In this document: piece after piece, positions 1 through 60,287 of the stretch
Numbering within the stretch: position 1 is the stretch's first letter
Layout of the letters: each line of letters begins with the position of its first letter
Source of the DNA: a virus
Taxonomy: Duplodnaviria; Caudoviricetes
Reading direction: 5' to 3' (one strand)
IMG/VR virus record: IMGVR_UViG_3300025132_000036
Location: 1 to 60,287 of that record
Length of the DNA: 60,287 bases
The notes under the pieces: model-generated
Seen by the model: the letters and a program-made list of their open reading frames with translations, nothing else
What the model was told of the DNA's origin: nothing
Database searches by the model: none
Made by a program: the position numbers and the translations under genes

Positions 1-99
1 GACGCCGTAGGAAAGACTGTTCCTTACTTAACGTAATATCTCTCTCTCCTATCTCTCTCACACAGGTCGCGCGTACGCACCCAGTATGCACATAGGGGA
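1..99. repeat. Terminal direct repeat (copy 1), assembly overlap indicating a circular/complete contig
   Basis: 1-99 is identical to 60189-60287; 99 nt is a common assembler k-mer length. Confidence 0.95.
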
Positions 100-190
100 T
101 ATGGGTACCATGGAGTATGGCCGAGGCCCATGGCGTCGGCTCATGGCCGGGGGTGCCGAACCGGACCAGAACCCGACGGAAAACGAGGGA

Positions 191-203
191 GGGTTGATAT
201 AGT
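191..203 (+). promoter_or_regulatory. Archaeal TATA-like early promoter GGGTTGATATAG
   Basis: Same motif at 58786-58797 and 59478-59489 and on the - strand upstream of many genes. Confidence 0.7.
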
Positions 204-249
204 CGGGCGTTATCGGAGGAACGTCGAAGAGACACAGGAGAACACCCAC

Positions 250-432
250 ATGAGCGAAGCAACCAACGCAGACAAGAACAACGCAGCCGGGCTGCTTGAC
301 CAAGCGAGGCGACTCGTGGTCCAAGCACGAGCCTTGGCCGATGAGGAAAAGGACGGCCCGCTCACCCTCGTGGCGGCCATGCTCAGCCTCCGCGCAACCC
401 AACTGGCCGATGAAGTCTGGGCCATAGATTGA
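250..432 (+). CDS. Small hypothetical early protein (60 aa, MSEATNADK...)
   Basis: ATG at 250 follows AGGAG RBS and the TTGATATA promoter. Confidence 0.65.
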   Translation: MSEATNADKNNAAGLLDQARRLVVQARALADEEKDGPLTLVAAMLSLRATQLADEVWAID

Positions 433-637
433 GCCCGCGCCAGACGCAGCGCAACACGTCCCCAAGGACGCGACCGTCCCTCTCCTCGCTGCGGCGGGGA
501 GGGGGACCCCCACCGTGCGGCATTAGCCGCCAAAAATAACACTTAGCACTCCTATAGGGACAGCCAACCACCGCGCGTTTTTCTGGTAAATTTTTTTCAA
601 GGAACTTTGATAAGGTGCCGAGCACCCCGTTAAAACA

Positions 638-2029
638 ATGGCGACCCCACCGGCAGATGAAGTCATCACCCAAAACTGGTCAAACTACGAAGGCACCCGC
701 ATGGACTTTGCGCGGTACCTCAACCAAATGTACCCTGACCGGACCATCAAAGGGTGGGAAATGCAGGTCATCAAGTACGAGCGCGAGAAGGATGCGGCTG
801 ACCCGCTCTTTGGTTCTTATGAATACGACGACCAAGCCGATGTGTACATTACCTACATGTCCTCCGGCAACATCAAAATGTCCGGGCAAAGCGTTCGTGC
901 TATCCGTCGAGACTACACCAACGGCATGACGATGGCGGACATTGCAGCCAAGCACGACATTCCGGTCACCATCTTCAAAGAGTTCAAGCGTATTCACAAC
1001 CTAACCCAAAACGGCTCGCCACTTAGCGATGAGGAACTGGCCGAAGAGTCGTGGTCAGATAACGTCATCTCCTTGGTGGATGAGCGAAGGCACGCTGCCG
1101 GTAGCATGATTCACCGCGAGGAGATGAAGTCGCTGCGCAAGGACGCTGAGTCATGGCGGCGCTTTGAGTTCACCGTGCTGCGCGAACTCAAGGACAATGT
1201 GTTGACCGTTGCGAACGAGTCAGTCCCCCGCCTCACCCTGCCTGCTCCTCGCAGCCCTTACGCTATGGTTGTCTGCCCTACCGACTTCCATTGGGGCAAG
1301 CATGGATGGAAAGACGAGGTGGGCGAAACGTACAACTTCGAGGAAGCACGTGCTCGTCTGTTCGACAAGACACAGGCTCTCATTGACCGCATTTCCGCCT
1401 CACCCGAGAAGATTTACGTCGGTGCAGGTTCCGACTGGTTCCACGTGGACAACGACGCCGGTAGCACCACCCGTGGTACGCCACAAGACATGTGCGCCTC
1501 CCCCGCTGAGATTCTCATCAGCGGTTGCCGATTGGCCCGAGAACACATTGACCTGCTGCGCCAAGTGGCCCCGGTCGAGATTGTGATGATGCCGGGCAAC
1601 CACGACCGTCATTCCTCTATCGCCCTGATGATGTACCTATCTGCCGCGTACGAAAATTGCCCCGATGTGACCATCGAGGTCAGCCCCAAGATGCGCCGCT
1701 ACATTCAGTACGGCAACACGCTGCTTGGGTTCACGCACGGTGACCACCTGAGCCGCAGCACGTCCCTTCCCGCCCTGATGGCCAACGAAGCCCGCAAGGA
1801 ATGGGGTGAGTCGCAGCACGGCATTTGGTTCCACGGCCACCTGCACCATCAGACCATGAACGAAAAGGATGGGTGCCTCATCCTTCAGATGCCGAGCCTT
1901 GCCGGCCACGACCGGTACCACTACCGCGCCGGCTACACCACTTCGACCGCAGGGCTTGCTGCCTATCTGATTGATTCCAACGAAGGCTACATCGGCTCGT
2001 TCTTTGCACCAGTCATGCACGAGGAATGA
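638..2029 (+). CDS. Calcineurin-like metallophosphoesterase with N-terminal HTH
   Basis: Motifs DFHWG, GSDWFH, PGNHD, THGD, GHLHH; HTH-like 'GMTMADIAAKHDIP'. Confidence 0.85.
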   Translation: MATPPADEVITQNWSNYEGTRMDFARYLNQMYPDRTIKGWEMQVIKYEREKDAADPLFGSYEYDDQADVYITYMSSGNIKMSGQSVRAIRRDYTNGMTMADIAAKHDIPVTIFKEFKRIHNLTQNGSPLSDEELAEESWSDNVISLVDERRHAAGSMIHREEMKSLRKDAESWRRFEFTVLRELKDNVLTVANESVPRLTLPAPRSPYAMVVCPTDFHWGKHGWKDEVGETYNFEEARARLFDKTQALIDRISASPEKIYVGAGSDWFHVDNDAGSTTRGTPQDMCASPAEILISGCRLAREHIDLLRQVAPVEIVMMPGNHDRHSSIALMMYLSAAYENCPDVTIEVSPKMRRYIQYGNTLLGFTHGDHLSRSTSLPALMANEARKEWGESQHGIWFHGHLHHQTMNEKDGCLILQMPSLAGHDRYHYRAGYTTSTAGLAAYLIDSNEGYIGSFFAPVMHEE

Positions 2030-2181
2030 ACATGACGATGCGCTCACGCAAACTGCGTCGCTGCAATGAATGCGGCCATACTGCCGTGGTCATGGCGAAC
2101 ACCTGCAAAAAGTGGGACCCCAAGCGAAAAAAGACTGTGTTCTGCGGAACTATGAGGGTGGTGCGCGACGATGGTGTTTAG
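2026..2181 (+). CDS. Small Cys-rich basic protein (51 aa), not in the ORF track
   Basis: MNMTMRSRKLRRCNECGH...C...FCG; overlaps the upstream stop (ATGA) and the terminase start. Confidence 0.65.
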   Translation: MNMTMRSRKLRRCNECGHTAVVMANTCKKWDPKRKKTVFCGTMRVVRDDGV

Positions 2182-3706
2182 CCAGTTCAACCTGCAACGG
2201 TCACGTCACGATATCCGCCACTTCTATGAATGGCTCTCGGACGAGTACCAATGGGCCGACCACATCGAAGAATGGCTCGACATGTACGCAGACCGCAAGA
2301 ATGCTGCCGTCCACCGTGTCTGCATCATCGCACCACGCTCACATTCCAAGTCCGCGACGCTACGGGTCAAACTCCTGCACATGTGCCTGTTCGAGAAGCG
2401 CAATAACAAGCCCACCGAGGTGTGGTTGTTCTCAGCATCTATCCGTCAGGCATCGAACCGTCTTGAGGAAATGAAGGAGGACATGCGTCGTCACCCTGAA
2501 CTCCGCAAGTTCTTGGATGAGCGTAGGTCAAACAAGCAGAAAATCCAGTTCACCAACGGTGCATGGATTCAGGCTACCGGTGTCGGTGCCGCCATTCGTG
2601 GTGAGCACCCCACCGTCGTGGCTCTTGACGACGTGTTGGCCGAGATGGGCGACATGACCATGGGTACGGTGCGTGAATGGTTCAAGCGCGTAGTCACACC
2701 GATGCTCGACCCCGGCACATCGTGCTACGTTGTGGGTACACCGATGGCCCATGATGACCTGTATCACACCGAGATGCTCTCAGAGAAAGCCAAGGAGGTG
2801 TGGAAGTCAGGCGTGTGGTCCGCGTTCCCGAACTGGGACGAGCATATCGAGGACAACACGGTGGTTCTGCAACCGTTGTGGCCGGAATACCGACCCACAA
2901 ACTTCCTACTCGAACAGAAAGCGAGCATTGACGACGACCTCGCCTTCGCTCAAGAGTACTTGTGTAAGGTCGTGGACGATGACTCCCAAGTCTTCAACCG
3001 CCACCTCATCAGAAAAAACATAGATGTGGATGCCTTCGGCGGATTCCGCCGTGAGTTCGACTATGGCGGTGAGAACGTGGTCCTCGGTTTCGACCCGTCC
3101 CATGGTATTGGAAAAGACCATACCGTCATTTTAGCGTTGAGGCAAGATGAGGACGGATTTGTGCATTTTGTGGACATGTGGAGGCGCAACGACTTTCCGC
3201 CAGACAAGCAGGCAGACACGCTGATTGAATGGGCACAGAAGTTCAAGGCACCGATTGCAGCCGAAGACGTTGGTTTCCAACGCCTGTACCAAACCATCAT
3301 CGAGCAAAAGGGCGCACGTGTGGACTACCGTGCATCGAAAGCCTCAAACAAGGCGCTGAAGCAGGCGTTGATGAACCGACTTCGTGTTTGGTTTGAGCGC
3401 GAACTCGTGTGCTTTCCTTACGGCGATAGCGAGACTCGTTCCAAAGTCAACATCTTGCTTGCCGAACTTGAGGCTCACGTGTGGAAGAACGGTGAAATCA
3501 AGGACGTAGGCAGGCACAACGACACCGTTATGGCCCTCGCCCACGCCATTGACCAGTTCAAGCCCAAGACCGCAGACTACATGCCCATGGCCAAAGCGAC
3601 AACGACTATGGGTTCTTGGGGCAGGAAGGGTGAGAAACCAAAAACCAAGAGGGGTCGCCGTCCCCGAGGACCGACGACCGGTAGGTACGGGAGGCTAAAC
3701 CTATGA
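2171..3706 (+). CDS. terL: Terminase large subunit
   Basis: Walker A-like PRSHSKS, Walker B VVALDD, motif III VVGT, RNase H-like nuclease GFDP...HNDTVMAL; upstream of portal. Confidence 0.93.
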   Translation: MVFSQFNLQRSRHDIRHFYEWLSDEYQWADHIEEWLDMYADRKNAAVHRVCIIAPRSHSKSATLRVKLLHMCLFEKRNNKPTEVWLFSASIRQASNRLEEMKEDMRRHPELRKFLDERRSNKQKIQFTNGAWIQATGVGAAIRGEHPTVVALDDVLAEMGDMTMGTVREWFKRVVTPMLDPGTSCYVVGTPMAHDDLYHTEMLSEKAKEVWKSGVWSAFPNWDEHIEDNTVVLQPLWPEYRPTNFLLEQKASIDDDLAFAQEYLCKVVDDDSQVFNRHLIRKNIDVDAFGGFRREFDYGGENVVLGFDPSHGIGKDHTVILALRQDEDGFVHFVDMWRRNDFPPDKQADTLIEWAQKFKAPIAAEDVGFQRLYQTIIEQKGARVDYRASKASNKALKQALMNRLRVWFERELVCFPYGDSETRSKVNILLAELEAHVWKNGEIKDVGRHNDTVMALAHAIDQFKPKTADYMPMAKATTTMGSWGRKGEKPKTKRGRRPRGPTTGRYGRLNL

Positions 3707-3819
3707 ACGTGGACCCGGTAGGAATAACCGCCGTTATCATCATCGCACTCGAAGTGATTTTTTGGGTATTTGTTGGTGGTGCAATCAGCAAGTACCTGAA
3801 GGATAAACACCAACCTTGA
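3703..3819 (+). CDS. 38-aa single-TM membrane peptide
   Basis: MNVDPVGITAVIIIALEVIFWVFVGGAISKYLKDKHQP; ATGA overlap with the terL stop. Confidence 0.6.
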   Translation: MNVDPVGITAVIIIALEVIFWVFVGGAISKYLKDKHQP

Positions 3820-3846
3820 AAAGACGCCCGGAGCGTCGCTTAAGTC

Positions 3847-5241
3847 ATGGGATTGTTCGACAGGTTTCGTCGTCAGCCCGTTGCTGCCGAGACTCCCCGG
3901 TCTCGAGAGCGTACGGTATCTGCGGTTAAGACCCCCTTCAACATGATGGTGGCCGGCCTCGACAACATCGTGAAGGACACCGAGGCGCTACGCACGACGG
4001 TGTACGATAACACCAACCTGTTCGACCTGTATGACGAGATGCTTTCCTATGACCCTGAACTCAACGGGGCCGTACGTACCATCAGCCTGACCGCAAACAA
4101 ATACCGGCTTGCCGGCGGTAAGAACCAGACCATCCGAAATGCGATTGACGAACTGGTCAATGAGCGACTCGACTTCGATGACTTCCTCATCAACGCTATG
4201 CGCAACCTGATGGTGTACGGCAACGACATATCAAAACTCGTTGGTCGCACGGGTACCGGTATCACACAGGTTCAGTCGCTTCCCATCATCCACATCACCA
4301 TCACCGACGGACGTGACCCGCCCTTTGCAGCGGACAAGGACAACGCCATTATGGAGGCTCGTCGCTACCTGTTCCGCGAGAACCAACGTGGTTCTGCTAT
4401 CTATGATGCTTCTGAGATTATGCACATTCGCATTGACTACCGCAGCCATTGGATGCTCGACAAGAGCGGGCGGTGGACATACGGTGTGTGGGGCGCGTCC
4501 CGATTCTCCGCTCTCAAGCAAGCGATTCGAGCCAAGTACAACTCGATGAATAACCGCATTGCACTTGAGGACAGTCTGACCAAGCAGTACGTCACCATTG
4601 GTCCCGAGGCCGTGGCCGGCATCCAAGACCCCGATGAAGCAGCCGAGCGTCTAAACCACGTGATGGATGAAGTCGGGACGCTGCTCGACAGTCTGCGCGG
4701 TGACCAAGTGCCCATCCTCCCCCACTACGTGGACCTGAACTTCGTGGACCTCAAGAACACCGTGCCGGACAACGCCTCGTTCCTCGATGCGGTGAACGGC
4801 GATATCTCCGCCGTGCTGCACGTGCCCCGCGTGTCCATGGGACAAGAGCGCGGCTCCACCTTCGCTGCTACGTTCAACGCAAACCAATGGAGCGTGCAGG
4901 CTATCCGCCGTCTTCAGCAAGTCTTGGTCCAGTCTGTGCGCCGCCTGTTCAGTCGGCACCTTGAACTCATGGGCATCGCTCACCGAATGCAAGACCTGCC
5001 TGTGCTTGAGTTCGACCCCATGGACGAAGAGTCACCATTCGAGACTACGCGACGTGTCGTCATGGCCCACGAAGCAGGCATCAGTACCCTGAACGAAGCA
5101 CGTGAAATGCTCGGCATGGTTCCCGAAGAAGGGGACATGGGTCAAATGCGATACCAAAAGGGAGGCGCGGGACGCCCTCGGTCCACCGGAACAATGCCCC
5201 GCAACAATGAAAACGCACCAAACGAAGAGGTGGAGACATGA
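3847..5241 (+). CDS. Portal protein
   Basis: 464 aa after terL; MGLFDRF start, 'ISAVLHVP', 'GISTLNEAREMLG' typical of portals. Confidence 0.9.
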   Translation: MGLFDRFRRQPVAAETPRSRERTVSAVKTPFNMMVAGLDNIVKDTEALRTTVYDNTNLFDLYDEMLSYDPELNGAVRTISLTANKYRLAGGKNQTIRNAIDELVNERLDFDDFLINAMRNLMVYGNDISKLVGRTGTGITQVQSLPIIHITITDGRDPPFAADKDNAIMEARRYLFRENQRGSAIYDASEIMHIRIDYRSHWMLDKSGRWTYGVWGASRFSALKQAIRAKYNSMNNRIALEDSLTKQYVTIGPEAVAGIQDPDEAAERLNHVMDEVGTLLDSLRGDQVPILPHYVDLNFVDLKNTVPDNASFLDAVNGDISAVLHVPRVSMGQERGSTFAATFNANQWSVQAIRRLQQVLVQSVRRLFSRHLELMGIAHRMQDLPVLEFDPMDEESPFETTRRVVMAHEAGISTLNEAREMLGMVPEEGDMGQMRYQKGGAGRPRSTGTMPRNNENAPNEEVET

Positions 5242-5600
5242 AGGCTAAGGACACATTCAACGACCGCATGGTCCGAAAGACCGTGATTCCCGCAATTTAC
5301 CTGTGGCTGCTTGCATCCGGTTCTGTTGTGGCTATGGGTATCTTCCAACCCGACATTGTTCTCGCCAACCTCGATGGGTTCATTGCGCTTATCGCCATTA
5401 TCGGTGGTACGGCAGGGCCGGCCCTGTCCACCATCCTACGTATGTGGGAGAGCGAGCAAACGAGCGAAACCTCGGAGATGCCGATTCAAGCAGAGCACGG
5501 TCGTACTCGGGACATTGCTGAGCATGAGCACCAGATGCACATGGAAAAAGAACTCAAAGTTCCTTGGGGCGAAGAAGTCGTTGTGAACAAGAACGACTAA
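5238..5600 (+). CDS. Two-TM membrane protein
   Basis: Two hydrophobic segments; translationally coupled to portal. Confidence 0.7.
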   Translation: MKAKDTFNDRMVRKTVIPAIYLWLLASGSVVAMGIFQPDIVLANLDGFIALIAIIGGTAGPALSTILRMWESEQTSETSEMPIQAEHGRTRDIAEHEHQMHMEKELKVPWGEEVVVNKND

Positions 5601-5607
5601 AAGTCAG

Positions 5608-7950
5608 ATGAACCGTTGGTCGAACATGCCGAGTCGTCGTGAGGGTGAGGCACGTGCCGATTATATGGCCCGGTGCATGGGAGATGCAGAGTCAGTCTCC
5701 AAGTACCCCGACGAAGCGCAAAGGTATGCCGTCTGCAACGGAATGGCGGACGAGAAGCAAGTTGAGGCGCTCCAGTACGGAAAGCCGGGAAAGAATGACC
5801 CTCGCAAGACTCCCGCCAAGCCATCTGAGCGACGCAAGGGCTCAAAGAAGAACAAGCCGGGTTCTGCAAAGAAACCGAACGCAGGCATCAAAGTCAGTAA
5901 GGAAACTGAGGCGCGACTTCGCTCGCTTATGTCGAAGCACAACTCTTCAGGCAAGGGGAGCAAAGCGAGCATGGGAATGCTCAAAACTGTGTACCGTCGC
6001 GGCGCTGGTGCTTTTAGCCGTAGCCATGCCCCCAACATGTCCCGTGGTGGATGGGGTATCGCACGAGTCAAAGCCTTCCTTTACCTGCTCAGGAATGGAC
6101 GACCAAGCAACCCGAACTATAAGCAAGACAATGATTTGCTCCCGCGGGGCCATCCCCGCAAGTCCGCCAAGGCTGATGAGGAAGGCGTCGAGGCCGCTGA
6201 GTACAACGGTAAGAAAGTCAGTCTTAACAAGCCCTTCCGTACACCCAAGGGACCAAAGAAGTTCGCCGTCTATGTGCAGAACGAGTCCGGTCGTGTCGTC
6301 ATTGTTCGCTTCGGTGACCCCAACATGGAAATCAAGCGTGATGACCCCGGTCGCCGCAAGAACTTCCGCAGCCGTCACAACTGCGACAACCCCGGTCCCA
6401 AGACCAAGGCACGATACTGGTCGTGCAAAATGTGGGAGCGCAGCAAGAGCGTGACCCAGTACACTTCCAACGAAAACCAAGAGGACGAACACGAGGCGCT
6501 CTCAGATGATTTGTGGTTTGACGTATGGAGCCAAAACGAAGGTGATGAAATGAGCGAAGAATACGCTGAGTTCTATGACGAATACGACGATGTAGTCGAG
6601 GCCGAAAGCGATGAAGCCTGCTGCGGGTCTTGTGCTGAACACGCCGAAGCGGAGATGATTCGCAAGGACGTGTTCGATAACCCCGGTCAGGCTGCGGGTC
6701 GTGCGAAAGACATTGGTTGCGAAGGCATTCACAGTCACAAAGAAGGCGAAGATACGGTGTTCATGCCGTGCGAAAGCCACGAAGAGTACACCAAGAAGAC
6801 TGGTGGCGATAAGGTCGCATCCTCCCCCTGTGGTGAGGGTGAAGAACTCATCGGTGGCGAGTGCGTTCGTGTAGCCGTCACCATGGAGATGGAGATTGAT
6901 GAGGTCACGACCCGTGTTGAAGCCGCTACCGGCAAGACCTACATTCGCATTTCCGGTGTCGCGTTCCATGAGGGCGTCAACAAGAACGGTTGGGGTGTTC
7001 GCCCTGCTCTCGCAAAGCGCCTCGCTGAAAAAGAAATGATGGGTGCCGACGTGACGCTCAACCACCCGAAGGCTGAGATGGGCCGATTCAAGCGTAACAT
7101 GGACGGCGGTGTTGATGAAGCCGTCGTTGGTACGGTCGTCAGCGCATCCTATCACGATGATGATGAGGACAAGGACCGGTATAAGGTTCGATACTCCGCT
7201 GAGATTGTGCGAGAAGAACTGTTTGCTTCTCTCGAGTCCGGTCTGTGGCTCAAGCCGGGGTACGGTGTGAGCATCGGCGGTACCGGCATCCCCTCCGAAG
7301 TGATGGAGGCTGACGAGCAGTACCCCCGTGGACAGATGTGGTTTGCCGACGAGTTCGACTTTGACCACCTCGCTATCGTCCACAAGCCTGCCTACCGTGA
7401 CGCCAACATCGAAAAGGTCGAGCGTGTGGAAGCAAATGAAGGAACTCTTAAGTACCGGTCCGCAGGTAGTACGCATCACCAACAGGTGAGCGAAATGACC
7501 GACACCGAGATTCCCATCGAAACTGACGCATCCGAACTCGAGGCGCTTCGCGCCGAACTCGTGCTGCGGGAAGCCCGCATTGCTGAGTTTGAAGCGGCCG
7601 ACATGGCCCGCGCCGAAGAGGGTCGCATGGCTCTCGTCACCCGCGCATCCGAACTCGGACTCAAGGGCCACGAAGACTTCGCGGCCGAGACCCTCACCAC
7701 GATGATTGCTTCGTGGGAGGCTGCTCGCCCCGCCGCTCCGGCCGTCGAGATGACGCCAGTCACCCCCGCGGAAGAGCCGGTCGCCGCAAGCGAGAAGTCC
7801 GAGCCAGTCGTGGCCTCGTACTTCAACGGCAAGATTATGGAAGTCCCCGAGACCCTCTATGCTCGCTGCTACAACTCATGGGCTCGCGCCTACAACAACG
7901 TGTTCGCGGGTCAGGAAAACACGAAGGCCCTGCTCTTCGAGGAACTCTGA
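5608..7950 (+). CDS. Multidomain prohead protease/scaffold protein
   Basis: HK97-type protease-like region (GVAFHEGVNKNG, LNHP, GVSIGG, DHLAIVHKPAY), C-terminal coiled coil, basic N-terminal modules; precedes capsid genes. Confidence 0.8.
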   Translation: MNRWSNMPSRREGEARADYMARCMGDAESVSKYPDEAQRYAVCNGMADEKQVEALQYGKPGKNDPRKTPAKPSERRKGSKKNKPGSAKKPNAGIKVSKETEARLRSLMSKHNSSGKGSKASMGMLKTVYRRGAGAFSRSHAPNMSRGGWGIARVKAFLYLLRNGRPSNPNYKQDNDLLPRGHPRKSAKADEEGVEAAEYNGKKVSLNKPFRTPKGPKKFAVYVQNESGRVVIVRFGDPNMEIKRDDPGRRKNFRSRHNCDNPGPKTKARYWSCKMWERSKSVTQYTSNENQEDEHEALSDDLWFDVWSQNEGDEMSEEYAEFYDEYDDVVEAESDEACCGSCAEHAEAEMIRKDVFDNPGQAAGRAKDIGCEGIHSHKEGEDTVFMPCESHEEYTKKTGGDKVASSPCGEGEELIGGECVRVAVTMEMEIDEVTTRVEAATGKTYIRISGVAFHEGVNKNGWGVRPALAKRLAEKEMMGADVTLNHPKAEMGRFKRNMDGGVDEAVVGTVVSASYHDDDEDKDRYKVRYSAEIVREELFASLESGLWLKPGYGVSIGGTGIPSEVMEADEQYPRGQMWFADEFDFDHLAIVHKPAYRDANIEKVERVEANEGTLKYRSAGSTHHQQVSEMTDTEIPIETDASELEALRAELVLREARIAEFEAADMARAEEGRMALVTRASELGLKGHEDFAAETLTTMIASWEAARPAAPAVEMTPVTPAEEPVAASEKSEPVVASYFNGKIMEVPETLYARCYNSWARAYNNVFAGQENTKALLFEEL

Positions 7951-7976
7951 ACAGAGAAACAAACAAAACATAGGAC

Positions 7977-8408
7977 GTGACCAAAATGCTTTACTCAGGA
8001 AATGACCCCATTCATTGCGACTTCCTTCAGACGAACACCTACGATGGTGCCGGCTACCTCGTCAAGTACGATGCCTCCGGCATCCTCAAGACCGCGGCCG
8101 TCACCGACTCCCCGATTGCCGTCACGATTGACGAGTCCTCTCGCAACCAAGTGACCGGTAGCCTCGTGGCCGTTGCTGACGCCACCGTCAGCCTGCTGCC
8201 TCTGGACGGCGTGATTTACGTCAAGTGCATGGCCATCGCGGCCGGCTCCGTCAAGTTCGGTATGCCCCTCTATGTGTCTCAGACCTCTGACGCTGACGGA
8301 CACGTGGACGACTCCTCCGCAAACTCCGCTACGCTCGTCGGCCACTTCGTCGGCAAGCACGGCGTTGCGATTTCAACCGGGGACCTTGTTCCCGTGGCGG
8401 TTGCTTGA
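7977..8408 (+). CDS. Capsid decoration/cement-like protein (ATG at 7986 is a likely start)
   Basis: About 140 aa, Gly/Ala/beta-rich, between scaffold and MCP. Confidence 0.65.
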   Translation: MTKMLYSGNDPIHCDFLQTNTYDGAGYLVKYDASGILKTAAVTDSPIAVTIDESSRNQVTGSLVAVADATVSLLPLDGVIYVKCMAIAAGSVKFGMPLYVSQTSDADGHVDDSSANSATLVGHFVGKHGVAISTGDLVPVAVA

Positions 8409-8441
8409 GACCCACAACAAAAAACATAGGACGTGAACAAA

Positions 8442-9350
8442 ATGAACCAAAGCCTTGAAGAAATTTTCAACGTGAGCGCAGCCACCGGTCCTTTCGGTAA
8501 GGGCGACGCCGTGCTCGAGCAGACCCTCCGCGACTTCATTCAACTCCAGTCCACGACCCTCTCGGTCGGTACGAAGGTTGTCGGTGTCCGCACCGTTCCG
8601 TGGCTCGCTTTCACGTGGTACACGGGCGTGCAGGGTAGTTTCACCTACCCCTTGGACGACAACGCCGTGGTGGACCCAACGAAGGTCGGCACCGCGAACT
8701 ACTCGGTCGAACTGGCCAAGGGTCAGGGTCGCTGCACCTTCCTCGACTCCACGCTCCTCCGTGGCGAGTCGTGGGACAACATGAGCCGTCAGCAATTGGG
8801 CATCACCCAAGCGCGTGCTGACCTCATTGATAACCACATTCTGACGACCCTGAAGGCCGGTGCAGGCCAGTCCCAAGCGGCTACCGCCGTGTGGGGTACC
8901 GGCTCCGCTGACGAAGAGCAAGATATCTTGGACTCGATGGACAAGATTTTCGAGAACGCCCGTGTCTCCGGCAACGAGCGCCTCGCTCTCATCCTCCCGG
9001 CCACCTGCCGCGCTCAGATGCTCAACACCCGCCTGTACACCAACGTGCTTCAGTCCCTCACCGAGCGCCTGAACACGATGATGGCTCTCGACGTGTACTT
9101 CACCCGTGACCACGGCTCGACCGGCGCTCTCGGCAACGACGCTCTGCTCCTCATCCCCGGTGCAGAAACGGCCGAGTTCTTCCAGTACAACGGTCCCGGC
9201 TACCAAGAGACCGAACTGACCCGCATCCCCGGTGTCGGCTTCGACTGGCTCTTGTCCTCCTACATGGGCAGCGTGGTTCACGAGCACCAAGACGGTGCTT
9301 CGAGCGGGACGAATAACCGTATCGTCAAGATTACGGGCGTCATCTCCTGA
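8442..9350 (+). CDS. Major capsid protein (HK97 fold)
   Basis: About 300 aa at the canonical position, strongly biased codon usage. Confidence 0.8.
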   Translation: MNQSLEEIFNVSAATGPFGKGDAVLEQTLRDFIQLQSTTLSVGTKVVGVRTVPWLAFTWYTGVQGSFTYPLDDNAVVDPTKVGTANYSVELAKGQGRCTFLDSTLLRGESWDNMSRQQLGITQARADLIDNHILTTLKAGAGQSQAATAVWGTGSADEEQDILDSMDKIFENARVSGNERLALILPATCRAQMLNTRLYTNVLQSLTERLNTMMALDVYFTRDHGSTGALGNDALLLIPGAETAEFFQYNGPGYQETELTRIPGVGFDWLLSSYMGSVVHEHQDGASSGTNNRIVKITGVIS

Positions 9351-9694
9351 TGGTGATTCACCTGACGGAAAAGTCTGACCTCATCAAAACGCTCAAGGAC
9401 CGGGGCATCCCGGTACCCGCGAAGGCCACCGTAGCCGTGCTACGCCACCGTGCAAAGCATTGGCGGTCCGGTCAGGGCTACCTGCTTAGGCTTGCCCTGC
9501 CGACCTCACGTCGCCCCGGTTCACCGGCCGAACTCCTTGAGTCGTTCGACACGATTTACTGGGTACCTGATAGCCGCATGGCTCACCTGATTGCAGAAAC
9601 AAACTTGGTCTTCATCATGGGTCGTGCATTCGACGTGCCTGAACACGCCGTGGTGATTGACGTACCCGAAGACTTCGATGAGAGGTGGGGATGA
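9350..9694 (+). CDS. Hypothetical protein with HEH/SAP-like N-terminus
   Basis: 'KSDLIKTLKDRGIPVPAKATV'; in head operon. Confidence 0.6.
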   Translation: MVIHLTEKSDLIKTLKDRGIPVPAKATVAVLRHRAKHWRSGQGYLLRLALPTSRRPGSPAELLESFDTIYWVPDSRMAHLIAETNLVFIMGRAFDVPEHAVVIDVPEDFDERWG

Positions 9695-10089
9695 TGGCGG
9701 TCACCACGGACAACATTCGTGACCTGCTGAACCGACCTCGTGGTCTGAATGATGCGACCATCACCGAACTTATCACGCTCCGCGAGGCGGAAGTGAACAA
9801 GGTTGCCCGTAAGGCAGACAAGTACGGTGTTAGCAGCAGCAACGCACCCGACACCACCCTCAAAGAGTCAGCGACTAAGATGCTCGTAGCACTTGACTGT
9901 CTGACCATTCTGATTGATACAGTCCCGGCGTACTATAGCGAAAGTGAGCGTAGTGTGTACGACCGTCGGTACCAAGAACAAGCAAAGGCATTTGAGAAGC
10001 GTGCCGAGGAGTTCTTGGCGCTGATTGCTGAACCCAACGCCGCTGCCTTCGCCACAGGCAAAACAACGACGCGGCTGACGGGTGCTTGA
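9691..10089 (+). CDS. Putative head-tail adaptor
   Basis: Helical, about 130 aa, 'VTTDNIRDLL' start, position after MCP. Confidence 0.55.
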   Translation: MMAVTTDNIRDLLNRPRGLNDATITELITLREAEVNKVARKADKYGVSSSNAPDTTLKESATKMLVALDCLTILIDTVPAYYSESERSVYDRRYQEQAKAFEKRAEEFLALIAEPNAAAFATGKTTTRLTGA

Positions 10090-10090
10090 T

Positions 10091-12520
10091 ATGGCGAACA
10101 GGTACTGGATTGCTAACGGCGCTGAGACCAGCGCCTCTATTGCCGCAAACTGGGCCGATAACGAAGACGGTAGCGGTAGCAATACTGTACCCGTCAACGG
10201 CGATACCGTCCACTTCGGTAAGCAAACCACAGATACCGCAGGCTTCGGCAGGGCACCCTGCAATTGGAACCTTGCTATCTCGCTGACGGCAATGAACGTC
10301 CACGAACCTTACACGTACGAGACCACAATCACCGCCACCACTATTGCATTCACCGCACCTTCGACCATCACCATCACAGGCGAAGGGTTCGAGGGCTTCT
10401 TGCCGGGGATGCAGATTACAGTCAGCGGTGCGACCGAAGCAGCAAACAATCAGTCATTCGATATCAACACCGTGGATGACGGGCGTATCGTGGTCACACA
10501 GTCAAGCATCGTCACCGAGGCTGCGGGCGACACCGTGACCGTCACAAACAACCTGTACGTGAACGTGACCGCCAGTTTCACCACCGCGCTCCTGTCGCTC
10601 AACGGCACGCTCAAGAACGCCTCGGGCTCGTCAGTCACCATTTCGCTTGAGGGGAACTATGACTCCGACGCAAATCAACGCTACGTTCTCAATGGCGATA
10701 ACGCGCAATTGCTCAACGCAAACAACATCGTGTACGACATAGACGCTTCGGCCAACGGTGGCTCGGCCTTCACGTACCTTGACGACGGCCCACACGGCAT
10801 TCTCAAGTCCACGGTGTCCACCAATCGCATTTCACCCCAGTTCAAGGAGCCGACAAGCACGGTGCATGGTGCCTGCACCATCCAGTCCCTTGACTTTCAC
10901 GCAGGTAAGATTGTGCCCGATACGTCAGGCATCAGCCCTCGCAATGACTTCAGCCGTAAGTTTGTGGTGACCGACGCCACGGCGATTGATTACGATAGCG
11001 ACGAGTTCGACGCCGGCCTGTCCACATGGGAGTTCCGCGTGACCTCTGGTTCAGGGTGGGAGTTTCCAGTCACCGGCTCCTCAAACTTCGGGGCCGGGAA
11101 CTTTAACCCCAAGTGGTACGACGTTATCATCGGTACACCCACTACCGCCGGTTGGAAGACTACGCTGCCGGTGAACACTACCCTGTCCGTGAACTCAATC
11201 ACAGTCAACGCTGATGCAGTTCTCGAAGGCACGTCTGCTACGTATGCCCCACCCACCATTGTGACTAAGGCCCCGCCCAAGATAGCAGGCGCTTGGAACT
11301 TCGTGGGTGTTGGTCAAAACGTGTTCGTCAGCGACAGGGACCTTGCGTTCTCTGTGACTCCGGCCCATGGCGAAGCAGCAAGTGTACAGGTAGCCAAGGG
11401 CAACGGTCACTTCGACAGTCGCACCCTGACCGCCGGTAGCAACATGACCATCACAGACAACGGTACGACCATCACCTTTGCATCCTCCGGTGGCGGCGGT
11501 GGTGGAACTGTTGATGTGGTGTCTAACGTAGCCACAAACACCATCCTTGGGCGCAACGATGCGGGTAGTGGGGATAGCGAAGAACTCACGCCTGCCGAAG
11601 TTCGCACCATGCTCAATGTCGAAGATGGTGCAGATGTGACGGATGCAACCAATGTGACCGCCGCAGGTGCGCTGATGGACTCCGAGGTGACGAACCTCGC
11701 ACAAGTCAAGGCATTCAATTCAGCCGACTACGCTACGGCGGCTCAGGGAGCCAAGGCAGACTCGGCCCTGCAAGCGGAAGCCGATACCCTCGATACCGTG
11801 GCCAATCGTGGAGCAACCACAGGAGCGGCGTTGACCGCAGCCGGATTCATCATGCCGGGTGGGACAAGCGCACAGAAACTCACGGCGGACGGAGGGTTTG
11901 ATGCGACCGTCTATATCCCCACCGGACAGTACGAAGCAGGCACAACACCTATCTCGGCTAAGGGCTTCATTGATACAGGCACAGACACGTCGTGGATTGC
12001 TCAGTCGTCCGGTTCTCGCGCCATCCCCGCAGCAAACGGCACAGGGTCAAGCCAAGTCTTCAGCCAATCAACCACGACTGTTGTGACGGCTTGGAACCAA
12101 GACCTTGTGACTGAGCAGGGCCTCACGTATTCGAGCGGCATTTGGGAGATTGTGACGACAGGCGTGTATGAGATTTATGGGAAGTTTGGTTTCCTTGACG
12201 GTGACGCATCAGGCAGCAACACGTTGGGCAACCCATCGTCGTCCTCGTTCATTCAGTCCATTGCGCACATCGTCTATACCTCAGACGGCTCCACACCGGG
12301 AGCAAGCGACATTTTGGTGCGTGGCCCTATCCTCTTGTTCACCAACGGCACAGGCTTGTCTGCTAAGGGGCCTGATGTGCGAACCGTGCGGCGATTCGAC
12401 GCAGGCGACAAGGTTGGCTTTGCCGTGTTCAACAGGCTTCAGTCCAACCAATCAACGTCGAAGAAGTACAGGCTTCGTTCCGGGTACTATAACGAATGCT
12501 CAATCAGGAGGATTGGATGA
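10091..12520 (+). CDS. Virion fibre/spike protein with C1q-like C-terminus
   Basis: Thr/Gly/Ser-rich, poly-Gly hinge, fibre-type repeats, 'GIWEIVTTGVYEIYGKF'. Confidence 0.65.
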   Translation: MANRYWIANGAETSASIAANWADNEDGSGSNTVPVNGDTVHFGKQTTDTAGFGRAPCNWNLAISLTAMNVHEPYTYETTITATTIAFTAPSTITITGEGFEGFLPGMQITVSGATEAANNQSFDINTVDDGRIVVTQSSIVTEAAGDTVTVTNNLYVNVTASFTTALLSLNGTLKNASGSSVTISLEGNYDSDANQRYVLNGDNAQLLNANNIVYDIDASANGGSAFTYLDDGPHGILKSTVSTNRISPQFKEPTSTVHGACTIQSLDFHAGKIVPDTSGISPRNDFSRKFVVTDATAIDYDSDEFDAGLSTWEFRVTSGSGWEFPVTGSSNFGAGNFNPKWYDVIIGTPTTAGWKTTLPVNTTLSVNSITVNADAVLEGTSATYAPPTIVTKAPPKIAGAWNFVGVGQNVFVSDRDLAFSVTPAHGEAASVQVAKGNGHFDSRTLTAGSNMTITDNGTTITFASSGGGGGGTVDVVSNVATNTILGRNDAGSGDSEELTPAEVRTMLNVEDGADVTDATNVTAAGALMDSEVTNLAQVKAFNSADYATAAQGAKADSALQAEADTLDTVANRGATTGAALTAAGFIMPGGTSAQKLTADGGFDATVYIPTGQYEAGTTPISAKGFIDTGTDTSWIAQSSGSRAIPAANGTGSSQVFSQSTTTVVTAWNQDLVTEQGLTYSSGIWEIVTTGVYEIYGKFGFLDGDASGSNTLGNPSSSSFIQSIAHIVYTSDGSTPGASDILVRGPILLFTNGTGLSAKGPDVRTVRRFDAGDKVGFAVFNRLQSNQSTSKKYRLRSGYYNECSIRRIG

Positions 12521-12699
12521 TGGCTGACTGTGCTTCCGTGCTGCATTCCCGCTACCCCGCGTTGCTCGATGCCGAAATGTCGCCGTTCTTTGATGACGGA
12601 GATGGCGTCATCTATTACGCCCCTGCCCATTGGCCTCTCGACGTTGCCGCTCCCACGGTGGAGCAGGTCAACGCTTGGATTCTTGAGGACGGTGATTGA
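12517..12699 (+). CDS. Small acidic protein (possible fibre chaperone)
   Basis: Coupled to the fibre gene stop. Confidence 0.55.
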   Translation: MMADCASVLHSRYPALLDAEMSPFFDDGDGVIYYAPAHWPLDVAAPTVEQVNAWILEDGD

Positions 12700-12810
12700 T
12701 TGCGCGACCCTTGGCTTGACCTGTACGTGACTGAAGTCTTGAACATGCAGCAGCACCGAAACGGCATTCAAATCAGGCTCAGGGATTTTTTCAAGGGGTG
12801 GTTCAAGTGA
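12700..12810 (+). CDS. 36-aa hypothetical peptide
   Basis: TTG start after GGTGA; MRDPWLDLYVTEVL...; fills an operon gap. Confidence 0.45.
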   Translation: MRDPWLDLYVTEVLNMQQHRNGIQIRLRDFFKGWFK

Positions 12811-12971
12811 GGTTCGGCAAGGTAGTGTATCAGCCGCCCGAGAGGGCCTACGTCAATGTGAACATTGAAGAAACACCACATGGCTATGCGATTTACCGGG
12901 TAGGTGAAGACCGACCGTTCACGTTCATTCCGGCATCAAGCGTTCGCAGTATCGAGTACAAGGAGGACTAA
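12807..12971 (+). CDS. 54-aa hypothetical protein
   Basis: GTGA overlap; MRFGKVVYQPPERAY...IEYKED; fills an operon gap. Confidence 0.55.
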   Translation: MRFGKVVYQPPERAYVNVNIEETPHGYAIYRVGEDRPFTFIPASSVRSIEYKED

Positions 12972-12973
12972 AC

Positions 12974-13156
12974 ATGCAATACGAACTCATCCCCATTTAC
13001 CTACTCGCTGCCGCCTTCGTTGCTGAAAAGGCTCTCGTCCTGTACCGTCGCGTCATGGCCGATGGAAAGGTGACCTTGGATGAGGTCATGGAAATCGTTG
13101 ATGAAGCAGAAGCAACCGTCGAGGCCGTCAAGGAGATGGTCGAAGATGGAGAATGA
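12974..13156 (+). CDS. Small membrane protein (possible lysis/holin-like)
   Basis: N-terminal TM, 'DGKVTLDEV' acidic tail, GGAGG RBS. Confidence 0.6.
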   Translation: MQYELIPIYLLAAAFVAEKALVLYRRVMADGKVTLDEVMEIVDEAEATVEAVKEMVEDGE

Positions 13157-13397
13157 TGTGGACCCTGTTCTCGTCCACCGCGTCGAAACGCTTGAGCGTC
13201 GAGCGGACCGACACGGTGAGATGCTCGATAACCTGACGAACGCCGTAGGGCAAATCAACGTCAAGCACGAGCGTCTTCAAACCACCCTCAACGATGTGCA
13301 GCGCATCATGCGCGAAAATCAATCAACGCTCATCAAGTGGTTGGTCGGTATTGTGAGCGCGTCATTCACCGGAACGCTGATTGTCGGGGGTGTCTGA
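13146..13397 (+). CDS. Coiled-coil protein with C-terminal TM (XhlA/holin-like architecture)
   Basis: Heptad region followed by 'LIKWLVGIVSASFTGTLIVGGV'. Confidence 0.6.
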   Translation: MENDVDPVLVHRVETLERRADRHGEMLDNLTNAVGQINVKHERLQTTLNDVQRIMRENQSTLIKWLVGIVSASFTGTLIVGGV

Positions 13398-13739
13398 ATG
13401 GCGTACTGCACCGCTTCTGATGTTGCTATCCGCCTCGGTCTCGACACAGGCCAACAGGACAGGGCTGCGTCCCGCCTGACTTCCGTTATCGCAAGGGCCG
13501 ACGTGTTCATTGATGAATGCTTCCGTGAGTACGGTCGGGCCAAACCATCTGCCTCTATTGGCGGTGGCTCATATAACACCACCCTGCGGGAAATCGCTGC
13601 CGACTTGGCGGCTTCGATTTACCTTGAGGACGAGTCGGTCTTCCACCAGTCTGGCTCTGACCCAGTTCGGAGCAACGTCCTTCGCGCCCGCGTTCACCAA
13701 GAACTGACCCGCATCGCACACGCAGGTCTGCCGGCGTGA
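13398..13739 (+). CDS. Head-tail connector-like protein
   Basis: 'MAYCTASDV' N-terminus typical of adaptor proteins. Confidence 0.65.
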   Translation: MAYCTASDVAIRLGLDTGQQDRAASRLTSVIARADVFIDECFREYGRAKPSASIGGGSYNTTLREIAADLAASIYLEDESVFHQSGSDPVRSNVLRARVHQELTRIAHAGLPA

Positions 13740-13748
13740 GGTGTTCAG

Positions 13749-14309
13749 ATGGTTGATGCGTACTCCACAAAAACCGGAATGTCCTTCGGTGTTAAGTGGG
13801 ACTGGCGAGAAGCCGACCGGGCTATCGCAACCATGGACGCTACCGCGTCCGAGGTTATGGCTGAGGCCATCAAGGACGCCATGATGGAGGAGATGAGCAA
13901 CACGCAGCGGTACATCAAAGACTCCGTGCCTGTACGTCAACGCTACATGGGGTTCAAGACCGCGAACTCGTTGATTGTGGAAGAAGGTAAGACTACCGAA
14001 GGTATGGCTGAGGTCCGCTTTGGTTCTGACCCGATTGACTCCGGCGGTGTTGAGGGTTCTCGTGGCGGCAAGATTGCGGCGATGTTGCAGGGCGGAGTAG
14101 CGCCGTTTGCCTACCCGTTCACATTCAAGACGATTAAGAACAGTCCGGGTTGGGGCACAATTGGCGGCGGCTTCATCAACGCTAAGACCGGAGACAACAT
14201 GGTTCACCCCGGCTTTGCGAGCATTGGGTGGCTTGACTTTGCTGCTGACGCGGTGCAACAGAACTTGCTTGAGACCCTCGAGATGCGACTTCAGGAGGCG
14301 TGGGGATGA
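13749..14309 (+). CDS. Putative tail completion/neck protein (HK97 gp10-like)
   Basis: Position; 'SVPV' and 'HPG' motifs. Confidence 0.55.
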   Translation: MVDAYSTKTGMSFGVKWDWREADRAIATMDATASEVMAEAIKDAMMEEMSNTQRYIKDSVPVRQRYMGFKTANSLIVEEGKTTEGMAEVRFGSDPIDSGGVEGSRGGKIAAMLQGGVAPFAYPFTFKTIKNSPGWGTIGGGFINAKTGDNMVHPGFASIGWLDFAADAVQQNLLETLEMRLQEAWG

Positions 14310-15370
14310 CGATTTCAACCATCAACCAGTACTGGACCAGTCGAATGAACGGCGAGGACCCTACCGCTATCACGGGCCAAAGCAACACACCGTTCGTGGC
14401 TTCGGGTGCCGGCGGCTCTATCGTCGGTGGTGAGTACGTTATCACCAACCAAACCTTCAGCATTTCACCAAGCATCACAGACGCAACCATTGTGGCCTGT
14501 TTCGCCTACACGGCTGCGCCGGACAACGGCGAAGTGCTCATGGCTTTGGACACCGGTACTCACCGCGTCGAGGTTCAAGCAACCGGCGATTCACAGACGC
14601 TCAAGATTGTGGGCACAAGCACCGTCACTACACGCAACCTTGACCTTGCGAAAGCAGATACGTTCGACCCCGTGCCGCTCATCGCTCGTTTGACGCTTGA
14701 CTCCTCCGGCAAGGCTCGCCTGTATCTGCGTGAGCAGGTGACCGACGGACTGGGCGCAAACTCGTACTATGAGGTCACAGGCTCTTCGAGTACATCTGAG
14801 TCCATCAAGTGGGGCAACACCACCGGTACGGTCAAGTGGGCTAACGTGTTCGTGTCCACGTTCGGTGCGTTCAGCCCGGACGAGATGGCCACGTCCCCAT
14901 TCGTGACCGACACGTTGATTCGCATGGGCCTCGGTATCGTGCAGACGCTCAAGGACTCCAAGCGGTTCTATCTGAAGAACTTCGTCAGCGACTCGTCCAT
15001 CGTGTACGGGTACGACATTTCGTCACAGATGATTTCCCGCATCCCACCGCCCTCCATCCACGTCCTCTTGACCAAGACGGACTCGCCCACATTCACCGCC
15101 CTTGGGGGTACTAAGGTGGACCAGATGTTCACCGTGACCATGTTCATCACCACGCGCGGTACGGACTACGAGGAGGCGTACAGGACCGGTGCGTCTATCC
15201 TCGGTGACTCATTCGATGAACTGTACACCACAACCGGACTGAAGGGCAACACCGACAGTCTCATTGACTTCACGGTGAACTTCGACACGAAGCGCGACGA
15301 CGACGAGGTGGTGTGTGTCCACAGGCTCGAGATGACCTACATGCGCCGCACCAATATGCACCACCGTTAA
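14306..15370 (+). CDS. Tail terminator-like protein with extra N-terminal beta domain
   Basis: C-terminal about 150 aa 'PPSIHV...FTVTMFI' terminator-like; precedes tail tube. Confidence 0.5.
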   Translation: MTISTINQYWTSRMNGEDPTAITGQSNTPFVASGAGGSIVGGEYVITNQTFSISPSITDATIVACFAYTAAPDNGEVLMALDTGTHRVEVQATGDSQTLKIVGTSTVTTRNLDLAKADTFDPVPLIARLTLDSSGKARLYLREQVTDGLGANSYYEVTGSSSTSESIKWGNTTGTVKWANVFVSTFGAFSPDEMATSPFVTDTLIRMGLGIVQTLKDSKRFYLKNFVSDSSIVYGYDISSQMISRIPPPSIHVLLTKTDSPTFTALGGTKVDQMFTVTMFITTRGTDYEEAYRTGASILGDSFDELYTTTGLKGNTDSLIDFTVNFDTKRDDDEVVCVHRLEMTYMRRTNMHHR

Positions 15371-15412
15371 GTGAATGTTCAAATAACGGCTCATAGGTAG
15401 CAACCACTAAGG

Positions 15413-16453
15413 GTGACCTCCATGCCTTCGTACTACGCATACCGCTACGTTTCGCTTCAGAACGAAAAGGCAACGTACGGCACCGCGTCCGGCACCGAGT
15501 ATTTCGGTGAAGTGGATGACGAGTCGTTCAGCAACACCTTCGACCTCCTGACCCGCTCCGACATGAGCCGCATGGGTTCTCACGATTCCGTCGCCGGCAC
15601 GATTCGAGGCGAGGGTGGCCTGAACCTCGTTCTTCAGAACGACCACTTTTGCGCCATGCTCATTGGTGCTGCGTATAACTCCTACACGCACGACTCGAGC
15701 GGCAACAAGCACACCTTTACCGAGTCCGTCACGGCCGGCAAGCACCTGCCCTCGTACCGCATCACGGTTGGTCGTGAGGACGAGCAGCACAACTACCCCG
15801 GCATGTGCCTGAGCCGCCTGTCCCTGTCCGCCAACGTCGGTGAGTACGTGATGCTCAGCGCCGACTTCGTGGGCAAGGGTGAAACGGCAGAAAGCACCCT
15901 CAACCATGCTCCATCCTTCGAGGGTGCAAGCACCACCGGTTTCCACTTCGCTGAGGCCGACGTGTTCTTCAACATCACCGGTTCTGACCCAAGCAACGCG
16001 GGTGCAAACGTCAAGTCCTTCTCCGTTGAGTTCAACCTCAACTTGGACACCGATAACTCCATGGCTCTCGGCTCCCAAGAGTACGTGGTTCAGCCCATGC
16101 CGCAGATGCGTGAGATTACCGGAACCATTGAGTTCGCCCTGCCCAAGACTGGTGCGGTTGGTGCAAACAACGAGCCGACGTACTCTTCGGTGAACACCGA
16201 CACCGACGCCGCCGTCATCTATGAAGGTACGAACTACGCCATCAAACTCGCCTTGGCTTCCGGCAGCGACACCCTCGACCTGTTCCTGTACAGGGTCGTG
16301 TGGGATGCACCGGTGATGAACGTCAGCGGCCGTGACTCCTCCACCATGAGCGTCGGATTCACCGCCCTCACCGACTCGACCACCAACGTCATGTCGAAGG
16401 TTGATATGGTGATGGCCGACGTGACTGACGCTGACTTGGACCTCTTCGACTGA
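15413..16453 (+). CDS. Major tail tube protein
   Basis: 'EKATYGT' start, 'YPGMCLSRLSLS', 'REITGTIEF' siphovirus tube signatures. Confidence 0.8.
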   Translation: MTSMPSYYAYRYVSLQNEKATYGTASGTEYFGEVDDESFSNTFDLLTRSDMSRMGSHDSVAGTIRGEGGLNLVLQNDHFCAMLIGAAYNSYTHDSSGNKHTFTESVTAGKHLPSYRITVGREDEQHNYPGMCLSRLSLSANVGEYVMLSADFVGKGETAESTLNHAPSFEGASTTGFHFAEADVFFNITGSDPSNAGANVKSFSVEFNLNLDTDNSMALGSQEYVVQPMPQMREITGTIEFALPKTGAVGANNEPTYSSVNTDTDAAVIYEGTNYAIKLALASGSDTLDLFLYRVVWDAPVMNVSGRDSSTMSVGFTALTDSTTNVMSKVDMVMADVTDADLDLFD

Positions 16454-16464
16454 GGTGATTAGGA

Positions 16465-16647
16465 ATGCCGGTCAACCCCTCCAACCTCGGAACGGCTCGC
16501 GTCGTTACCACCATGGACGACATGCACACCGACGTGAACACCGCGCTCGCCGGCATCTCGCAACTGTTGGAGATTTGGTCATGCACCCCCGTCCGCCAAA
16601 AGGACGGCAATGGCGTGACTGTGCTGATTGTGTACGAAACCCAGTAA
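16465..16647 (+). CDS. Hypothetical 60-aa protein
   Basis: GAGGTGA RBS; in tail operon. Confidence 0.6.
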   Translation: MPVNPSNLGTARVVTTMDDMHTDVNTALAGISQLLEIWSCTPVRQKDGNGVTVLIVYETQ

Positions 16648-16657
16648 GGTGATTGAA

Positions 16658-16882
16658 ATGCGACGAACCCCTCCTGTCCGTGGCTCCGCTCTGAAAGCCC
16701 TCCGTGGCGTCAAGCCCGGTCGCCCTACCCCCTCCCCTGAACCGGAACCTGTTGAGGAACCGGTCATCGAGCCTGTGCCTGTTGAGGCACCGGTCGAAGT
16801 AAAGCCCAAGCCAAAGACGCGCAAGCGTAAGCCAAAGACAAAGAAGAGTGAGACCAATGCCGGTGATGAAGAAACAGTTTGA
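16658..16882 (+). CDS. Pro/Glu/Lys-rich low-complexity protein
   Basis: AGGTGA RBS; PEPEPVEEP...KPKTRKRK. Confidence 0.55.
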   Translation: MRRTPPVRGSALKALRGVKPGRPTPSPEPEPVEEPVIEPVPVEAPVEVKPKPKTRKRKPKTKKSETNAGDEETV

Positions 16883-17201
16883 ACTGAACGGAAAAGAAGT
16901 GTGGGTGCGCCAAGCCTCGGGCATGGAGCGCCTTCAATTTGAGACCTTGCTTGCGAAGACGTTTCGCAAGTTCCGGCACTTCGGCGCTGACCAAGATGCG
17001 TGGACCGAAGACCAACAGGAAGAGTTCCTCGTGGCTCTCGAAGAAGCCGGCGGTGGGTTGGATGACCAAATCCGCCACCTCGTCCCCCCTTGCCTGCCCG
17101 ATGAACTGGATATCAACGACTTGGACGCTACCGAACTCATGTTGGTGTACAACTTCGTGAAGGGCGGCGACGAGGACGGCTCCGTCCCTTTGGCCTCCTG
17201 A
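16857..17201 (+). CDS. Tail assembly chaperone (G-like)
   Basis: Acidic, about 115 aa, between tube and tape measure; ends at a slippery site. Confidence 0.75.
   Translation: MPVMKKQFELNGKEVWVRQASGMERLQFETLLAKTFRKFRHFGADQDAWTEDQQEEFLVALEEAGGGLDDQIRHLVPPCLPDELDINDLDATELMLVYNFVKGGDEDGSVPLAS
17186..17192 (+). other. Predicted -1 ribosomal frameshift heptamer C CCT TTG
   Basis: X XXY YYZ pattern in the correct phase; the -1 frame is open to 17467. Confidence 0.7.
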
Positions 17202-17467
17202 GCAAAGTCGCACCCGCCCTGTGTTCATCGTTCAAAGGACAATTGCCGAGCGACCTGATTTTCAAGTACACGGAAGAGGGGGGCTTGCGACGACTGGAGT
17301 ACGACTTGGCCGTGCTGAACGAGATTCAGCAGCAGATTACTGAGGCCCGGTCGAGCGACCAAAAGGACAACGCCGCTGCGGCCAACGCTCGCAAAGAGCA
17401 GCGCCGCAAGGCATCCGACTCGGAAGTCCTCGGTATGTTGAAGGCTCACGGCGCATCTCTTAGATAA
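17186..17467 (+). CDS. Tail assembly chaperone extension (T-like), reached by frameshift
   Basis: -1 frame relative to the upstream ORF, no ATG start of its own near the 5' end. Confidence 0.65.
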   Translation, partial: PFGLLSKVAPALCSSFKGQLPSDLIFKYTEEGGLRRLEYDLAVLNEIQQQITEARSSDQKDNAAAANARKEQRRKASDSEVLGMLKAHGASLR

Positions 17468-17483
17468 CACAGGGGGGGAGACC

Positions 17484-20400
17484 ATGGCGCGAGTAGGTGC
17501 ATCACAAGTCTTCTTCAACGTGGTGGCCCAATGGAACACCGAGAAACTGATTTCAGATACGCGCACCGCATCCAACGTGATGCAGGCCGTTCTCGTGGAC
17601 TCGTTCGAGGCCGTGCTGAAGCCGATTGACGACATGAACCTGCTCCTCGACCAAGCGTTCGAGGCCATGCGTGCTATCACGGAAGCGACACAACTCGCGG
17701 CCGTTGAGTTCGACAAGTTCTATGGTGACGTGCCGAAGGGCAGTAATGAGATTGAGCACTTGACTGACCGACTCACCACCCTTGGTGAAAAGTACGCCGT
17801 GATGGGTGACGAGGCAATTTTGGCCGGTGCCCGTGCCGCTCAGGTGGGTACGCTGATTGGTCGGCAGAACGTGGATATCTTGGTGGACCAAGCGAACGTC
17901 CTCTCGCAGATTTCGGACTTCGACGCGCCGGCTGCGATGAAGTCATTGATTGCTCTTCAGCAACAGACCAACGCCCTGTACGGCGACATGACTCGTGATG
18001 ACTTCAACGCGCTGACTTTCAGCGAGCAGCGCATGATGCTTGAGGAGAACCTCATGGCCATGAACAACACGCTGAACACCGTGGCGAACAACTCGGTGGC
18101 GCTCGAGTCAGACTTGGTGGAGTCTATGCGGAACTTCGCCGCTCAAGGTCACCTCGTTGGTGACTCGTTCGCTGAGATGGCGGCTATGTCCGCCGTGTTG
18201 CTTGAGGCCGGTGAAGAACAGGGTGCGTCCGGCCGTGCGCTGCGTATGATGTACGCTCGCCTTGGTGGTGATATCAGCGGTGCCCGTACCAAGATGGAAC
18301 AGATGAACGTCGCCATCTTGGACGAGAACGGCAACATGAAGTCCATGACCGAGATTATGACCGCCCTCCACGAACAGGGCTTCTCGGAACTGAGTGCCGC
18401 TCGCAAACAGGAGATTGCTCAGATTGTGGCCGGCAACCGCCACTACGTGCGGTTCCTGAAACTGATGGAGAACCACGGCCGATTCACCGAACTTGCAGCC
18501 CTTGGTGAAGAAGGACTGGCCGTCGCCACAGAACAGGCGGAAACGGCTATGGAAAACTTGGCCAATCAACTGTTGAAGGTCGAGGCCGAAAGCGAAAACG
18601 CTCGTGCTGCCCTTGGCGAGCGTATGCTCCCGACGATGATTGGGATGGAAGAAGCGACCCGCGACACGCTGCTTGCTCTCGACGGCATGGCTTCAGCATT
18701 CGGCAGCATGTTCGGTGAAGAGGGTGGAGAAAAGGTGGCGAAGGGCCTTGGTCGGATGGTTGGTGGGTTCCGTCAGATGCAGGGCTTCGTCAAGTTCGGG
18801 CTGACGATTCGCAGCCTGAGCATTGCGAGTGAGATGTACCAGTCCGTGCAGCGCAGCCTTCAGGATATCCTCGTTGCGAACGAGAACCTGCACTCGAAGA
18901 CGGCGACGTACCTACGCTTCGGTGAGAAGGCCAACACAGCACAACAGACCTTGACCAAGCGCATTCGCTTCCAGCATCAGGAAATCGCAAAGATTCTCGA
19001 ACATAAGCGCACGATTCAAACACAACTCAAGGTTGCTGAGCAGGCCCGTACGCCGATTCTCGACGCACAGAAAAGGGTCATCGAAGCAACGGAGATGGTG
19101 GAGCAAAAGAGCATCGAACATTCTGTTGCTCAGCAGCGTATGAAAGCGCAGTACCTCACCATCCTGAAGCGTGTAAATAGCGAGGTCATGCTTGAGGCCG
19201 AAGGCATGTCCAACCTCGGCAACGCAATGCAAGAGATTTACGGCACCGGTAAAGCAACCGTCAAGCGTGATGCCCTGCTGCGCCAAACTCAAGTGGACAT
19301 TGAGATGACCAAGCGCCTGACTCAATCGCAGAAAGAGGCCATGGTCGTGCAACACGAGCGAGGTCGTACGCAGCACATTGTGATGCAGCGACTCAAGTCG
19401 TTTAACGAACTCACCCGTGCTTTCACGTTTGAGCAAATGGACTCAAACCAGAAAACGAGGACCAACGCTCGCTTGCTCAAGATGAGCAAACAAGAAGTGG
19501 ATGCGCTGTCCGCCGGAATGACTCAATTCGCTAAGCGTCAGGAATTGACCAAGACAGGGTTCATAGACACAAACAACCTGATGAACATTTACGCTAAGGT
19601 ACTGCGGACAAACAAGGTCGAGGGACTCGAACTCGAACAGTCTCTCATCAAGCAAGCAAAGGCTTTCGGTATGACCGACGCTTCTGCTCGAAACTACGTT
19701 CAGGGCATGGACCTAACGGCGAGGATTACAGGTTTCACACAACAGGAGTTCGAGGGACTGATGAGGGCCATGAGGGACCTACTCGGTGAGCACATGCACT
19801 TCGACCAAATCCTCAAGACGATGGCTCATGGTGGTACTTTCCATTCGGTTGCTCAAGCGTTGCACACGGTCACCCAAGAACTGAACGATGCCGAGAACGA
19901 AACCTTTGACGCCACGGTCGCCATGATGGACCTTGAGAAAGCCCTGACTGACGCCGGTTTCGGTGCAAGCGAGTACGCACGACTTCTGAGAGAACTCCAA
20001 CAGTCTGAGTTGAAAGATGCGGAAGCCCGGAAGGAACTCGATAGGCTGACCAAGATGATGACCATGGACCAAGAACTGCTGAACGCAGCCATGGAGGAGT
20101 ACGACATTCAAATGCAAGAGGTTCAGCAAAGGCAAATGAACCTGTCCGCCAACGTCAACCGACAGATGGGTGCCGTGACGTTTGGTCTGAGCAACATGTT
20201 GGGTACCGCCCTGTTCGCTATGGGTAAGTCAGAAGCAGCCATGGGTTCTATCATCATGTTTGCCGGTTCAATGATTCCCGCTATCAAGCAGACAAGCAAG
20301 GCGTTGGGTCTGATGATTACGGACTTCGGACAAATGGAAAAGGCAGCGCGACGAGCGACGATGGCCTCGGCTGGTTTGAACGCCGTGCTTATGCTCGGTG

Positions 20401-21371
20401 TCGCTGCGATTGGCGCATACACCGTGGCCAACCAAAAGCGCAACGAGTCCCTGCGTGAGTCTTCCGAGGTTGCGAAACAAGCAGCGGCCCACGCTCAGGA
20501 CATTCTGTCCGCCGACACTAAAGTCACGTCAAACGAAGGTTTGGTCGGGGCACTTGGTTTGACTACCAAATCGTTCGGTGAACTGAACGGTGACCTGCCG
20601 GAGATTCAGCGAAACATCGCCATACTTGAAGGCGCAATGGGCGACCTGAGTGCTGCAAACTTGGCTTCGGCACAAGCCGCGCTGACCAACCTGCGGGCAC
20701 TCGAAGCACTTAACACCGAAGGTTCTGCTATGCTCGACAAGCAGGCTTTCGAGGATGCGGCCGAGGCTTTGGGTAGCGGTACTGGCGAAGCGTTCCGCAC
20801 AATGTTTAGCAAGAACTTCTTTGGGACTGGCGACAAGCAGGTGCAAGAACTCATGGACCTGACGGGTACTGAGAAGGGAGTCGGTGGGTACTTGGACGCC
20901 ACCCTGCAAAACCTCATGGACGGACTCGTTGAGCAAATGAGGGACGGTACCAAACTCACGGCGGAGCAACTGGAATTGCTACCCAAGGTGTTCACCAAGG
21001 CCAACGCAGAACTGCTGACTGAAATGAACGGACTTGTGATTACGACGCTTGATGGCGAGGTAGCCTTGAGCAACCTTGCCGATAGCGGTATCAATGCGTC
21101 GGGGTCTATCGGTACATTGACCGATGACTTGGCGAACGCGAACCGTGAACTGCATGAGTTCGGTGACGCCAAAGAGGAACTGTTCTTCGGCGGCAAGTTC
21201 GGCAACGTGACGGGTTCGCTCTATAAACAGGTCGTACAGAAGGGCGTTGAGTCCCTGTACGTCACGAACGAGGTCATTATGACGAACAACTTCAACGGAT
21301 TTTTCAACGAAGAAGAGGCGGCTCGGCGCATCATCAATGTGCTGAACCGGCACCTCGAGGGACAAGTGTGA
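17484..21371 (+). CDS. Tail tape measure protein
   Basis: 1295 aa, helical and Ala-rich, TP901-like core 'GASGRALRMMYARL', hydrophobic segments. Confidence 0.9.
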   Translation: MARVGASQVFFNVVAQWNTEKLISDTRTASNVMQAVLVDSFEAVLKPIDDMNLLLDQAFEAMRAITEATQLAAVEFDKFYGDVPKGSNEIEHLTDRLTTLGEKYAVMGDEAILAGARAAQVGTLIGRQNVDILVDQANVLSQISDFDAPAAMKSLIALQQQTNALYGDMTRDDFNALTFSEQRMMLEENLMAMNNTLNTVANNSVALESDLVESMRNFAAQGHLVGDSFAEMAAMSAVLLEAGEEQGASGRALRMMYARLGGDISGARTKMEQMNVAILDENGNMKSMTEIMTALHEQGFSELSAARKQEIAQIVAGNRHYVRFLKLMENHGRFTELAALGEEGLAVATEQAETAMENLANQLLKVEAESENARAALGERMLPTMIGMEEATRDTLLALDGMASAFGSMFGEEGGEKVAKGLGRMVGGFRQMQGFVKFGLTIRSLSIASEMYQSVQRSLQDILVANENLHSKTATYLRFGEKANTAQQTLTKRIRFQHQEIAKILEHKRTIQTQLKVAEQARTPILDAQKRVIEATEMVEQKSIEHSVAQQRMKAQYLTILKRVNSEVMLEAEGMSNLGNAMQEIYGTGKATVKRDALLRQTQVDIEMTKRLTQSQKEAMVVQHERGRTQHIVMQRLKSFNELTRAFTFEQMDSNQKTRTNARLLKMSKQEVDALSAGMTQFAKRQELTKTGFIDTNNLMNIYAKVLRTNKVEGLELEQSLIKQAKAFGMTDASARNYVQGMDLTARITGFTQQEFEGLMRAMRDLLGEHMHFDQILKTMAHGGTFHSVAQALHTVTQELNDAENETFDATVAMMDLEKALTDAGFGASEYARLLRELQQSELKDAEARKELDRLTKMMTMDQELLNAAMEEYDIQMQEVQQRQMNLSANVNRQMGAVTFGLSNMLGTALFAMGKSEAAMGSIIMFAGSMIPAIKQTSKALGLMITDFGQMEKAARRATMASAGLNAVLMLGVAAIGAYTVANQKRNESLRESSEVAKQAAAHAQDILSADTKVTSNEGLVGALGLTTKSFGELNGDLPEIQRNIAILEGAMGDLSAANLASAQAALTNLRALEALNTEGSAMLDKQAFEDAAEALGSGTGEAFRTMFSKNFFGTGDKQVQELMDLTGTEKGVGGYLDATLQNLMDGLVEQMRDGTKLTAEQLELLPKVFTKANAELLTEMNGLVITTLDGEVALSNLADSGINASGSIGTLTDDLANANRELHEFGDAKEELFFGGKFGNVTGSLYKQVVQKGVESLYVTNEVIMTNNFNGFFNEEEAARRIINVLNRHLEGQV

Positions 21372-21384
21372 GAAGGCGAGAAAC

Positions 21385-24300
21385 ATGAGGACGGTTGCAC
21401 GACAATACACCTTCTGGCTTGCCGGCTACTATGACGACTTCATCGGTGCTCGTGCCGTCCCCGACGACATGAACACCGTGGACGCGGCGTGGAAGTCATC
21501 CAAGACGCACCACGGAAACCCCATCAACGGTTGGGCTTTGCTGAACCCTCGCTACGCCTACGCATGGTGTGAGCGTGGCGTGGCCACCGGTAGTGCGCGT
21601 TTCAACGGCAGCACGATTGCTACGGCAGACCAACACGAGCACAACGGCGGTTCGCATGAATGGCTCGGGTACGACGCTATCCGCCGAGGCGCAGGCAAGT
21701 ACGAGGGTATCGCTCAGTTGCAGTTCCCAGACTCCTTGACCAACGCCAACCGACAGAAGTTCGATGAGGGAACTGGGGTCATCGGCACCGCCTATGACTC
21801 GAGCGATGCGGTCGAGGGTTGGTTGCTTTTCTGCAACGGCTATAACACCTCGGGCCGGTACTACGCACCGACCGGCACGAACGACTCGACCTTTGGTCGG
21901 AGCGGCGCGGACTCGCCTGTTCGAGTTTCCTCCGGCACTACGTTGCACGCTGACGCAGGTATTCCCGGCGACGCCAATACGCCGACGACCGCCATCCGTA
22001 CGCACCTCGCCGGAGCCTATGCCGGCGAAATCACCGACTCATCCAACATCGCCACGCACCCGTACGAACTGGTGTACCCCATCCAGTCCCCCGCAGGTAA
22101 GCCCTTCTTGGTCACGGAAACCTACCACAACTCCGCGTCCTACACGCCCATTCTCGTCTATGACGGCACGCTGAACTCCAAGGGTGACGGCGACACGTTC
22201 ACCATGCGTATCTGTACCTTTGCCGTGGACAACTCGACCATGAAGTTCAAGGTCAAGATTGGGTGCGACGGTACGGCCATGACCTCGAGCGCGTCAGGTG
22301 ATTCGACCTACACCCACGCTGCTATTGAGTACGAGATTACCCCGTCTGCCTACGTCACCAAGAGTGGCGGCGGAACGTACTCAGAACCCGCCAGTCCGTG
22401 GGACGACTATGACTTCGTGCTGAACTATACCGCAGGCACGTACGACGTGGTGAAGAACGGCACCACGGTGTCCACCGGCAACTCGATGGGTACCAATGCA
22501 GCAGGCGCTGCTTTCACCGCAGCCACGATGTATGGGTGGGCGGTCGAAGCCAAGAACTCTTCCAAGAAGTCCACGCTGCTCGTTGACCGTGTAGGTCTTA
22601 TCAGGCCCCTTAACGATAACCCCAAGGGCACGACCATGCCGGCTGCTCACAAGATGACGTACTCCTCAGCGGTCAACGCCTCCTCGTCCATGACCGTCGG
22701 TCTGGTTGACGACGATAACACGCTGAAACTGCTTGCCCTGTTTAGTGGCTCAGCGTATTCCGAATGGTCCTTGATGATGTTTAGGGACAACATTGACCGT
22801 CCCATTTGGCGAGGTGGTCTCACGGGTATGACGTATCAGCAGAACGCGGCTGACCGTACGCCAACCATCAACCTGACCGCCGAGGACTATTCCCGATGGC
22901 TCGAGAACCAACTGCCGACTTGGGAAGCCACAGGCGGTGGTGACCCTGATTCGACCGAAGCAAGCGCCTATGACCGCGCTGAGTCACAAGGGCACTTGGA
23001 ACTGTACTACTTCGGCGCAAGCCGTCTGCAAGAGGCCAACGCGACTCTTGGTTTCAATGAGGCGGTGGACGGGAGCGGGAACTTCTTCGAGCATTTGGAC
23101 TCGCGTATGCGCAACCGTTCAGCACACCCCATTCAACTGTACATGAACGAGGATGACGACGGACCTGACGACGCAGAAAACAACTGGGAGGCCGCTATCA
23201 CCGCAGGCCATGCTACGTCTGCTGCTCAGCATCGAGTACTACACGCACGGTGGATGCGGGACCTCAAAGAGAGCGACTGGTTCAAGCATACGTTCGCTCG
23301 AATTGGGAAGGACCCACAGGTCACCGCCACACTTGGTTCGACATTCACGGTCGGAGATACGTCGTTGACGGTAGCCGGACCTGCTCCGGGCCTGCTGAGT
23401 GGCGGTAGCATCGAGTTCGTGGATAGTCTCGGAAACGTGGATAGTGGGGTCATCAGTTCCGCCACGATTGCGAACACAACCAATGGTCCTTGGAAGGTCG
23501 TGTTCATCACCAAGAAGGGCGGTACCGGTACCAACCGACAGTTCTATGCGAACGTCAGGTTCACCGGGTCAATCGCGGGGTCTGCTCGAAATGTGCCGGC
23601 TAAGGGAGACAAGGTGGTGTTTGATGGATTCTCAGGTTCCTTTGAGTTCCTTAACCGCGAATACACCATGGGTACACGAGGTTCGTCTGACCTACCGCTG
23701 ACTTCTCTGCATTCGTCACTTGGAGGTACTGGTACCACGTACGAGTACGGCCTGTACGTGGACGGTCAGCGTGTTGTGTATGCAAGCGACCCGACGGGTA
23801 CGTTCACTTCGGCCTCCAACACAGGTGTCGTCAAGTACCACTCACAAGGCACAACCGGAGCCACCGCGCATTGGGGCGACACAACCTGTACCCTGCCGGC
23901 TACGAACTTCTTCAAGCGCAACCATGAGTCAGGCGAGACCATCAACGTACGCTCTTTGAGCGACGACTTCAAGCACGTGTGGATTCTGTGGTCTGATATG
24001 CGGAACAACGGAGAAGCCGACGCAGACGCAGGGTTCCGCAAAAAGGAGTTCGGTCTCATTGCACCGTACTCCTCGAACTACTCGGTGTCCATTGGCTATG
24101 CCGAAGACGATATCGGCAACGACTCAGAGCGCACCCAGTTTGTGGACTTGTCCATCGGTGACGAAGTGGACCTGTGGGAACTTGACGCCACCACCGACCC
24201 CATCACAGGGGCTGCTTGGTCCACCGGTAACTCCGACGCCGAGTCCAGCGCCATCTATCACGACTGGGCGTCTAAGGCCGGTTCGTTCGTTCTGTTCGAT

Positions 24301-27300
24301 ACGTCACGATTCTTCAACCTCAACACCTACACCAACGGCGGCAAGACTGGACAAGTCAGCGGCGGCAACCGAGAGGTCGGTGACTTCTTGGTTGAGACTG
24401 AAGGTTTCCCGGTGCTGATTGATAACTACTGGACGAAGGCACCCACGATGCCGAACAACCTGTTGGACCCGTCCGGCTTCGCCACGAACTACACCAAACT
24501 CGACAACCGCGTGACCCGACTACACACGCACATTTCTGTGGGGAACAACTACATTCAGACCAAGGAGAACATCTTTGGTGACTACCTCGGGACCGCCGAC
24601 TTGCGTGTCGGTATGATTCGAGCCGAAGAACAGAACGCGGTCTTCCATTTGGCGTACAGTCAACGCATCCCTGCTATCAGCAACGTGGACTATTACGTGG
24701 ATGCGGCAGCGAACGAACTGACCATGTACGTCACGTCGAGCAGCCACACGCTCGAAGAACGCAACTACATGCAGTACTTCTATGGCGTGGGAATGGAAAT
24801 CACCATCAGCGGCGCGACGACCTCTTCGCTCAACGGTACGTACCGCATCACCGGTAGCACCGAGGTTGAGTTCGGGGTCGGGTCCGGTGAGTACGGGTTC
24901 ACCATTGTGGACGACTCGTTCACAACTGGCGTGACCAAGGGAGCCGGGGAAGATGCTGATATCGTCCCCACGTTCTTTGCCCATCGTCTGTATTTTTGCG
25001 GTGACTTGGGCCAAGATGTGCCCGGCACTTCTGCCCCCGGAGAATGGGACGGTACAGGATATGGCGGCACCAATTCTGCTGACGCCTTGGTCACGGCCTT
25101 GGCCGGTGTTAGTTTGGCCACTAAGCCCGGAGCAACAGTACCCATCACGGCTACCTCGTACCCTAACGCCTTGGTGTATGAGGGACTGAGCGGCATTTGG
25201 CCAATGCGTATGCTTATGACGCTCAACGGCTTCATTCGCAACCCGGCGTCCATGACGTTCAACGAGAGCGACAAGGTGCGTGCGGCGTACATTGACGCTA
25301 TCACCGACAACTGGCTTACCCAGTCCACCGTGTTTGGTTTGCCCGGCATCAACTCCGTGCCGGTTAGCGGCAACATGAACGTGGGACTGAAGGGTCGAGT
25401 GAGCGGCGGCGGAGAAGCAAACAATGGTGGAGACATTGCGTCTTGCGTTATCTTGAGCAACGTGGCTACCATTGACTGTGCCCCTACCCCACACGGCCTT
25501 GCTACCGGTGATGTTGTGGAACTCATCGAACTCTCATCTTTGGCCAAGACCGCTGCGGACAAGAACCGCAAGACCTACACCGTCACGGTCACGACACCTA
25601 CGGCGTTCACGGTGCCGGCTACCGGTATCGCCAACGCCACCCACCTCAACGAAGGATTTTGGCGACCTCGTGGTCAGGTTGATACGTTCGGTTCGCTCAG
25701 CGATATGCGCGGCTCTTCGTTCCTCGACATTCTCATGTCGTCGTCAAAGACGGCGGGCATCGGTGAAACCTTCGGTACTCGTGCGGCCTATCTGACGCAC
25801 ATCGGCAGGGACGCTCAGCCGGCTCTCCGTCCTACCTACGGTAGTGGGTGGGTGTTTGACCGAAACAACCTGCATATCTCCTCGATGAGCACCGAAAGCA
25901 CGACACAGGCAAACAACGTCAGGGTGTACTATGCCGGACGTACCGCGTATGTGGACTACCCCGGAGCGTCGGTGGGTTCAGCCTACCGATGGACTGTCGA
26001 GGAAGCACCACAGATTCGCTCCAGTCAGGAAGCCTTGGCGTTCGCTAAGCAAACCTATGAGCGCATTCGAGAAGCACCGCTTGGTATTCAGGCTGAGATT
26101 GTTCGGCAAGACGACTACCTCAACCTCATGCTCGACGGAGCACGCTACGGCTACATTGCCGACGTTTCCCGCACGAGCCTGCGTTCTCACGACGGCAGCA
26201 GTACCTTCACAGACAAGCCTTGGGCTTGGTGTTCCCTGCACGGCGGCAACCTGTTCCCCGGCATGGTGAACGCTCTCGATGGACGAGATGGAGGCGCTAC
26301 CGTTCAGACTGGTTCGTCTGTGGCCGTATCGAACAATTACTTCTGGTACGGGGCCAACAGTCTGTCCTACGCGGTACAGGTCGTCCACATCCCCCGCAAC
26401 ATGCCCAAGACCACCGAGACCGGAGTGTCCTCCGGCGAAACCAAGGGTGACGGCAACCTGCGGATTGCCGTTGAACTGCACGACACCACCACCGTTCCGT
26501 CAGACTTCTCGAACTGCAAGTTCGTGGTCCGTCTGATTGACTACAAGTACGACCAAAGGACCATGGCTGCTACGCATCGCTCCGACACGACGGTCATCGT
26601 GGACTCCAACGGGTTCTATGAAATCGGCGTTCCCTCGACGTACTGGTCCACCGCTGCCGGTGGAGAGAAGGTCATCATCAGCGTCAACCACGATTACTTG
26701 GTGGCGTTGGTCCGAGAACGCTGCGGTTCGAGCAACCAAACCAAGAACGCTCACAACTACACAGGCGTGACCTGTACGGCCAACGGCACCAATACAGACA
26801 GTATCTTCCCCCTCGGAGTCCGGGCCTTCGGTTCTGCCGACTACTGGGAGGGACGAGCCGAATGGTACGCCCCACGCCTGCACGTCACAGACGACGTGAA
26901 CTTCACGGTCGGAACAACTGTTTCCTACACGGATTCGGTTCTTGGTTTGACCGACACGCCGATGGCCATTCGCACTATCAACTGGTCACAGGATGGACGC
27001 AACCGCGAAAAGGTCGCCCTGACCCTTGAGCGCGACGTGACCCGCAAGGCAAAGACCTTTGCGTCCTACATTCGCCGCGAGGCACCACGCTCACCTTCCG
27101 GTGGCGGTAGCGGTGGCGGTGGCGTTGACGCCGTGACCCCACCCGGTGGCTCTGGTCGTGGTCGTGGTGGCGGCACTATCAACGATGGCGCTTTCCCCGG
27201 CAGCGGTGCCGGGTTTGGTGGTGTTGGTGGCGCGGTGCGCGGCAGCGCGTTCGTTCCGATTCGCAACGCAAATTCTTTCGGCAACTCTGACGGAACATCG

Positions 27301-27945
27301 TTCGGTAGCAACAACATGGCGACTCTTCCCTCTTCGGCCTTCAGCGCAGGCGCACTTGGTCGCATCAAGGGTACTGGTTCTTTCCCTGCTGACTCGTTGA
27401 CTGGTGGTCGCTTGGCTATGCCGGGCCAGAACAAGCCCGGATTCTCGCCACGCAACATGGACGGCATCGAAGGACTCGACTCCACGATTCAACCATTGAG
27501 CGGTGAGTCTTTGCTTGGTGGCGAAGGTATGGTCTTCCCCGGTGGGGTGGACGGAGCCAGTACACACACCGCCATGCAGGTGCGCGGAAGGGTGCCGTCT
27601 AACCCGGCAAGCACCACGGTGCGAGTCACGGCAAGGGCGACCATGGGAGCAGCGTCAGGGAGCGCCGTCCTGTACGTTTCTGTCCGTTGTCCCGAGACCG
27701 ACGACACGTCCGAGACTCAGACGGTGACCATCAACTCCTTAACCAATGGTTCAGTAGTTCTGTTCCGTGGCGAGGTCGTGGGCGCTGACGTGGCCGGCAA
27801 CACCTTGGAAGTCACCATCGAGCGTGAGCCCGGAACAGGTAGCGATAGTGCCCAGTACGGCTCAGTCACGCTGCACAACATCAGCGTCAGCGTGGACACA
27901 CGGTCTGTGTCCGGGGGAACTTCGTCCTCCGGCCTGTCCTACTGA
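21385..27945 (+). CDS. Giant tail tip/hub-adhesin protein (2186 aa)
   Basis: Follows TMP; Thr/Gly/Ser-rich beta domains, Gly-rich linker near the C-terminus. Confidence 0.75.
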   Translation: MRTVARQYTFWLAGYYDDFIGARAVPDDMNTVDAAWKSSKTHHGNPINGWALLNPRYAYAWCERGVATGSARFNGSTIATADQHEHNGGSHEWLGYDAIRRGAGKYEGIAQLQFPDSLTNANRQKFDEGTGVIGTAYDSSDAVEGWLLFCNGYNTSGRYYAPTGTNDSTFGRSGADSPVRVSSGTTLHADAGIPGDANTPTTAIRTHLAGAYAGEITDSSNIATHPYELVYPIQSPAGKPFLVTETYHNSASYTPILVYDGTLNSKGDGDTFTMRICTFAVDNSTMKFKVKIGCDGTAMTSSASGDSTYTHAAIEYEITPSAYVTKSGGGTYSEPASPWDDYDFVLNYTAGTYDVVKNGTTVSTGNSMGTNAAGAAFTAATMYGWAVEAKNSSKKSTLLVDRVGLIRPLNDNPKGTTMPAAHKMTYSSAVNASSSMTVGLVDDDNTLKLLALFSGSAYSEWSLMMFRDNIDRPIWRGGLTGMTYQQNAADRTPTINLTAEDYSRWLENQLPTWEATGGGDPDSTEASAYDRAESQGHLELYYFGASRLQEANATLGFNEAVDGSGNFFEHLDSRMRNRSAHPIQLYMNEDDDGPDDAENNWEAAITAGHATSAAQHRVLHARWMRDLKESDWFKHTFARIGKDPQVTATLGSTFTVGDTSLTVAGPAPGLLSGGSIEFVDSLGNVDSGVISSATIANTTNGPWKVVFITKKGGTGTNRQFYANVRFTGSIAGSARNVPAKGDKVVFDGFSGSFEFLNREYTMGTRGSSDLPLTSLHSSLGGTGTTYEYGLYVDGQRVVYASDPTGTFTSASNTGVVKYHSQGTTGATAHWGDTTCTLPATNFFKRNHESGETINVRSLSDDFKHVWILWSDMRNNGEADADAGFRKKEFGLIAPYSSNYSVSIGYAEDDIGNDSERTQFVDLSIGDEVDLWELDATTDPITGAAWSTGNSDAESSAIYHDWASKAGSFVLFDTSRFFNLNTYTNGGKTGQVSGGNREVGDFLVETEGFPVLIDNYWTKAPTMPNNLLDPSGFATNYTKLDNRVTRLHTHISVGNNYIQTKENIFGDYLGTADLRVGMIRAEEQNAVFHLAYSQRIPAISNVDYYVDAAANELTMYVTSSSHTLEERNYMQYFYGVGMEITISGATTSSLNGTYRITGSTEVEFGVGSGEYGFTIVDDSFTTGVTKGAGEDADIVPTFFAHRLYFCGDLGQDVPGTSAPGEWDGTGYGGTNSADALVTALAGVSLATKPGATVPITATSYPNALVYEGLSGIWPMRMLMTLNGFIRNPASMTFNESDKVRAAYIDAITDNWLTQSTVFGLPGINSVPVSGNMNVGLKGRVSGGGEANNGGDIASCVILSNVATIDCAPTPHGLATGDVVELIELSSLAKTAADKNRKTYTVTVTTPTAFTVPATGIANATHLNEGFWRPRGQVDTFGSLSDMRGSSFLDILMSSSKTAGIGETFGTRAAYLTHIGRDAQPALRPTYGSGWVFDRNNLHISSMSTESTTQANNVRVYYAGRTAYVDYPGASVGSAYRWTVEEAPQIRSSQEALAFAKQTYERIREAPLGIQAEIVRQDDYLNLMLDGARYGYIADVSRTSLRSHDGSSTFTDKPWAWCSLHGGNLFPGMVNALDGRDGGATVQTGSSVAVSNNYFWYGANSLSYAVQVVHIPRNMPKTTETGVSSGETKGDGNLRIAVELHDTTTVPSDFSNCKFVVRLIDYKYDQRTMAATHRSDTTVIVDSNGFYEIGVPSTYWSTAAGGEKVIISVNHDYLVALVRERCGSSNQTKNAHNYTGVTCTANGTNTDSIFPLGVRAFGSADYWEGRAEWYAPRLHVTDDVNFTVGTTVSYTDSVLGLTDTPMAIRTINWSQDGRNREKVALTLERDVTRKAKTFASYIRREAPRSPSGGGSGGGGVDAVTPPGGSGRGRGGGTINDGAFPGSGAGFGGVGGAVRGSAFVPIRNANSFGNSDGTSFGSNNMATLPSSAFSAGALGRIKGTGSFPADSLTGGRLAMPGQNKPGFSPRNMDGIEGLDSTIQPLSGESLLGGEGMVFPGGVDGASTHTAMQVRGRVPSNPASTTVRVTARATMGAASGSAVLYVSVRCPETDDTSETQTVTINSLTNGSVVLFRGEVVGADVAGNTLEVTIEREPGTGSDSAQYGSVTLHNISVSVDTRSVSGGTSSSGLSY

Positions 27946-28673
27946 GTCTTTGTGGTTCGGTCTGGTTGGTCCGGGTAGCGTTCACGTAGGGCGAGAATGG
28001 CCTTAGCACGCTTGCGTCCGATACCCTCGATTTCCATGAGCGAACGCTGCGTCGTCCTCGCTCGGAGGATGCGAGGCAGAGAGCCGAACTCTTTGAGCAA
28101 GTCATGTGCCGCACGTGGCGATACTCCCTCGATTGACGATAGGGCAGCGACACGCGGGTCCACATTCTTTGGTGCCCGCGATACCTCGGGTGGAGCAGCC
28201 GTGGTGATACGACGCTGACGCATGTAGTGGTGCATCCCACCGAGCCAGTCCACGAACTCATCCATGCTACCCAGTTCCATGTACTGAAGGTTGGGAAACT
28301 GAAGCAGTACGGTCTGCTTGAACCGCTTGATGACCGCAGCCATCTTTTTCATCTCACGAGCAATCTGCGTGCGATTGCCTCGTCCACCGGGGAACCACGG
28401 CTTGAGTTTGGTGTTATAGACGACAAGCATGGGTCGCTCGAAGGTTTCGCACAGGTCATGCAGTTGACCGATAATCGTACGGCTGCGACCATGCCCCATG
28501 ATAGAATGATACAGGTCGTTAATCTCTTTGGCCTCGATGCCGATTTCTCCGATGACGTAATCACCCGATTGCATACGCTTGACCTTGACTATGCCTCGGG
28601 CATCAGCATCACCGTGAGCGGCGATGAGTTTATGGATGAGAATATCGTTCTCGCGGTCATCCACAAGCAACAT
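27939..28673 (-). CDS. ERCC4/XPF-family nuclease with tandem HhH (Hef-like)
   Basis: 'VDDRE', 'GDYVI...IEAK...DL..SI..GR', C-terminal 'IEGVS' and 'IEGIG' HhH motifs. Confidence 0.88.
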   Translation of the reverse strand: MLLVDDRENDILIHKLIAAHGDADARGIVKVKRMQSGDYVIGEIGIEAKEINDLYHSIMGHGRSRTIIGQLHDLCETFERPMLVVYNTKLKPWFPGGRGNRTQIAREMKKMAAVIKRFKQTVLLQFPNLQYMELGSMDEFVDWLGGMHHYMRQRRITTAAPPEVSRAPKNVDPRVAALSSIEGVSPRAAHDLLKEFGSLPRILRARTTQRSLMEIEGIGRKRAKAILALRERYPDQPDRTTKTQ

Positions 28674-28688
28674 TGTTTGTGCGTATGG

Positions 28689-29708
28689 TCAGGGGGCTTT
28701 AACCTTACAGGTCCCGTCGTAGCGCCAACACTTGCCGGTACACATCGAGCGTGCGTTGAACCAAGCACAGGAGGGTACACGGGGGTAGCGCATGTTGGTA
28801 CGAATACCCTTGCGGCTCACACGTGCGTCCCAGTTAGACCAATGCAGGCTCTTGATGTAGTCGAAGATGGTGTCCTCGATGACGAGTCGCTGCTCCTTGG
28901 GGATGGCGTCGGGGTGTGCGTAGTCACGCAGCGTATCGGCCATATGCTGAACAAGCGCCACACGCACATGGTGACTCGGGTTTTCGTCGTGAATCGCACG
29001 GGCCAAACACGGCATCAACGGAACATCTCCGGCTTCCAACATGGAAGCATCCAATTCCACGCGCTCAGGACCCCCATAGTCCTCGTCTAAGGGCGTGTAG
29101 GTACCCAACCATCCCCGGAAGTCAAACGCGCCCTCAGAGGGGCCTCCAAAGGGGTGTTTTGCTTTGGTCGTCAAGTCGGGTTGGTTGGGGATGCGAAACC
29201 CCATAGGGTCGTCTTTGAACTCATTAGGGCTGATAACGACCGCCCAACGCCCCCGCTTGGGGTTGAAGGTGTTGGGGATGCGCGTCAATTTTTCGTGGAA
29301 GCCTACGCCGTCGAGCGTGACCAGTCCTCGGGCCATGCGCCTTTGGTACGCCTCAAGGGGCTGACGCATTTCACGCCCACGCACAGGCTCGCTGAACATT
29401 TGGTGGACGTGGAACCCACGTCCTGTGGCCACAAGCCTAACGTCTGTATCGCCAAGACGACGCAGCAATTCAGCCACGTCCTGCTTGACCTGTTCGATGC
29501 CGCCACGCTCACCCATGTCGAAGTCCCACCAAGCGCGGTCAATGACCGCCGAAGTGTAGTCCGCTCGTCCTTCTTCGTTCAGTCGCTCAAAGGAGTACAG
29601 ACTGGTGTAGCACGACGTGCGCGAACCCATACGGTTCACGTAGTGGTCGTAGTCGTGTTGGCTTCGTACGAGGGCTCGCTTCAGACCAATTTCCCGAGGG
29701 AAGTTCAC
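28689..29708 (-). CDS. Archaeo-eukaryotic primase, PriS fused to PriL Fe-S-like domain
   Basis: 'WDFD', 'TGRGFHV', 'TRIPNT'; C-terminal 'MPC...H..R...PSC...C...C'. Confidence 0.88.
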   Translation of the reverse strand: MNFPREIGLKRALVRSQHDYDHYVNRMGSRTSCYTSLYSFERLNEEGRADYTSAVIDRAWWDFDMGERGGIEQVKQDVAELLRRLGDTDVRLVATGRGFHVHQMFSEPVRGREMRQPLEAYQRRMARGLVTLDGVGFHEKLTRIPNTFNPKRGRWAVVISPNEFKDDPMGFRIPNQPDLTTKAKHPFGGPSEGAFDFRGWLGTYTPLDEDYGGPERVELDASMLEAGDVPLMPCLARAIHDENPSHHVRVALVQHMADTLRDYAHPDAIPKEQRLVIEDTIFDYIKSLHWSNWDARVSRKGIRTNMRYPRVPSCAWFNARSMCTGKCWRYDGTCKVKAP

Positions 29709-29848
29709 CGCAGTTCACCCTTCCACTTGTGGCCACAGTCCTTACACTCGTGGACCGCAATGGTCTGTTCATGGGCACCTTCTTGTCCCATCACCAATCG
29801 CATGGCGTGGGTTTCAAACCGTTCCGAGTTACACTTGTCGCACTTCAT
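29705..29848 (-). CDS. 47-aa TFIIS/TFS-C-like zinc ribbon, not in the ORF track
   Basis: MKCDKCNSERFETHAMRLVMGQEGAHEQTIAVHECKDCGHKWKGELR; 4-nt overlaps at both ends. Confidence 0.7.
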   Translation of the reverse strand: MKCDKCNSERFETHAMRLVMGQEGAHEQTIAVHECKDCGHKWKGELR

Positions 29849-30822
29849 ACCCAGTCCTCCGACACGCCGGTATATGAAACCGTAGGGTCCGGTTCGACCC
29901 CGAGCATCTCCGACTCACAGGCCATGTTGAAGTCGCACCATTGGGTGCAGAAGTAATCGTTCCACTTCATGCCCCACATGTCTTCGATGATACCAGTCAT
30001 GGCCTTATCCAAGGACTTGTGCATGGCGTTCACGGAGCGTGTACCGACCTTCTCAAGCACGGCCATACCCTGAAGGTCACCAAGCCAAACCTCGGTGTTC
30101 TTCTTGCCCTCGAGTTCAGCGTACAGGTCATAGTTCTCGCATTCGGGGAACAGGTAATAGAAGTACACGGCCTCTTCGCCCCACAGTTCAGCGAGCATGT
30201 GCCGATAGAAACACAGTTCCTTGCGGGTCTTGCTGAGTTTGTTCTTGGTGGCCTTGCCGGTCTTCAGTTCAGCGATGACCAGTCCACCGTCAGGGTGACG
30301 GAGCACACCGTCAATCATCCCCACGAAGTTGAAAACGTGTGACCCATGCTCGTGCCTCAACACGTGCTTCTGCTCGAACTCGACGGGCGTGAAGTGTTCC
30401 TCGCCCCACCGATGCAAGCGACCGTGTTCCAATTGGATAAGGGAATCCACGGCCCCGGTGTATCGGTTTTGTTGGTCCTCGTCCCACTTGGCGTGCGGCT
30501 CATGTGCCTCACCGTCCTCCCAATTGACCCCGGCAATCGCAGCCATATCTGACTCAGGCTTCCAGTTCCCATACACGTTCTCAAGAGCGGTGTGAACCGC
30601 CGTTCCGTGAACCATGTGGTGTGTCGAGGGACCATACAGGTCAGCGACTCGAGTCCACCAGTACTTGCGGGGACAACCGAGGTAGGTCATAAAGGCCGAC
30701 TTGGACAGTCGGATAGGCCAACCGTTAGCCTTTGCGAGCAAAGGGTTGGGGGTTCCTTCGGTTTCGCCATGGATGGCGTACCATTCGGGACTGTACTTCT
30801 CAGGCGTCTTGTTCTGCGTCAT
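29845..30822 (-). CDS. Cas4/RecB-like PD-(D/E)xK exonuclease
   Basis: 'CPRKY', 'HGTAVH', 'GMIDG...ELKTG', C-terminal 'CTQWCDFNMAC' Fe-S ligands. Confidence 0.88.
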   Translation of the reverse strand: MTQNKTPEKYSPEWYAIHGETEGTPNPLLAKANGWPIRLSKSAFMTYLGCPRKYWWTRVADLYGPSTHHMVHGTAVHTALENVYGNWKPESDMAAIAGVNWEDGEAHEPHAKWDEDQQNRYTGAVDSLIQLEHGRLHRWGEEHFTPVEFEQKHVLRHEHGSHVFNFVGMIDGVLRHPDGGLVIAELKTGKATKNKLSKTRKELCFYRHMLAELWGEEAVYFYYLFPECENYDLYAELEGKKNTEVWLGDLQGMAVLEKVGTRSVNAMHKSLDKAMTGIIEDMWGMKWNDYFCTQWCDFNMACESEMLGVEPDPTVSYTGVSEDWV

Positions 30823-31099
30823 TCACCACGGCCTCCACATCGGGGTCCGCAGCAATCTTCGCAGGCTTCTTGGCCTTCTTTGCTGCGGGCTTCGCAGCAG
30901 GCAGAACAAGGTCATACAGTCCGTGGTCAACGTCAGGGCCAACGGGGGCCGTGTTCGTCAAGCCGCAAGCCTTGGCTTGGCGACGATACACCGAGGTCAC
31001 GGGAACTGCCCAATGAGCACCGGGGTGCTCAGCGGCAAGTCCACAGACAATCTCGCATTCCGTCGAAACAATCAGGACTGAGGTCATGTTCATACCCAC
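30800..31099 (-). CDS. Hypothetical protein
   Basis: ORF with AGGTG RBS; Lys/Ala-rich tail. Confidence 0.5.
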   Translation of the reverse strand: MGMNMTSVLIVSTECEIVCGLAAEHPGAHWAVPVTSVYRRQAKACGLTNTAPVGPDVDHGLYDLVLPAAKPAAKKAKKPAKIAADPDVEAVVNDAEQDA

Positions 31100-31117
31100 C
31101 TGTCTTTTGACTTTTAA

Positions 31118-31396
31118 TCATTCTTCCTCGTCAGCAAGGCTGACGAAGCACTTGGGACACTTCTCCGGCGGCGGTAGTTCACCAACCTTCGGATGCAGAA
31201 TCTCAAACTCGCACTTGGGACAATTGCTCCTCTCGAGCAAGTCGAGGTGGTCACACAGGCCACCGACAACGGACGAAAGCCGCATCATATCTTCACCAAT
31301 CGCTTGGAGAGCGTGGGTCATCTGTTGGTTCAGAGCCAAGATGCCCTGCTCCAATTGTCCCTTGCTCATCTGTGGTCGGTTCCTTTGTCCCCTCAT
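31118..31396 (-). CDS. Zn-ribbon protein
   Basis: CPKC...CPKC. Confidence 0.7.
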   Translation of the reverse strand: MRGQRNRPQMSKGQLEQGILALNQQMTHALQAIGEDMMRLSSVVGGLCDHLDLLERSNCPKCEFEILHPKVGELPPPEKCPKCFVSLADEEE

Positions 31397-31421
31397 GTCC
31401 TCATCTCCTATCCGCCAGTAC

Positions 31422-33683
31422 TTAAAGCCATTCCAGCCTACCGATGCCGCGCATGGCGTTGGTCAGCGCCGTAGTGTCCCAGTCCACGAGAGCATACACG
31501 TCGCGTGCCTTGTTCACAATGAATCGCTCAGTCATCTCAGCCCAATCCACCTCGTCCACGCCATCAATGTCGCTGAGCCGGTGGAACGCCATGTAGCGAC
31601 CACGCTTGTTGATGCCGGCGAGGTAAAACCCACCGACCTCAAACTCCAAGCCGAGCGTGTCTTGTGCCCACTTAACGCCGGCCACAGGTCCACCGAGCGT
31701 GCGATAGGACGACAGGGGCTTGCTCAGTTTGCCCACCATCAACAGGGACTCACCGAGTGCCCCGGTCTTACCGTCTTCGATGAGTTCGAGCAGGCGAGCA
31801 TCCACGTCCGCCTGTGGTGTACCGTCGAGGATGCCTCGCAGTACCTCGTCCATGGCCTGCTTCATGGCCTTGGGCATACGCGCCTGCTTGAGTTCCAGTC
31901 CCTTATAGTAGTACTGCGGTTCATCGAGGTACCTGCCGTCAGCCCATGTCGTCTTGCCGGCGTACCGGTTCTTGGCCTTGAGAATCATGGTGCTACACCA
32001 CTTCTCAAACTCAACCTCGATGGGAGCCATGGACTCGTTGATGGCTTCGCACAGAACCATGCCCTCCTCGGGCGTCGGTACCTCGCAGAAAATGGAGTCG
32101 GTGTGGCCGTAGCGTACGGGGTAACCACGGTCATTGCACTCGTCACGCAGGCGGAAGAGCGTCTGCCTCGACGTGTACGTGATGGCGGCTGCAATATCGG
32201 GGTGGTACATGCCGAACTTGGAATCGCCACAGATACCGTACAGGCTCGCCACCATGCTTTTTGTTGCGAATTGCATAGCGTCCCATTTGCTTATAACCTG
32301 TAGGTTTCCCTCTCGGTGAGCCTCCTTAAGCAGCGCCTTGTACTCGTTGCGTTTGACTGTGAGTTTGTCCATGGTGCGACCAAGCACGCCCTGTTCACCC
32401 TGCATGAAACGGATGCCGTTTCCACAGTCCACACCATCGTCAGACAGGGTGTCCCACGAAATGTTGTGAAGGTTCACGTTGCTATGATACATGGCCTTGA
32501 TATCCATGATAGCCATGTTCTGATACCGACCCGGCACCACGTCCTGTACGTCAGCGCCCTGATATTCGACCTTGGTGAACTGCGGACTATCAGGGATGCG
32601 TACGGCGAAGTCCTCGTCCTGAACGAACAGGGACGTGGCGCACACGGTGACCATCGGTGTCGAGGCCAGTTCACATTGAATGAGGTGTTGCAGGGACGTG
32701 TAATACCCAAGCACGTTTAGGGCCTCATCCAACCTCGGTAGCAGACGAACGTCCTGTCGGTTATAGTCGAGGTAAGTCCCTACGTCGGTGTAATACGTGT
32801 CGTGCCCGTTGGGTAGTTCAACCTTCTTCTCACCGAGCACAAACTCAGCCACGTCATCCAGTTTGCGAGCAGCCAATTGCCCATTCTTGATGGTCCACAG
32901 TTTCTTGAAACCGACCATCAGGTCAAAGCACATGCGGCCGGGGATGGGCTGAGTCCACCGCTTCTCGGTCCAAGAGTACTTGAAATTGTGCTGACGATGC
33001 GGCGACATAATCTTGGGGTCAAGCCCAAGCCTTCGCATACGGGTACTGATAGTGGACACGTCGGCGTCAATGAAGAACCAACCCGTCAGGATATCGGGGT
33101 CATGCTTACGCATATGTGATGCGAAGTCAGCAAGCAATTGCCGTTCGTTTGCGAACGCCTTCATGGGCGGGTCCATCACAACCTCGGTCAGTCCTTCAGG
33201 GTGGTCCTTGCAGGGCCACGTCTTGTGCATACCGGCGGGAATGTCGGGGTGCTGAACCCACGTGAACATCTTGCCGGTGTAGGAATCGTACGCCGAGAGC
33301 ATGGTGACTTCTTCAGACTCGGCCTTCCATTCTCCGTCCACGTACCAAACGCGGTGGTCATAGTTCGGATAAGGGTCTTTGCCGGCGGCGAGGCGGTCGT
33401 TCAGCACTTGGTTTGGGAAGGACACCTGCCCCTCCCACGTCCTGTAAGGTTCGTTGCGCCGCCATTGGCCGCGGTCCCATTCGGTCCTGAAGAACGCCTT
33501 CTTGAGCGCCTCACCGTACAGACCCTCGTACCCGTCTTCGGTGCGTACCAGTCCGTACTCATCCTTCCCCTCGGGGATGAACAGGTACGGGTAGGACTCG
33601 ATGACCTCTTCGATACGCTCGAGAGTCTCAGGGTCACGGCGTCGTACCGTGACCTTGCGACCGCCCGTTTGGTCCACAATCAT
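31422..33683 (-). CDS. polB: Family B DNA polymerase with divergent motifs
   Basis: ExoI YVDGE, ExoIII YNRQD, motif A DIKAMYHS, B KSMVASLYG, C YGHTDS, KNRYAG, KGLE. Confidence 0.95.
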   Translation of the reverse strand: MIVDQTGGRKVTVRRRDPETLERIEEVIESYPYLFIPEGKDEYGLVRTEDGYEGLYGEALKKAFFRTEWDRGQWRRNEPYRTWEGQVSFPNQVLNDRLAAGKDPYPNYDHRVWYVDGEWKAESEEVTMLSAYDSYTGKMFTWVQHPDIPAGMHKTWPCKDHPEGLTEVVMDPPMKAFANERQLLADFASHMRKHDPDILTGWFFIDADVSTISTRMRRLGLDPKIMSPHRQHNFKYSWTEKRWTQPIPGRMCFDLMVGFKKLWTIKNGQLAARKLDDVAEFVLGEKKVELPNGHDTYYTDVGTYLDYNRQDVRLLPRLDEALNVLGYYTSLQHLIQCELASTPMVTVCATSLFVQDEDFAVRIPDSPQFTKVEYQGADVQDVVPGRYQNMAIMDIKAMYHSNVNLHNISWDTLSDDGVDCGNGIRFMQGEQGVLGRTMDKLTVKRNEYKALLKEAHREGNLQVISKWDAMQFATKSMVASLYGICGDSKFGMYHPDIAAAITYTSRQTLFRLRDECNDRGYPVRYGHTDSIFCEVPTPEEGMVLCEAINESMAPIEVEFEKWCSTMILKAKNRYAGKTTWADGRYLDEPQYYYKGLELKQARMPKAMKQAMDEVLRGILDGTPQADVDARLLELIEDGKTGALGESLLMVGKLSKPLSSYRTLGGPVAGVKWAQDTLGLEFEVGGFYLAGINKRGRYMAFHRLSDIDGVDEVDWAEMTERFIVNKARDVYALVDWDTTALTNAMRGIGRLEWL

Positions 33684-33709
33684 GGCCAACAGTCAGGCCC
33701 GTCAGTATA

Positions 33710-34045
33710 TCAAGGCTCGGGTCGCCCACGGCGACGAGTCTCGATGTTGAACCGGCGCAGCCAGTTGTGGATGGTCATAGCCGTCACACCACAGGACGTG
33801 GCGATATCGGACATGGTGCGACCTTCCTTGACGTACGCCTTGGTCAGCCACTTCTTGTCCTTGTATGCGTGCTCCGGGTCCGCCATACCGGCGGTGATGT
33901 ACACCGCCAACAGGGCCGAGCATTCGGGGCATTCGTGAGTAGTACGCAGGCTCTCAGTCCAGTCGGACGAGAACTCGCTACCGTCAGTATTCGGTTGAAG
34001 GGACAACATGGTCCCGCATTCACATTTCACTTTCAAATCGTTCAT
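33710..34045 (-). CDS. Zn-ribbon + HTH DNA-binding protein
   Basis: CECG...CPEC; 'TMSDIATSCGVTAMTIHNWLRRFNI'. Confidence 0.8.
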   Translation of the reverse strand: MNDLKVKCECGTMLSLQPNTDGSEFSSDWTESLRTTHECPECSALLAVYITAGMADPEHAYKDKKWLTKAYVKEGRTMSDIATSCGVTAMTIHNWLRRFNIETRRRGRPEP

Positions 34046-34386
34046 TCAATCACCTGCATGTATTCCATTGTGTTCCCCTTGCCTTTACACATACGCATCC
34101 TGATACGCCCGTCTGCAATCAGAGGACGGAGCAACGAACCGATGGCGTTTTGGCTCAAGGAGTTGAACTTGATAGCGCCCTCCAAGGCGCGATGGAAGAG
34201 AACCTCGGCGGTCATCCATTCGTTGGGCCACCGCTCAAAGGCGACGGCGAGCGCCATACGCACGGCCTTCTTGCCGACGCGAGCACGCCCTACCCAATGT
34301 CCGTGGCGGACCCAAGCGGCTTCGCGCTCAGGACCGTTGTACGTGGTCAATGCACGGAACTTGACCCAATCGGGGTGGTCGCTCAT
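34042..34386 (-). CDS. Hypothetical protein (wHTH-like)
   Basis: Coupled ORF in the replication operon. Confidence 0.55.
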   Translation of the reverse strand: MSDHPDWVKFRALTTYNGPEREAAWVRHGHWVGRARVGKKAVRMALAVAFERWPNEWMTAEVLFHRALEGAIKFNSLSQNAIGSLLRPLIADGRIRMRMCKGKGNTMEYMQVIE

Positions 34387-35192
34387 AGGACCCCCGCCTG
34401 AAACACCCAGTCCCCGTTACCGAAGCGCAGGATAAGGCGAATGCCCTGCCCCTCTGGCCGGAAGTCGAGGAACGAAACCTCAACGTCACCGGAATAATGC
34501 CCGACGATGTTCTCCAGTCCACCCTCAAAGGTGGCCTCGAACGCATCGGCTATGTAGTGCGTGGCGATGATAGTCTCGGTCTGGCCCTTGAAGTGGTCGC
34601 CCACGGTCACAGTCAACTGCGCTCCGTTGTATTTGAACATGTAGCGGTTGAGTTTTTGACCATTCATGCCGTCGCACTTGAGCGCGTCGTGCAGAATATC
34701 GGCGGCGATGTGAGCGACGAAAAACGGCTTGCGTACCGTGCCGTCCATCATGTGATAGAAATTACCCTGAACCCGCTCAGACAACAGAAGCGACTGGTCG
34801 CCCCATTCTTGGAGGTTCTGTCGGCTCGTGGAGAACGCCTTGGCGTCATACCCACCAACCACCGTGGTCTGCTTGTTCTTGGACAAGACCACGACCTTGC
34901 CGTCCTTGTCCTTGAGAGACACCATATCGCCGTGGTACTTCAGTACACCGAGCATACGCTCGATATCGGGGACTGGAATGTCCATGTCGTCCCTGCTCGC
35001 CACATCGGTCTTGAACGAGAAGTGTGAAATCGAGGTCTTGCCGTCCTTGACGAGCGAGGTCGTGGACACGGAGTCATCGCGCCACCGCAGAATACAGGAC
35101 TCAACCTGTGCCTGCGCCTTGCCGTTCACGTGCTGCGTGCGACTGGTCGCCCTGAGCAACGCCGTCAGCATCTTGCGCTTAACCTTCATCAC
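34383..35192 (-). CDS. Putative PCNA-like sliding clamp
   Basis: About 269 aa with a two-domain alpha/beta clamp pattern; near RFC and PolB. Confidence 0.6.
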   Translation of the reverse strand: MMKVKRKMLTALLRATSRTQHVNGKAQAQVESCILRWRDDSVSTTSLVKDGKTSISHFSFKTDVASRDDMDIPVPDIERMLGVLKYHGDMVSLKDKDGKVVVLSKNKQTTVVGGYDAKAFSTSRQNLQEWGDQSLLLSERVQGNFYHMMDGTVRKPFFVAHIAADILHDALKCDGMNGQKLNRYMFKYNGAQLTVTVGDHFKGQTETIIATHYIADAFEATFEGGLENIVGHYSGDVEVSFLDFRPEGQGIRLILRFGNGDWVFQAGVL

Positions 35193-35438
35193 TCACACCC
35201 AGTAGTTCTCAAAGGTAGCGGCCGGTAGTCCCATCTCCTTGGCCAAAGCACACGCCAGTTCCTTGGCGAGTGCGGTAGTCCGAGTCTGGTTGTCGTATAG
35301 ACTGTGTAGTTCATCAGCCGCTGCTTCGAGGTCGAGGACCTGTTGTTCGAGAACCTTGACCTTGGCGCTGAGGCTTTCCACCAATCCAAAGAGAGTCTCG
35401 TTGGCCTCGACCAACATCTCGTTCAGCCTCTTGCTCAT
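35193..35438 (-). CDS. Coiled-coil protein
   Basis: Heptad repeats. Confidence 0.65.
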   Translation of the reverse strand: MSKRLNEMLVEANETLFGLVESLSAKVKVLEQQVLDLEAAADELHSLYDNQTRTTALAKELACALAKEMGLPAATFENYWV

Positions 35439-36382
35439 TCTTCAGACCCCCAAGAGAGAGGCAGACCGTTCCAAGTCACGTCGCCATCATTGACCCTCAG
35501 CACGTCGAAGACCTTGCCGAGATGCTCGCTATTGCGACCCTTCATCTCTTCGATGTGGGCACGCACGACGAACTCGTTGGAACCGAGGCTCTTGTCGGAC
35601 TCGACACCCGCAGCCTTGTCTCCCTTCTGCGTGTAGCGTCGAAGGAACACCTGCTGCGACACGAACCGCTGCGTACCGTCCACCCAGTCCACCTTTTCAC
35701 CGACCTTCATCAGACCCTTCTGTCCGTTGCCGAGGTCCACGTAGGTCTTGTGGTCCTTGAGGTGGAACGTGAAGAAGATGTAGGGGACAGGCAACGCCGT
35801 GAGGCGGTTGAGCACACCCTTGAACACGCGGTTGCGCTCACGCCATTCCTTCTGGTTGAAGGAGTCGCTCTCGTCCTTGATGGTACCACGAGCGACGAGG
35901 CGCTCGGTCATCACGAACTCGCACCACTTCAGGAAGGTGGAGCCACCATCGAACACCACGGCACCGATGTGCTCAGCGCTATCCGCGATGAAGGAGGTGA
36001 ACCATTCGACCTTCTCGACCACGGCAACCCAGTTCGTCGTGTTGTCCTCGTTCCACATGGCCTCATCGAACTCATCCACCATGGGGATGACGCGAATACG
36101 GTCAGCGAGCGACGGGTCCTTGGAGGTCAGGTAGTCCACCGTGTTGCCGGCGGAGTTATCGCAATCAATGACCACCACGTCCTTGTCCGTGTGAGCCAAA
36201 GCGAGGGACAGGGCGGTGCCTGTCTTGGTCGTGTTCTCCTTGCCGACGAGAGCCATGCGAATCGGCGCGAGGTTCTCGCGCTTGCGGTCGAAGAGAGCGC
36301 GGTAATAGTCCGCACCGAACTTCGCCTCGAGAGGCTTCTCAGCAGGCTTGGCCTTCGTAGTCGCCCACGTCATCAGTCCCAA
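35435..36382 (-). CDS. RecA/Sak4-like (AAA_24) ATPase
   Basis: Walker A GKENTTKT, 'VVVIDCD', Walker B 'VVFDG'. Confidence 0.75.
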   Translation of the reverse strand: MGLMTWATTKAKPAEKPLEAKFGADYYRALFDRKRENLAPIRMALVGKENTTKTGTALSLALAHTDKDVVVIDCDNSAGNTVDYLTSKDPSLADRIRVIPMVDEFDEAMWNEDNTTNWVAVVEKVEWFTSFIADSAEHIGAVVFDGGSTFLKWCEFVMTERLVARGTIKDESDSFNQKEWRERNRVFKGVLNRLTALPVPYIFFTFHLKDHKTYVDLGNGQKGLMKVGEKVDWVDGTQRFVSQQVFLRRYTQKGDKAAGVESDKSLGSNEFVVRAHIEEMKGRNSEHLGKVFDVLRVNDGDVTWNGLPLSWGSEE

Positions 36383-37584
36383 CCCCCGGTGTCCGCGTCA
36401 GCGACCGACTCTTCGGCGGTAGCGCCACCGAGCGACTCAGCACACCACCATGCGGTGGTCATCAGGCGAGGCTCGTCGTCACGGGAAATGTACGGGGAGC
36501 CGACGACCATGAGGGTCGAGCCAACCGAGAAGTCCACGAGAGACTCGTGAGCAGCCGGGACGTACACGTCCACGGTGCCGGCGGTGGACATGATATCCAA
36601 GTCACCGACGGTCACGATGTAGCCACCGTTGTCTCGCGGGTCAATGTGAACGACCTCGGTCATCACGGCAGCGAGAGCGTTCCACTTCTCCTTGTCCCCA
36701 AGGGTACCGACGTAGGCACGAATGCCGTCGAGGGAATCGAGCGTCTTCACACCTTCCAGTTCCGCGACGAGAGCGTCAGGACCACCGGAGAAAATCGAGG
36801 ACAGGGACGTGTCGGCAGCAAAGGACGACATGCCGGCTGCACCGTAGGCGGTGTTGCCGTTGCGAGCAGGCTTCATGGCGATGGTACCGGGCACGAAGGT
36901 GGGGAACTGGTCCTCAGCGAGAGCGCCGCTGAACCGGAACGAGAACACCTCAACGTCACCGCTGCCTTCCTTGCGACCGAGGAACATGCAGGTACGCTCC
37001 TTCTCGGAGAGCGGGCGAGCCGCACCGTACTTGAAGTTCTTCTGACCGGAGGGCCACGTCGGCGTACTGTTGTTCCAAATCATGTGGAAGTGCAGGCCGT
37101 TGCCGACGGCGTAGGTGTCCTTGGGGAGCGACGAAACCTCGGCGGTCGCGTGCTCCATGGAGAAGTCGTCACCACGAGCGAGGCTCGGGTTGTACCGCTT
37201 GGTGTAGGAACCGTCGAGGTTGTCCTCGTACACGGTCACAATACCCTGCTCAACAAGGCCCTCGATGACGGGTTCCTCGGCGGTAGCCAACACGCCTGCG
37301 TTCTTCTTGTACGAAGACTTGGCCCAATCCTTGAACATGGGCACGCTCACGAACATACCCTCGTACACGGCTGCGCCAGACTTGGCGAGGCGCGTCTTTT
37401 GCGTCTTCAATTGGCGACCGGCAATGCGAAGCGCGTTCACTCCACACTCGTCCTCAGTCTTTCCTGCGTTCATCCACGCGCTGCGGTTCTCATCAAGCAC
37501 CTGCTCCATCCGAGCGCGGAGTGCGTCCTCGGTGCTTCCAATGTTCTGTGCAACGCGCTGCATCATCGTATTTAGGTCAGTCAT
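36373..37584 (-). CDS. Putative RPA-like ssDNA-binding protein
   Basis: Helical N-terminus as in archaeal RPA, OB-fold-like C-terminus, acidic tail; next to recombinase and RFC. Confidence 0.6.
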   Translation of the reverse strand: MTDLNTMMQRVAQNIGSTEDALRARMEQVLDENRSAWMNAGKTEDECGVNALRIAGRQLKTQKTRLAKSGAAVYEGMFVSVPMFKDWAKSSYKKNAGVLATAEEPVIEGLVEQGIVTVYEDNLDGSYTKRYNPSLARGDDFSMEHATAEVSSLPKDTYAVGNGLHFHMIWNNSTPTWPSGQKNFKYGAARPLSEKERTCMFLGRKEGSGDVEVFSFRFSGALAEDQFPTFVPGTIAMKPARNGNTAYGAAGMSSFAADTSLSSIFSGGPDALVAELEGVKTLDSLDGIRAYVGTLGDKEKWNALAAVMTEVVHIDPRDNGGYIVTVGDLDIMSTAGTVDVYVPAAHESLVDFSVGSTLMVVGSPYISRDDEPRLMTTAWWCAESLGGATAEESVADADTGGWD

Positions 37585-37624
37585 TTCAATCCCTTCTGTT
37601 TTCTATTTATCTTCCGCCAGTATA

Positions 37625-38530
37625 TCAATGCTCCGATAGCCGACGACAGAAGTCCCAAACAACGTAGTGCGGTTCAACACCGCTGATGAGGTCACGCTGA
37701 GCCTGTGTGGCTGCGTCAACCAACGCCATTTTTGACTTCGGTCCGGCTTGAGAAGCCACACCGTAGCGGAATACATCATCAATCGCGTGACGCAGGTTCG
37801 CTACCGAACCCATCTCACGCACGGCTTCGTCCACCGAAGCCTCCTTGAAACACAGGGTCAGGACGCGGTGAGCGTCCGTGCCCTGCCTACCGAGGGAGTT
37901 CAGGAAAGCCTGACGCTCCGACTCGGGCAAGTGAGCATATGCTTGAAGCGCGTTGATAGCGTTTCGCAAGTCACCGTTGTGTGCGGAAGCAATGGTACCG
38001 AGGTCATCAGCATCCACCTTCAGTCCCTCGGTGGAAGCAACAGTCACGAGGCGAGCAAGAACGTCGTCATCCGATACAGGTCGGAACTCACGCACGGCGC
38101 AGCGAGACTGAAGCCATGGGGTGACCTTGGACAAGTCGTTGCAGGTCAGGATGAAGAAACCCTGTGCCTCTTCGATTACACCCTTGAGGGCGGACTGAGC
38201 AGCGTCAGTCAATTGGTCGGCTTCGTCAAGGAAATAGACAGACTCATACTGCCCCAGACGAGTCATAGGTGCGAGGTCGGACTCCACGAACTCGATGCCT
38301 CGTTGCCTCTTGGAAGAGGCGTTGTACTTGAAGATGGAGTACCCGAGGCTCTCGGCCAACAGATACGCCATGCTCGTCTTGCCCGTACCGGGTTCGGGTG
38401 AATAGAAGATGTAGTGCTGCATCGGGGCTTCGCCCTTCAGGATAGCCTCGAACTCAGCACGGAGGTGAGGCTGACCCTTGAACTGACCAAGGGTCGAAGG
38501 TCGGTGCTTTGCTGCCCAAACTTGACGCAT
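37625..38530 (-). CDS. rfcS: Replication factor C small subunit (clamp loader)
   Basis: 'WAAKHRP', PGTGKTS, 'NAS..RG', LDEADQL, 'LQSRC', 'GDLRNAINALQ'. Confidence 0.93.
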   Translation of the reverse strand: MRQVWAAKHRPSTLGQFKGQPHLRAEFEAILKGEAPMQHYIFYSPEPGTGKTSMAYLLAESLGYSIFKYNASSKRQRGIEFVESDLAPMTRLGQYESVYFLDEADQLTDAAQSALKGVIEEAQGFFILTCNDLSKVTPWLQSRCAVREFRPVSDDDVLARLVTVASTEGLKVDADDLGTIASAHNGDLRNAINALQAYAHLPESERQAFLNSLGRQGTDAHRVLTLCFKEASVDEAVREMGSVANLRHAIDDVFRYGVASQAGPKSKMALVDAATQAQRDLISGVEPHYVVWDFCRRLSEH

Positions 38531-38561
38531 TGATTCTGTGGCGTACACGCCACTATATAAC

Positions 38562-38966
38562 TCAACCGGTACGCTCGCAAGTCAGGCACACATCACCCTC
38601 AAGGATGATGCGGGCACGTGCGCAGACTGAGCATTTGATTGACTTCTTCCGGTCAGAAGGACTCATCATGCTTACAGGCTGAGTCATTCGGAGTTCATCC
38701 ACCGAATGAACGATATCCCGGTCCACATCGAACAGGAGGTGGTACGCACGAGTTCCGTTCGTGAGTTCGACACGCTCCCGTCCGACCTCAATGACCTGTG
38801 GGTTCTTCGACATGAGGGCAGACAGGCTATTGGGCGAAGGCACGTTCTTGATGCCCCGGTAGTCCTTGAGGTATTCACCTACCCTGTCCCTCGATAGTGG
38901 GCCATGCCGAAACAGAATCTCGGCAATGGCCCTGCGCACCCTCTTGTTGTTGTTGTTGGAAGGCAC
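38562..38966 (-). CDS. wHTH + Zn-finger hypothetical protein
   Basis: N-terminal helices; CSVC...CLTC. Confidence 0.6.
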   Translation of the reverse strand: MPSNNNNKRVRRAIAEILFRHGPLSRDRVGEYLKDYRGIKNVPSPNSLSALMSKNPQVIEVGRERVELTNGTRAYHLLFDVDRDIVHSVDELRMTQPVSMMSPSDRKKSIKCSVCARARIILEGDVCLTCERTG

Positions 38967-39002
38967 TAATAAAACGCAGGTTGACTTAAGTACTTGATGG
39001 GT

Positions 39003-39224
39003 TCAATCCATAGACCGATACATGGACATGGCGAACACTTGGTCCTGTAGTTCGTCGTCGCGCTGACGCTCCGCACGGGTGGGCGGTAGGTCAAAGTCAT
39101 ACATGGGCTTGGCCATCTCGACGGCGAATAACCACCAAAACAAGAGGATGAGCAAGCCACCGAACACCGTCAGGCCGGTGAACAGGACGAGCGAACCCAC
39201 GATGGGGAAGGCGTACGGACTCAA
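39003..39224 (-). CDS. Small membrane protein
   Basis: Long hydrophobic stretch; TTG start overlapping the GGCT stop. Confidence 0.55.
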   Translation of the reverse strand: MSPYAFPIVGSLVLFTGLTVFGGLLILLFWWLFAVEMAKPMYDFDLPPTRAERQRDDELQDQVFAMSMYRSMD

Positions 39225-39607
39225 GGCCAGACCCCCTTTTGCTCTTGCTTGGCGGTGCCGGCCAAGTGAGGAATATGGTACGCCCACGCAGACACCACGG
39301 TTCCGTCGCTCAGCGTAATGTCCAACACGTTGCGAGTATAGTGCTTGGGGAAACCCTCCAGCCGGTCAATATGCCGCATATGGTCCGCATCCACCCGGTA
39401 CACTTCGCCCAAAACTGCGGTATGTCCGTAGGTCATAGCCGGGTAAGCACCAAGGTCCACAAGGTTCCACTTGGGTTCAGTCTTGCCGGCACCCAATAGT
39501 TCAGCACCGCGCAGGAAAGCATCGTTCCATTGCCCGGCCTTCAACGTGCCGTACACGAACAAGCGGTCCACCTGCATAGTCGTTTCATCATTCATCATCA
39601 TAGCCAT
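39221..39607 (-). CDS. Gamma-glutamylcyclotransferase (GGCT/AIG2-like)
   Basis: 'LFVYGTLK', 'YPAM', 'VLGEVY', 'IDRLEGFP..Y.R'. Confidence 0.92.
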   Translation of the reverse strand: MAMMMNDETTMQVDRLFVYGTLKAGQWNDAFLRGAELLGAGKTEPKWNLVDLGAYPAMTYGHTAVLGEVYRVDADHMRHIDRLEGFPKHYTRNVLDITLSDGTVVSAWAYHIPHLAGTAKQEQKGVWP

Positions 39608-40266
39608 TCCATTCGCTCCTGTTGCTTCTTCAAGACGCCTTTCGGTAGTGCATCGGGGTCGTCACGCCGCACCTCGTTGGTGACGGCGGTGTCGTTCCTT
39701 ACGATAACGTCCCAATGGGCGTCTGATTTACGCATGGAGTCCGGCAGTATATCAATACTGCCGCCGGACTTAGGCGGATAGGAAAAATCTCGGACCTGCG
39801 GTACGCCGAAGGCAATGACGGCTCGGGTGTAGTCGTCGTGGAGGACGTAGCGGCAGCGGGCGAGGAGCCTGCCGACCTCGATATCATCCACATTCGCACG
39901 CACGAAGGCGTTGGCGAGAGGTAGCGGCACAGGGGCGAGCGCACGGTGTGCGCGTTCACGGTCAGCCCAACACAGGACGGCACGCATGGCTCGTCCGTAG
40001 TCGGACTTGGGGACCTTCAGGGTAGCGTCAAGGATGGCGAAGTTCTCGGACGCCGAGGTCAGACGAGGGGCCTTATCACACACGACGACCAAGCGGTAGG
40101 GCACGACCGGTGCCCAGTACAGAACGTCCTTCTCAGCGAAGCGGTCGCTATGCAAAATGAACGTGGTGTCTGGGGCCGTAGGTGGCGTCGTCAGTTCACG
40201 GTGCATCACGAGATAGTGGCCAGTCTGATACCGGCTTGCGTCCTTGGTGTAAATCACTACTCCCAC
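39598..40266 (-). CDS. Hypothetical protein
   Basis: 222-aa coupled ORF. Confidence 0.65.
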   Translation of the reverse strand: MGVVIYTKDASRYQTGHYLVMHRELTTPPTAPDTTFILHSDRFAEKDVLYWAPVVPYRLVVVCDKAPRLTSASENFAILDATLKVPKSDYGRAMRAVLCWADRERAHRALAPVPLPLANAFVRANVDDIEVGRLLARCRYVLHDDYTRAVIAFGVPQVRDFSYPPKSGGSIDILPDSMRKSDAHWDVIVRNDTAVTNEVRRDDPDALPKGVLKKQQERMEWL

Positions 40267-40526
40267 ATAATCACCTCACAGTCGTTTTCGATGGCCCACG
40301 CCACGAAGCGGCGCATCTGATGCGGGGTCAGGCCCCACACTTCGCGCACAGACTTGACTGGGAGTTCATAATCAGCGATGAACCACGCATAACCATTGCC
40401 CCCGCCACCCACGACAAGCGTAAGTCCGTCACCCGCCATCTGTTCACCGAGGCTCGGGAACTCGCTCTCATAGATAGGGCGAGTCATCAGGCTGCGCTGA
40501 GACTTGGACCGCCATTGGCGGCTCAA
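40257..40526 (-). CDS. Hypothetical protein
   Basis: Coupled ORF. Confidence 0.6.
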   Translation of the reverse strand: MSRQWRSKSQRSLMTRPIYESEFPSLGEQMAGDGLTLVVGGGGNGYAWFIADYELPVKSVREVWGLTPHQMRRFVAWAIENDCEVIMWE

Positions 40527-41155
40527 TCCATCACCTCATAGTCGGTGTCCTGTACGTACGTTGGAGGGGCCAACGCGGCGAGGCGTAATTGAATCTGGTC
40601 AAGGTACATCGGCTCGTTGCGTAGCACCTCAACCAAGACGTTCATCAGCATCTCATCGCGGCGTTCGGCAAGGAGCAATTGGTTATCCATCCCAATCTCA
40701 CGCTTCAATTGTCCGGCGAGTTTCAGAACACCCTGTGCCTGAGCCACCAGTTTGGTGAACGAACCGATGACCTCATCGGTCATACCCTCGTCATCCTTGC
40801 GTTGCTCCAGTTCCTCAATCCACGACACGACACGTTGCACGATACCCTCAGTCACGTTCAACGTGTTGATGGTTTCGCTGCGTGCTTCTTCGAGGTATGC
40901 GGCTTCGGTAGGGTCGTACTCGACGTGCATATCCATATGGTTCATCACAGTACCCATGGGCCATTGGTACTTCTGCTCGATGTATGCGGCGGTCGAGTCA
41001 CCACGGTGGACTCGAATCTCAAGTTCACGGCGGTCGGCACGGTTGCACATCGGACAGTCCGTGTTCTCAAGCACCCAAGTCAGGGCCTCGGTCCAACCCT
41101 TCGGGTTCTTGCGGCCCATCATCTCACGAATCTCAGTCTCAGTCTTCATCTTCAA
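40523..41155 (-). CDS. Zn/HTH + coiled-coil protein (terminase small subunit-like architecture)
   Basis: CPMC...HMDMH spanning an HTH, then long helices. Confidence 0.55.
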   Translation of the reverse strand: MKMKTETEIREMMGRKNPKGWTEALTWVLENTDCPMCNRADRRELEIRVHRGDSTAAYIEQKYQWPMGTVMNHMDMHVEYDPTEAAYLEEARSETINTLNVTEGIVQRVVSWIEELEQRKDDEGMTDEVIGSFTKLVAQAQGVLKLAGQLKREIGMDNQLLLAERRDEMLMNVLVEVLRNEPMYLDQIQLRLAALAPPTYVQDTDYEVMD

Positions 41156-41390
41156 CCCCCCATACCTTGCAGTTCGGCCATCGGTTACCCATGGCTACCC
41201 ATGCAGCACGAGTAATGGTGAAGAATCGCGGGTCCGCCTTGAGGACCTGCGAGCCTGAGTTCGCGTTCGGTACACCGGCAGGGCTTTGCATGGGACGTAC
41301 GACTTCACACAGGGTGCGGATATCCGTAGGACCATGCTGCTGAATGTACAGGAAGCAGGCGTTGCGCCATCGAACGTATCGAATCCTCAT
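41139..41390 (-). CDS. Small wHTH-like hypothetical protein
   Basis: MRIRYVRWRN..., ATGA overlap with the helicase stop. Confidence 0.55.
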   Translation of the reverse strand: MRIRYVRWRNACFLYIQQHGPTDIRTLCEVVRPMQSPAGVPNANSGSQVLKADPRFFTITRAAWVAMGNRWPNCKVWGVEDED

Positions 41391-42676
41391 TCCTCCACCT
41401 CCACGTCGCCAATCAGGACCTTGATACCGCGTCGCCCACGGCCTCCTGACGGAGCACGTACTTCGGTGTACCACGCCTGTTGAAGTAGGTTATCCACAAC
41501 CCAACGCTTGGCGGCTTGGTAGTCACCCATGGTAATCATGCGGCTGACCTCCTTCAGCAATTGCGAACGACTCAGCGATGTGTTCCAAAAGGTCGTGCGA
41601 ATGAGAGCGAGGTCAGCGTCCATCACGTTGCGGCGCATGTGCAGACAGTCATCGAGGATGCGGAGCAGTTCGTCGTTCATGTCCACATGCAGGACCTCGC
41701 CGCCCCGGTAGTCCGGGGACATGATGGCGTAGCCAAGAGCAAGACGGCGGAACAGGTCGGCCTCGTGAGAGCGCACGGCAGGTTGGAAAAGCCATTCATC
41801 GAACTCCTCCGAGAAGGTGATACCGGTCGGCGGCTTGCTGATAACGTCCAACGCTCGCTCGATGAAGAACTCACGGATGCGGAGAGTCAAGGCAGCAATC
41901 TCAGCGCGGTCGGCTGCGGTCATGGAAGCCTGTCGTGCTTGGGCACGCTTATACGCGGCCTCCTTGGCGGGACTCATGGCGATATCAATGACGAAGAACC
42001 GACGGTCCAGTCCAGACTCCAGTTCAAAACGACCCGGCTGAGTACCTGCCCATAGGGTGAAGCGAGTAAGGTACTCAACCCACCCTGCCTTCATCACCTT
42101 CTTGACGCGACCGTTATCCGTGGACGTGAGCAATTGGTTGGTGATATCGGCGCTATGGTCCTTGCGCCCTGCGTCGGTCAGCGAGGAGAACTCCTCGAAG
42201 CCAAGGAAACCACCACACATCTCACGTGCAAGTGGACGACCAGTCACCTCACCCTCCTCGTCCACCGAGCCGAACATACCGGCCTCGGTAATCGAGTTCG
42301 GCCCAATGTCCGTACGGAATCCCATACCAAGGTCGGCAGCGTTGGGTTCGTACAGAAGACCCGTGCCGGGGCTGAGGAACATTTGGATGAGGGCTGACTT
42401 ACCCGAACCCTTCGCACCGCGCATCAGAATGTGCAGGCGCGTGTCCGCAACGTGAGACATGGGCGTGTAAAGCGGGCGTTGGTCATGGCGCAGAATACAC
42501 GAGTCAATGGCGAACGCATTCTCGTCACCAGTCGGCACGTGTGGGCAGTAGCCGCACTTGTTCAGTCCGTTGAAGATGTGGGTACCGATGGAGCAAATGA
42601 ACACCGGTACCTTATCGTCCACGTCAATGTAGTGGTTCAGGTCGGTGTATCGCTTTACGGCTTGGAAAATGTCCAC
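41387..42676 (-). CDS. MCM-like AAA+ helicase (short form)
   Basis: Walker A GAKGSGKS, 'ITEAGMFGS', 'GGFLGFEEF', Arg-finger-like 'LDRRF'. Confidence 0.75.
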   Translation of the reverse strand: MDIFQAVKRYTDLNHYIDVDDKVPVFICSIGTHIFNGLNKCGYCPHVPTGDENAFAIDSCILRHDQRPLYTPMSHVADTRLHILMRGAKGSGKSALIQMFLSPGTGLLYEPNAADLGMGFRTDIGPNSITEAGMFGSVDEEGEVTGRPLAREMCGGFLGFEEFSSLTDAGRKDHSADITNQLLTSTDNGRVKKVMKAGWVEYLTRFTLWAGTQPGRFELESGLDRRFFVIDIAMSPAKEAAYKRAQARQASMTAADRAEIAALTLRIREFFIERALDVISKPPTGITFSEEFDEWLFQPAVRSHEADLFRRLALGYAIMSPDYRGGEVLHVDMNDELLRILDDCLHMRRNVMDADLALIRTTFWNTSLSRSQLLKEVSRMITMGDYQAAKRWVVDNLLQQAWYTEVRAPSGGRGRRGIKVLIGDVEVEE

Positions 42677-42680
42677 TCGT

Positions 42681-43529
42681 TCACCCCCACATCGGGTTGC
42701 CGTTCTTGGTCGGAATGTTCGTCGTCGTGTTGCGCAGGGCTTGGTTGATATCAGCCATCATCTCATCGAACGACTCGTGTCGCTCCTTCATCTCATCCAC
42801 CGCACGAAGCAGGTTGTCCCGCTCCTCGTCGGCATAGCCGCCGAGTTTGCTTGCGAGAGCCTCAGCCGCCGCCACGTCCACGCGGGCATCAGGCTCGTGG
42901 CCCGCAACGACGATACGTGTATCGCCGCGCTTGCCGTCTGTCTGAAGGTGGTGAATCAGGGGGAAGAGCCAAGCGGTCGGTGCGGTGAAAATGGACTTGC
43001 CTCCGAGGTCCGCGGGCTCATCGAGCGACCATTCAACGAGAGTCCCCGTAGGGACCTTGGCGAAGTGTTGGGGGTCGAGAACGTCGTGCATCGTGGTGGT
43101 CGTCAGAAACACCATCTCGTACGGATGGTGGTCGGTGTGCATGGCCCCGAAAAACAACGTACGCAGAAGCGTGAGGGTGTCCCGAATCGCCGGGTACACG
43201 CGCAACCACGTGGCCTTGGCGTTCTCGGGCGGCATGAGCGGCGTGTCGGGCCACTCGTTGATGTTGAGGTACACCGTCGAATTGTCCTCGTTGACGAACA
43301 CTTCCCAACCCGGCGTGTGCAAGTCGGGCAGGTCGTTGAACACGTGGTGGTCAATCATGTGCGACATGAGAACCGCGTTGGGACTACGCCCTGCGAGTTT
43401 CGCCTGTACCGCAATCCACGGTGCAGCGCCATGCTCATGCTCGCTGAAAACCACCAGTCGCCTGAACCGGTGTTCATAGTTCCAAGGGTCCATTTCATAC
43501 ATGTCCATAACTCCGTGTTGTCGCATCAT
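42681..43529 (-). CDS. Hypothetical protein, possibly PAC2 (proteasome assembly chaperone)-like
   Basis: 282 aa; C-terminal 'VDVAAAEALASKL...LLRAVDEMKE' resembles the PAC2 pattern. Confidence 0.45.
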   Translation of the reverse strand: MMRQHGVMDMYEMDPWNYEHRFRRLVVFSEHEHGAAPWIAVQAKLAGRSPNAVLMSHMIDHHVFNDLPDLHTPGWEVFVNEDNSTVYLNINEWPDTPLMPPENAKATWLRVYPAIRDTLTLLRTLFFGAMHTDHHPYEMVFLTTTTMHDVLDPQHFAKVPTGTLVEWSLDEPADLGGKSIFTAPTAWLFPLIHHLQTDGKRGDTRIVVAGHEPDARVDVAAAEALASKLGGYADEERDNLLRAVDEMKERHESFDEMMADINQALRNTTTNIPTKNGNPMWG

Positions 43530-43817
43530 AGATTCACCTTACGCACTTCAGTACTTAACCGTTGAGGTAATAGTTCAGATTGTTTCGGAACTGCAAACGC
43601 AAATCGTTCGAGGGACTGAGGGCCGATTGGCTGAATTGCTTCATTTGTTCATAAGGGTTTGAAGTAATACTAAGAGTATAGTAGTAAGATAGGGGGTCAG
43701 TCCTATTCTTCACAACCCCTATGAAGGAATGAAAGAATACGCCGAACATGCCCCCAGTCCCCCATTCCATTTACGTCAGCCTCGTTGAAAAAAACAGAAA
43801 GAATGGCGAAGGCTTTA
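43530..43817. other. AT-rich intergenic region, candidate replication origin/promoter region
   Basis: Visibly AT-richer than the GC-rich genome, no credible ORF, at the head of the replication operon. Confidence 0.4.
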
Positions 43818-44615
43818 TCACCTAAACCTCCGCTCAGCCTCGCTCCTCAGCAGGTCGTCGGCCTCTCGTGTAGTCATCGAGCGTAGGCTCGTGGTCTGTG
43901 GGGTCAGATGCCGAATGTCCGGTAGCGAACGACCTCGGGTGTTCACCCAGTCCAGTAGGGCATTCATGTTGATGGCTTCGGTCCGTTCGTCGTTGGACCA
44001 TGACGTTCGTGCAAGGGTGAAGTCACCACACGTGACGCGCCCATAGTACCTCTTGCCGAGGTCCATGACCTCAATCTTGAAGTCCAAGACGCCGGGCGAC
44101 GAAAACATACCGGACGCTGAAGGCACAAGCGAAATCTTCTTGCCGCGATACGGAGTCCACCGCACGTCCGGCTTCACACCATGGTGCTTGAACCAATCAC
44201 AGACGATATCGAGGTTGCCCATGACCGGACCAAGCGGCGCAGCGCCCACCACAATGTCGAGGTCTTGCTCGGTGAACAACGACACCATGGTGCCTTGTTC
44301 GCCCGCCTCCTCGATGAAGCCAGTCATCATGTTCCATAGGGAGGCGTACAGGCCCGTGCCTACGGGTGCATAGATGGCCTCCATCACGGGGTCACGGGGT
44401 AGTGGGTCGTCGTCAAAGATGGCGTCGAGGAACGACCACAGAACCTTGCGCCCAGTCAGCGTGTACAACATGCCGTTTTCGGACAACACCAGTTCAGGTT
44501 GCCGCACCCACCGGCCCTTGGCCGACTTGGTGAACGGCGACGCAGACTCGACCACCGTGTGGGCGAGGTCAAGGACGTGGTTATCCATGACGCCACCTCG
44601 CATATCGCTCGGCAT
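43818..44615 (-). CDS. Hypothetical protein
   Basis: 265-aa ORF on the coding strand. Confidence 0.7.
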   Translation of the reverse strand: MPSDMRGGVMDNHVLDLAHTVVESASPFTKSAKGRWVRQPELVLSENGMLYTLTGRKVLWSFLDAIFDDDPLPRDPVMEAIYAPVGTGLYASLWNMMTGFIEEAGEQGTMVSLFTEQDLDIVVGAAPLGPVMGNLDIVCDWFKHHGVKPDVRWTPYRGKKISLVPSASGMFSSPGVLDFKIEVMDLGKRYYGRVTCGDFTLARTSWSNDERTEAINMNALLDWVNTRGRSLPDIRHLTPQTTSLRSMTTREADDLLRSEAERRFR

Positions 44616-44856
44616 TCAGGCACCACAGGACCACCCGCCTGCTCGTCATGGCGCTATGTCCGACGCCGTACCCGGCCTTCTCAACGCCGACGATAGCCGA
44701 CAGGCGAGAGCCCATAGCGTTGCGGCTCGGTAGCCACCGACCGTTGCGGTGGTCGTCCACCAGTCGGTCATAAATCTGCGTGCTCGTCAGGCCATCAGGG
44801 AACTCCAAAAGGAGCGCGGCCACTCGGTCAGCCAACAGGTATCGGTTGCTCACCAT
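44581..44856 (-). CDS. wHTH-like protein
   Basis: 'PDGLTSTQIYDRL...PSRNAMGSRLS'. Confidence 0.6.
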   Translation of the reverse strand: MVSNRYLLADRVAALLLEFPDGLTSTQIYDRLVDDHRNGRWLPSRNAMGSRLSAIVGVEKAGYGVGHSAMTSRRVVLWCLNAERYARWRHG

Positions 44857-45125
44857 CCCACCTCGCTCTTGACGTTCTTGTGTTCGTCCTCGACGCACAG
44901 GTTGCAGATGTGGCTTGACGCATATCCGGCCTTGGCGACGTTCGCATACAGGGTTGGTGGGCGACGGCGGTATTCGACCACCTGCTCATCCCATGACCTA
45001 CTCACCTGATGTTCGGTGTGCGGAACCACACCGACACACCGGCATACACCGCAATGCGTGGCCATGAAAATAATCCGCACACCGCTCGTGAGCGTAGTCG
45101 TGCCTTCCCATTGTTCAGTATTCAT
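44850..45125 (-). CDS. Cys-containing hypothetical protein
   Basis: GGAGG RBS; CGVC...CNLC. Confidence 0.5.
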   Translation of the reverse strand: MNTEQWEGTTTLTSGVRIIFMATHCGVCRCVGVVPHTEHQVSRSWDEQVVEYRRRPPTLYANVAKAGYASSHICNLCVEDEHKNVKSEVGW

Positions 45126-45241
45126 CAACAAAACCTCCTCCGACGGGCTGCGGCTTACCCGCCGCAATCCAACACGAACGGCAGAACCCATAAGGGTATT
45201 CCTTCTCAGCCGTGTAGCAGCAGGTGAAGTACACCCAGTCC

Positions 45242-45694
45242 TCAGTCACGGTGCTTGGCCTCCTGTACGGTGAACATCTCACGCAGGGTGGTCTCGAAGT
45301 CCATGAAGAACCGGCACACCAACACGTGAGCATGTGTGCCCCAGTCGTTGAACTCCTTGAACGTCGGCTCGTAGTGGTCATACAGGCGCAGGGCCGCACA
45401 CATCTTGACGTAACGGTCCGTTGGTTCGCTGAACCACCACCCAATCGAATGAATACCGTAGTCCTCCACTTCGAGGGCCTCGCACTCTTGCACGAGGGCG
45501 GCATAGTTCCCCGCCTCCCAGTCGGTGCGAACGGCATGAGCGAACTCGGTGAAGTTCAGCGGCACACCGTGCTCGCCCACCGGCGTCGAATGTGCGACGC
45601 CTGCCGGAATCCCCATCCTGACGAGGGTTCGGTACGCGAGCAGAAGAGGTGCCTCGGTGAAGCATTCCCAGTCCATCAGACCTTCTTCATACAT
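45242..45694 (-). CDS. Hypothetical protein
   Basis: MYEEGLMDW...; acidic/aromatic 150 aa. Confidence 0.6.
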   Translation of the reverse strand: MYEEGLMDWECFTEAPLLLAYRTLVRMGIPAGVAHSTPVGEHGVPLNFTEFAHAVRTDWEAGNYAALVQECEALEVEDYGIHSIGWWFSEPTDRYVKMCAALRLYDHYEPTFKEFNDWGTHAHVLVCRFFMDFETTLREMFTVQEAKHRD

Positions 45695-45853
45695 TGGACG
45701 CCACCCCCACGCCGTCGAAGTTCCCGCTTGCACCACAACGGGTGCAGTACACGGAACCCCACACGATGTACCGGTGGTTGTACCCGTGGTCTTGCCCGTC
45801 ACGGGTGTCCCTTACCACGTTGGACTGAGCGACCTTCCAAATGTGCTTGCAGT

Positions 45854-46105
45854 TCATTGGTTCGCCTCCCGCTGCATCTTGTGCTCGGCGGTCTCACGCA
45901 CGAGGGTCATGTAGTTCCCGGTCTTGGCTTCACGTGCGGTCACCTTGCGACCGACGTACCAGTACAGGTCAGCGACCACGTTCTGCAACCGGCGCACCTC
46001 ATTGCGTAGCCGGTCCGCATCCTCGCAAGCATCCACCTCATCCCACGACAGGGCGCGGTGTGCCTCCTGCTCGGCCAGTACATCTGCGTATCGCTTCAAC
46101 GACAT
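45854..46105 (-). CDS. Coiled-coil hypothetical protein
   Basis: MSLKRYADV... Confidence 0.55.
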   Translation of the reverse strand: MSLKRYADVLAEQEAHRALSWDEVDACEDADRLRNEVRRLQNVVADLYWYVGRKVTAREAKTGNYMTLVRETAEHKMQREANQ

Positions 46106-46368
46106 TCCCCCGTCTTGCGGTAGCCGTTGACCTCGAGCCACATCATGCCCTCGACCTTGTTCATGGCGTACATGAACTTGTCCTCCTCGCACATGTCCTC
46201 GGGTGCATCAAGCAGATGCACGATGAAGCGGTTGTTCCAGAAGCCGTTCAGTTCATCGGCCCACTCGGCCACGGCGGCACACCGCGACTTCAGCGGAATG
46301 TGCATTGCCCGCCAAGGGGGCAGGGCGTCCCATGCGTCTTGCGTCGTTTCGTATCGTGGTGTGTTCAT
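46096..46368 (-). CDS. Hypothetical protein
   Basis: GGAGG RBS and TATA promoter upstream. Confidence 0.65.
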   Translation of the reverse strand: MNTPRYETTQDAWDALPPWRAMHIPLKSRCAAVAEWADELNGFWNNRFIVHLLDAPEDMCEEDKFMYAMNKVEGMMWLEVNGYRKTGECR

Positions 46369-46913
46369 TCTTGTTCCTCCGTCACATTGTTGCTATCGGT
46401 TGGGGTCATATAAACCCTTGCCCATTCGGGAATGTCCAGCGGGTTGTTCCACACCACGCGCTCCTTGCTCATGTAGTACCGGCGGTATGACTCGACCACA
46501 TCGTCGCCCTTGAACTCGTCAGGCATGGCGAGCGGGTGGCGGGTCAGCGGGCCATCGGGAATCAGGGTCGCCAGTTTGGACGTGTAGTACGCGGGGTCGC
46601 TGCACGCATGGTGCTTGCCTCGACGCGCATAGAACTCCACCTGCAAGCCGACGGCGTGGTCCCAGAGCCACCACCAGTTCGAGCGGGTGTTGCCCGCCCA
46701 AATCGTACACGGGTGGTGCTGATGGGTGCTACGCCAAGCGTTGCCTGCCTGTGTCGTCACGCCTGCGTTCAGGAGCATTGTCTCGTTCGCACCGTGGCGG
46801 TACAGGGCGGTGGTGAGCATCTGCGTTGACTCAATCAGCATCTTGCCGAGGCGCAGGTCGTCGTGCATCCACGCCGCAATCTGCGGGTCCTTGTCCAGTA
46901 CGAAGATGTTCAT
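46365..46913 (-). CDS. Pyrimidine dimer DNA glycosylase (DenV/Pyr_excise-like family)
   Basis: 'MNIFVLD.DP..AA', 'KMLIESTQML.TA', 'HHPCTIWA', 'PLAMPD', 'SYRRYY'. Confidence 0.85.
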   Translation of the reverse strand: MNIFVLDKDPQIAAWMHDDLRLGKMLIESTQMLTTALYRHGANETMLLNAGVTTQAGNAWRSTHQHHPCTIWAGNTRSNWWWLWDHAVGLQVEFYARRGKHHACSDPAYYTSKLATLIPDGPLTRHPLAMPDEFKGDDVVESYRRYYMSKERVVWNNPLDIPEWARVYMTPTDSNNVTEEQE

Positions 46914-47080
46914 TGGACCACCTCCATGCCCCTGAAGTCACAGGACGGGCAGTACGCAGGCTCGTCGGGGTCCACGTAGCAAATGAACGTGTGTACCCCA
47001 CATCCCCTCGTGTCGCAATAAAACACACAGTCGTCCTCCAGTATGCGGGCAACCGTGCTGCGTCGAATCTTGGCGTTCAT
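46910..47080 (-). CDS. Zn-finger microprotein (56 aa)
   Basis: CDTRGC...CPSC; GAGGTGA RBS. Confidence 0.65.
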   Translation of the reverse strand: MNAKIRRSTVARILEDDCVFYCDTRGCGVHTFICYVDPDEPAYCPSCDFRGMEVVQ

Positions 47081-47283
47081 GCGCTCACCTCCACATACCA
47101 GTTCGCGGTGACGTGGAACTCGCCCGTGTAGTTCGTGCAGAACCAACGGTGGTTCTTCGCAGCCTCGCGCACTTGGCGCATGTTGTGGAAGTCGCCGTCA
47201 GCAACGGGGCGCAGCACTTGGCCGTTCACGTCAATGGGGAGGTTGCAGCCGCAGCAGCGGGCGCGGTGAATCTTGTCGCTCAT
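47077..47283 (-). CDS. Cys-rich microprotein (68 aa)
   Basis: MSDKIHRARCCGC...; GAGGTGA RBS. Confidence 0.6.
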   Translation of the reverse strand: MSDKIHRARCCGCNLPIDVNGQVLRPVADGDFHNMRQVREAAKNHRWFCTNYTGEFHVTANWYVEVSA

Positions 47284-47444
47284 GCGCTCACCTCCTCGTA
47301 CATCTTGTCCATCACGGAATTGAAGCACACGCTGCACAGGGGCTTGCCCGACATGCGAGCAGCCACAGGGTGCGACTCCGTACACACGAAGCACATGACC
47401 TTCACGGGCTTGCCCCTGTTCCATCCACCGTTGTCCTCGCTCAA
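47280..47444 (-). CDS. Zn-finger microprotein (54 aa)
   Basis: CFVC...CSVC; TTG start after GAGGTGA. Confidence 0.6.
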   Translation of the reverse strand: MSEDNGGWNRGKPVKVMCFVCTESHPVAARMSGKPLCSVCFNSVMDKMYEEVSA

Positions 47445-47671
47445 GAGAAGTCACCTCGGCACTCCGCGTCGTAGTGAATCTTGGCCGTCTGCACGAGGCC
47501 CTCGAAGTCCTCGCAGAACTCGTCGTCCTCGTGGAACGCTTGCTCGACCAAGTGCATGAGGTTAGCGAGCATGTCCACAATGCGGTTCGCCAGTACGGGC
47601 GCTCCCCAAGTGTCCTTCGGGTCCAAGGCGTCCAAGGCTTTCGCGGCTCGGTCGCGGTTGCTCGGAATCAC
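47441..47671 (-). CDS. Small helical acidic protein
   Basis: 'NRDRAAKAL...IVDMLANLMHL...AKIHYDAE'. Confidence 0.6.
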   Translation of the reverse strand: MIPSNRDRAAKALDALDPKDTWGAPVLANRIVDMLANLMHLVEQAFHEDDEFCEDFEGLVQTAKIHYDAECRGDFS

Positions 47672-47817
47672 GACGACCACCCCTTGGGCTTGGTCAGCAG
47701 GCCATCGGCCTCGCTCACCTGCTTGCGCGGAGCGGGCTTCTTGGCCTGAGCCTTGGTCGCCACCTCGCGGTACGTTCGGTTCGTTTTGTTTGTTCGGTTT
47801 CGTCGCTTGTTCGACAT
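47668..47817 (-). CDS. 49-aa basic peptide
   Basis: MSNKRRNRTNKTNRTYREV...; GGAGG RBS and TTGATATA promoter. Confidence 0.6.
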   Translation of the reverse strand: MSNKRRNRTNKTNRTYREVATKAQAKKPAPRKQVSEADGLLTKPKGWSS

Positions 47818-47879
47818 GATTCGTGCCTCCAGTATTACGTAGGGGCCGAGAGTATATCAACCCTCTGGCCCCTTTGGGT

Positions 47880-48578
47880 TCAGGCCATCCACCCCTTCAG
47901 CCGGAGCATGGCGTCAGCCTCGGTCCGCTCCTGTTGAGGCTCGCCAATCAGGTCGAGCAGACCCCCATCCGTGTGCCCACAAGCCCTGCAATAGAGCATA
48001 TGGTACACGAAGTTCCGACCGAAGCGGTGTACCTCGTCGGTTTCGCCCGACCATTCAGGCTCCATCGTGTGCGTATCAACGCCGAGAATGTTCGACTCCA
48101 CGAACTGCACGCCGCGCAGCATCACGTTGTGTTGGTCGCCACATTCGGGGCAGGCCACCGGCTGAGAGCGAGTATGCACGGGCACGTTGTGCTTGTGCGC
48201 CTGCTCCACGGCGTCGTTGATGAGGCTACGGATAACGACCTTCTGCCCGGAGTTCCACCTCATGGTGCCGCGCTCACGGTAGTGGTACGTATCATGCACA
48301 CCCATGCGCCAAGCGTACAGGTATTCGCAGGCATCCCCCAACGTGTGGAAACGCTTGGAGGCGACCATGACCGATGCCGAGGGCGGCACGGGCGCACCCT
48401 TGGCGCGAGGCGGTGACTGGTCCTCCCACACGAGCACCTCGTAGTGACCCCCCGCATCAGCGGCGTTGGGCTCCGCGAGGTCGCCGGGGTTGGTGTCGTA
48501 CCTCAGCCATTGCCTGTACCGTCCACCGTCCGTCACCTGCCGCAAGAGCGTGTAGTCCGTGTAGTTCGCGCCGCTCAA
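47880..48578 (-). CDS. Hypothetical protein with Zn ribbon
   Basis: CPEC...CRAC; TTG start overlapping the upstream stop. Confidence 0.6.
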   Translation of the reverse strand: MSGANYTDYTLLRQVTDGGRYRQWLRYDTNPGDLAEPNAADAGGHYEVLVWEDQSPPRAKGAPVPPSASVMVASKRFHTLGDACEYLYAWRMGVHDTYHYRERGTMRWNSGQKVVIRSLINDAVEQAHKHNVPVHTRSQPVACPECGDQHNVMLRGVQFVESNILGVDTHTMEPEWSGETDEVHRFGRNFVYHMLYCRACGHTDGGLLDLIGEPQQERTEADAMLRLKGWMA

Positions 48579-49732
48579 GCGTCCACCCCCAAGCAGGAAG
48601 CGGCCTGCACCGCCTCGAAGTCGCACATCGCCTCGGCCTCCTTGATGGCCTCAGCCAACCGTTGCCGCGTCAGCGTCATGACGTTGTGTGCCTCGCCCAT
48701 CCGTAGGTCGGCTTGGTGCTGCTGCTTGCGGAACCAGTCCTCCGTCAGCCGCTCACGAGCACCCTTGTATTGGGTGTACGAGCGCTCCTCAATCCGGGCT
48801 TGCCGTGCGAGGTGGCGCACTTGCCGGAGGGCGTGCTCCCGCTTGCCGTTTGCTTCAAGGCCACCGTCACCCTCCAAGAGCCATTCGCACCAGTCAATCC
48901 GGTCCAACCATTGCTGAAGCGTCTTGACGCAATCACGGTGCTGCACCTGCTGACCGTACGACCCGCTCTGCGGGTTGCCGCTCGGGCTGAACGCGACCAC
49001 ACGTGCTCCGGCACGGTACAGGGCGTCGTCCTCAAGCGACAGGTTCCACGGCGCAACACAAACCGGTGTCTCGTCCATGCCTCCGTCTGCATTCGCCTGT
49101 AGGCAGATGGCCTGCATGTGGGAATGGGGGTGGTCCCACTCCGGGTTGACTAACCGCAAATGCTGCTTGCGCTGCACTCCCTTCGAGTCCACGAACCGCA
49201 CGTATTGGCGACCGAGGCGACCGGAATTCCCTTGGCTTGGGCCGGTGTGGGCGATGAAGTGCTCCAGTTCCTCGCCTGCGAGGGGCCACCGATAGGTCAT
49301 CTTGACCACATCGGAGCGTTGTGAATGTCCGAACACGAGGGGCAGGTGCTCCGGCGCAATGTGTGACTTCGCAGCACGGCGCTTGAGTTCCTCGGCCTCG
49401 GCTCGTGCAATGGCGATGGTCTGCTTCATGGAAGCGTACATGGTCGGTGCATGGGCGAGGTGGGCGGTGAGGTCCCGGCGCGAGGCTTGCTCGAAGGCAA
49501 CCTGTGCCTCCTCGTCGCTCACCTTCACGGGTCGGTTCTGACCGGGGTACGTAGGGTTGGGGTGAGGGTCGTAGCGCCACTTGTGAAAGTTCGCGCCGTA
49601 TCGGCGTGAGAACGAGAGCAGCCCTTGCAGCAGGCGGTTCGCCGTGGTGTCCTGCGTAAAGAGCAGCACCTGCGGTCGCCGCAAGGCGGGGCGGGTCTTC
49701 GGTGTGTGTATCTTGTTTGGTTGGTTTTGCAT
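48575..49732 (-). CDS. Hypothetical early protein (385 aa)
   Basis: GGAGG RBS and TTTATAT promoter; C-terminal coiled coil. Confidence 0.75.
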   Translation of the reverse strand: MQNQPNKIHTPKTRPALRRPQVLLFTQDTTANRLLQGLLSFSRRYGANFHKWRYDPHPNPTYPGQNRPVKVSDEEAQVAFEQASRRDLTAHLAHAPTMYASMKQTIAIARAEAEELKRRAAKSHIAPEHLPLVFGHSQRSDVVKMTYRWPLAGEELEHFIAHTGPSQGNSGRLGRQYVRFVDSKGVQRKQHLRLVNPEWDHPHSHMQAICLQANADGGMDETPVCVAPWNLSLEDDALYRAGARVVAFSPSGNPQSGSYGQQVQHRDCVKTLQQWLDRIDWCEWLLEGDGGLEANGKREHALRQVRHLARQARIEERSYTQYKGARERLTEDWFRKQQHQADLRMGEAHNVMTLTRQRLAEAIKEAEAMCDFEAVQAASCLGVDA

Positions 49733-49789
49733 GTTCGGGTTCCTCCGTTGTGATTGTCCGTATCGGTGGGGTGATATAAACCCTTGGGC

Positions 49790-50104
49790 TCAATCGTCGC
49801 CTCCACGGGGGTTGACCTTCAGGATGAGGCGGTCCACGCGCAGACGCTCGGCGCTCACAATCTGATGGTCGGCACGCAGCATCACGGTCGTGACGCGGCC
49901 ATGCCGGATGATGACCACGACGTTGCGGCCATTCGAGCCACACGCAGCGGTGCGGTACACGGGCAAGCGCATGGCGTACAGGGCGACGCTCTCACGTCCC
50001 CCGATATCGGGCCGCTCGGCCTTCACGATATCCCACAAGCGCTCGCGCTCGGCGTCCGTGAGCCTGTCCACCACGCGCTCACGATAGTGCTGTGTCCGCC
50101 TCAT
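49790..50104 (-). CDS. Hypothetical protein ('TQHYRERV' RelE/DUF4258-like start)
   Basis: 'TQHYRER...VVVIIRHGRVTTVM'. Confidence 0.55.
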   Translation of the reverse strand: MRRTQHYRERVVDRLTDAERERLWDIVKAERPDIGGRESVALYAMRLPVYRTAACGSNGRNVVVIIRHGRVTTVMLRADHQIVSAERLRVDRLILKVNPRGGDD

Positions 50105-50406
50105 TGGCGAATCACCACCGTCGTCCACCCTCGCTGTACGTCGCTCGACGGCACGCCGGGGTTCCTGATGGCCCCGCAGAGGCATTGGCTCGGGTTGCAC
50201 TTGGGCAAGCCGATGCACCCTTGCTTCAGGGCCATGGCGCACCGGATGGCGTGGTCCCCATCGGTATAGGACACGTCGGGGCAATCGCTTGACCGGTGGT
50301 ACACCCAAAGGGCCGTATCGGCCTGTTCGGCGGTCATGTGGGCAGGGTCGCTCGGCCAGTCGGCGTACCGGTCGGTCTGGATGCGTCGTAGGTAATACCA
50401 GTTCAA
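50101..50406 (-). CDS. Cys-rich hypothetical protein
   Basis: TTG start after GGAGGTG; C...C...C.C. Confidence 0.5.
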   Translation of the reverse strand: MNWYYLRRIQTDRYADWPSDPAHMTAEQADTALWVYHRSSDCPDVSYTDGDHAIRCAMALKQGCIGLPKCNPSQCLCGAIRNPGVPSSDVQRGWTTVVIRQ

Positions 50407-51833
50407 GCCACCACCTCCGCACGGACACGACCACCAAGGGTGGTCTGCTTGTTGCCCCTGAACTCGCCGTGACGCTTGACCTTGCCCGTCACCTTGTGTG
50501 CGCCCAAGCCGGGCGGTGCGGTGGTGAACCACGACACATGGTTGCCCTCCGTGGTCACGAAGGACACGGCGTTGGAGCGTCCGTATGAGCCGTCGAAGGG
50601 GCGCACGGCGGTGACCTCACCGGTCAGCGTCACCTTGTCCCCCACAGAGCCGATGTGCTCGGAGGCCACCCCGTCCACCGCAGGCAGGCGCTCAGCGAGT
50701 GCCTCACGGGCCTCGCGCTTGAGGTTGCGGCGATAGCCGGAGATGGCTCCCATGAACAGGTTGCACGTCTTGAGGGTCACGACACCGGCTTGGAGCACCG
50801 CACGCAGGGAGGCTCCGAAGGAGCCGGTGGCGGCTCGCATGGAGTCGAGCAGCCCCTCGGGTGTGCCGAACCACGCAGGCTCGTCCCCACGGTCAGGCAG
50901 GTCGTACGCCGCCAAGGGCCACACCTCGATGTGCTCCTCAGCGATGGTCGGAATCATGTGGGGTCGCTCGTCAGGGTCACGAACGGCGTACCGAAGGCTT
51001 GTCTGGTTGGCCTTCAGCGTGTTGTTCCAGTACCGGGTCGTCGCTCGGGGGTTCGGGGGTGTCCACACACCACCGTGCTCGTCCACGAACATGCGCTCGT
51101 GGTCGAACAGGAGGCGACCACGGCCACGGGCATATGACTCGCCTTGCAGGAGCATGGTGAGGCGCACGGCCTCCGTGACCTCAGCGACCTTGCGTTGGCG
51201 TCGTCCGCCGTAAGAGAAGCCGTCCCACATGAGGGTCCGCACGTTCACCATGTTCATGGCCATGTCGCCGGTCACGCCCATGTAGTCGAACAGGCACGAG
51301 GTGCCGATGTTGCGTACCTCGCCTGTGTCCTTGTGGCGCAGCAGCACGGTCTTGAGCCGACCACGGGCACCGGAGGTGCAATGGTCACACCGGTCGTGGA
51401 ACACGACGGCAGGTCCCTCACGGGTACGCACGGTCGGCACGTACGAGGGCATGTCCTCGTGTCCCTGCTCGTCCGGGGCGGCACGCCACACACCGGGGCG
51501 TGACCCCGATTCGTTGGGGTTGGCGGGCTCGACGGTGCCGAGGATGGTCCACGGGGTGTCTGCACCGGGCCAATGGGCCACGGTCACGTCCCTGACCATG
51601 CGGCCGTACGTGTCCTCGCTGATGGGCAGGTATGAGCGGCGACGACGCCACCCGGAAATGCGGGTCTTCAGCACCTTGGCGGTGATGGTCTCAAGGTACG
51701 GGTCACCGACCTCGTACGTGAGCGGGGTCGCACCACGGCGCTCGGACATGCCCACGAGGCGCTTCAGGAGCGACTCCACGTGGTCCCACACGGCCATGGG
51801 CACGGTGTACGTCACGGGTCCGTCCTCAGTCAT
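50403..51833 (-). CDS. Phage-type protein with Zn site and C-terminal OB fold
   Basis: 'CDHC...R.R.KT...IGTSCL.DY.G'; C-terminal 'HIGSVGDKV...GKVKRH.EFRG.KQT'. Confidence 0.75.
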   Translation of the reverse strand: MTEDGPVTYTVPMAVWDHVESLLKRLVGMSERRGATPLTYEVGDPYLETITAKVLKTRISGWRRRRSYLPISEDTYGRMVRDVTVAHWPGADTPWTILGTVEPANPNESGSRPGVWRAAPDEQGHEDMPSYVPTVRTREGPAVVFHDRCDHCTSGARGRLKTVLLRHKDTGEVRNIGTSCLFDYMGVTGDMAMNMVNVRTLMWDGFSYGGRRQRKVAEVTEAVRLTMLLQGESYARGRGRLLFDHERMFVDEHGGVWTPPNPRATTRYWNNTLKANQTSLRYAVRDPDERPHMIPTIAEEHIEVWPLAAYDLPDRGDEPAWFGTPEGLLDSMRAATGSFGASLRAVLQAGVVTLKTCNLFMGAISGYRRNLKREAREALAERLPAVDGVASEHIGSVGDKVTLTGEVTAVRPFDGSYGRSNAVSFVTTEGNHVSWFTTAPPGLGAHKVTGKVKRHGEFRGNKQTTLGGRVRAEVVA

Positions 51834-51958
51834 GCGTCCACCTCATCAGCACAGTCCTCGCACAGAGAGCGCGACCATCCGTCTGCTCCCTTGACCATGA
51901 TGTGAAGGTCTTCGTGGACCTGTTGGTTGCATCCGACGCAAAGGTAGTCTCGGCTCAT
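51830..51958 (-). CDS. Zn-finger microprotein (42 aa)
   Basis: CVGC...CEDC. Confidence 0.6.
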   Translation of the reverse strand: MSRDYLCVGCNQQVHEDLHIMVKGADGWSRSLCEDCADEVDA

Positions 51959-52089
51959 GCGTCCACCTCCTCGCAAGCGGGGCAGAAGCCGCCACCGTAC
52001 GTGATATCCCTTCGGCAACCGTCACACACGAGAACGCTGATGGCGTCCACACCGTCGGGGGTCATGCCGACCGTCATCCACGTGCTCAT
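51955..52089 (-). CDS. Zn-finger microprotein (44 aa)
   Basis: CDGC...CPAC. Confidence 0.6.
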   Translation of the reverse strand: MSTWMTVGMTPDGVDAISVLVCDGCRRDITYGGGFCPACEEVDA

Positions 52090-52655
52090 CCGAGCACCTC
52101 CGCATGGAAGTCCGGGGTACGGACATGGAGGGAACGGAGGCCGGGGGCACCGTTGACGACCCAATCGCCGTCGTAGCGCGGGTCTGTGGGGTCATGCAGG
52201 CTCACATGGGCAACGAAGCCGATTTCGGTACGGTGTTGGGCCAAGTGAATGCTCGTCCACCTCTGCTCGATGGCTTCGCCATCCTTGACCACGTACCCTG
52301 CATCCACGAGGGCGGCGCACCATCCGGGCAAGTCATCGGCCGAGAAGTTCAGTTCGTCCGTGAAGGAGCGGGGTCGCATGGGTCCCTTGCTCACTTGCGC
52401 ACCCCCACGAGGGTGAACGAGCCGCTCGCCATTGAGGGTGCGGTCCATCGGAGCACGGTGAACTTTGGGTCGGCTGAACTCACGAAGGAAGCCACGGAGT
52501 GGCGGCGCAAGTTCGTGACCACGGTCTTGTGGTTCCGGTGATGCGGATTCGGAGAATCCGAAATCCACGTCACGACTCGGGATGGAGTCTCGACAACGTG
52601 GAGGGCGGTCGGTGGGTTGGGGCGTGTTGGTTCTGCGGTTCGTCGCATGGTTCAT
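52086..52655 (-). CDS. Hypothetical protein (start uncertain; could be near 52379)
   Basis: Open frame downstream of the promoter at 52671-52680. Confidence 0.5.
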   Translation of the reverse strand: MNHATNRRTNTPQPTDRPPRCRDSIPSRDVDFGFSESASPEPQDRGHELAPPLRGFLREFSRPKVHRAPMDRTLNGERLVHPRGGAQVSKGPMRPRSFTDELNFSADDLPGWCAALVDAGYVVKDGEAIEQRWTSIHLAQHRTEIGFVAHVSLHDPTDPRYDGDWVVNGAPGLRSLHVRTPDFHAEVLG

Positions 52656-53276
52656 CGGAGCAGCGGGAGGGATATAAACCTGTGGCCGTTGGGTCGGTTA
52701 TAAGGGGCAGGGTGGTGAACCGATAGGTTGCGCCGATGGAGAGGGCTATGTTGAGGTCGTCTATGGGCCGGTCGGTGCCGGGATGGCCGACGGGGCGGAG
52801 AAACGAGCCTCTCGCTATAAGCACGTACTCGCGTACGCGATTAGGGTAGTCCCCCGCACGAGCGTATGCCCTACCCATCCACAGGCAACGGCGACGATTT
52901 TCAGGCCGGGGTCTTTCCCTGAATTTGGGGCGAAATTCGGTTTGATACCCGTACGTGGTGGTGGAATGGCCCTCAGCCATTCCCGTACATGCGGCGCACA
53001 GGCGCGTACCCGCCTACAGGAATTGGTGGTCACACCAATTCCCCACTTTTCGGAAAACCGACCTCTCCTCAGATGGCCCCCGCGCAAAGTCTTCCTTAAG
53101 ACTGGCCGCAGAAAAAAAAGCGATACCCTCCACTTGATATTTCGGAGTTGGGTGTGCTGTTTCATAAACTACGTGAAAAGCGGACAATCAGCGTCAATCT
53201 GCACAAATCCCCTGTATGGTCGCGCCAAGCGGCGTTAGGGTGCGTGATGCACCGGGAGCGCAGGGGGATTCACACC

Positions 53277-53315
53277 CTATCTGCACTTAGCGCAACGGCA
53301 GTTCTGCGGGCACAT
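53277..53315 (-). CDS. 12-aa Cys-rich micropeptide MCPQNCRCAKCR
   Basis: Strong AGGAGGTGA RBS 4 nt upstream of the ATG. Confidence 0.4.
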   Translation of the reverse strand: MCPQNCRCAKCR

Positions 53316-53319
53316 CTTA

Positions 53320-53662
53320 TCACCTCCTGTGTGCTTGTGAATGCGGGGGACCCCCCGATGCCGCAGCACCGAGGGGTCCGGTCTCACCTGTCGTAATGCA
53401 GGCGTGTTGTGTTGGGGACGGACGGGTGGTTCACCACCGGGGCCACATCTCGTTGGCGCTCTTGAGCCAAAGGTGCGGTCCCTCTTGTCCGTCTGTGCCG
53501 ACGCCCATGAAGGCTTCAACGGCTGCGGTGACGATTTGACTTCGCTCAAAGCCATGCTTCGAGCAATAGTCGTCAATCATCATTCGCACCCAGTCGGGTA
53601 CTTCAATGGACACCGGGTCGGTTTCGTTGTTCGTTATGTTTTCACCTCCTGTGTGCTTGTGA
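53320..53662. repeat. 21-bp direct repeat TCACCTCCTGTGTGCTTGTGA (53320-53340 and 53642-53662)
   Basis: Exact match; contains the RBS on the - strand. Confidence 0.9.
53431..53637 (-). CDS. Ribbon-helix-helix transcription regulator (start ATA 53637 or GTG 53613)
   Basis: 'VSIEVPDWVRMMIDDYCSKHGFERSQIVTAAVEAFM' RHH pattern; AGGAGGTGA RBS. Confidence 0.7.
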   Translation of the reverse strand: MTNNETDPVSIEVPDWVRMMIDDYCSKHGFERSQIVTAAVEAFMGVGTDGQEGPHLWLKSANEMWPRW

Positions 53663-53786
53663 GTAGGGGGCTGTTGTTGTCCCGGTCAGCCTCCGGGCGG
53701 TGGGTCTCACCGATTGGGCGCGGCGTGATGCCGCCTGTACCCTTGTTGGGGTACCTTGTTAGTACACGTCAGGGCGAATGCCTACC

Positions 53787-54422
53787 TCAGTAGGACACGG
53801 GCGCTTCAGGCCAGAAGTCCGTCAGGTCGAGCGAGTCCACCCGAAGATGGTACTGGTTCTCGGTCATCAGGGAATGGATGCCGCCAACCTGCTTCCAGTC
53901 GAACATCGGCTCGGGGATGCAGGCGTAGGCTTCGGCCATGATTTCCACGGTCCCGTCGGGCAGGGGCATGGGGTCATAGTGGGGGGAAGCCCACTCATCC
54001 ACACCGAACCAAACGGTTCCGGGTTGCACACGCACCGGGAGCCAGAGGCGACCGAAGTCCGCCATCTGTTCGGCTTTGAGCCGCGCGGCCTCCGTCAGGG
54101 CGTTGACGATGGGCTTTGGAAGCCACACCATTTCGGCGGTGTTGACGCCGAACGTCTTGCCTTCGGGATGGTTTGGCCGGTAGCGGTTGGGGTTCGCCGA
54201 GTCAAAGAGCCCAAAGGACTCGTTGCGGACGAACGCGAGCAACCGCTGGGTGCTCCACCATTCTTGGTGCGTCGTGGTCATGTCCGGCGCAAAATGGCCG
54301 GAACCGGTTGGTGGCGTCAGGAAGGACACCAACCACATGACGTGCAAGCGCACGTTTTCAATCAGTCCCACGCTTGCTGCGTGGGAAGCATTCACCTCGT
54401 TCTGTACAGTCTTCTCAGACAT
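53787..54422 (-). CDS. Hypothetical protein (211 aa)
   Basis: ORF on the coding strand after a structured intergenic region. Confidence 0.65.
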   Translation of the reverse strand: MSEKTVQNEVNASHAASVGLIENVRLHVMWLVSFLTPPTGSGHFAPDMTTTHQEWWSTQRLLAFVRNESFGLFDSANPNRYRPNHPEGKTFGVNTAEMVWLPKPIVNALTEAARLKAEQMADFGRLWLPVRVQPGTVWFGVDEWASPHYDPMPLPDGTVEIMAEAYACIPEPMFDWKQVGGIHSLMTENQYHLRVDSLDLTDFWPEAPVSY

Positions 54423-54645
54423 GTGGTGCTGCCTGCCCCCTGAAGGGCAGAACAGTCACCTGTTGAGAAGGGGTGGCCACAGGGATGGCCGATGCTCACC
54501 CTGAATCTGCCCTTGCGGGCTTACTCGGCTTCGTTGAGAGGCCGGAGACTTGGGGGGGCTACCCACCCCGGCATTCCGGGCGAGGGTGGGTAGCGGTCTC
54601 GTCAGTCACAATGCTGACGTGTGTGCGTGTTGACGCTTACTCTGC

Positions 54646-57474
54646 TCAGCGGAGCCAACGCATGTCGCGGTAGTCGTCCGTCGCCCAGTTCCACTTCTCG
54701 GAGAAGAAGTCCTCGTCCAGAGACTGGTCGAGGTGGTCACGGGCGTGGCCGGCCGCAAGGTCTGCGTCTGCATCACGGTAGTCGCCCTTGGCGACCCACG
54801 ACCAATCAAGGTCTTGTTGGGACCAGATATCCACGTACAGGGAGCGGGGCAGTTCGTATTCCACAATGTGGTCCTCGTCCACCGCCGTTTGTCCCCGGTG
54901 CGTGTTTGCGTCGTAGCCGTCGTACCACTCGCCTTCATGGATGAAGGGAGGCCATCCGACGTAACCGAAGTCAGCCACACCTGCCTCGATGGCCGCGTCC
55001 TGCGCGGCAACTTGAAGCGCGTTGCGGTCAGCAACGGACACCTTGGGCGTCAGGTCAAGCGCACAGTTGTCCGCATTGCCGGAGGCTTTGCGGGGCTTGC
55101 TCCACGACCAACGGGTGTTTTGCCCGTAGGTGGTGGCGTAGGTGCGCCAGTCGTACGACGTGGCTGCGGTCTGGGCCGAGCCGGCAATGTCGCGGGAGGT
55201 AATCGCACCCGAAGGCGTGATTGTGTAGTGGCGACCAATGACGCATTCGTACACGGAAGCCAGTTCCTTGCCGAAGGCGTCTTCGAGGTGCGCGGTAGTG
55301 CTGCCGACCACAACAGGACCGGTGGTCTTGTCGCGGAGCCGACCGAACGAGAGTGGGTTGCCCCCGTTCGTCCAGAAGTGCAGGTGGTCAGGTTGGTCGC
55401 GGTCTGCCCAGATGAGGGACATGCTGCCCTTTGCGTACTTGACTACGGTTTCAATGCCGCCCACCTCGAGGGCTGCGGCCACCGCTTGAGAGTCAACATC
55501 GCCAGTTGGCTCGACCTTGATTCCTGCCCACACGTCTTCGTAGTTGTGAACGACGCCGTTGTGGACCAACACCACGCGCTCGTTGTGAGAGGCGTGGGGG
55601 TGCGCGTTTTCGGGCGTGTTTGCACCGTGCGTTGCGTACCGCGTGTGGACCATGGACCAGTTGATGTTCGTCTGCCCGAGTTGCTTGACCGTCTTGGCGG
55701 TGTACTTCTCGAGCGACTCGGCATGTGCAGCGACGCGCCATGTACGCAGGCCGTCCTTGCTGCGGATAGCCCACCCGGCTGCTTGTCCACCCCGCGAGGC
55801 GAGGAGGGTGTGCAACTTGGCGAGCCACTTGCCCTTGACGAACTTGCGGTTGTTTGCACGGTGGATGGCTCCAATGCCGCAGCCCACAATCAGGGCAGCG
55901 GCGGCAACCCATGAGCCGAAGCCCATGAGAAGGGACAAGAGTCCGAGCGCCGTGGCGTCCAACGAAAACTGGGACCACGAGAGGTGGTCGTCTGGGTCTT
56001 GGCCTGCGGCCTCCGCACAGCGCGTACAACCGCCTCGGAAGTACACAACGCTGAGTTCCGTATCTTGAGGGGTGAGTTCAAGGGTACAACCGAACTGCTC
56101 GTGCATGTATTCCTGAACACCCAAGGTGGCCAGTTCAGACCCGCAATCGTCGCATTGGATGTAGGGGTGCGCTTCGTACAGGGCATTGCGTCGTTCCACC
56201 GACAGTTGGTCGAGGTAGTACATGCGGCCGGGCACCCACAGGGAGTCCCCACCGCTCATCAGGCCCTGCAACGTCGCCGTGTTTGCGGTAGCGAGGGTTG
56301 GGTCTGTGTCCATCCATGGCCACTCGGGCTCAGGACCCTCATTCGCAAGGTGACGTGCGCGTGCTTCCCAGAACTGCATCTCCGGGTCATCCTCGGACAG
56401 ACCGAGGTAGTCCCGAATAGCAGCGATGCTGCTGAAGTAGGAGTCGCGTGTCTGAACGCTGCGGCGTTTCTTGGTCACATGACCGGCCGCCCAGTCCCAC
56501 CACGCATCTTCATCCATGGAACGCTGCACCATCAGGTAGCACAGTCGAATCCATGCGTACATCTTGTTCGAGTTCACGGTGCCTTGGTGGAGTCGGAACT
56601 CCACGGTGCCGTAACTTTCGAGGCAGGTCAGACGGACAGGCAGGTACCGGTCAGTACCGATGACCCGCCAAATGTCGCTGTACACGGCGCTCTTGACGTT
56701 GGGGTTCATCTCTGAGAGCGGCTTGTCCTTGGACCATCCGAACAGAGACTTCATGCCCCGTGGGTTGCTGTTGTCGAGCGCCTTTGCGACCTTCACCGTC
56801 TTGCTCGTCGGGCTGTAGTGGGTGTCGGGTCCTGCGGCACTCTTGATATCCCGTAGGTTCCGAGCGCCGGAGTAACTGTTGATGCCCGTCTTGGTGCGAC
56901 GGCTTGGGCTGACGATTGACTCGAAAGCACCAAACAAAATGTAGTACGCAATCGCAGTACGCATTCCCACACCCTTTGCCTGCTCGAAGGACACGGGGCC
57001 GTTGTTGTTGTTGTCGAAAGACCCGTTGTGGTCACGCAGCCCGATGTGGACGTGCATGCCGCACGAGGTATCAACCCCGAGCACTCCTGAAGCAGAGCGA
57101 CCAATGGCCCGCACGTAGTTTCGGATTCGTCCCCAACCGTGAAGCGGGGGAGACACGATTTCCGCGCTGCCGTACGACCCGCCGTTGAGCGAGGAGTCGG
57201 TGACGATTTTGGTATTCGTCATGGTACGATGTGAGTACCCCTCGTCTTGTGCGTGGACGTAGCCGTCGCTCGTCATGCGCAGGTACTGCGCAAGGGTGAC
57301 GTTGTTGAACTCAGCGGCCCGCTTGCGGACCTCCAGTTCCAACCCCGCTCGAGCGACCATTCGGTCGTGGTGCTTGGTTCCAATCCAAGCGACGCCAACT
57401 GCTGCCGTGAGCACAAAGGCCCAGAGCATGGGAAGCAGAGTAAGCGCCATGTTAATGTCTGTGGTTGCAGACAT
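54646..57474 (-). CDS. Amidoligase (COOH-NH2 ligase) fused to class II glutamine amidotransferase, with hydrophobic segments
   Basis: GLELE, 'VTDSSL', 'EIVSPPL', 'SCGMHVH', 'TVEFRLHQGT'; then CGI, 'SRG..AAG', 'HTRYATHG', 'NAHP', 'HNG', 'VDSQ'. Confidence 0.9.
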   Translation of the reverse strand: MSATTDINMALTLLPMLWAFVLTAAVGVAWIGTKHHDRMVARAGLELEVRKRAAEFNNVTLAQYLRMTSDGYVHAQDEGYSHRTMTNTKIVTDSSLNGGSYGSAEIVSPPLHGWGRIRNYVRAIGRSASGVLGVDTSCGMHVHIGLRDHNGSFDNNNNGPVSFEQAKGVGMRTAIAYYILFGAFESIVSPSRRTKTGINSYSGARNLRDIKSAAGPDTHYSPTSKTVKVAKALDNSNPRGMKSLFGWSKDKPLSEMNPNVKSAVYSDIWRVIGTDRYLPVRLTCLESYGTVEFRLHQGTVNSNKMYAWIRLCYLMVQRSMDEDAWWDWAAGHVTKKRRSVQTRDSYFSSIAAIRDYLGLSEDDPEMQFWEARARHLANEGPEPEWPWMDTDPTLATANTATLQGLMSGGDSLWVPGRMYYLDQLSVERRNALYEAHPYIQCDDCGSELATLGVQEYMHEQFGCTLELTPQDTELSVVYFRGGCTRCAEAAGQDPDDHLSWSQFSLDATALGLLSLLMGFGSWVAAAALIVGCGIGAIHRANNRKFVKGKWLAKLHTLLASRGGQAAGWAIRSKDGLRTWRVAAHAESLEKYTAKTVKQLGQTNINWSMVHTRYATHGANTPENAHPHASHNERVVLVHNGVVHNYEDVWAGIKVEPTGDVDSQAVAAALEVGGIETVVKYAKGSMSLIWADRDQPDHLHFWTNGGNPLSFGRLRDKTTGPVVVGSTTAHLEDAFGKELASVYECVIGRHYTITPSGAITSRDIAGSAQTAATSYDWRTYATTYGQNTRWSWSKPRKASGNADNCALDLTPKVSVADRNALQVAAQDAAIEAGVADFGYVGWPPFIHEGEWYDGYDANTHRGQTAVDEDHIVEYELPRSLYVDIWSQQDLDWSWVAKGDYRDADADLAAGHARDHLDQSLDEDFFSEKWNWATDDYRDMRWLR

Positions 57475-58385
57475 GTAGCATCCCTCCTTGGGAACCCGAG
57501 ATGGGCCGTAGCCGTTGGGTCGCGTTGCGTTATCTCGGATGGTCGCGCAACGAAGGACGTATGGTAGGTATCTGTATTACTGCCTGACGACGTGCGTACG
57601 TGCCTTAGTACGCCATGGACCGTATCTGTATCAACGGTCACTCTGTCGGGGCCGAAGCCGGGACAGTCGGGGGAGAGGTCTGACGGGCAGTTCTGGCTGC
57701 ACGTCCTCCCGAGCGAGTCTGCTTACATGTCTTCGCTTGCGCGGTGCCTCCGGTGTTTGTTTGGACCAATGCCGTAAATCTGTGGAGGCTGATTCTGTGC
57801 CGAGGACCTTATCCCTCGTTTGTCTGACTCGCTCTCTTGTCGTCAGGCGTCATGTACCCACTTGAGTGCGGTTTGTTTGGACCATCTGTTTGCCGTAGCA
57901 TCCAGTACGTCTGTGAGTAGGTGGGCTCCGGTATCTGTTGAAACCATCATCGCCCGTACAGGGGGGTGCCGCCGGTCTGTTGGGACCGGCGAACATGACG
58001 CTGATTTTCTGAGGTGGGAGTCTTCATTGCTCGATGCTCTTACGTCATCTTTTACGCTCTGTTTGCACAGTTCGCGTACCTCCATGCTCCCGTCGGTCCT
58101 GCTTGCACCGCAGCCTGCTCGTTCACACAGGGGTATCTGGCTCGGACTCTTGTCCACCTCAGTTTAGCCACTATATCATCCGGCACCCTTGGGTCCTGCT
58201 GCGTCCGTGCAAGTGGACCACAACACCACAAGGGTGCGTGTTTGCCTCAGAAGGGTGCCGTCAAAGCGGCTTGTTAGGATGCGATGGGGACCAGTCCGAA
58301 GGACCAACCCCCACCCCGTCGCCGGGTCGTGTAACCGTCCACACAACCACGCCGCCGGTGAGGGGTCGTCGCTGCTCGGGTATGA
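57455..58385 (-). ncRNA. Candidate large structured non-coding RNA / giant 5' leader
   Basis: No credible ORF; TATA promoter at 58406-58415; cUUCGg x2, GCAA tetraloop, several 9-10 bp long-range stems, recurrent ACAGA. Confidence 0.7.
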
Positions 58386-58404
58386 TAGGCCATCCGAGGG
58401 GTCC

Positions 58405-58416
58405 CATATAAACCCA
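58405..58416 (-). promoter_or_regulatory. TATA promoter GGGTTTATAT
   Basis: Same motif as at 46408-46417 and 49774-49783, and nearly so at 52672-52680. Confidence 0.7.
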
Positions 58417-58817
58417 TGCAATTGGGAAAACGTGGTACTGCGAGCAAGATCTCCCAAAAACGGCCGTTTCGGAGGGGCCGCCGGTCGGGGCCGGAGAGGG
58501 GCCGCCGGGAGGGTCGTCAACGGTGGGTTCAAGAGGGGGGCCGTGGTGGGGTGACCATGGGCCGACGGCACCCGTTCGGAGCGACGGAGGGAGGGCATGA
58601 GTTCCCCTCCTGAGAGGCCCTCTCTCCTCTCCTCAGATGGTGGGTCGTCGTGTTTCCCTAAGACTAATATAACCTCTCTCCCACGGAATAATCTCTCTCC
58701 CATATGTACACACCACACAGACCACACCACACGGGGCGCAGGGTACCACAGGAGGGCCACAGGAGGGCCGAAACGACCGAAGCGCGGGTTGATATAGCCC
58801 AACGTGGTGGGAGGGGC

Positions 58818-59291
58818 ATGAGCCGACCAAAGCCCACCGCCAAGCCCACCCGATTCAAGCACCGCTTCGGCTTCCGCCATGGGTGGGCCGTAGTGGCCCA
58901 CTACACCCCGAAGCAATCGAAGACCGTCATCCACGGCCACCGCAAAGACGGCCACTTCAAGAACTTCAGCAACGTCACCGGCAGCGGTTCCGTCCTCACC
59001 CTCAGCCTCCGCCGTGGAGGCCAGAAGCGCGGCACCACGAAGGTCATCGGGGCCAACGCCGACAACCTCGCAGCCCACCTCAACGCTTACCGGTCCAACG
59101 CCGTCCCACACGCCGCCCTGTGGCCCGTCATCGGTCGCCGCTCCGGTGCCTACGGTCGCCGGTCGTGGGGCACCGACACCTCGCACCCAACGAAGCACAT
59201 GGAGAACCACGACGACACCCGAACCACCCCGTACCGGTTCAAGGACTGGATGGGTGCGGTGTGGCTGACCCCGGAGGTCGCCGAGGAGTGA
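58818..59291 (+). CDS. Basic early protein, paralog A
   Basis: ATG 29 nt after the start of TTGATATA; similar to 59510-60109. Confidence 0.75.
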   Translation: MSRPKPTAKPTRFKHRFGFRHGWAVVAHYTPKQSKTVIHGHRKDGHFKNFSNVTGSGSVLTLSLRRGGQKRGTTKVIGANADNLAAHLNAYRSNAVPHAALWPVIGRRSGAYGRRSWGTDTSHPTKHMENHDDTRTTPYRFKDWMGAVWLTPEVAEE

Positions 59292-59356
59292 GGGGCACCG
59301 CCCGGAGGGAATCCCCTCCTCTCTCCTTTCGGTACCTCTCCCGAGGTGCCGTTAGG

Positions 59357-59399
59357 AAGACTGTTCCTTACTTAACGTATGAAATCTCTCTCCCATATG
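59357..59399. repeat. Intergenic repeat elements of the early cassettes
   Basis: 23 bp at 59357-59379 equals 13-35 (60201-60223); 17 bp at 59383-59399 equals 58690-58706. Confidence 0.9.
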
Positions 59400-59509
59400 G
59401 GGGCGCACACCTACCCCTCCCCGCCGAGCCGAGGGGTAGCCGAGCACCCCATAGAAGGGGAGCATCAGCCCGGCCGTGGGTTGATATAGGACCACACCGT
59501 CGGAGGAGC

Positions 59510-60109
59510 ATGAGCCGCCGCCGCGACCCCAACAAGCCCCTGCCTATGACCAAGACCACCATCACGCCCGAAACCAACGACAAGGGCAAGCCCATGCGGA
59601 AGAAGGGCGAACTGACCTTCAGCACCAAGAAGGCCCGCTTCGTCGTCAAGTTCGACTATCAGCCCACCTTCAGCACCACCGTCGAACGCCGCCACCACAA
59701 GCACGGCGCACCGAAGAACTATCACACCCGCACCGGGTCCGGGTCCAACCTCCGGGTGACCATCGGCAAGATGCAGCGCGGACGGTGGACGACCATCCGA
59801 AGCCGTGAGTTCACCGGCACCCTTGCAGACGGTTGGTTCGCCGACCTGTGGGACGCTTCGATGCCGGGTCGGGATGTGTGGGCCTTCTGGTCCCTGTTCA
59901 AGCCCAAGGGCCGCATGTGGACCACCGAGCGAACCGGCGAGGACACCACCCACGAGTACCGCGTGACCGAGAACGACGACCCAACCCGCCGCGTCCCCTT
60001 CAGCGAGAAGTCCACCTTCCAAGACGGCCAGAAGTCGGCGATGTGGAACACCCCCCACGTTGACGACAAGTCCCCCAAGGCCGAGGCATGGAGGCGTGGC
60101 GAGATGTGA
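59510..60109 (+). CDS. Basic early protein, paralog B
   Basis: ATG 29 nt after the start of TTGATATA; shares the TGSGS motif with paralog A. Confidence 0.75.
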   Translation: MSRRRDPNKPLPMTKTTITPETNDKGKPMRKKGELTFSTKKARFVVKFDYQPTFSTTVERRHHKHGAPKNYHTRTGSGSNLRVTIGKMQRGRWTTIRSREFTGTLADGWFADLWDASMPGRDVWAFWSLFKPKGRMWTTERTGEDTTHEYRVTENDDPTRRVPFSEKSTFQDGQKSAMWNTPHVDDKSPKAEAWRRGEM

Positions 60110-60188
60110 GGGGGACACCTCCCGCCGCCGCCGCCGGGGGGCCTGCCGCAGCAGGTCCCCCATTTCTTCTTCAGATGCTCTCTCCAAA

Positions 60189-60287
60189 GACGCCGTAGGA
60201 AAGACTGTTCCTTACTTAACGTAATATCTCTCTCTCCTATCTCTCTCACACAGGTCGCGCGTACGCACCCAGTATGCACATAGGGGA
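60189..60287. repeat. Terminal direct repeat (copy 2)
   Basis: Identical to 1-99. Confidence 0.95.

Follow-up and report, generated by a model that had tools for sequence, protein, structure and literature searches.

Cis pairings between the two ends of a bacterial mRNA are known from only a few cases, namely RNAIII, icaR and hbs. In icaR of Staphylococcus aureus (PMC3868564; PMC7821165), a 3'UTR segment pairs with the 5' part of the same mRNA across the whole coding region, its UCCCC motif binding the Shine-Dalgarno sequence, and the resulting duplex lowers expression and is an RNase III substrate. In hbs of Bacillus subtilis (PMC5737220; PMC7821165), a pairing of about 14 nt between both UTRs of a short gene protects the 5'UTR from RNase Y, an effect tied to translation and to ribonuclease access. 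OppZ and CarZ of Vibrio cholerae (PMC7398697) are released 3'UTR-derived sRNAs, in which sequence just after the last stop codon of an operon is complementary to an upstream part of the same operon's mRNA and gives feedback. Their terminators end in U-runs. Long-distance interactions such as the Min Jou interaction of RNA phage MS2 place one arm of a helix in an early coding region, where translating ribosomes melt it so that translation sets the fold of the RNA, while genome cyclisation of flaviviruses joins the two ends of an RNA genome (PMC7999817). There, the 5'CS lies a few dozen codons into the first ORF, in the capsid coding region, the 3'CS lies in the 3'UTR, and the pairing competes with translation. 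The two enzyme families dealt with here (PF12224, PF13522) are common in phage early regions and have been described as pairs of separate genes in LUZ24-like, phiEco32 and OM43 phages (PMC3890496; PMC10580990; Iyer et al. 2009, cited therein), without mention, in the descriptions consulted, of any RNA or inverted-repeat feature around them.

Here, we have analysed a complete marine phage genome of 60,287 bp (referred to as the window), in which a sequence-only reading had pointed out a 17-bp helix bracketing a 2.8-kb amidoligase ORF. That observation proved correct. On the - strand, TGGCGCTTACTCTGCTT at 57449-57433 and GAGCAGAGTAAGCGTCA at 54647-54631 form 17 contiguous pairs, comprising 15 Watson-Crick and two G-U pairs, one internal and one terminal; 13 of the Watson-Crick pairs make up an exact core (54634-54646 / 57434-57446). 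Relatives of the locus are denoted by L numbers in the following. The features of the region are:

57475..57871 (-), conserved, structured non-coding leader upstream of the ORF, 65-100% identical to L002 per 60-nt window and 83-100% upstream of 57570, with indels that are not multiples of 3, a fold z-score of -4.1, and five ACAGAT and two GGTCCAAAC repeats; it was not shown to pair with the trailer and is context only.
57483..57489 (-), Shine-Dalgarno-like AAGGAGG, 8 nt before the ATG at 57474 and outside the loop closed by the helix; identical in L002 and L004.
54646..57474 (-), ORF of 942 aa with, in order, an N-terminal hydrophobic segment, an Amidoligase_2 domain, a Cys-rich linker, a second hydrophobic segment and a class II glutamine amidotransferase beginning at the invariant G531-C532-G-I-G.
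57433..57449 (-), 5' arm of the helix, codons 9-14 (M-A-L-T-L-L) of this ORF, nt +26 to +42 from the A of the start ATG; L002 and L004 carry the same arm with T>G at the Leu codon.
54631..54647 (-), 3' arm of the helix, overlapping the last two bases of the stop TGA (54648-54646) and the first 15 nt of the 3' untranslated region; an island of conservation in a stretch that is only 63% identical.
54600..54619 (-), small hairpin CGTCAG-CATTGTGA-CTGACG, 11 nt after the 3' arm; invariant in L002 and L003.
54552..54594 (-), GC-rich hairpin (54594-54558, dG -26 kcal/mol) followed by a run of six C (54557-54552), the likely end or punctuation of the transcript, placing the 3' arm inside a 3'UTR of about 90 nt; the stem is kept in L002 through changed pairs, and elements of the same type sit at 59403 and 53349 on the - strand and after the gene in 15 of 21 relatives.

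Some details of the earlier description need correction. The 5' arm had been placed just before an in-frame ATG at 57429, but this codon is Met16; the ORF starts at 57474, both its ribosome-binding site and its N-terminal residues being kept in relatives, and the 5' arm is therefore located inside the ORF. The helix leaves the ribosome-binding site and the first 8 codons outside the loop.

Considered within this genome alone, the helix is only suggestive. The window holds 65 maximal exact inverted repeats of 13 bp or more, 9 of them within 3.5 kb, compared with 32.2 +/- 6.1 and 3.6 +/- 1.4 in twenty dinucleotide shuffles, so that as an unanchored inverted repeat it is not special. Anchored to the ends of the gene, however, it does stand out: the 40-nt window next to the stop ranks 1 of 766 windows against the 5' region, the feature is specific to this gene, the best of 46 tested in this genome (score 40, next best 28), none of 200 trailer shuffles reaches it (maximum 33), and the arm has no third copy at up to 3 mismatches.

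Comparison with relatives, which had been proposed beforehand as a test by way of compensatory changes, settled the matter. All 21 full-length relatives examined (32-63% protein identity, 45-58% GC) carry a helix of 9-17 bp joining the early coding region to the bases within 15 nt of the final stop codon. In 18 of 18 fused relatives, it lies between the 170 nt around the N-terminal coding region and the 40 nt at the stop, ranking 1 to 39 of 506-766 control windows in each locus, with a Fisher p of 3e-15 over 15 clusters below 70% protein identity, taking the worst p of each cluster. Two held-out loci found later, L084 and L085, show it as well, at ranks 4/561 and 10/685, while L021, in which the gene is split into two overlapping ORFs, pairs codons 9-13 of ORF1 with stop+4 of ORF2 over 14 Watson-Crick pairs, so that the helix brackets both. 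The 5' arm starts at +26 (window, L002, L021), +30 (L019) or about +102 to +118 (the others), always downstream of the start codon, and the 3' arm starts between stop-1 and stop+15.

The arms differ in sequence between relatives, the 5' arm reading, for example, GGCGCTTACTCTGC, GAAACCGCTT, AATGAACGAATGAC, AACGAACGAAAGC, GAAGAAACAAT or ATAGACAGATG. In 16 codon-anchored loci, 87.0% of cells are Watson-Crick, against 67.1 +/- 2.7% when partners are permuted; none of 2000 permutations reaches the observed value, and 25 of 192 cells are compensatory. In 14 of those loci, 9 of 12 columns show two or three Watson-Crick pair types, the non-coding 3' arm tracking the coding 5' arm. Among close relatives, L002 carries A>C in the 3' arm opposite the T>G of the 5' arm, turning the central U-A of the window into G-C, and a T>C that turns the internal G-U into G-C, while between L016 and L085 a G-C becomes C-G. 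Chance complementarity without function, for which only the abundance of 13-bp repeats in the window speaks, is refuted by this recurrence at the same two landmarks and can be practically dismissed. The helix also survives competition with local structure in silico, being part of the co-fold minimum-energy structure of about 315-nt 5' and 300-nt 3' fragments in 18 of 18 loci, with all or all but one of the arm bases paired in 17 and 9 of 12 in L018.

The interpretation given in the sequence-only reading was supported only in part. Its claim that the G-U wobbles, working only on the coding strand, argue for pairing at the RNA level fails, since across the family G-U lengthens the core in 6 loci and A-C (G-U on the other strand) also in 6, and the antisense duplex is the more stable one in 13 of 18 loci. 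Its main inference, that the ORF is looped out of a larger intron-like RNA formed by leader and trailer, is largely refuted and very unlikely. Although both flanks are conserved and fold better than shuffles (z-scores of -4.1 and -3.8) and the helix closes the ORF into a loop, no Rfam family matched at gathering score over the whole window, and up to E=10 over 54200-58300 the only two hits were a miRNA and a lncRNA model at chance level. Pfam revealed only Amidoligase_2 and GATase_6/4/7 in the ORF, and no homing endonuclease or reverse transcriptase/maturase; the 5' arm lies inside the ORF, about 110 nt into it in 17 of 21 relatives; the second-best leader-trailer helix scores 26, against a shuffle mean of 24.8 and maximum of 33; and the flanking ORFs match no family and give no sign of a split gene.

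A processing or circularisation stem, the second alternative offered, appears improbable. In this view, RNase III or another double-strand-specific nuclease would cut both arms, as in the long-range stems that bracket 16S and 23S rRNA, and so trim, mature or circularise the ORF-containing RNA. The helix brackets a whole transcription unit, including the two-ORF form of L021, bulged extensions lengthen it to about 17-24 pairs in several relatives, and the icaR duplex offers a precedent (PMC7821165). Yet the contiguous helices of 9-13 bp in most relatives appear shorter than typical RNase III substrates, with their double-stranded region of about two helical turns, although this counts only contiguous pairs (9-17 across the family) and not the bulged extensions, and a cut in the 5' arm would remove the start codon and the first 8-40 codons, destroying the message rather than maturing it, an outcome already contained in the explanation we favor below. 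The 17 uninterrupted pairs show no archaeal bulge-helix-bulge geometry, that is, two 3-nt bulges separated by a 4-bp helix. The third alternative, a coupling of translation initiation to full-length transcription, fits our own reading.

It was also considered whether the feature works at the DNA level, either as inverted repeats that let the gene body invert as an on/off switch or as two inverted copies of a binding site for a DNA-looping protein. Inverted repeats flanking a segment define invertons, covariation alone does not separate DNA from RNA, and the wobble counts give no preference for the sense strand. Nevertheless, we regard this as unlikely. The complete genome has no match to Resolvase or Phage_integrase (controls gave matches in 12 and 14 of 14 genomes), and the arms share no common core across relatives, whereas recombinase or repressor sites should. 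All 21 of 21 loci, and the contigs of 4 marine DNA runs that cross either arm, are collinear with no strand-changing joint, although contigs do hide rare forms. Inversion would fuse the N-terminus to non-coding antisense sequence, and 9-14 bp is too short for homologous recombination. The placement of the 3' arm at the stop, upstream of a strong GC hairpin in 15 of 21 loci, of a type that punctuates other intergenic sites of this early unit, points to a transcript, though it is only suggestive.

What the comparison demonstrates is that selection maintains base complementarity between a segment early in the coding region of the amidoligase-glutamine amidotransferase gene and the first bases of its 3' untranslated region at the stop codon, 2.8 kb apart. 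Everything beyond this, including pairing in the mRNA, the transcript ends and any effect on translation or stability, is inferred from sequence, as no RNA run was found to hold this sequence. Our best explanation, which we consider about as likely as not, is a cis 5'CDS-3'UTR clasp that closes the whole coding region into a loop, with a precedent in the cis 5'-3' pairings that control icaR and hbs mRNAs (PMC7821165). Both arms lie where ribosomes sit, the 5' arm being covered during early elongation and the 3' arm, starting within 15 nt of the stop, by the terminating ribosome, so that the clasp could only exist after the full-length message has been transcribed and while neither site is occupied. 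We think it most likely acts negatively: once the 3' end is made, the helix would close on sparsely translated messages and slow ribosomes entering the body of the ORF and/or offer a double-stranded target to RNase III, limiting the output of a membrane-anchored enzyme to a burst around the time of transcription. The direction of the effect, repression rather than protection from decay, is the least secure step and remains a guess. Furthermore, the helices are short in several relatives (9-11 bp in 9 of 21) and readily unwound by a translating ribosome, so a strong block is not expected, and since a local hairpin would serve for simple protection or pausing, the reason for using a distant partner is likewise inferred. 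A more far-reaching version, which we regard as doubtful although the evidence leaves room for it, is a translation-gated closed loop that re-forms behind each ribosome that has passed the 5' arm and is opened again only when that ribosome reaches the stop codon and sits on the 3' arm, termination thus licensing the next ribosome to enter the body of the ORF like a one-at-a-time turnstile; alternatively, completion of transcription would start a shut-off timer. Either way, it would be the first deeply conserved 5'CDS-3'UTR cyclisation element described for a dsDNA phage or bacterial message, and a case where start and stop of a 2.8-kb operon communicate by direct base pairing.

Pairing in trans is possible but unlikely. 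In this scenario, the stretch of about 90 nt from the stop codon to the GC hairpin would be released as a small RNA whose seed, the 3' arm at its 5' end, represses other copies of its parent mRNA, giving negative feedback as OppZ and CarZ do (PMC7398697). The layout fits, with a seed directly after the stop, a spacer and a stable hairpin; the trailer is 93-97% identical between the window and L002/L003 over 54557-54318, while the ORF is mostly 60-80%; and covariation supports trans pairing as much as cis pairing. On the other hand, the hairpin is followed by a C-run and not by the U-run of the terminators that usually end such sRNAs, the tail being C-rich in 15 of 21 loci and T-rich only in L019, a scan found no terminator-like site on the - strand after the gene, and the target at +26 or about +110 lies outside the region where sRNAs block initiation.

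Our literature searches on phage amidoligases and GATases, amidoligases with inverted repeats, long-range RNA-RNA interactions of bacteriophages with stop codon and covariation, and bacterial mRNA circularization found no description of this feature. It offers a clean natural system for asking what closing a prokaryotic message into a loop does to translation, decay or termination, and it shows that anchoring inverted-repeat searches to gene starts and stops, followed by comparison of relatives, can pull real long-range RNA contacts out of a background in which such repeats are common by chance.

Compared with the described systems, several differences emerge. In the LUZ24-like, phiEco32 and OM43 phages the two enzymes are encoded by separate genes, whereas here they are fused. 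In MS2 the helix masks the start of another gene (replicase) in an RNA genome, while here the other arm is the gene's own 3' end in a dsDNA phage transcript, and flavivirus cyclisation, though matching in geometry, serves RNA replication, for which a dsDNA phage has no need. OppZ and CarZ act in trans as released sRNAs with U-run terminators; here, the hairpin is followed by a C-run. The hbs pairing has a positive effect and involves both UTRs of a short gene, not coding sequence. In contrast to icaR, the partner is not the ribosome-binding site but coding sequence at +26 or about +110, the span is 2.2-2.9 kb, and the 3' arm abuts the stop codon. According to the review (PMC7821165), such functional 3'UTRs are not conserved even between close species, the icaR pairing being absent even in S. 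epidermidis, whereas the present pairing has been held for a very long time, purely by covariation, down to 32% protein identity, across 45-58% GC and in many marine metagenomes, and stays in place when the gene is split into two ORFs.

The window is a complete viral record of 60,287 bp with direct terminal repeats and a GC content of 58%, and belongs to a tailed dsDNA phage with terminase, portal, tape-measure protein and DNA polymerase. Near-identical DNA occurs in marine metagenome runs. The finding lies in a leftward-transcribed block near the right end, with the following parts:

57433-57449, minus strand: 5' arm of the helix, codons 9-14 of the ORF
54631-54647, minus strand: 3' arm of the helix, overlapping the stop codon
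54646-57474, minus strand: ORF of 942 aa, a fusion of Amidoligase_2 (PF12224) with a class II glutamine amidotransferase (PF13522, PF13230, PF13537)

On the minus strand, 57449-57433 pairs with 54647-54631 over 17 contiguous positions, comprising a 13-bp exact core, two more Watson-Crick pairs, and one internal and one terminal G-U. The complementarity described in the sequence-only reading is thus confirmed, although the helix brackets most of the ORF and not, as had been stated, all of it, since the ORF starts with the ATG at 57474, 8 nt after AAGGAGG, and both this site and the N-terminal residues are kept in relatives. The invariant G531-C532-G-I-G (55879-55893, codons 528-532), the N-terminal nucleophile motif of class II amidotransferases, lies in the middle of the fusion after a hydrophobic segment, so that the protein probably needs self-cleavage.

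As a bare inverted repeat the pairing is no more than chance would give: the window has 65 exact inverted repeats of 13 bp or more, nine of them within 3.5 kb, while shuffles give 32 and 3.6, and a repeat search with a seed of 12 listed 119 pairs. Among the 25 longest of those listed, the highest complementarity (96%) was that of a 23-nt inverted repeat at 13858-13880 and 48635-48657, 34.7 kb apart. Anchored to the two ends of the gene, however, the helix does stand out, as it ranks 1 of 766 windows and is the best of 46 genes in this genome, with a score of 40 against 28 for the next. None of 200 trailer shuffles reached it, and there is no third copy of the arm. A second GAGTAAGC in the trailer (54519-54526) could pair with 8 nt of the 5' arm, but is not kept in L002, the whole-gene relative described below, and is probably chance. 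For these comparisons we used contiguous-helix scores, because RNAduplex energies on windows of 150-280 nt proved uninformative, with long spurious duplexes swamping the signal.

The protein has 64 relatives below E=1e-70 that share the fusion or parts of it, the nearest being 63% identical. A blastn search of 54300-57900 against the phage records gave no match, and peptide-pattern scans of viral contigs with the window protein and two further query proteins (P0002 and P0004) found nothing. A metagenome scan yielded three loci, L002 with the whole gene, L003 with its 3' part and L004 with its 5' part; the latter two hold only one end of the gene and were left out of all counts. In L002 the Leu codon CTT is CTG, and the opposite base in the 3' arm has changed from A to C, so that U-A becomes G-C, while the internal G-U has become G-C. 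Though the C-terminal residues before the stop are unalignable and this 60-nt window is only 63% identical, 15 of the 17 arm positions are unchanged, and both changes fit the helix. The 3' half of the 3' arm (GCGT) can also form a 4-bp local hairpin with ACGC four bases downstream (54626-54637, minus strand); in L002 both sides change (GCGC with GCGC) and in L003 the pair is broken, so this may be an alternative fold that competes with the helix. One contig of a 2025 marine run (X4) matches the trailer and diverges just beyond 54620, just before the 3' arm, with letters that look like a variant arm, which hints at a further relative with a changed helix; as its 5' arm could not be seen, it was not used.

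A profile scan of viral contigs, in which 375 tblastn-confirmed stretches were seen, gave 79 loci, 17 of which are full-length, TM-anchored relatives (16 fusions and L021, in which the gene is split) at 32-45% identity and 45-54% GC. Each of them has a helix between the early coding region and the bases at or just after the stop, with a different sequence; for example, L013 has 14 Watson-Crick pairs starting at stop+3, L015 has 13, L018 has 12 at stop+3, and L019 has 13 overlapping the stop. With one fixed procedure, the stop-adjacent window ranks 1-39 of 506-766 control windows in 18 of 18 loci, and Fisher p is 3e-15 over 15 clusters, taking the worst member of each. Two loci found later in binned genomes, L084 and L085, served as a held-out test, and both have the helix, at ranks 4/561 and 10/685. 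In L021 the two ORFs overlap, and codons 9-13 of the first pair with stop+4 of the second over 14 Watson-Crick pairs; the unit that is bracketed is therefore the transcription unit, not a single reading frame. The split in L021 (3544-3600) lies just upstream of the nucleophile motif, and its ORF2 starts with a 16-residue hydrophobic leader before the Cys.

Eight loci of other architecture (L022, L023, L024, L026, L027, L028, L030 and L036) were scanned openly, but their top helices scored 26-35 and showed no consistent stop-codon placement, so we make no claim for those clades, and the shorter or partial matches (L025, L029, L031-L035, L037-L083 and L086-L100) lie outside all of these comparisons. 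In the clade without the N-terminal membrane segment, the start-codon region of the amidoligase gene has an inverted copy of 14-17 nt, located 4.7-5.7 kb downstream in a homologous intergenic spot after several genes (L036:2493 / 8208; L023:2500 / 6511 and 7252; L024:7356). The minus-strand ORFs from that ATG are only 15-17 aa. This could be an operon-wide version of the same pairing, although the 5' side of L024 does not match.

Covariation was examined in 16 loci whose 5' arm lies at the homologous N-E-R-M codons. There, 87.0% of cells are Watson-Crick, whereas permuting partners gives 67.1 +/- 2.7%, and 0 of 2000 permutations reach the observed value. Of 192 cells, 25 are compensatory and 25 are unpaired, the latter mostly at the helix edges and in L010, whose arm sits in another reading frame. 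In 14 of those loci, 9 of 12 columns carry two or three Watson-Crick pair types. The 5' arm lies at +26 to +30 in four loci (window, L002, L021 and L019), before the hydrophobic segment, and at about +102 to +118, just after that segment, in the rest, the start codons of relatives having been chosen by a Shine-Dalgarno heuristic. The 3' arm always starts between stop-1 and stop+15.

The argument that the G-U wobbles indicate RNA-level pairing on the coding strand does not hold across the family, since G-U lengthens the Watson-Crick core in six loci and A-C also in six, and the antisense duplex is the more stable one in 13 of 18 loci, probably because of base composition. Other evidence favours RNA over a feature acting at the DNA level. 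The arms share no common core that a recombinase or repressor could read, the complete genome has no Resolvase or Phage_integrase match, and all 21 loci are collinear, as are the contigs of four marine DNA runs across each arm, which gave no joint at the arms. In 15 of 21 loci, the 3' arm lies between the stop and a strong GC hairpin followed by a C-run. This recurring element, a GC-rich hairpin of 32-37 nt with a G-run and a C-run followed at once by a second C-run instead of a T-run, is found in the window at 54558 after the gene, at two other intergenic sites of the leftward block (59403 and 53349, all on the minus strand), and at 507 on the plus strand. It may be a terminator or RNA-end element of unusual type, or a bistable G-run/C-run switch. 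The arm is thus placed in a 3'UTR of about 90 nt. In a two-fragment co-fold the helix survives local competition in 18 of 18 loci. As no RNA data exist for this phage, the RNA level is inferred, not shown. A promoter and terminator consensus scan found nothing above shuffles, and a search for a T7-like RNA polymerase was uninformative because its control matched nowhere.

The proposal that the ORF is looped out of a larger, intron-like RNA found no support. No Rfam family matched at gathering score over the window, and nothing meaningful appeared up to E=10 over the locus; no tRNA or tmRNA was detected, the ORF is not a mobility protein, and the neighbouring ORFs match no Pfam or PHROG family of known function. 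Relatives with the same flanks but a different or absent ORF had been named beforehand as a check of this proposal, and none was found in exact DNA scans of viral contigs with two conserved flank motifs. Leader and trailer are conserved and structured, yet share no second helix above chance. The non-coding leader (57475-57940, minus strand; about 400-460 nt) is mostly better conserved against L002 than the ORF, with 83-100% identity per 60-nt window upstream of 57570, falling to 65-77% next to the start, compared to mostly 60-80% in the ORF. Its indels are not multiples of 3, it folds with z = -4.1, and it carries 5 of the 10 ACAGAT sites of that strand in the whole genome, plus two GGTCCAAAC(AAAC) repeats, while L004 has about 250 extra nt at the 57871-57881 boundary. 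An archaeal bulge-helix-bulge, one of the alternatives raised, is ruled out by the helix being uninterrupted. Taken together, the interpretation given in the sequence-only reading is partly supported.

What our analysis shows is selected complementarity at two translation landmarks of one transcription unit, a real, conserved and apparently undescribed long-range element. That it acts as a cis clasp, which could form only once the 3' end has been made and only while no ribosome sits on codons 9-14 (or about 35-40) or on the stop, is inferred, as is any effect on expression. We think that it most likely limits expression of the membrane-anchored enzyme, by slowing entry into the ORF and/or by exposing a duplex to RNase III. 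A protective role, as in hbs, or action in trans as a 3'UTR-derived sRNA, as with OppZ, are live alternatives. Pairing between the 5' and 3' parts of an mRNA is already known, the closest published cases being icaR, hbs and OppZ/CarZ, from which the element described here differs in pairing with coding sequence, in abutting the stop codon, in spanning 2.2-2.9 kb, and in being conserved far beyond species level.

Follow-up and report, generated by a model that had tools for sequence, protein, structure and literature searches.

The 60,287-bp window, which is the whole stretch of DNA that was analysed, is a complete tailed-virus genome (W) whose host is probably a marine archaeon, and its main divergent control region carries an array of ACAGA motifs on what is likely to be a selected, structured, non-coding leader RNA of the minus strand. 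Our best reading of this RNA, held with modest confidence, is a cis-acting, protein-docking 5' leader of a leftward transcript; that ACAGA itself is the site of a specific binder is a more tentative proposal. Metagenomes are the only source of knowledge on the viruses of abundant uncultured marine archaea, and how these viruses control their genes is unexplored; term look-ups in PMC5434244 and PMC11706807 turned up no mention of non-coding RNAs or promoters. No part of the locus is better conserved than the 676-nt leader, which shows strand-specific structural selection and is a concrete candidate for a new class of structured regulatory RNA in an archaeal virus; its simple repeated motif makes it directly testable. 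We compared W with two relatives, the metagenome contigs L135 and L136, giving three homologous sequences of which two are close to each other. The locus comprises the following elements.

57475..58150, minus strand: non-coding structured 5' leader RNA of about 676 nt, with a putative 5' end
54646..57474, minus strand: amidoligase-glutamine amidotransferase gene (942 aa), served by the leader
57482..57489, minus strand: Shine-Dalgarno (SD) sequence AAGGAGGG, 7 nt (57475-57481) ahead of the amidoligase start codon and invariant in the relatives
58171..58178, minus strand: TATA-box-like promoter element ATGATATAG, facing the leader
58405-58412, minus strand: second conserved TATA-like box TTTATATG, from which an alternative start near 58383 could be made

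The original prediction listed 11 starts of TCTGT, the plus-strand form of the motif, within 57455-58140, and exactly these positions were found; TCTG occurs 17 times in the stretch, which yields the 6 further copies that had also been claimed, and ACAGA is absent (0) from its plus strand. The window holds 45 TCTGT in total, 34 of them outside the 686-nt stretch (~0.4 per 686 nt). When all 5-mers were compared with the sense strands of the viral genes, ACAGA was the most enriched in the 691-nt leader: 10 copies were seen where 0.53 were expected (Poisson p=2.7e-10), or 1.2 from the base composition of the leader itself. The eleventh copy (57458) falls on codons 4-6 of the gene for the 942-aa protein, within coding sequence, and the relatives lack it. 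The leader RNA also holds 16 CAGA and 4 CAGAUAC, and the predicted pair of GTTTGTTTGGACCA copies, each followed shortly by TGCCGTA, was verified. The motifs and the elements that contain them are listed below.

57571, 57625, 57642, 57779, 57794, 57885, 57910, 57934, 57976 and 58058 (span 57571..58062), minus strand: ten leader ACAGA motifs, TCTGT on the plus strand
57748..57897, minus strand: two-copy module UACGGCA...UGGUCCAAACAAAC (repeat family D4), with GTTTGTTTGGACCA on the plus strand at 57755 and 57871
57618..57639, minus strand: hairpin GACCGU-UGAUACAGAU-ACGGUC, with a 10-nt loop that includes ACAGA, invariant in all three sequences (predicted loop unpaired probability 0.96)
57567..57584, minus strand: hairpin-like GGCAGUAAUACAGAUACC, a 17-nt direct repeat with the 57618..57639 hairpin (family D19)
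57930..57945, minus strand: hairpin GGU-UUCAACAGAU-ACC, with a 10-nt loop ending in ACAGAU, invariant in all three sequences
57971..57990, minus strand: hairpin GCCGGUC-CCAACA-GACCGGC, invariant, with a 7-8 bp stem in both the MFE and the centroid structure

The minus strand is very probably transcribed across 57475-58150, with a putative transcription start at ~58150, some 21 nt downstream of the box at 58171-58178. The sequence TGATATAG occurs 4 times in the genome (0.27 expected), always within the control region, and T[GT]ATATA has 10 copies in all; on the correct strand, 7 of these precede a gene start by 21-48 nt, a distance that would fit archaeal TATA-to-start spacing. Several of the genes served by T[GT]ATATA have no SD (PolB, RFC-like), and several W genes lie 21-23 nt from their own TATA box; the leader's box lies 697 nt upstream of the next gene start. 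Many archaeal mRNAs have no leader at all, and a long structured 5' leader is unusual in this domain. The relatives read ATGATACGG at the 58171..58178 site, and the promoter element is thus weaker (degenerate) there. The leftward promoter is apparently an early one.

All ORFs in 57475-58800 have negative codon-usage scores (+0.25 to +0.60 for real genes), and indels of 1, 2, 3 and 6 nt in the relatives disrupt every frame of the leader. A small arginine-rich ORF near the leader (58416-58613) is doubtful, since its codon score is negative and an 11-nt indel breaks its frame in L136. Viral early proteins are encoded at 58818-59291 and 59510-60109. The leader has no U run of at least 4 in any of the three homologues, no minus-strand terminator-like site was found ahead of the SD-led gene, and the RNA would continue into that gene, which makes it primarily a 5' leader rather than a free-standing sRNA gene of the CsrB kind. 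The 942-aa product matches Pfam PF12224 (amidoligase_2, 1.8e-13) and PF13522 (1e-13), with support from PHROGs, and has class-II glutamine amidotransferase domains and, by eye, a hydrophobic N-terminal stretch. Sequestration of the SD was rejected as a conserved switch, the helix being predicted in W only and in neither L135 nor L136.

The leader is 91.9% identical to both relatives, against 71.5% and 68.0% for the coding sequence adjoining it; at four-fold sites identity is 80.4% (45/56) in the early gene at the opposite end of the leader and 50.4% in the amidoligase gene (leader vs four-fold sites, Fisher p=0.012). The single-sequence fold is more stable on the minus strand (z=-4.5, with 0 of 20 shuffles as stable) than on the plus strand (z=-1.15), as is the consensus fold (z=-3.66 vs -2.26). 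Mapped on the minus-strand fold of W, variable sites make up 28/396 paired and 51/298 unpaired positions (p=5.5e-5), while the plus-strand fold shows no bias of substitutions between paired and unpaired positions (p=0.27). Taken together, the high identity and the substitutions avoiding minus-strand stems indicate a selected, structured 5' leader RNA. Consensus-fold pairs include 3 compensatory, 9 one-sided and 3 broken changes, and in the W-only fold 18 changed pair cells are kept and 24 broken; covariation is thin because there are only three sequences, two of them close to each other. Rfam gave 0 matches at gathering scores across the whole window, including sponge families and riboswitch or leader families such as glutamine, and at E up to 10 the sole match in 57400-58850 was a chance miRNA.

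In two independent marine runs (X4 and X6) the leader stretch is recovered with few differences, and the start of the amidoligase gene has diverged beyond alignment. Insertions of 265 nt (L136) and 282 nt (run X4) lie at 57868/57882, within the second copy of the GTTTGTTTGGACCA module; L136, and probably X4, thereby has a small minus-strand ORF with its own SD inside the leader, which speaks for use of that strand. A three-sequence profile searched with nhmmer against 14 loci of more distant relatives gave nothing convincing (best E=0.15). In distant syntenic relatives the same gene is also preceded by a structured leader (z=-3.5, -2.8 and -1.8), but one that lacks the ACAGA array. Conservation of the motif in homologues, whose absence was to refute the original proposal, therefore holds for close homologues and fails for distant ones. 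A viral contig collection held no close relative when queried with the amidoligase protein, the early protein or a leader 22-mer; a 14-mer scan returned isolated chance matches, none similar by blastn. A 21-mer match in a bacterial MAG (L137) was dismissed as chance, blastn similarity being absent. No DNA match was present in a phage collection, and early protein P0002 had no usable match in a protein atlas. Vyasavirus, according to the available text of PMC11706807, is a Poseidoniales virus with an amidoligase and a GATase, of a group without DNA polymerase; W was not assigned to it because W encodes PolB.

Four hairpins had been claimed for the array. Two of them, GACCGU/ACGGUC (57618-57639) and GCCGGUC/GACCGGC (57971-57990), are genuine and do not vary in the two relatives; AUGUCUG/CAGACAU (57455-57474) is also real but overlaps the start codon, and GGCAGUA...UACCUACC is poor as RNA, with a C.A mismatch where the plus strand has G.T. 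In the 57971..57990 hairpin ACA lies in the loop and GA in the stem. The element at 57567..57584 reads GGCGUGAUACAGAUGCC in the relatives, with the UGAUACAGAU loop retained and a better stem. Overall, three of the ten ACAGA are found in stems, another three occupy similar 10-nt hairpin loops (NNNNACAGAU) and the others lie in linkers. Seven of the 10 copies have a predicted mean unpaired probability of at least 0.6, while 3 are mostly in stem. The motif mean (0.62) exceeds that of the whole RNA (0.43), but ~0.55 is expected from the base composition of the motif, and display in loops is therefore slightly above chance at most. The three stem copies pair with CUGU, and one of them shows a compensated change, as a structural element would and not a motif.

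L135 and L136 both retain eight of the ten ACAGA unchanged and have lost those at 58058 and 57910, and L135 gains one where W reads GCAGA. The bases of the motif are no better conserved than their neighbours (variable positions 5/50 vs 74/641, p=1.0). By inspection of the sequence, the leader matches neither an L7Ae-binding K-turn nor a C/D-box RNA: tandem G.A pairs could form at the UGAUACAGAU loops, with the 3-nt bulge of a K-turn absent, and the leader lacks the UGAUGA of C/D boxes and has CAGA in place of CUGA.

Under the cis-acting reading, transcription would begin ~21 nt past the minus-strand TATA-like box, and a leader transcript of ~676 nt would run without an oligo-U stop into the SD-led amidoligase-glutamine amidotransferase gene. 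A host or viral protein that recognises ACAGA would dock in several copies on the leader in cis, and the docked protein would govern how stable the early-left mRNA is, how it is translated or how it is elongated, with titration of the protein as a side effect. This reading is based on the observed array, the lack of coding signal, the strand-specific structure, the selection on sequence and stems, the direction in which the promoter faces and the lack of a stop signal; we infer that the RNA is made and where it starts, that ACAGA is a protein site and that a regulatory outcome follows.

The fold itself could be what matters, acting in mRNA stability, timing, or ligand or temperature sensing with no dedicated binder, a reading that we consider rather improbable. 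The excess of ACAGA would then be a by-product of internal duplication, CUGU:ACAG stems and A/C-rich, U-poor linkers. Each of the internal repeat families (D4, D13 and D19) includes CAGA and the two halves of the leader are weakly collinear (score 60 vs 40.5 +/- 7.7, max 69), and internal duplication may lie behind part of the copy number. The selection on stems, the unexceptional conservation of the motif bases, the co-variation of motif 1 with its CUGU partner and the distant relatives, whose structured leaders serve the same downstream gene without ACAGA, are all in line with such a by-product. Base composition, however, accounts for 1.2 copies and not 10, three separate hairpins share a 10-nt loop with ACAGAU at its end, the unpaired copies 2, 3, 6, 7, 9 and 10 are invariant, and no known riboswitch was matched.

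Alternatively, the leader, or a stable processed piece of it, might act freely as a sponge or decoy, titrating a host RNA-binding protein or RNase through ACAGA. The ten copies in ~680 nt (7 of them predicted accessible), the rough retention of copy number across the three homologues (10, 9 and 8, including one gain) and the apparently early promoter of the RNA agree with the multivalent decoy originally proposed, in that the array is real, strand-specific and carried on a structured, selected RNA. The motif contexts, however, are mixed and the motif is conserved no better than its surroundings, there is no separate gene end (neither a U run of at least 4 nor a terminator-like site precedes the SD-led gene), no Rfam sponge family was matched, and GGA is not enriched. 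ACAGA is also not avoided in viral mRNAs (25 seen vs 20-28 expected; 18 vs 16-25), which makes an ACAGA-specific nuclease unlikely as partner or target. We regard a free-acting sponge as unlikely.

A partner for the cis-acting leader was sought among the viral proteins with Pfam and PHROGs (49 distinct proteins, ~47 of the 69 W gene calls), and none of the 49 had an RNA-binding, RNase, toxin or MazF-like domain. The virus encodes no Methyltransf_10 (PF05971) protein; in a control search PF05971 matched 7 of 14 named genomes, three of them archaeal, with 4 over the cut-off. Full-text literature searches for the ACAGA motif with archaeal RNA-binding proteins, or for archaeal-virus sponge RNAs, returned nothing relevant.

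It is very unlikely that the TCTGT boxes are duplex-DNA sites for a replication initiator, packaging protein or repressor. Such sites might well look like these short repeats, which share one orientation and lie in the main divergent control region, but the boxes are irregularly spaced (15 to 137 bp) and lack helical phasing, the spacers are as well conserved as the boxes, and the signals from both structure and substitutions belong to RNA of one strand. An AT-rich unwinding stretch is also missing, the lowest 40-nt GC of the stretch being 0.42 and the AT-rich spots of the genome lying elsewhere; a replication origin at the stretch was rejected for want of such an element. Hidden coding sequence, as small ORFs or in an unusual code, is extremely improbable, since the ORFs of 104-122 codons in the stretch come from its high G+C, all score negatively, and have their frames broken by the relatives' indels.

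Among known systems, GOLLD and ROOL are large structured phage-associated RNAs present in Rfam, and the leader resembles them as a large, conserved, structured non-coding RNA on a viral genome, but it has no Rfam match even at E up to 10 and is joined to an mRNA. ToxI-type RNA antitoxins are repeated RNAs on phages or plasmids that neutralise a protein, with ~36-nt tandem repeats beside a ToxN-type gene. The leader is likewise a repeated RNA element on a viral genome, but TRF found no tandem array in 57475-58165, its neighbour encodes an amidoligase-GATase and no ToxN-like gene is adjacent. In phage lambda, the boxB hairpins of the nut sites lie in early leaders and are bound by the arginine-rich N protein. 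Here too hairpins lie in a long leader just past an early promoter of a tailed virus, with an arginine-rich ORF nearby; in contrast to lambda, there is no similarity to boxA or boxB, the transcription machinery is archaeal and the ORF is doubtful.

CsrB, RsmZ and CrcZ are bacterial protein-sponge RNAs with many copies of one short motif (GGA, mostly in hairpin loops, in CsrB and RsmZ; A-rich CA boxes in the CrcZ type), encoded as separate sRNA genes with terminators. In the leader, too, a short motif recurs many times along one structured RNA, with many copies predicted here to be single-stranded. The motif, however, is ACAGA and not GGA (12 copies in the leader vs 11.8-14.5 expected) or A-rich CA boxes, and the leader, unlike CsrB and RsmZ, is attached to an mRNA and probably belongs to an archaeal host, a domain in which, to our knowledge, CsrA is not known.

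The design is also that of the MAT2A 3'UTR, which, according to the available text of PMC9778287, has six stem-loops, each with UACAGAGAA, that are bound by METTL16 and control the fate of the mRNA; these hairpins and the U6 ACAGA box are substrates of METTL16, an m6A methyltransferase. Both arrays lie in an untranslated region and have several hairpins with an ACAGA-containing loop, those of MAT2A being presented to one protein. They differ in that the leader array is 5' and that of MAT2A 3', and in that none of the ten leader copies (0/10) has the UACAGAGAA nonamer as given in the available text of PMC9778287 (UACAGA occurs 2 times and ACAGAG 2 times), so the likeness would be one of design only. 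It is a distinctly long shot that an early RNA displaying ACAGA multivalently, whole or processed, captures a host RNA-binding or RNA-modifying protein. If true, expression of the amidoligase operon may be coupled to the state of the captured host protein, and the leader would be the archaeal-virus counterpart of the bacterial sponge RNAs or of the METTL16-MAT2A hairpin array.

The ACAGA motifs (TCTGT on the plus strand) lie in the minus-strand leader of an amidoligase gene, within 1.3 kb between two divergent genes where no ORF had a positive codon-usage score (the 20 training genes used as reference scored +0.25 to +0.60). The features of the locus are as follows.

57474, minus strand: start of a 942-aa gene with amidoligase_2 and class-II glutamine amidotransferase domains, preceded by AAGGAGGG
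58171-58178, minus strand: TGATATAG box, one of four, facing the leader, 697 nt from the gene start
58405-58412, minus strand: second conserved TATA-like box
58818, plus strand: start of the divergent neighbouring gene

The genome had no second long box-to-start gap like this one of 697 nt. If the box spacing seen elsewhere in the genome applies here, transcription would begin at ~58150, while the box at 58405-58412 could give an alternative start at ~58383, and the array falls within the transcript under either start. Since the leader lacked both U runs of 4 or more and, on the minus strand, terminator-like sites, it should be co-transcribed with the amidoligase gene. The start codon of this gene is contained in a hairpin, AUGUCUG-CAACCA-CAGACAU (57455-57474, minus strand), of which a shorter version (GUCC...GGAC) was kept in relatives despite a differing peptide.

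The TGATATAG octamer occurred four times in the genome as compared with 0.27 expected, and 7 of the 10 copies of its looser form, T[GT]ATATA, preceded a gene start by 21-48 nt on the correct strand; at the polymerase and RFC-like genes the box stood 22-23 nt before the ATG, without a Shine-Dalgarno sequence. Such spacing is matched by archaeal TATA boxes with leaderless mRNAs and not by bacterial -10 elements, and we therefore read the virus as archaeal. The record is complete (60,287 bp), its 99-bp terminal repeat being most simply an assembly overlap, and encodes a large terminase, portal, tape-measure and tail proteins, a family-B DNA polymerase, an RFC-like AAA+ clamp-loader protein, and PD-(D/E)XK and ERCC4-HhH nucleases. 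Among named viruses, the polymerase was nearest to those of haloarchaeal tailed viruses (23-24% identity), and the public runs containing the window sequence were marine metagenomes; marine group II, assumed as host in the original prediction, is a plausible candidate. The same virus carries the amidoligase-glutamine amidotransferase fusion (54646-57474, minus strand) and a gamma-glutamyl cyclotransferase (39221-39607, minus strand), an enzyme set that Iyer et al. 2009 considered in the context of phages, as cited in an excerpt of PMC11706807. Genome-wide, AT content was highest at 574-600 (40-nt G+C 0.28), shortly before the exonuclease/phosphoesterase gene, and further AT-rich spots lay at 37569 and 43632-43653; these are possible unwinding or promoter regions.

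TCTGT started at exactly the 11 positions originally predicted, with 34 more copies in the remaining 59.6 kb, and TCTG occurred 17 times in the stretch, six of them besides TCTGT as claimed; ACAGA was absent from its plus strand. In the leader RNA, ACAGA was the top 5-mer, with 10 copies against 0.53 expected from the sense strands of viral genes (p=2.7e-10) and 1.2 predicted by the leader's own base composition. The remaining copy, at 57458, covers codons 4-6 of the amidoligase gene and was not kept in relatives. The predicted GTTTGTTTGGACCA...TGCCGTA repeat was likewise confirmed, as were hairpins spanning 57618-57639 and 57971-57990. Some ACAGA copies were parts of internal repeats, the leader halves showed weak collinearity with each other, and CAGAUAC occurred four times in the leader and three times outside it (seven genome-wide on that strand).

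The leader was 91.9% identical to the equivalent stretch of each of two closely related metagenome contigs, L135 (612/666) and L136, as compared with 71.5 and 68.0% for the adjoining amidoligase coding sequence and 88.7 and 86.0% for the divergent early gene. At four-fold degenerate sites, identity was 80.4% (45/56) for the early gene and 50.4% for the amidoligase gene. Leader conservation exceeded that of the nearer-neutral sites (Fisher p=0.012), and therefore mosaic ancestry alone does not explain the pattern. A conserved reading frame was ruled out by indels of 1, 2, 3 and 6 nt. The matching stretch of each contig contained nine TCTGT, with ACAGA absent from that strand, and similar variants were present in two independent marine runs, X4 and X6. 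Insertions at 57868/57882 in L136 (265 nt) and in X4 (282 nt) fit a domain boundary in the minus-strand transcript; that of L136 holds a small gene of 50-61 codons (1361-1546, minus strand) with its own Shine-Dalgarno sequence, followed by a G+C-rich hairpin.

When folded as RNA, the minus strand was more stable than shuffled sequences (z=-4.5, 0/20 shuffles equally stable; plus strand z=-1.15), as was the three-sequence consensus (z=-3.66, 0/30, versus -2.26, 1/30, for the plus strand, with column shuffles that did not keep dinucleotides). Using a fold from the window sequence alone, to avoid alignment bias, variable positions made up 28 of the 396 paired and 51 of the 298 unpaired ones (p=5.5e-5), while the plus-strand fold gave p=0.27. 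The consensus structure of 191 pairs contained 3 compensatory, 9 one-sided compatible and 3 broken pairs; in the single-sequence fold, 18 changed pair cells were kept and 24 broken, and covariation support was therefore modest.

A terminase-based search returned 14 loci (56-79% protein identity), five of which had the same order of amidoligase gene (minus), control region, and exonuclease and terminase (plus). These relatives' loci, with a G+C of 42-49%, had no nucleotide similarity to the leader and no TCTGT cluster. The upstream regions of three of them were more stably folded than shuffled sequences (z=-3.5, -2.8 and -1.8), so a long structured leader before the amidoligase gene may predate the ACAGA array. 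In distant relatives, the equivalent control regions contained long CTCTC/TCTCT tracts of ~20 copies per 700 nt (L123, 4830-4960 and 5870-5900; L134, 3766-4466) alongside repeated CCCGTTCATGATAGG boxes, and the window had shorter CTCTCTCC elements at matching places.

Three rightward mini-cassettes were observed at 58790-60287 and 1-450, each with GGGTTGATATAG followed 12-13 nt downstream by GGAGG, and in two of them the ATG follows TGATATAG at a distance of exactly 20 nt. The cassettes contain a 60-aa ORF and the genes for a pair of basic paralogues of 157 and 199 aa (30% identity, E=9e-12) that matched no known family. Each is followed by a conserved ~60-nt element with a AGGAAGACTGTTCCT hairpin and CTCTCTCC (59336-59396 and 60180-60240, 80% identical); a third, partial element lies at ~58650-58706. 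Between the divergent promoters, codon scores likewise pointed to non-coding sequence at 58151-58817, a gap 87-89% conserved in both L135 and L136, with back-to-back TATA-like boxes (58381-58389, plus; 58405-58412, minus), a GGAGGGGCCGCCG tandem repeat (58471-58513) and two copies of CCACAGGAGGG (58746-58769). A candidate 65-aa arginine-rich ORF at 58416-58613 (plus; MQLGKRGTASK...RRGRRSGPERGRR...), which if real could be an arginine-rich RNA binder, had a negative codon score; its ~32 first codons were kept in L136 (GTG start), the remainder being shifted by an 11-nt indel also present in X4.

Of the 10 leader copies of the motif, 8 were identical in L135 and L136, while those at 58058 and 57910 were lost; L135 had gained one. 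Motif bases were not more conserved than others, either overall (5/50 variable versus 74/641, p=1.0) or among unpaired bases (4/33 versus 47/262). Display in hairpin loops was found for three copies, in a 10-nt loop ending ACAGAU; three were paired in stems with CUGU or CUG, one was half in a loop and half in a stem, and three were in linkers. One stem copy had become GCAG, compensated by CUGC in its partner. A free CsrB-like sponge is not favoured by these results, and the lack of ACAGA avoidance in viral mRNAs speaks against a nuclease that cuts ACAGA being the target. A DNA-level array of TCTGT boxes is unlikely because the spacing was irregular, no AT-rich element was present and the signals were strand-specific as RNA. 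Taken together, our results support a selected, structured 5' leader RNA, for which a putative specific ACAGA binder is plausible.

The leader matched no Rfam family. The closest design known to us is the MAT2A 3'UTR, in which, as described in an excerpt of PMC9778287, six UACAGAGAA stem-loops form an array bound by METTL16. The UACAGAGAA nonamer, as given in that excerpt, was absent from the leader and the virus encodes no METTL16-type enzyme, so the resemblance to MAT2A/METTL16 is a lead rather than membership.
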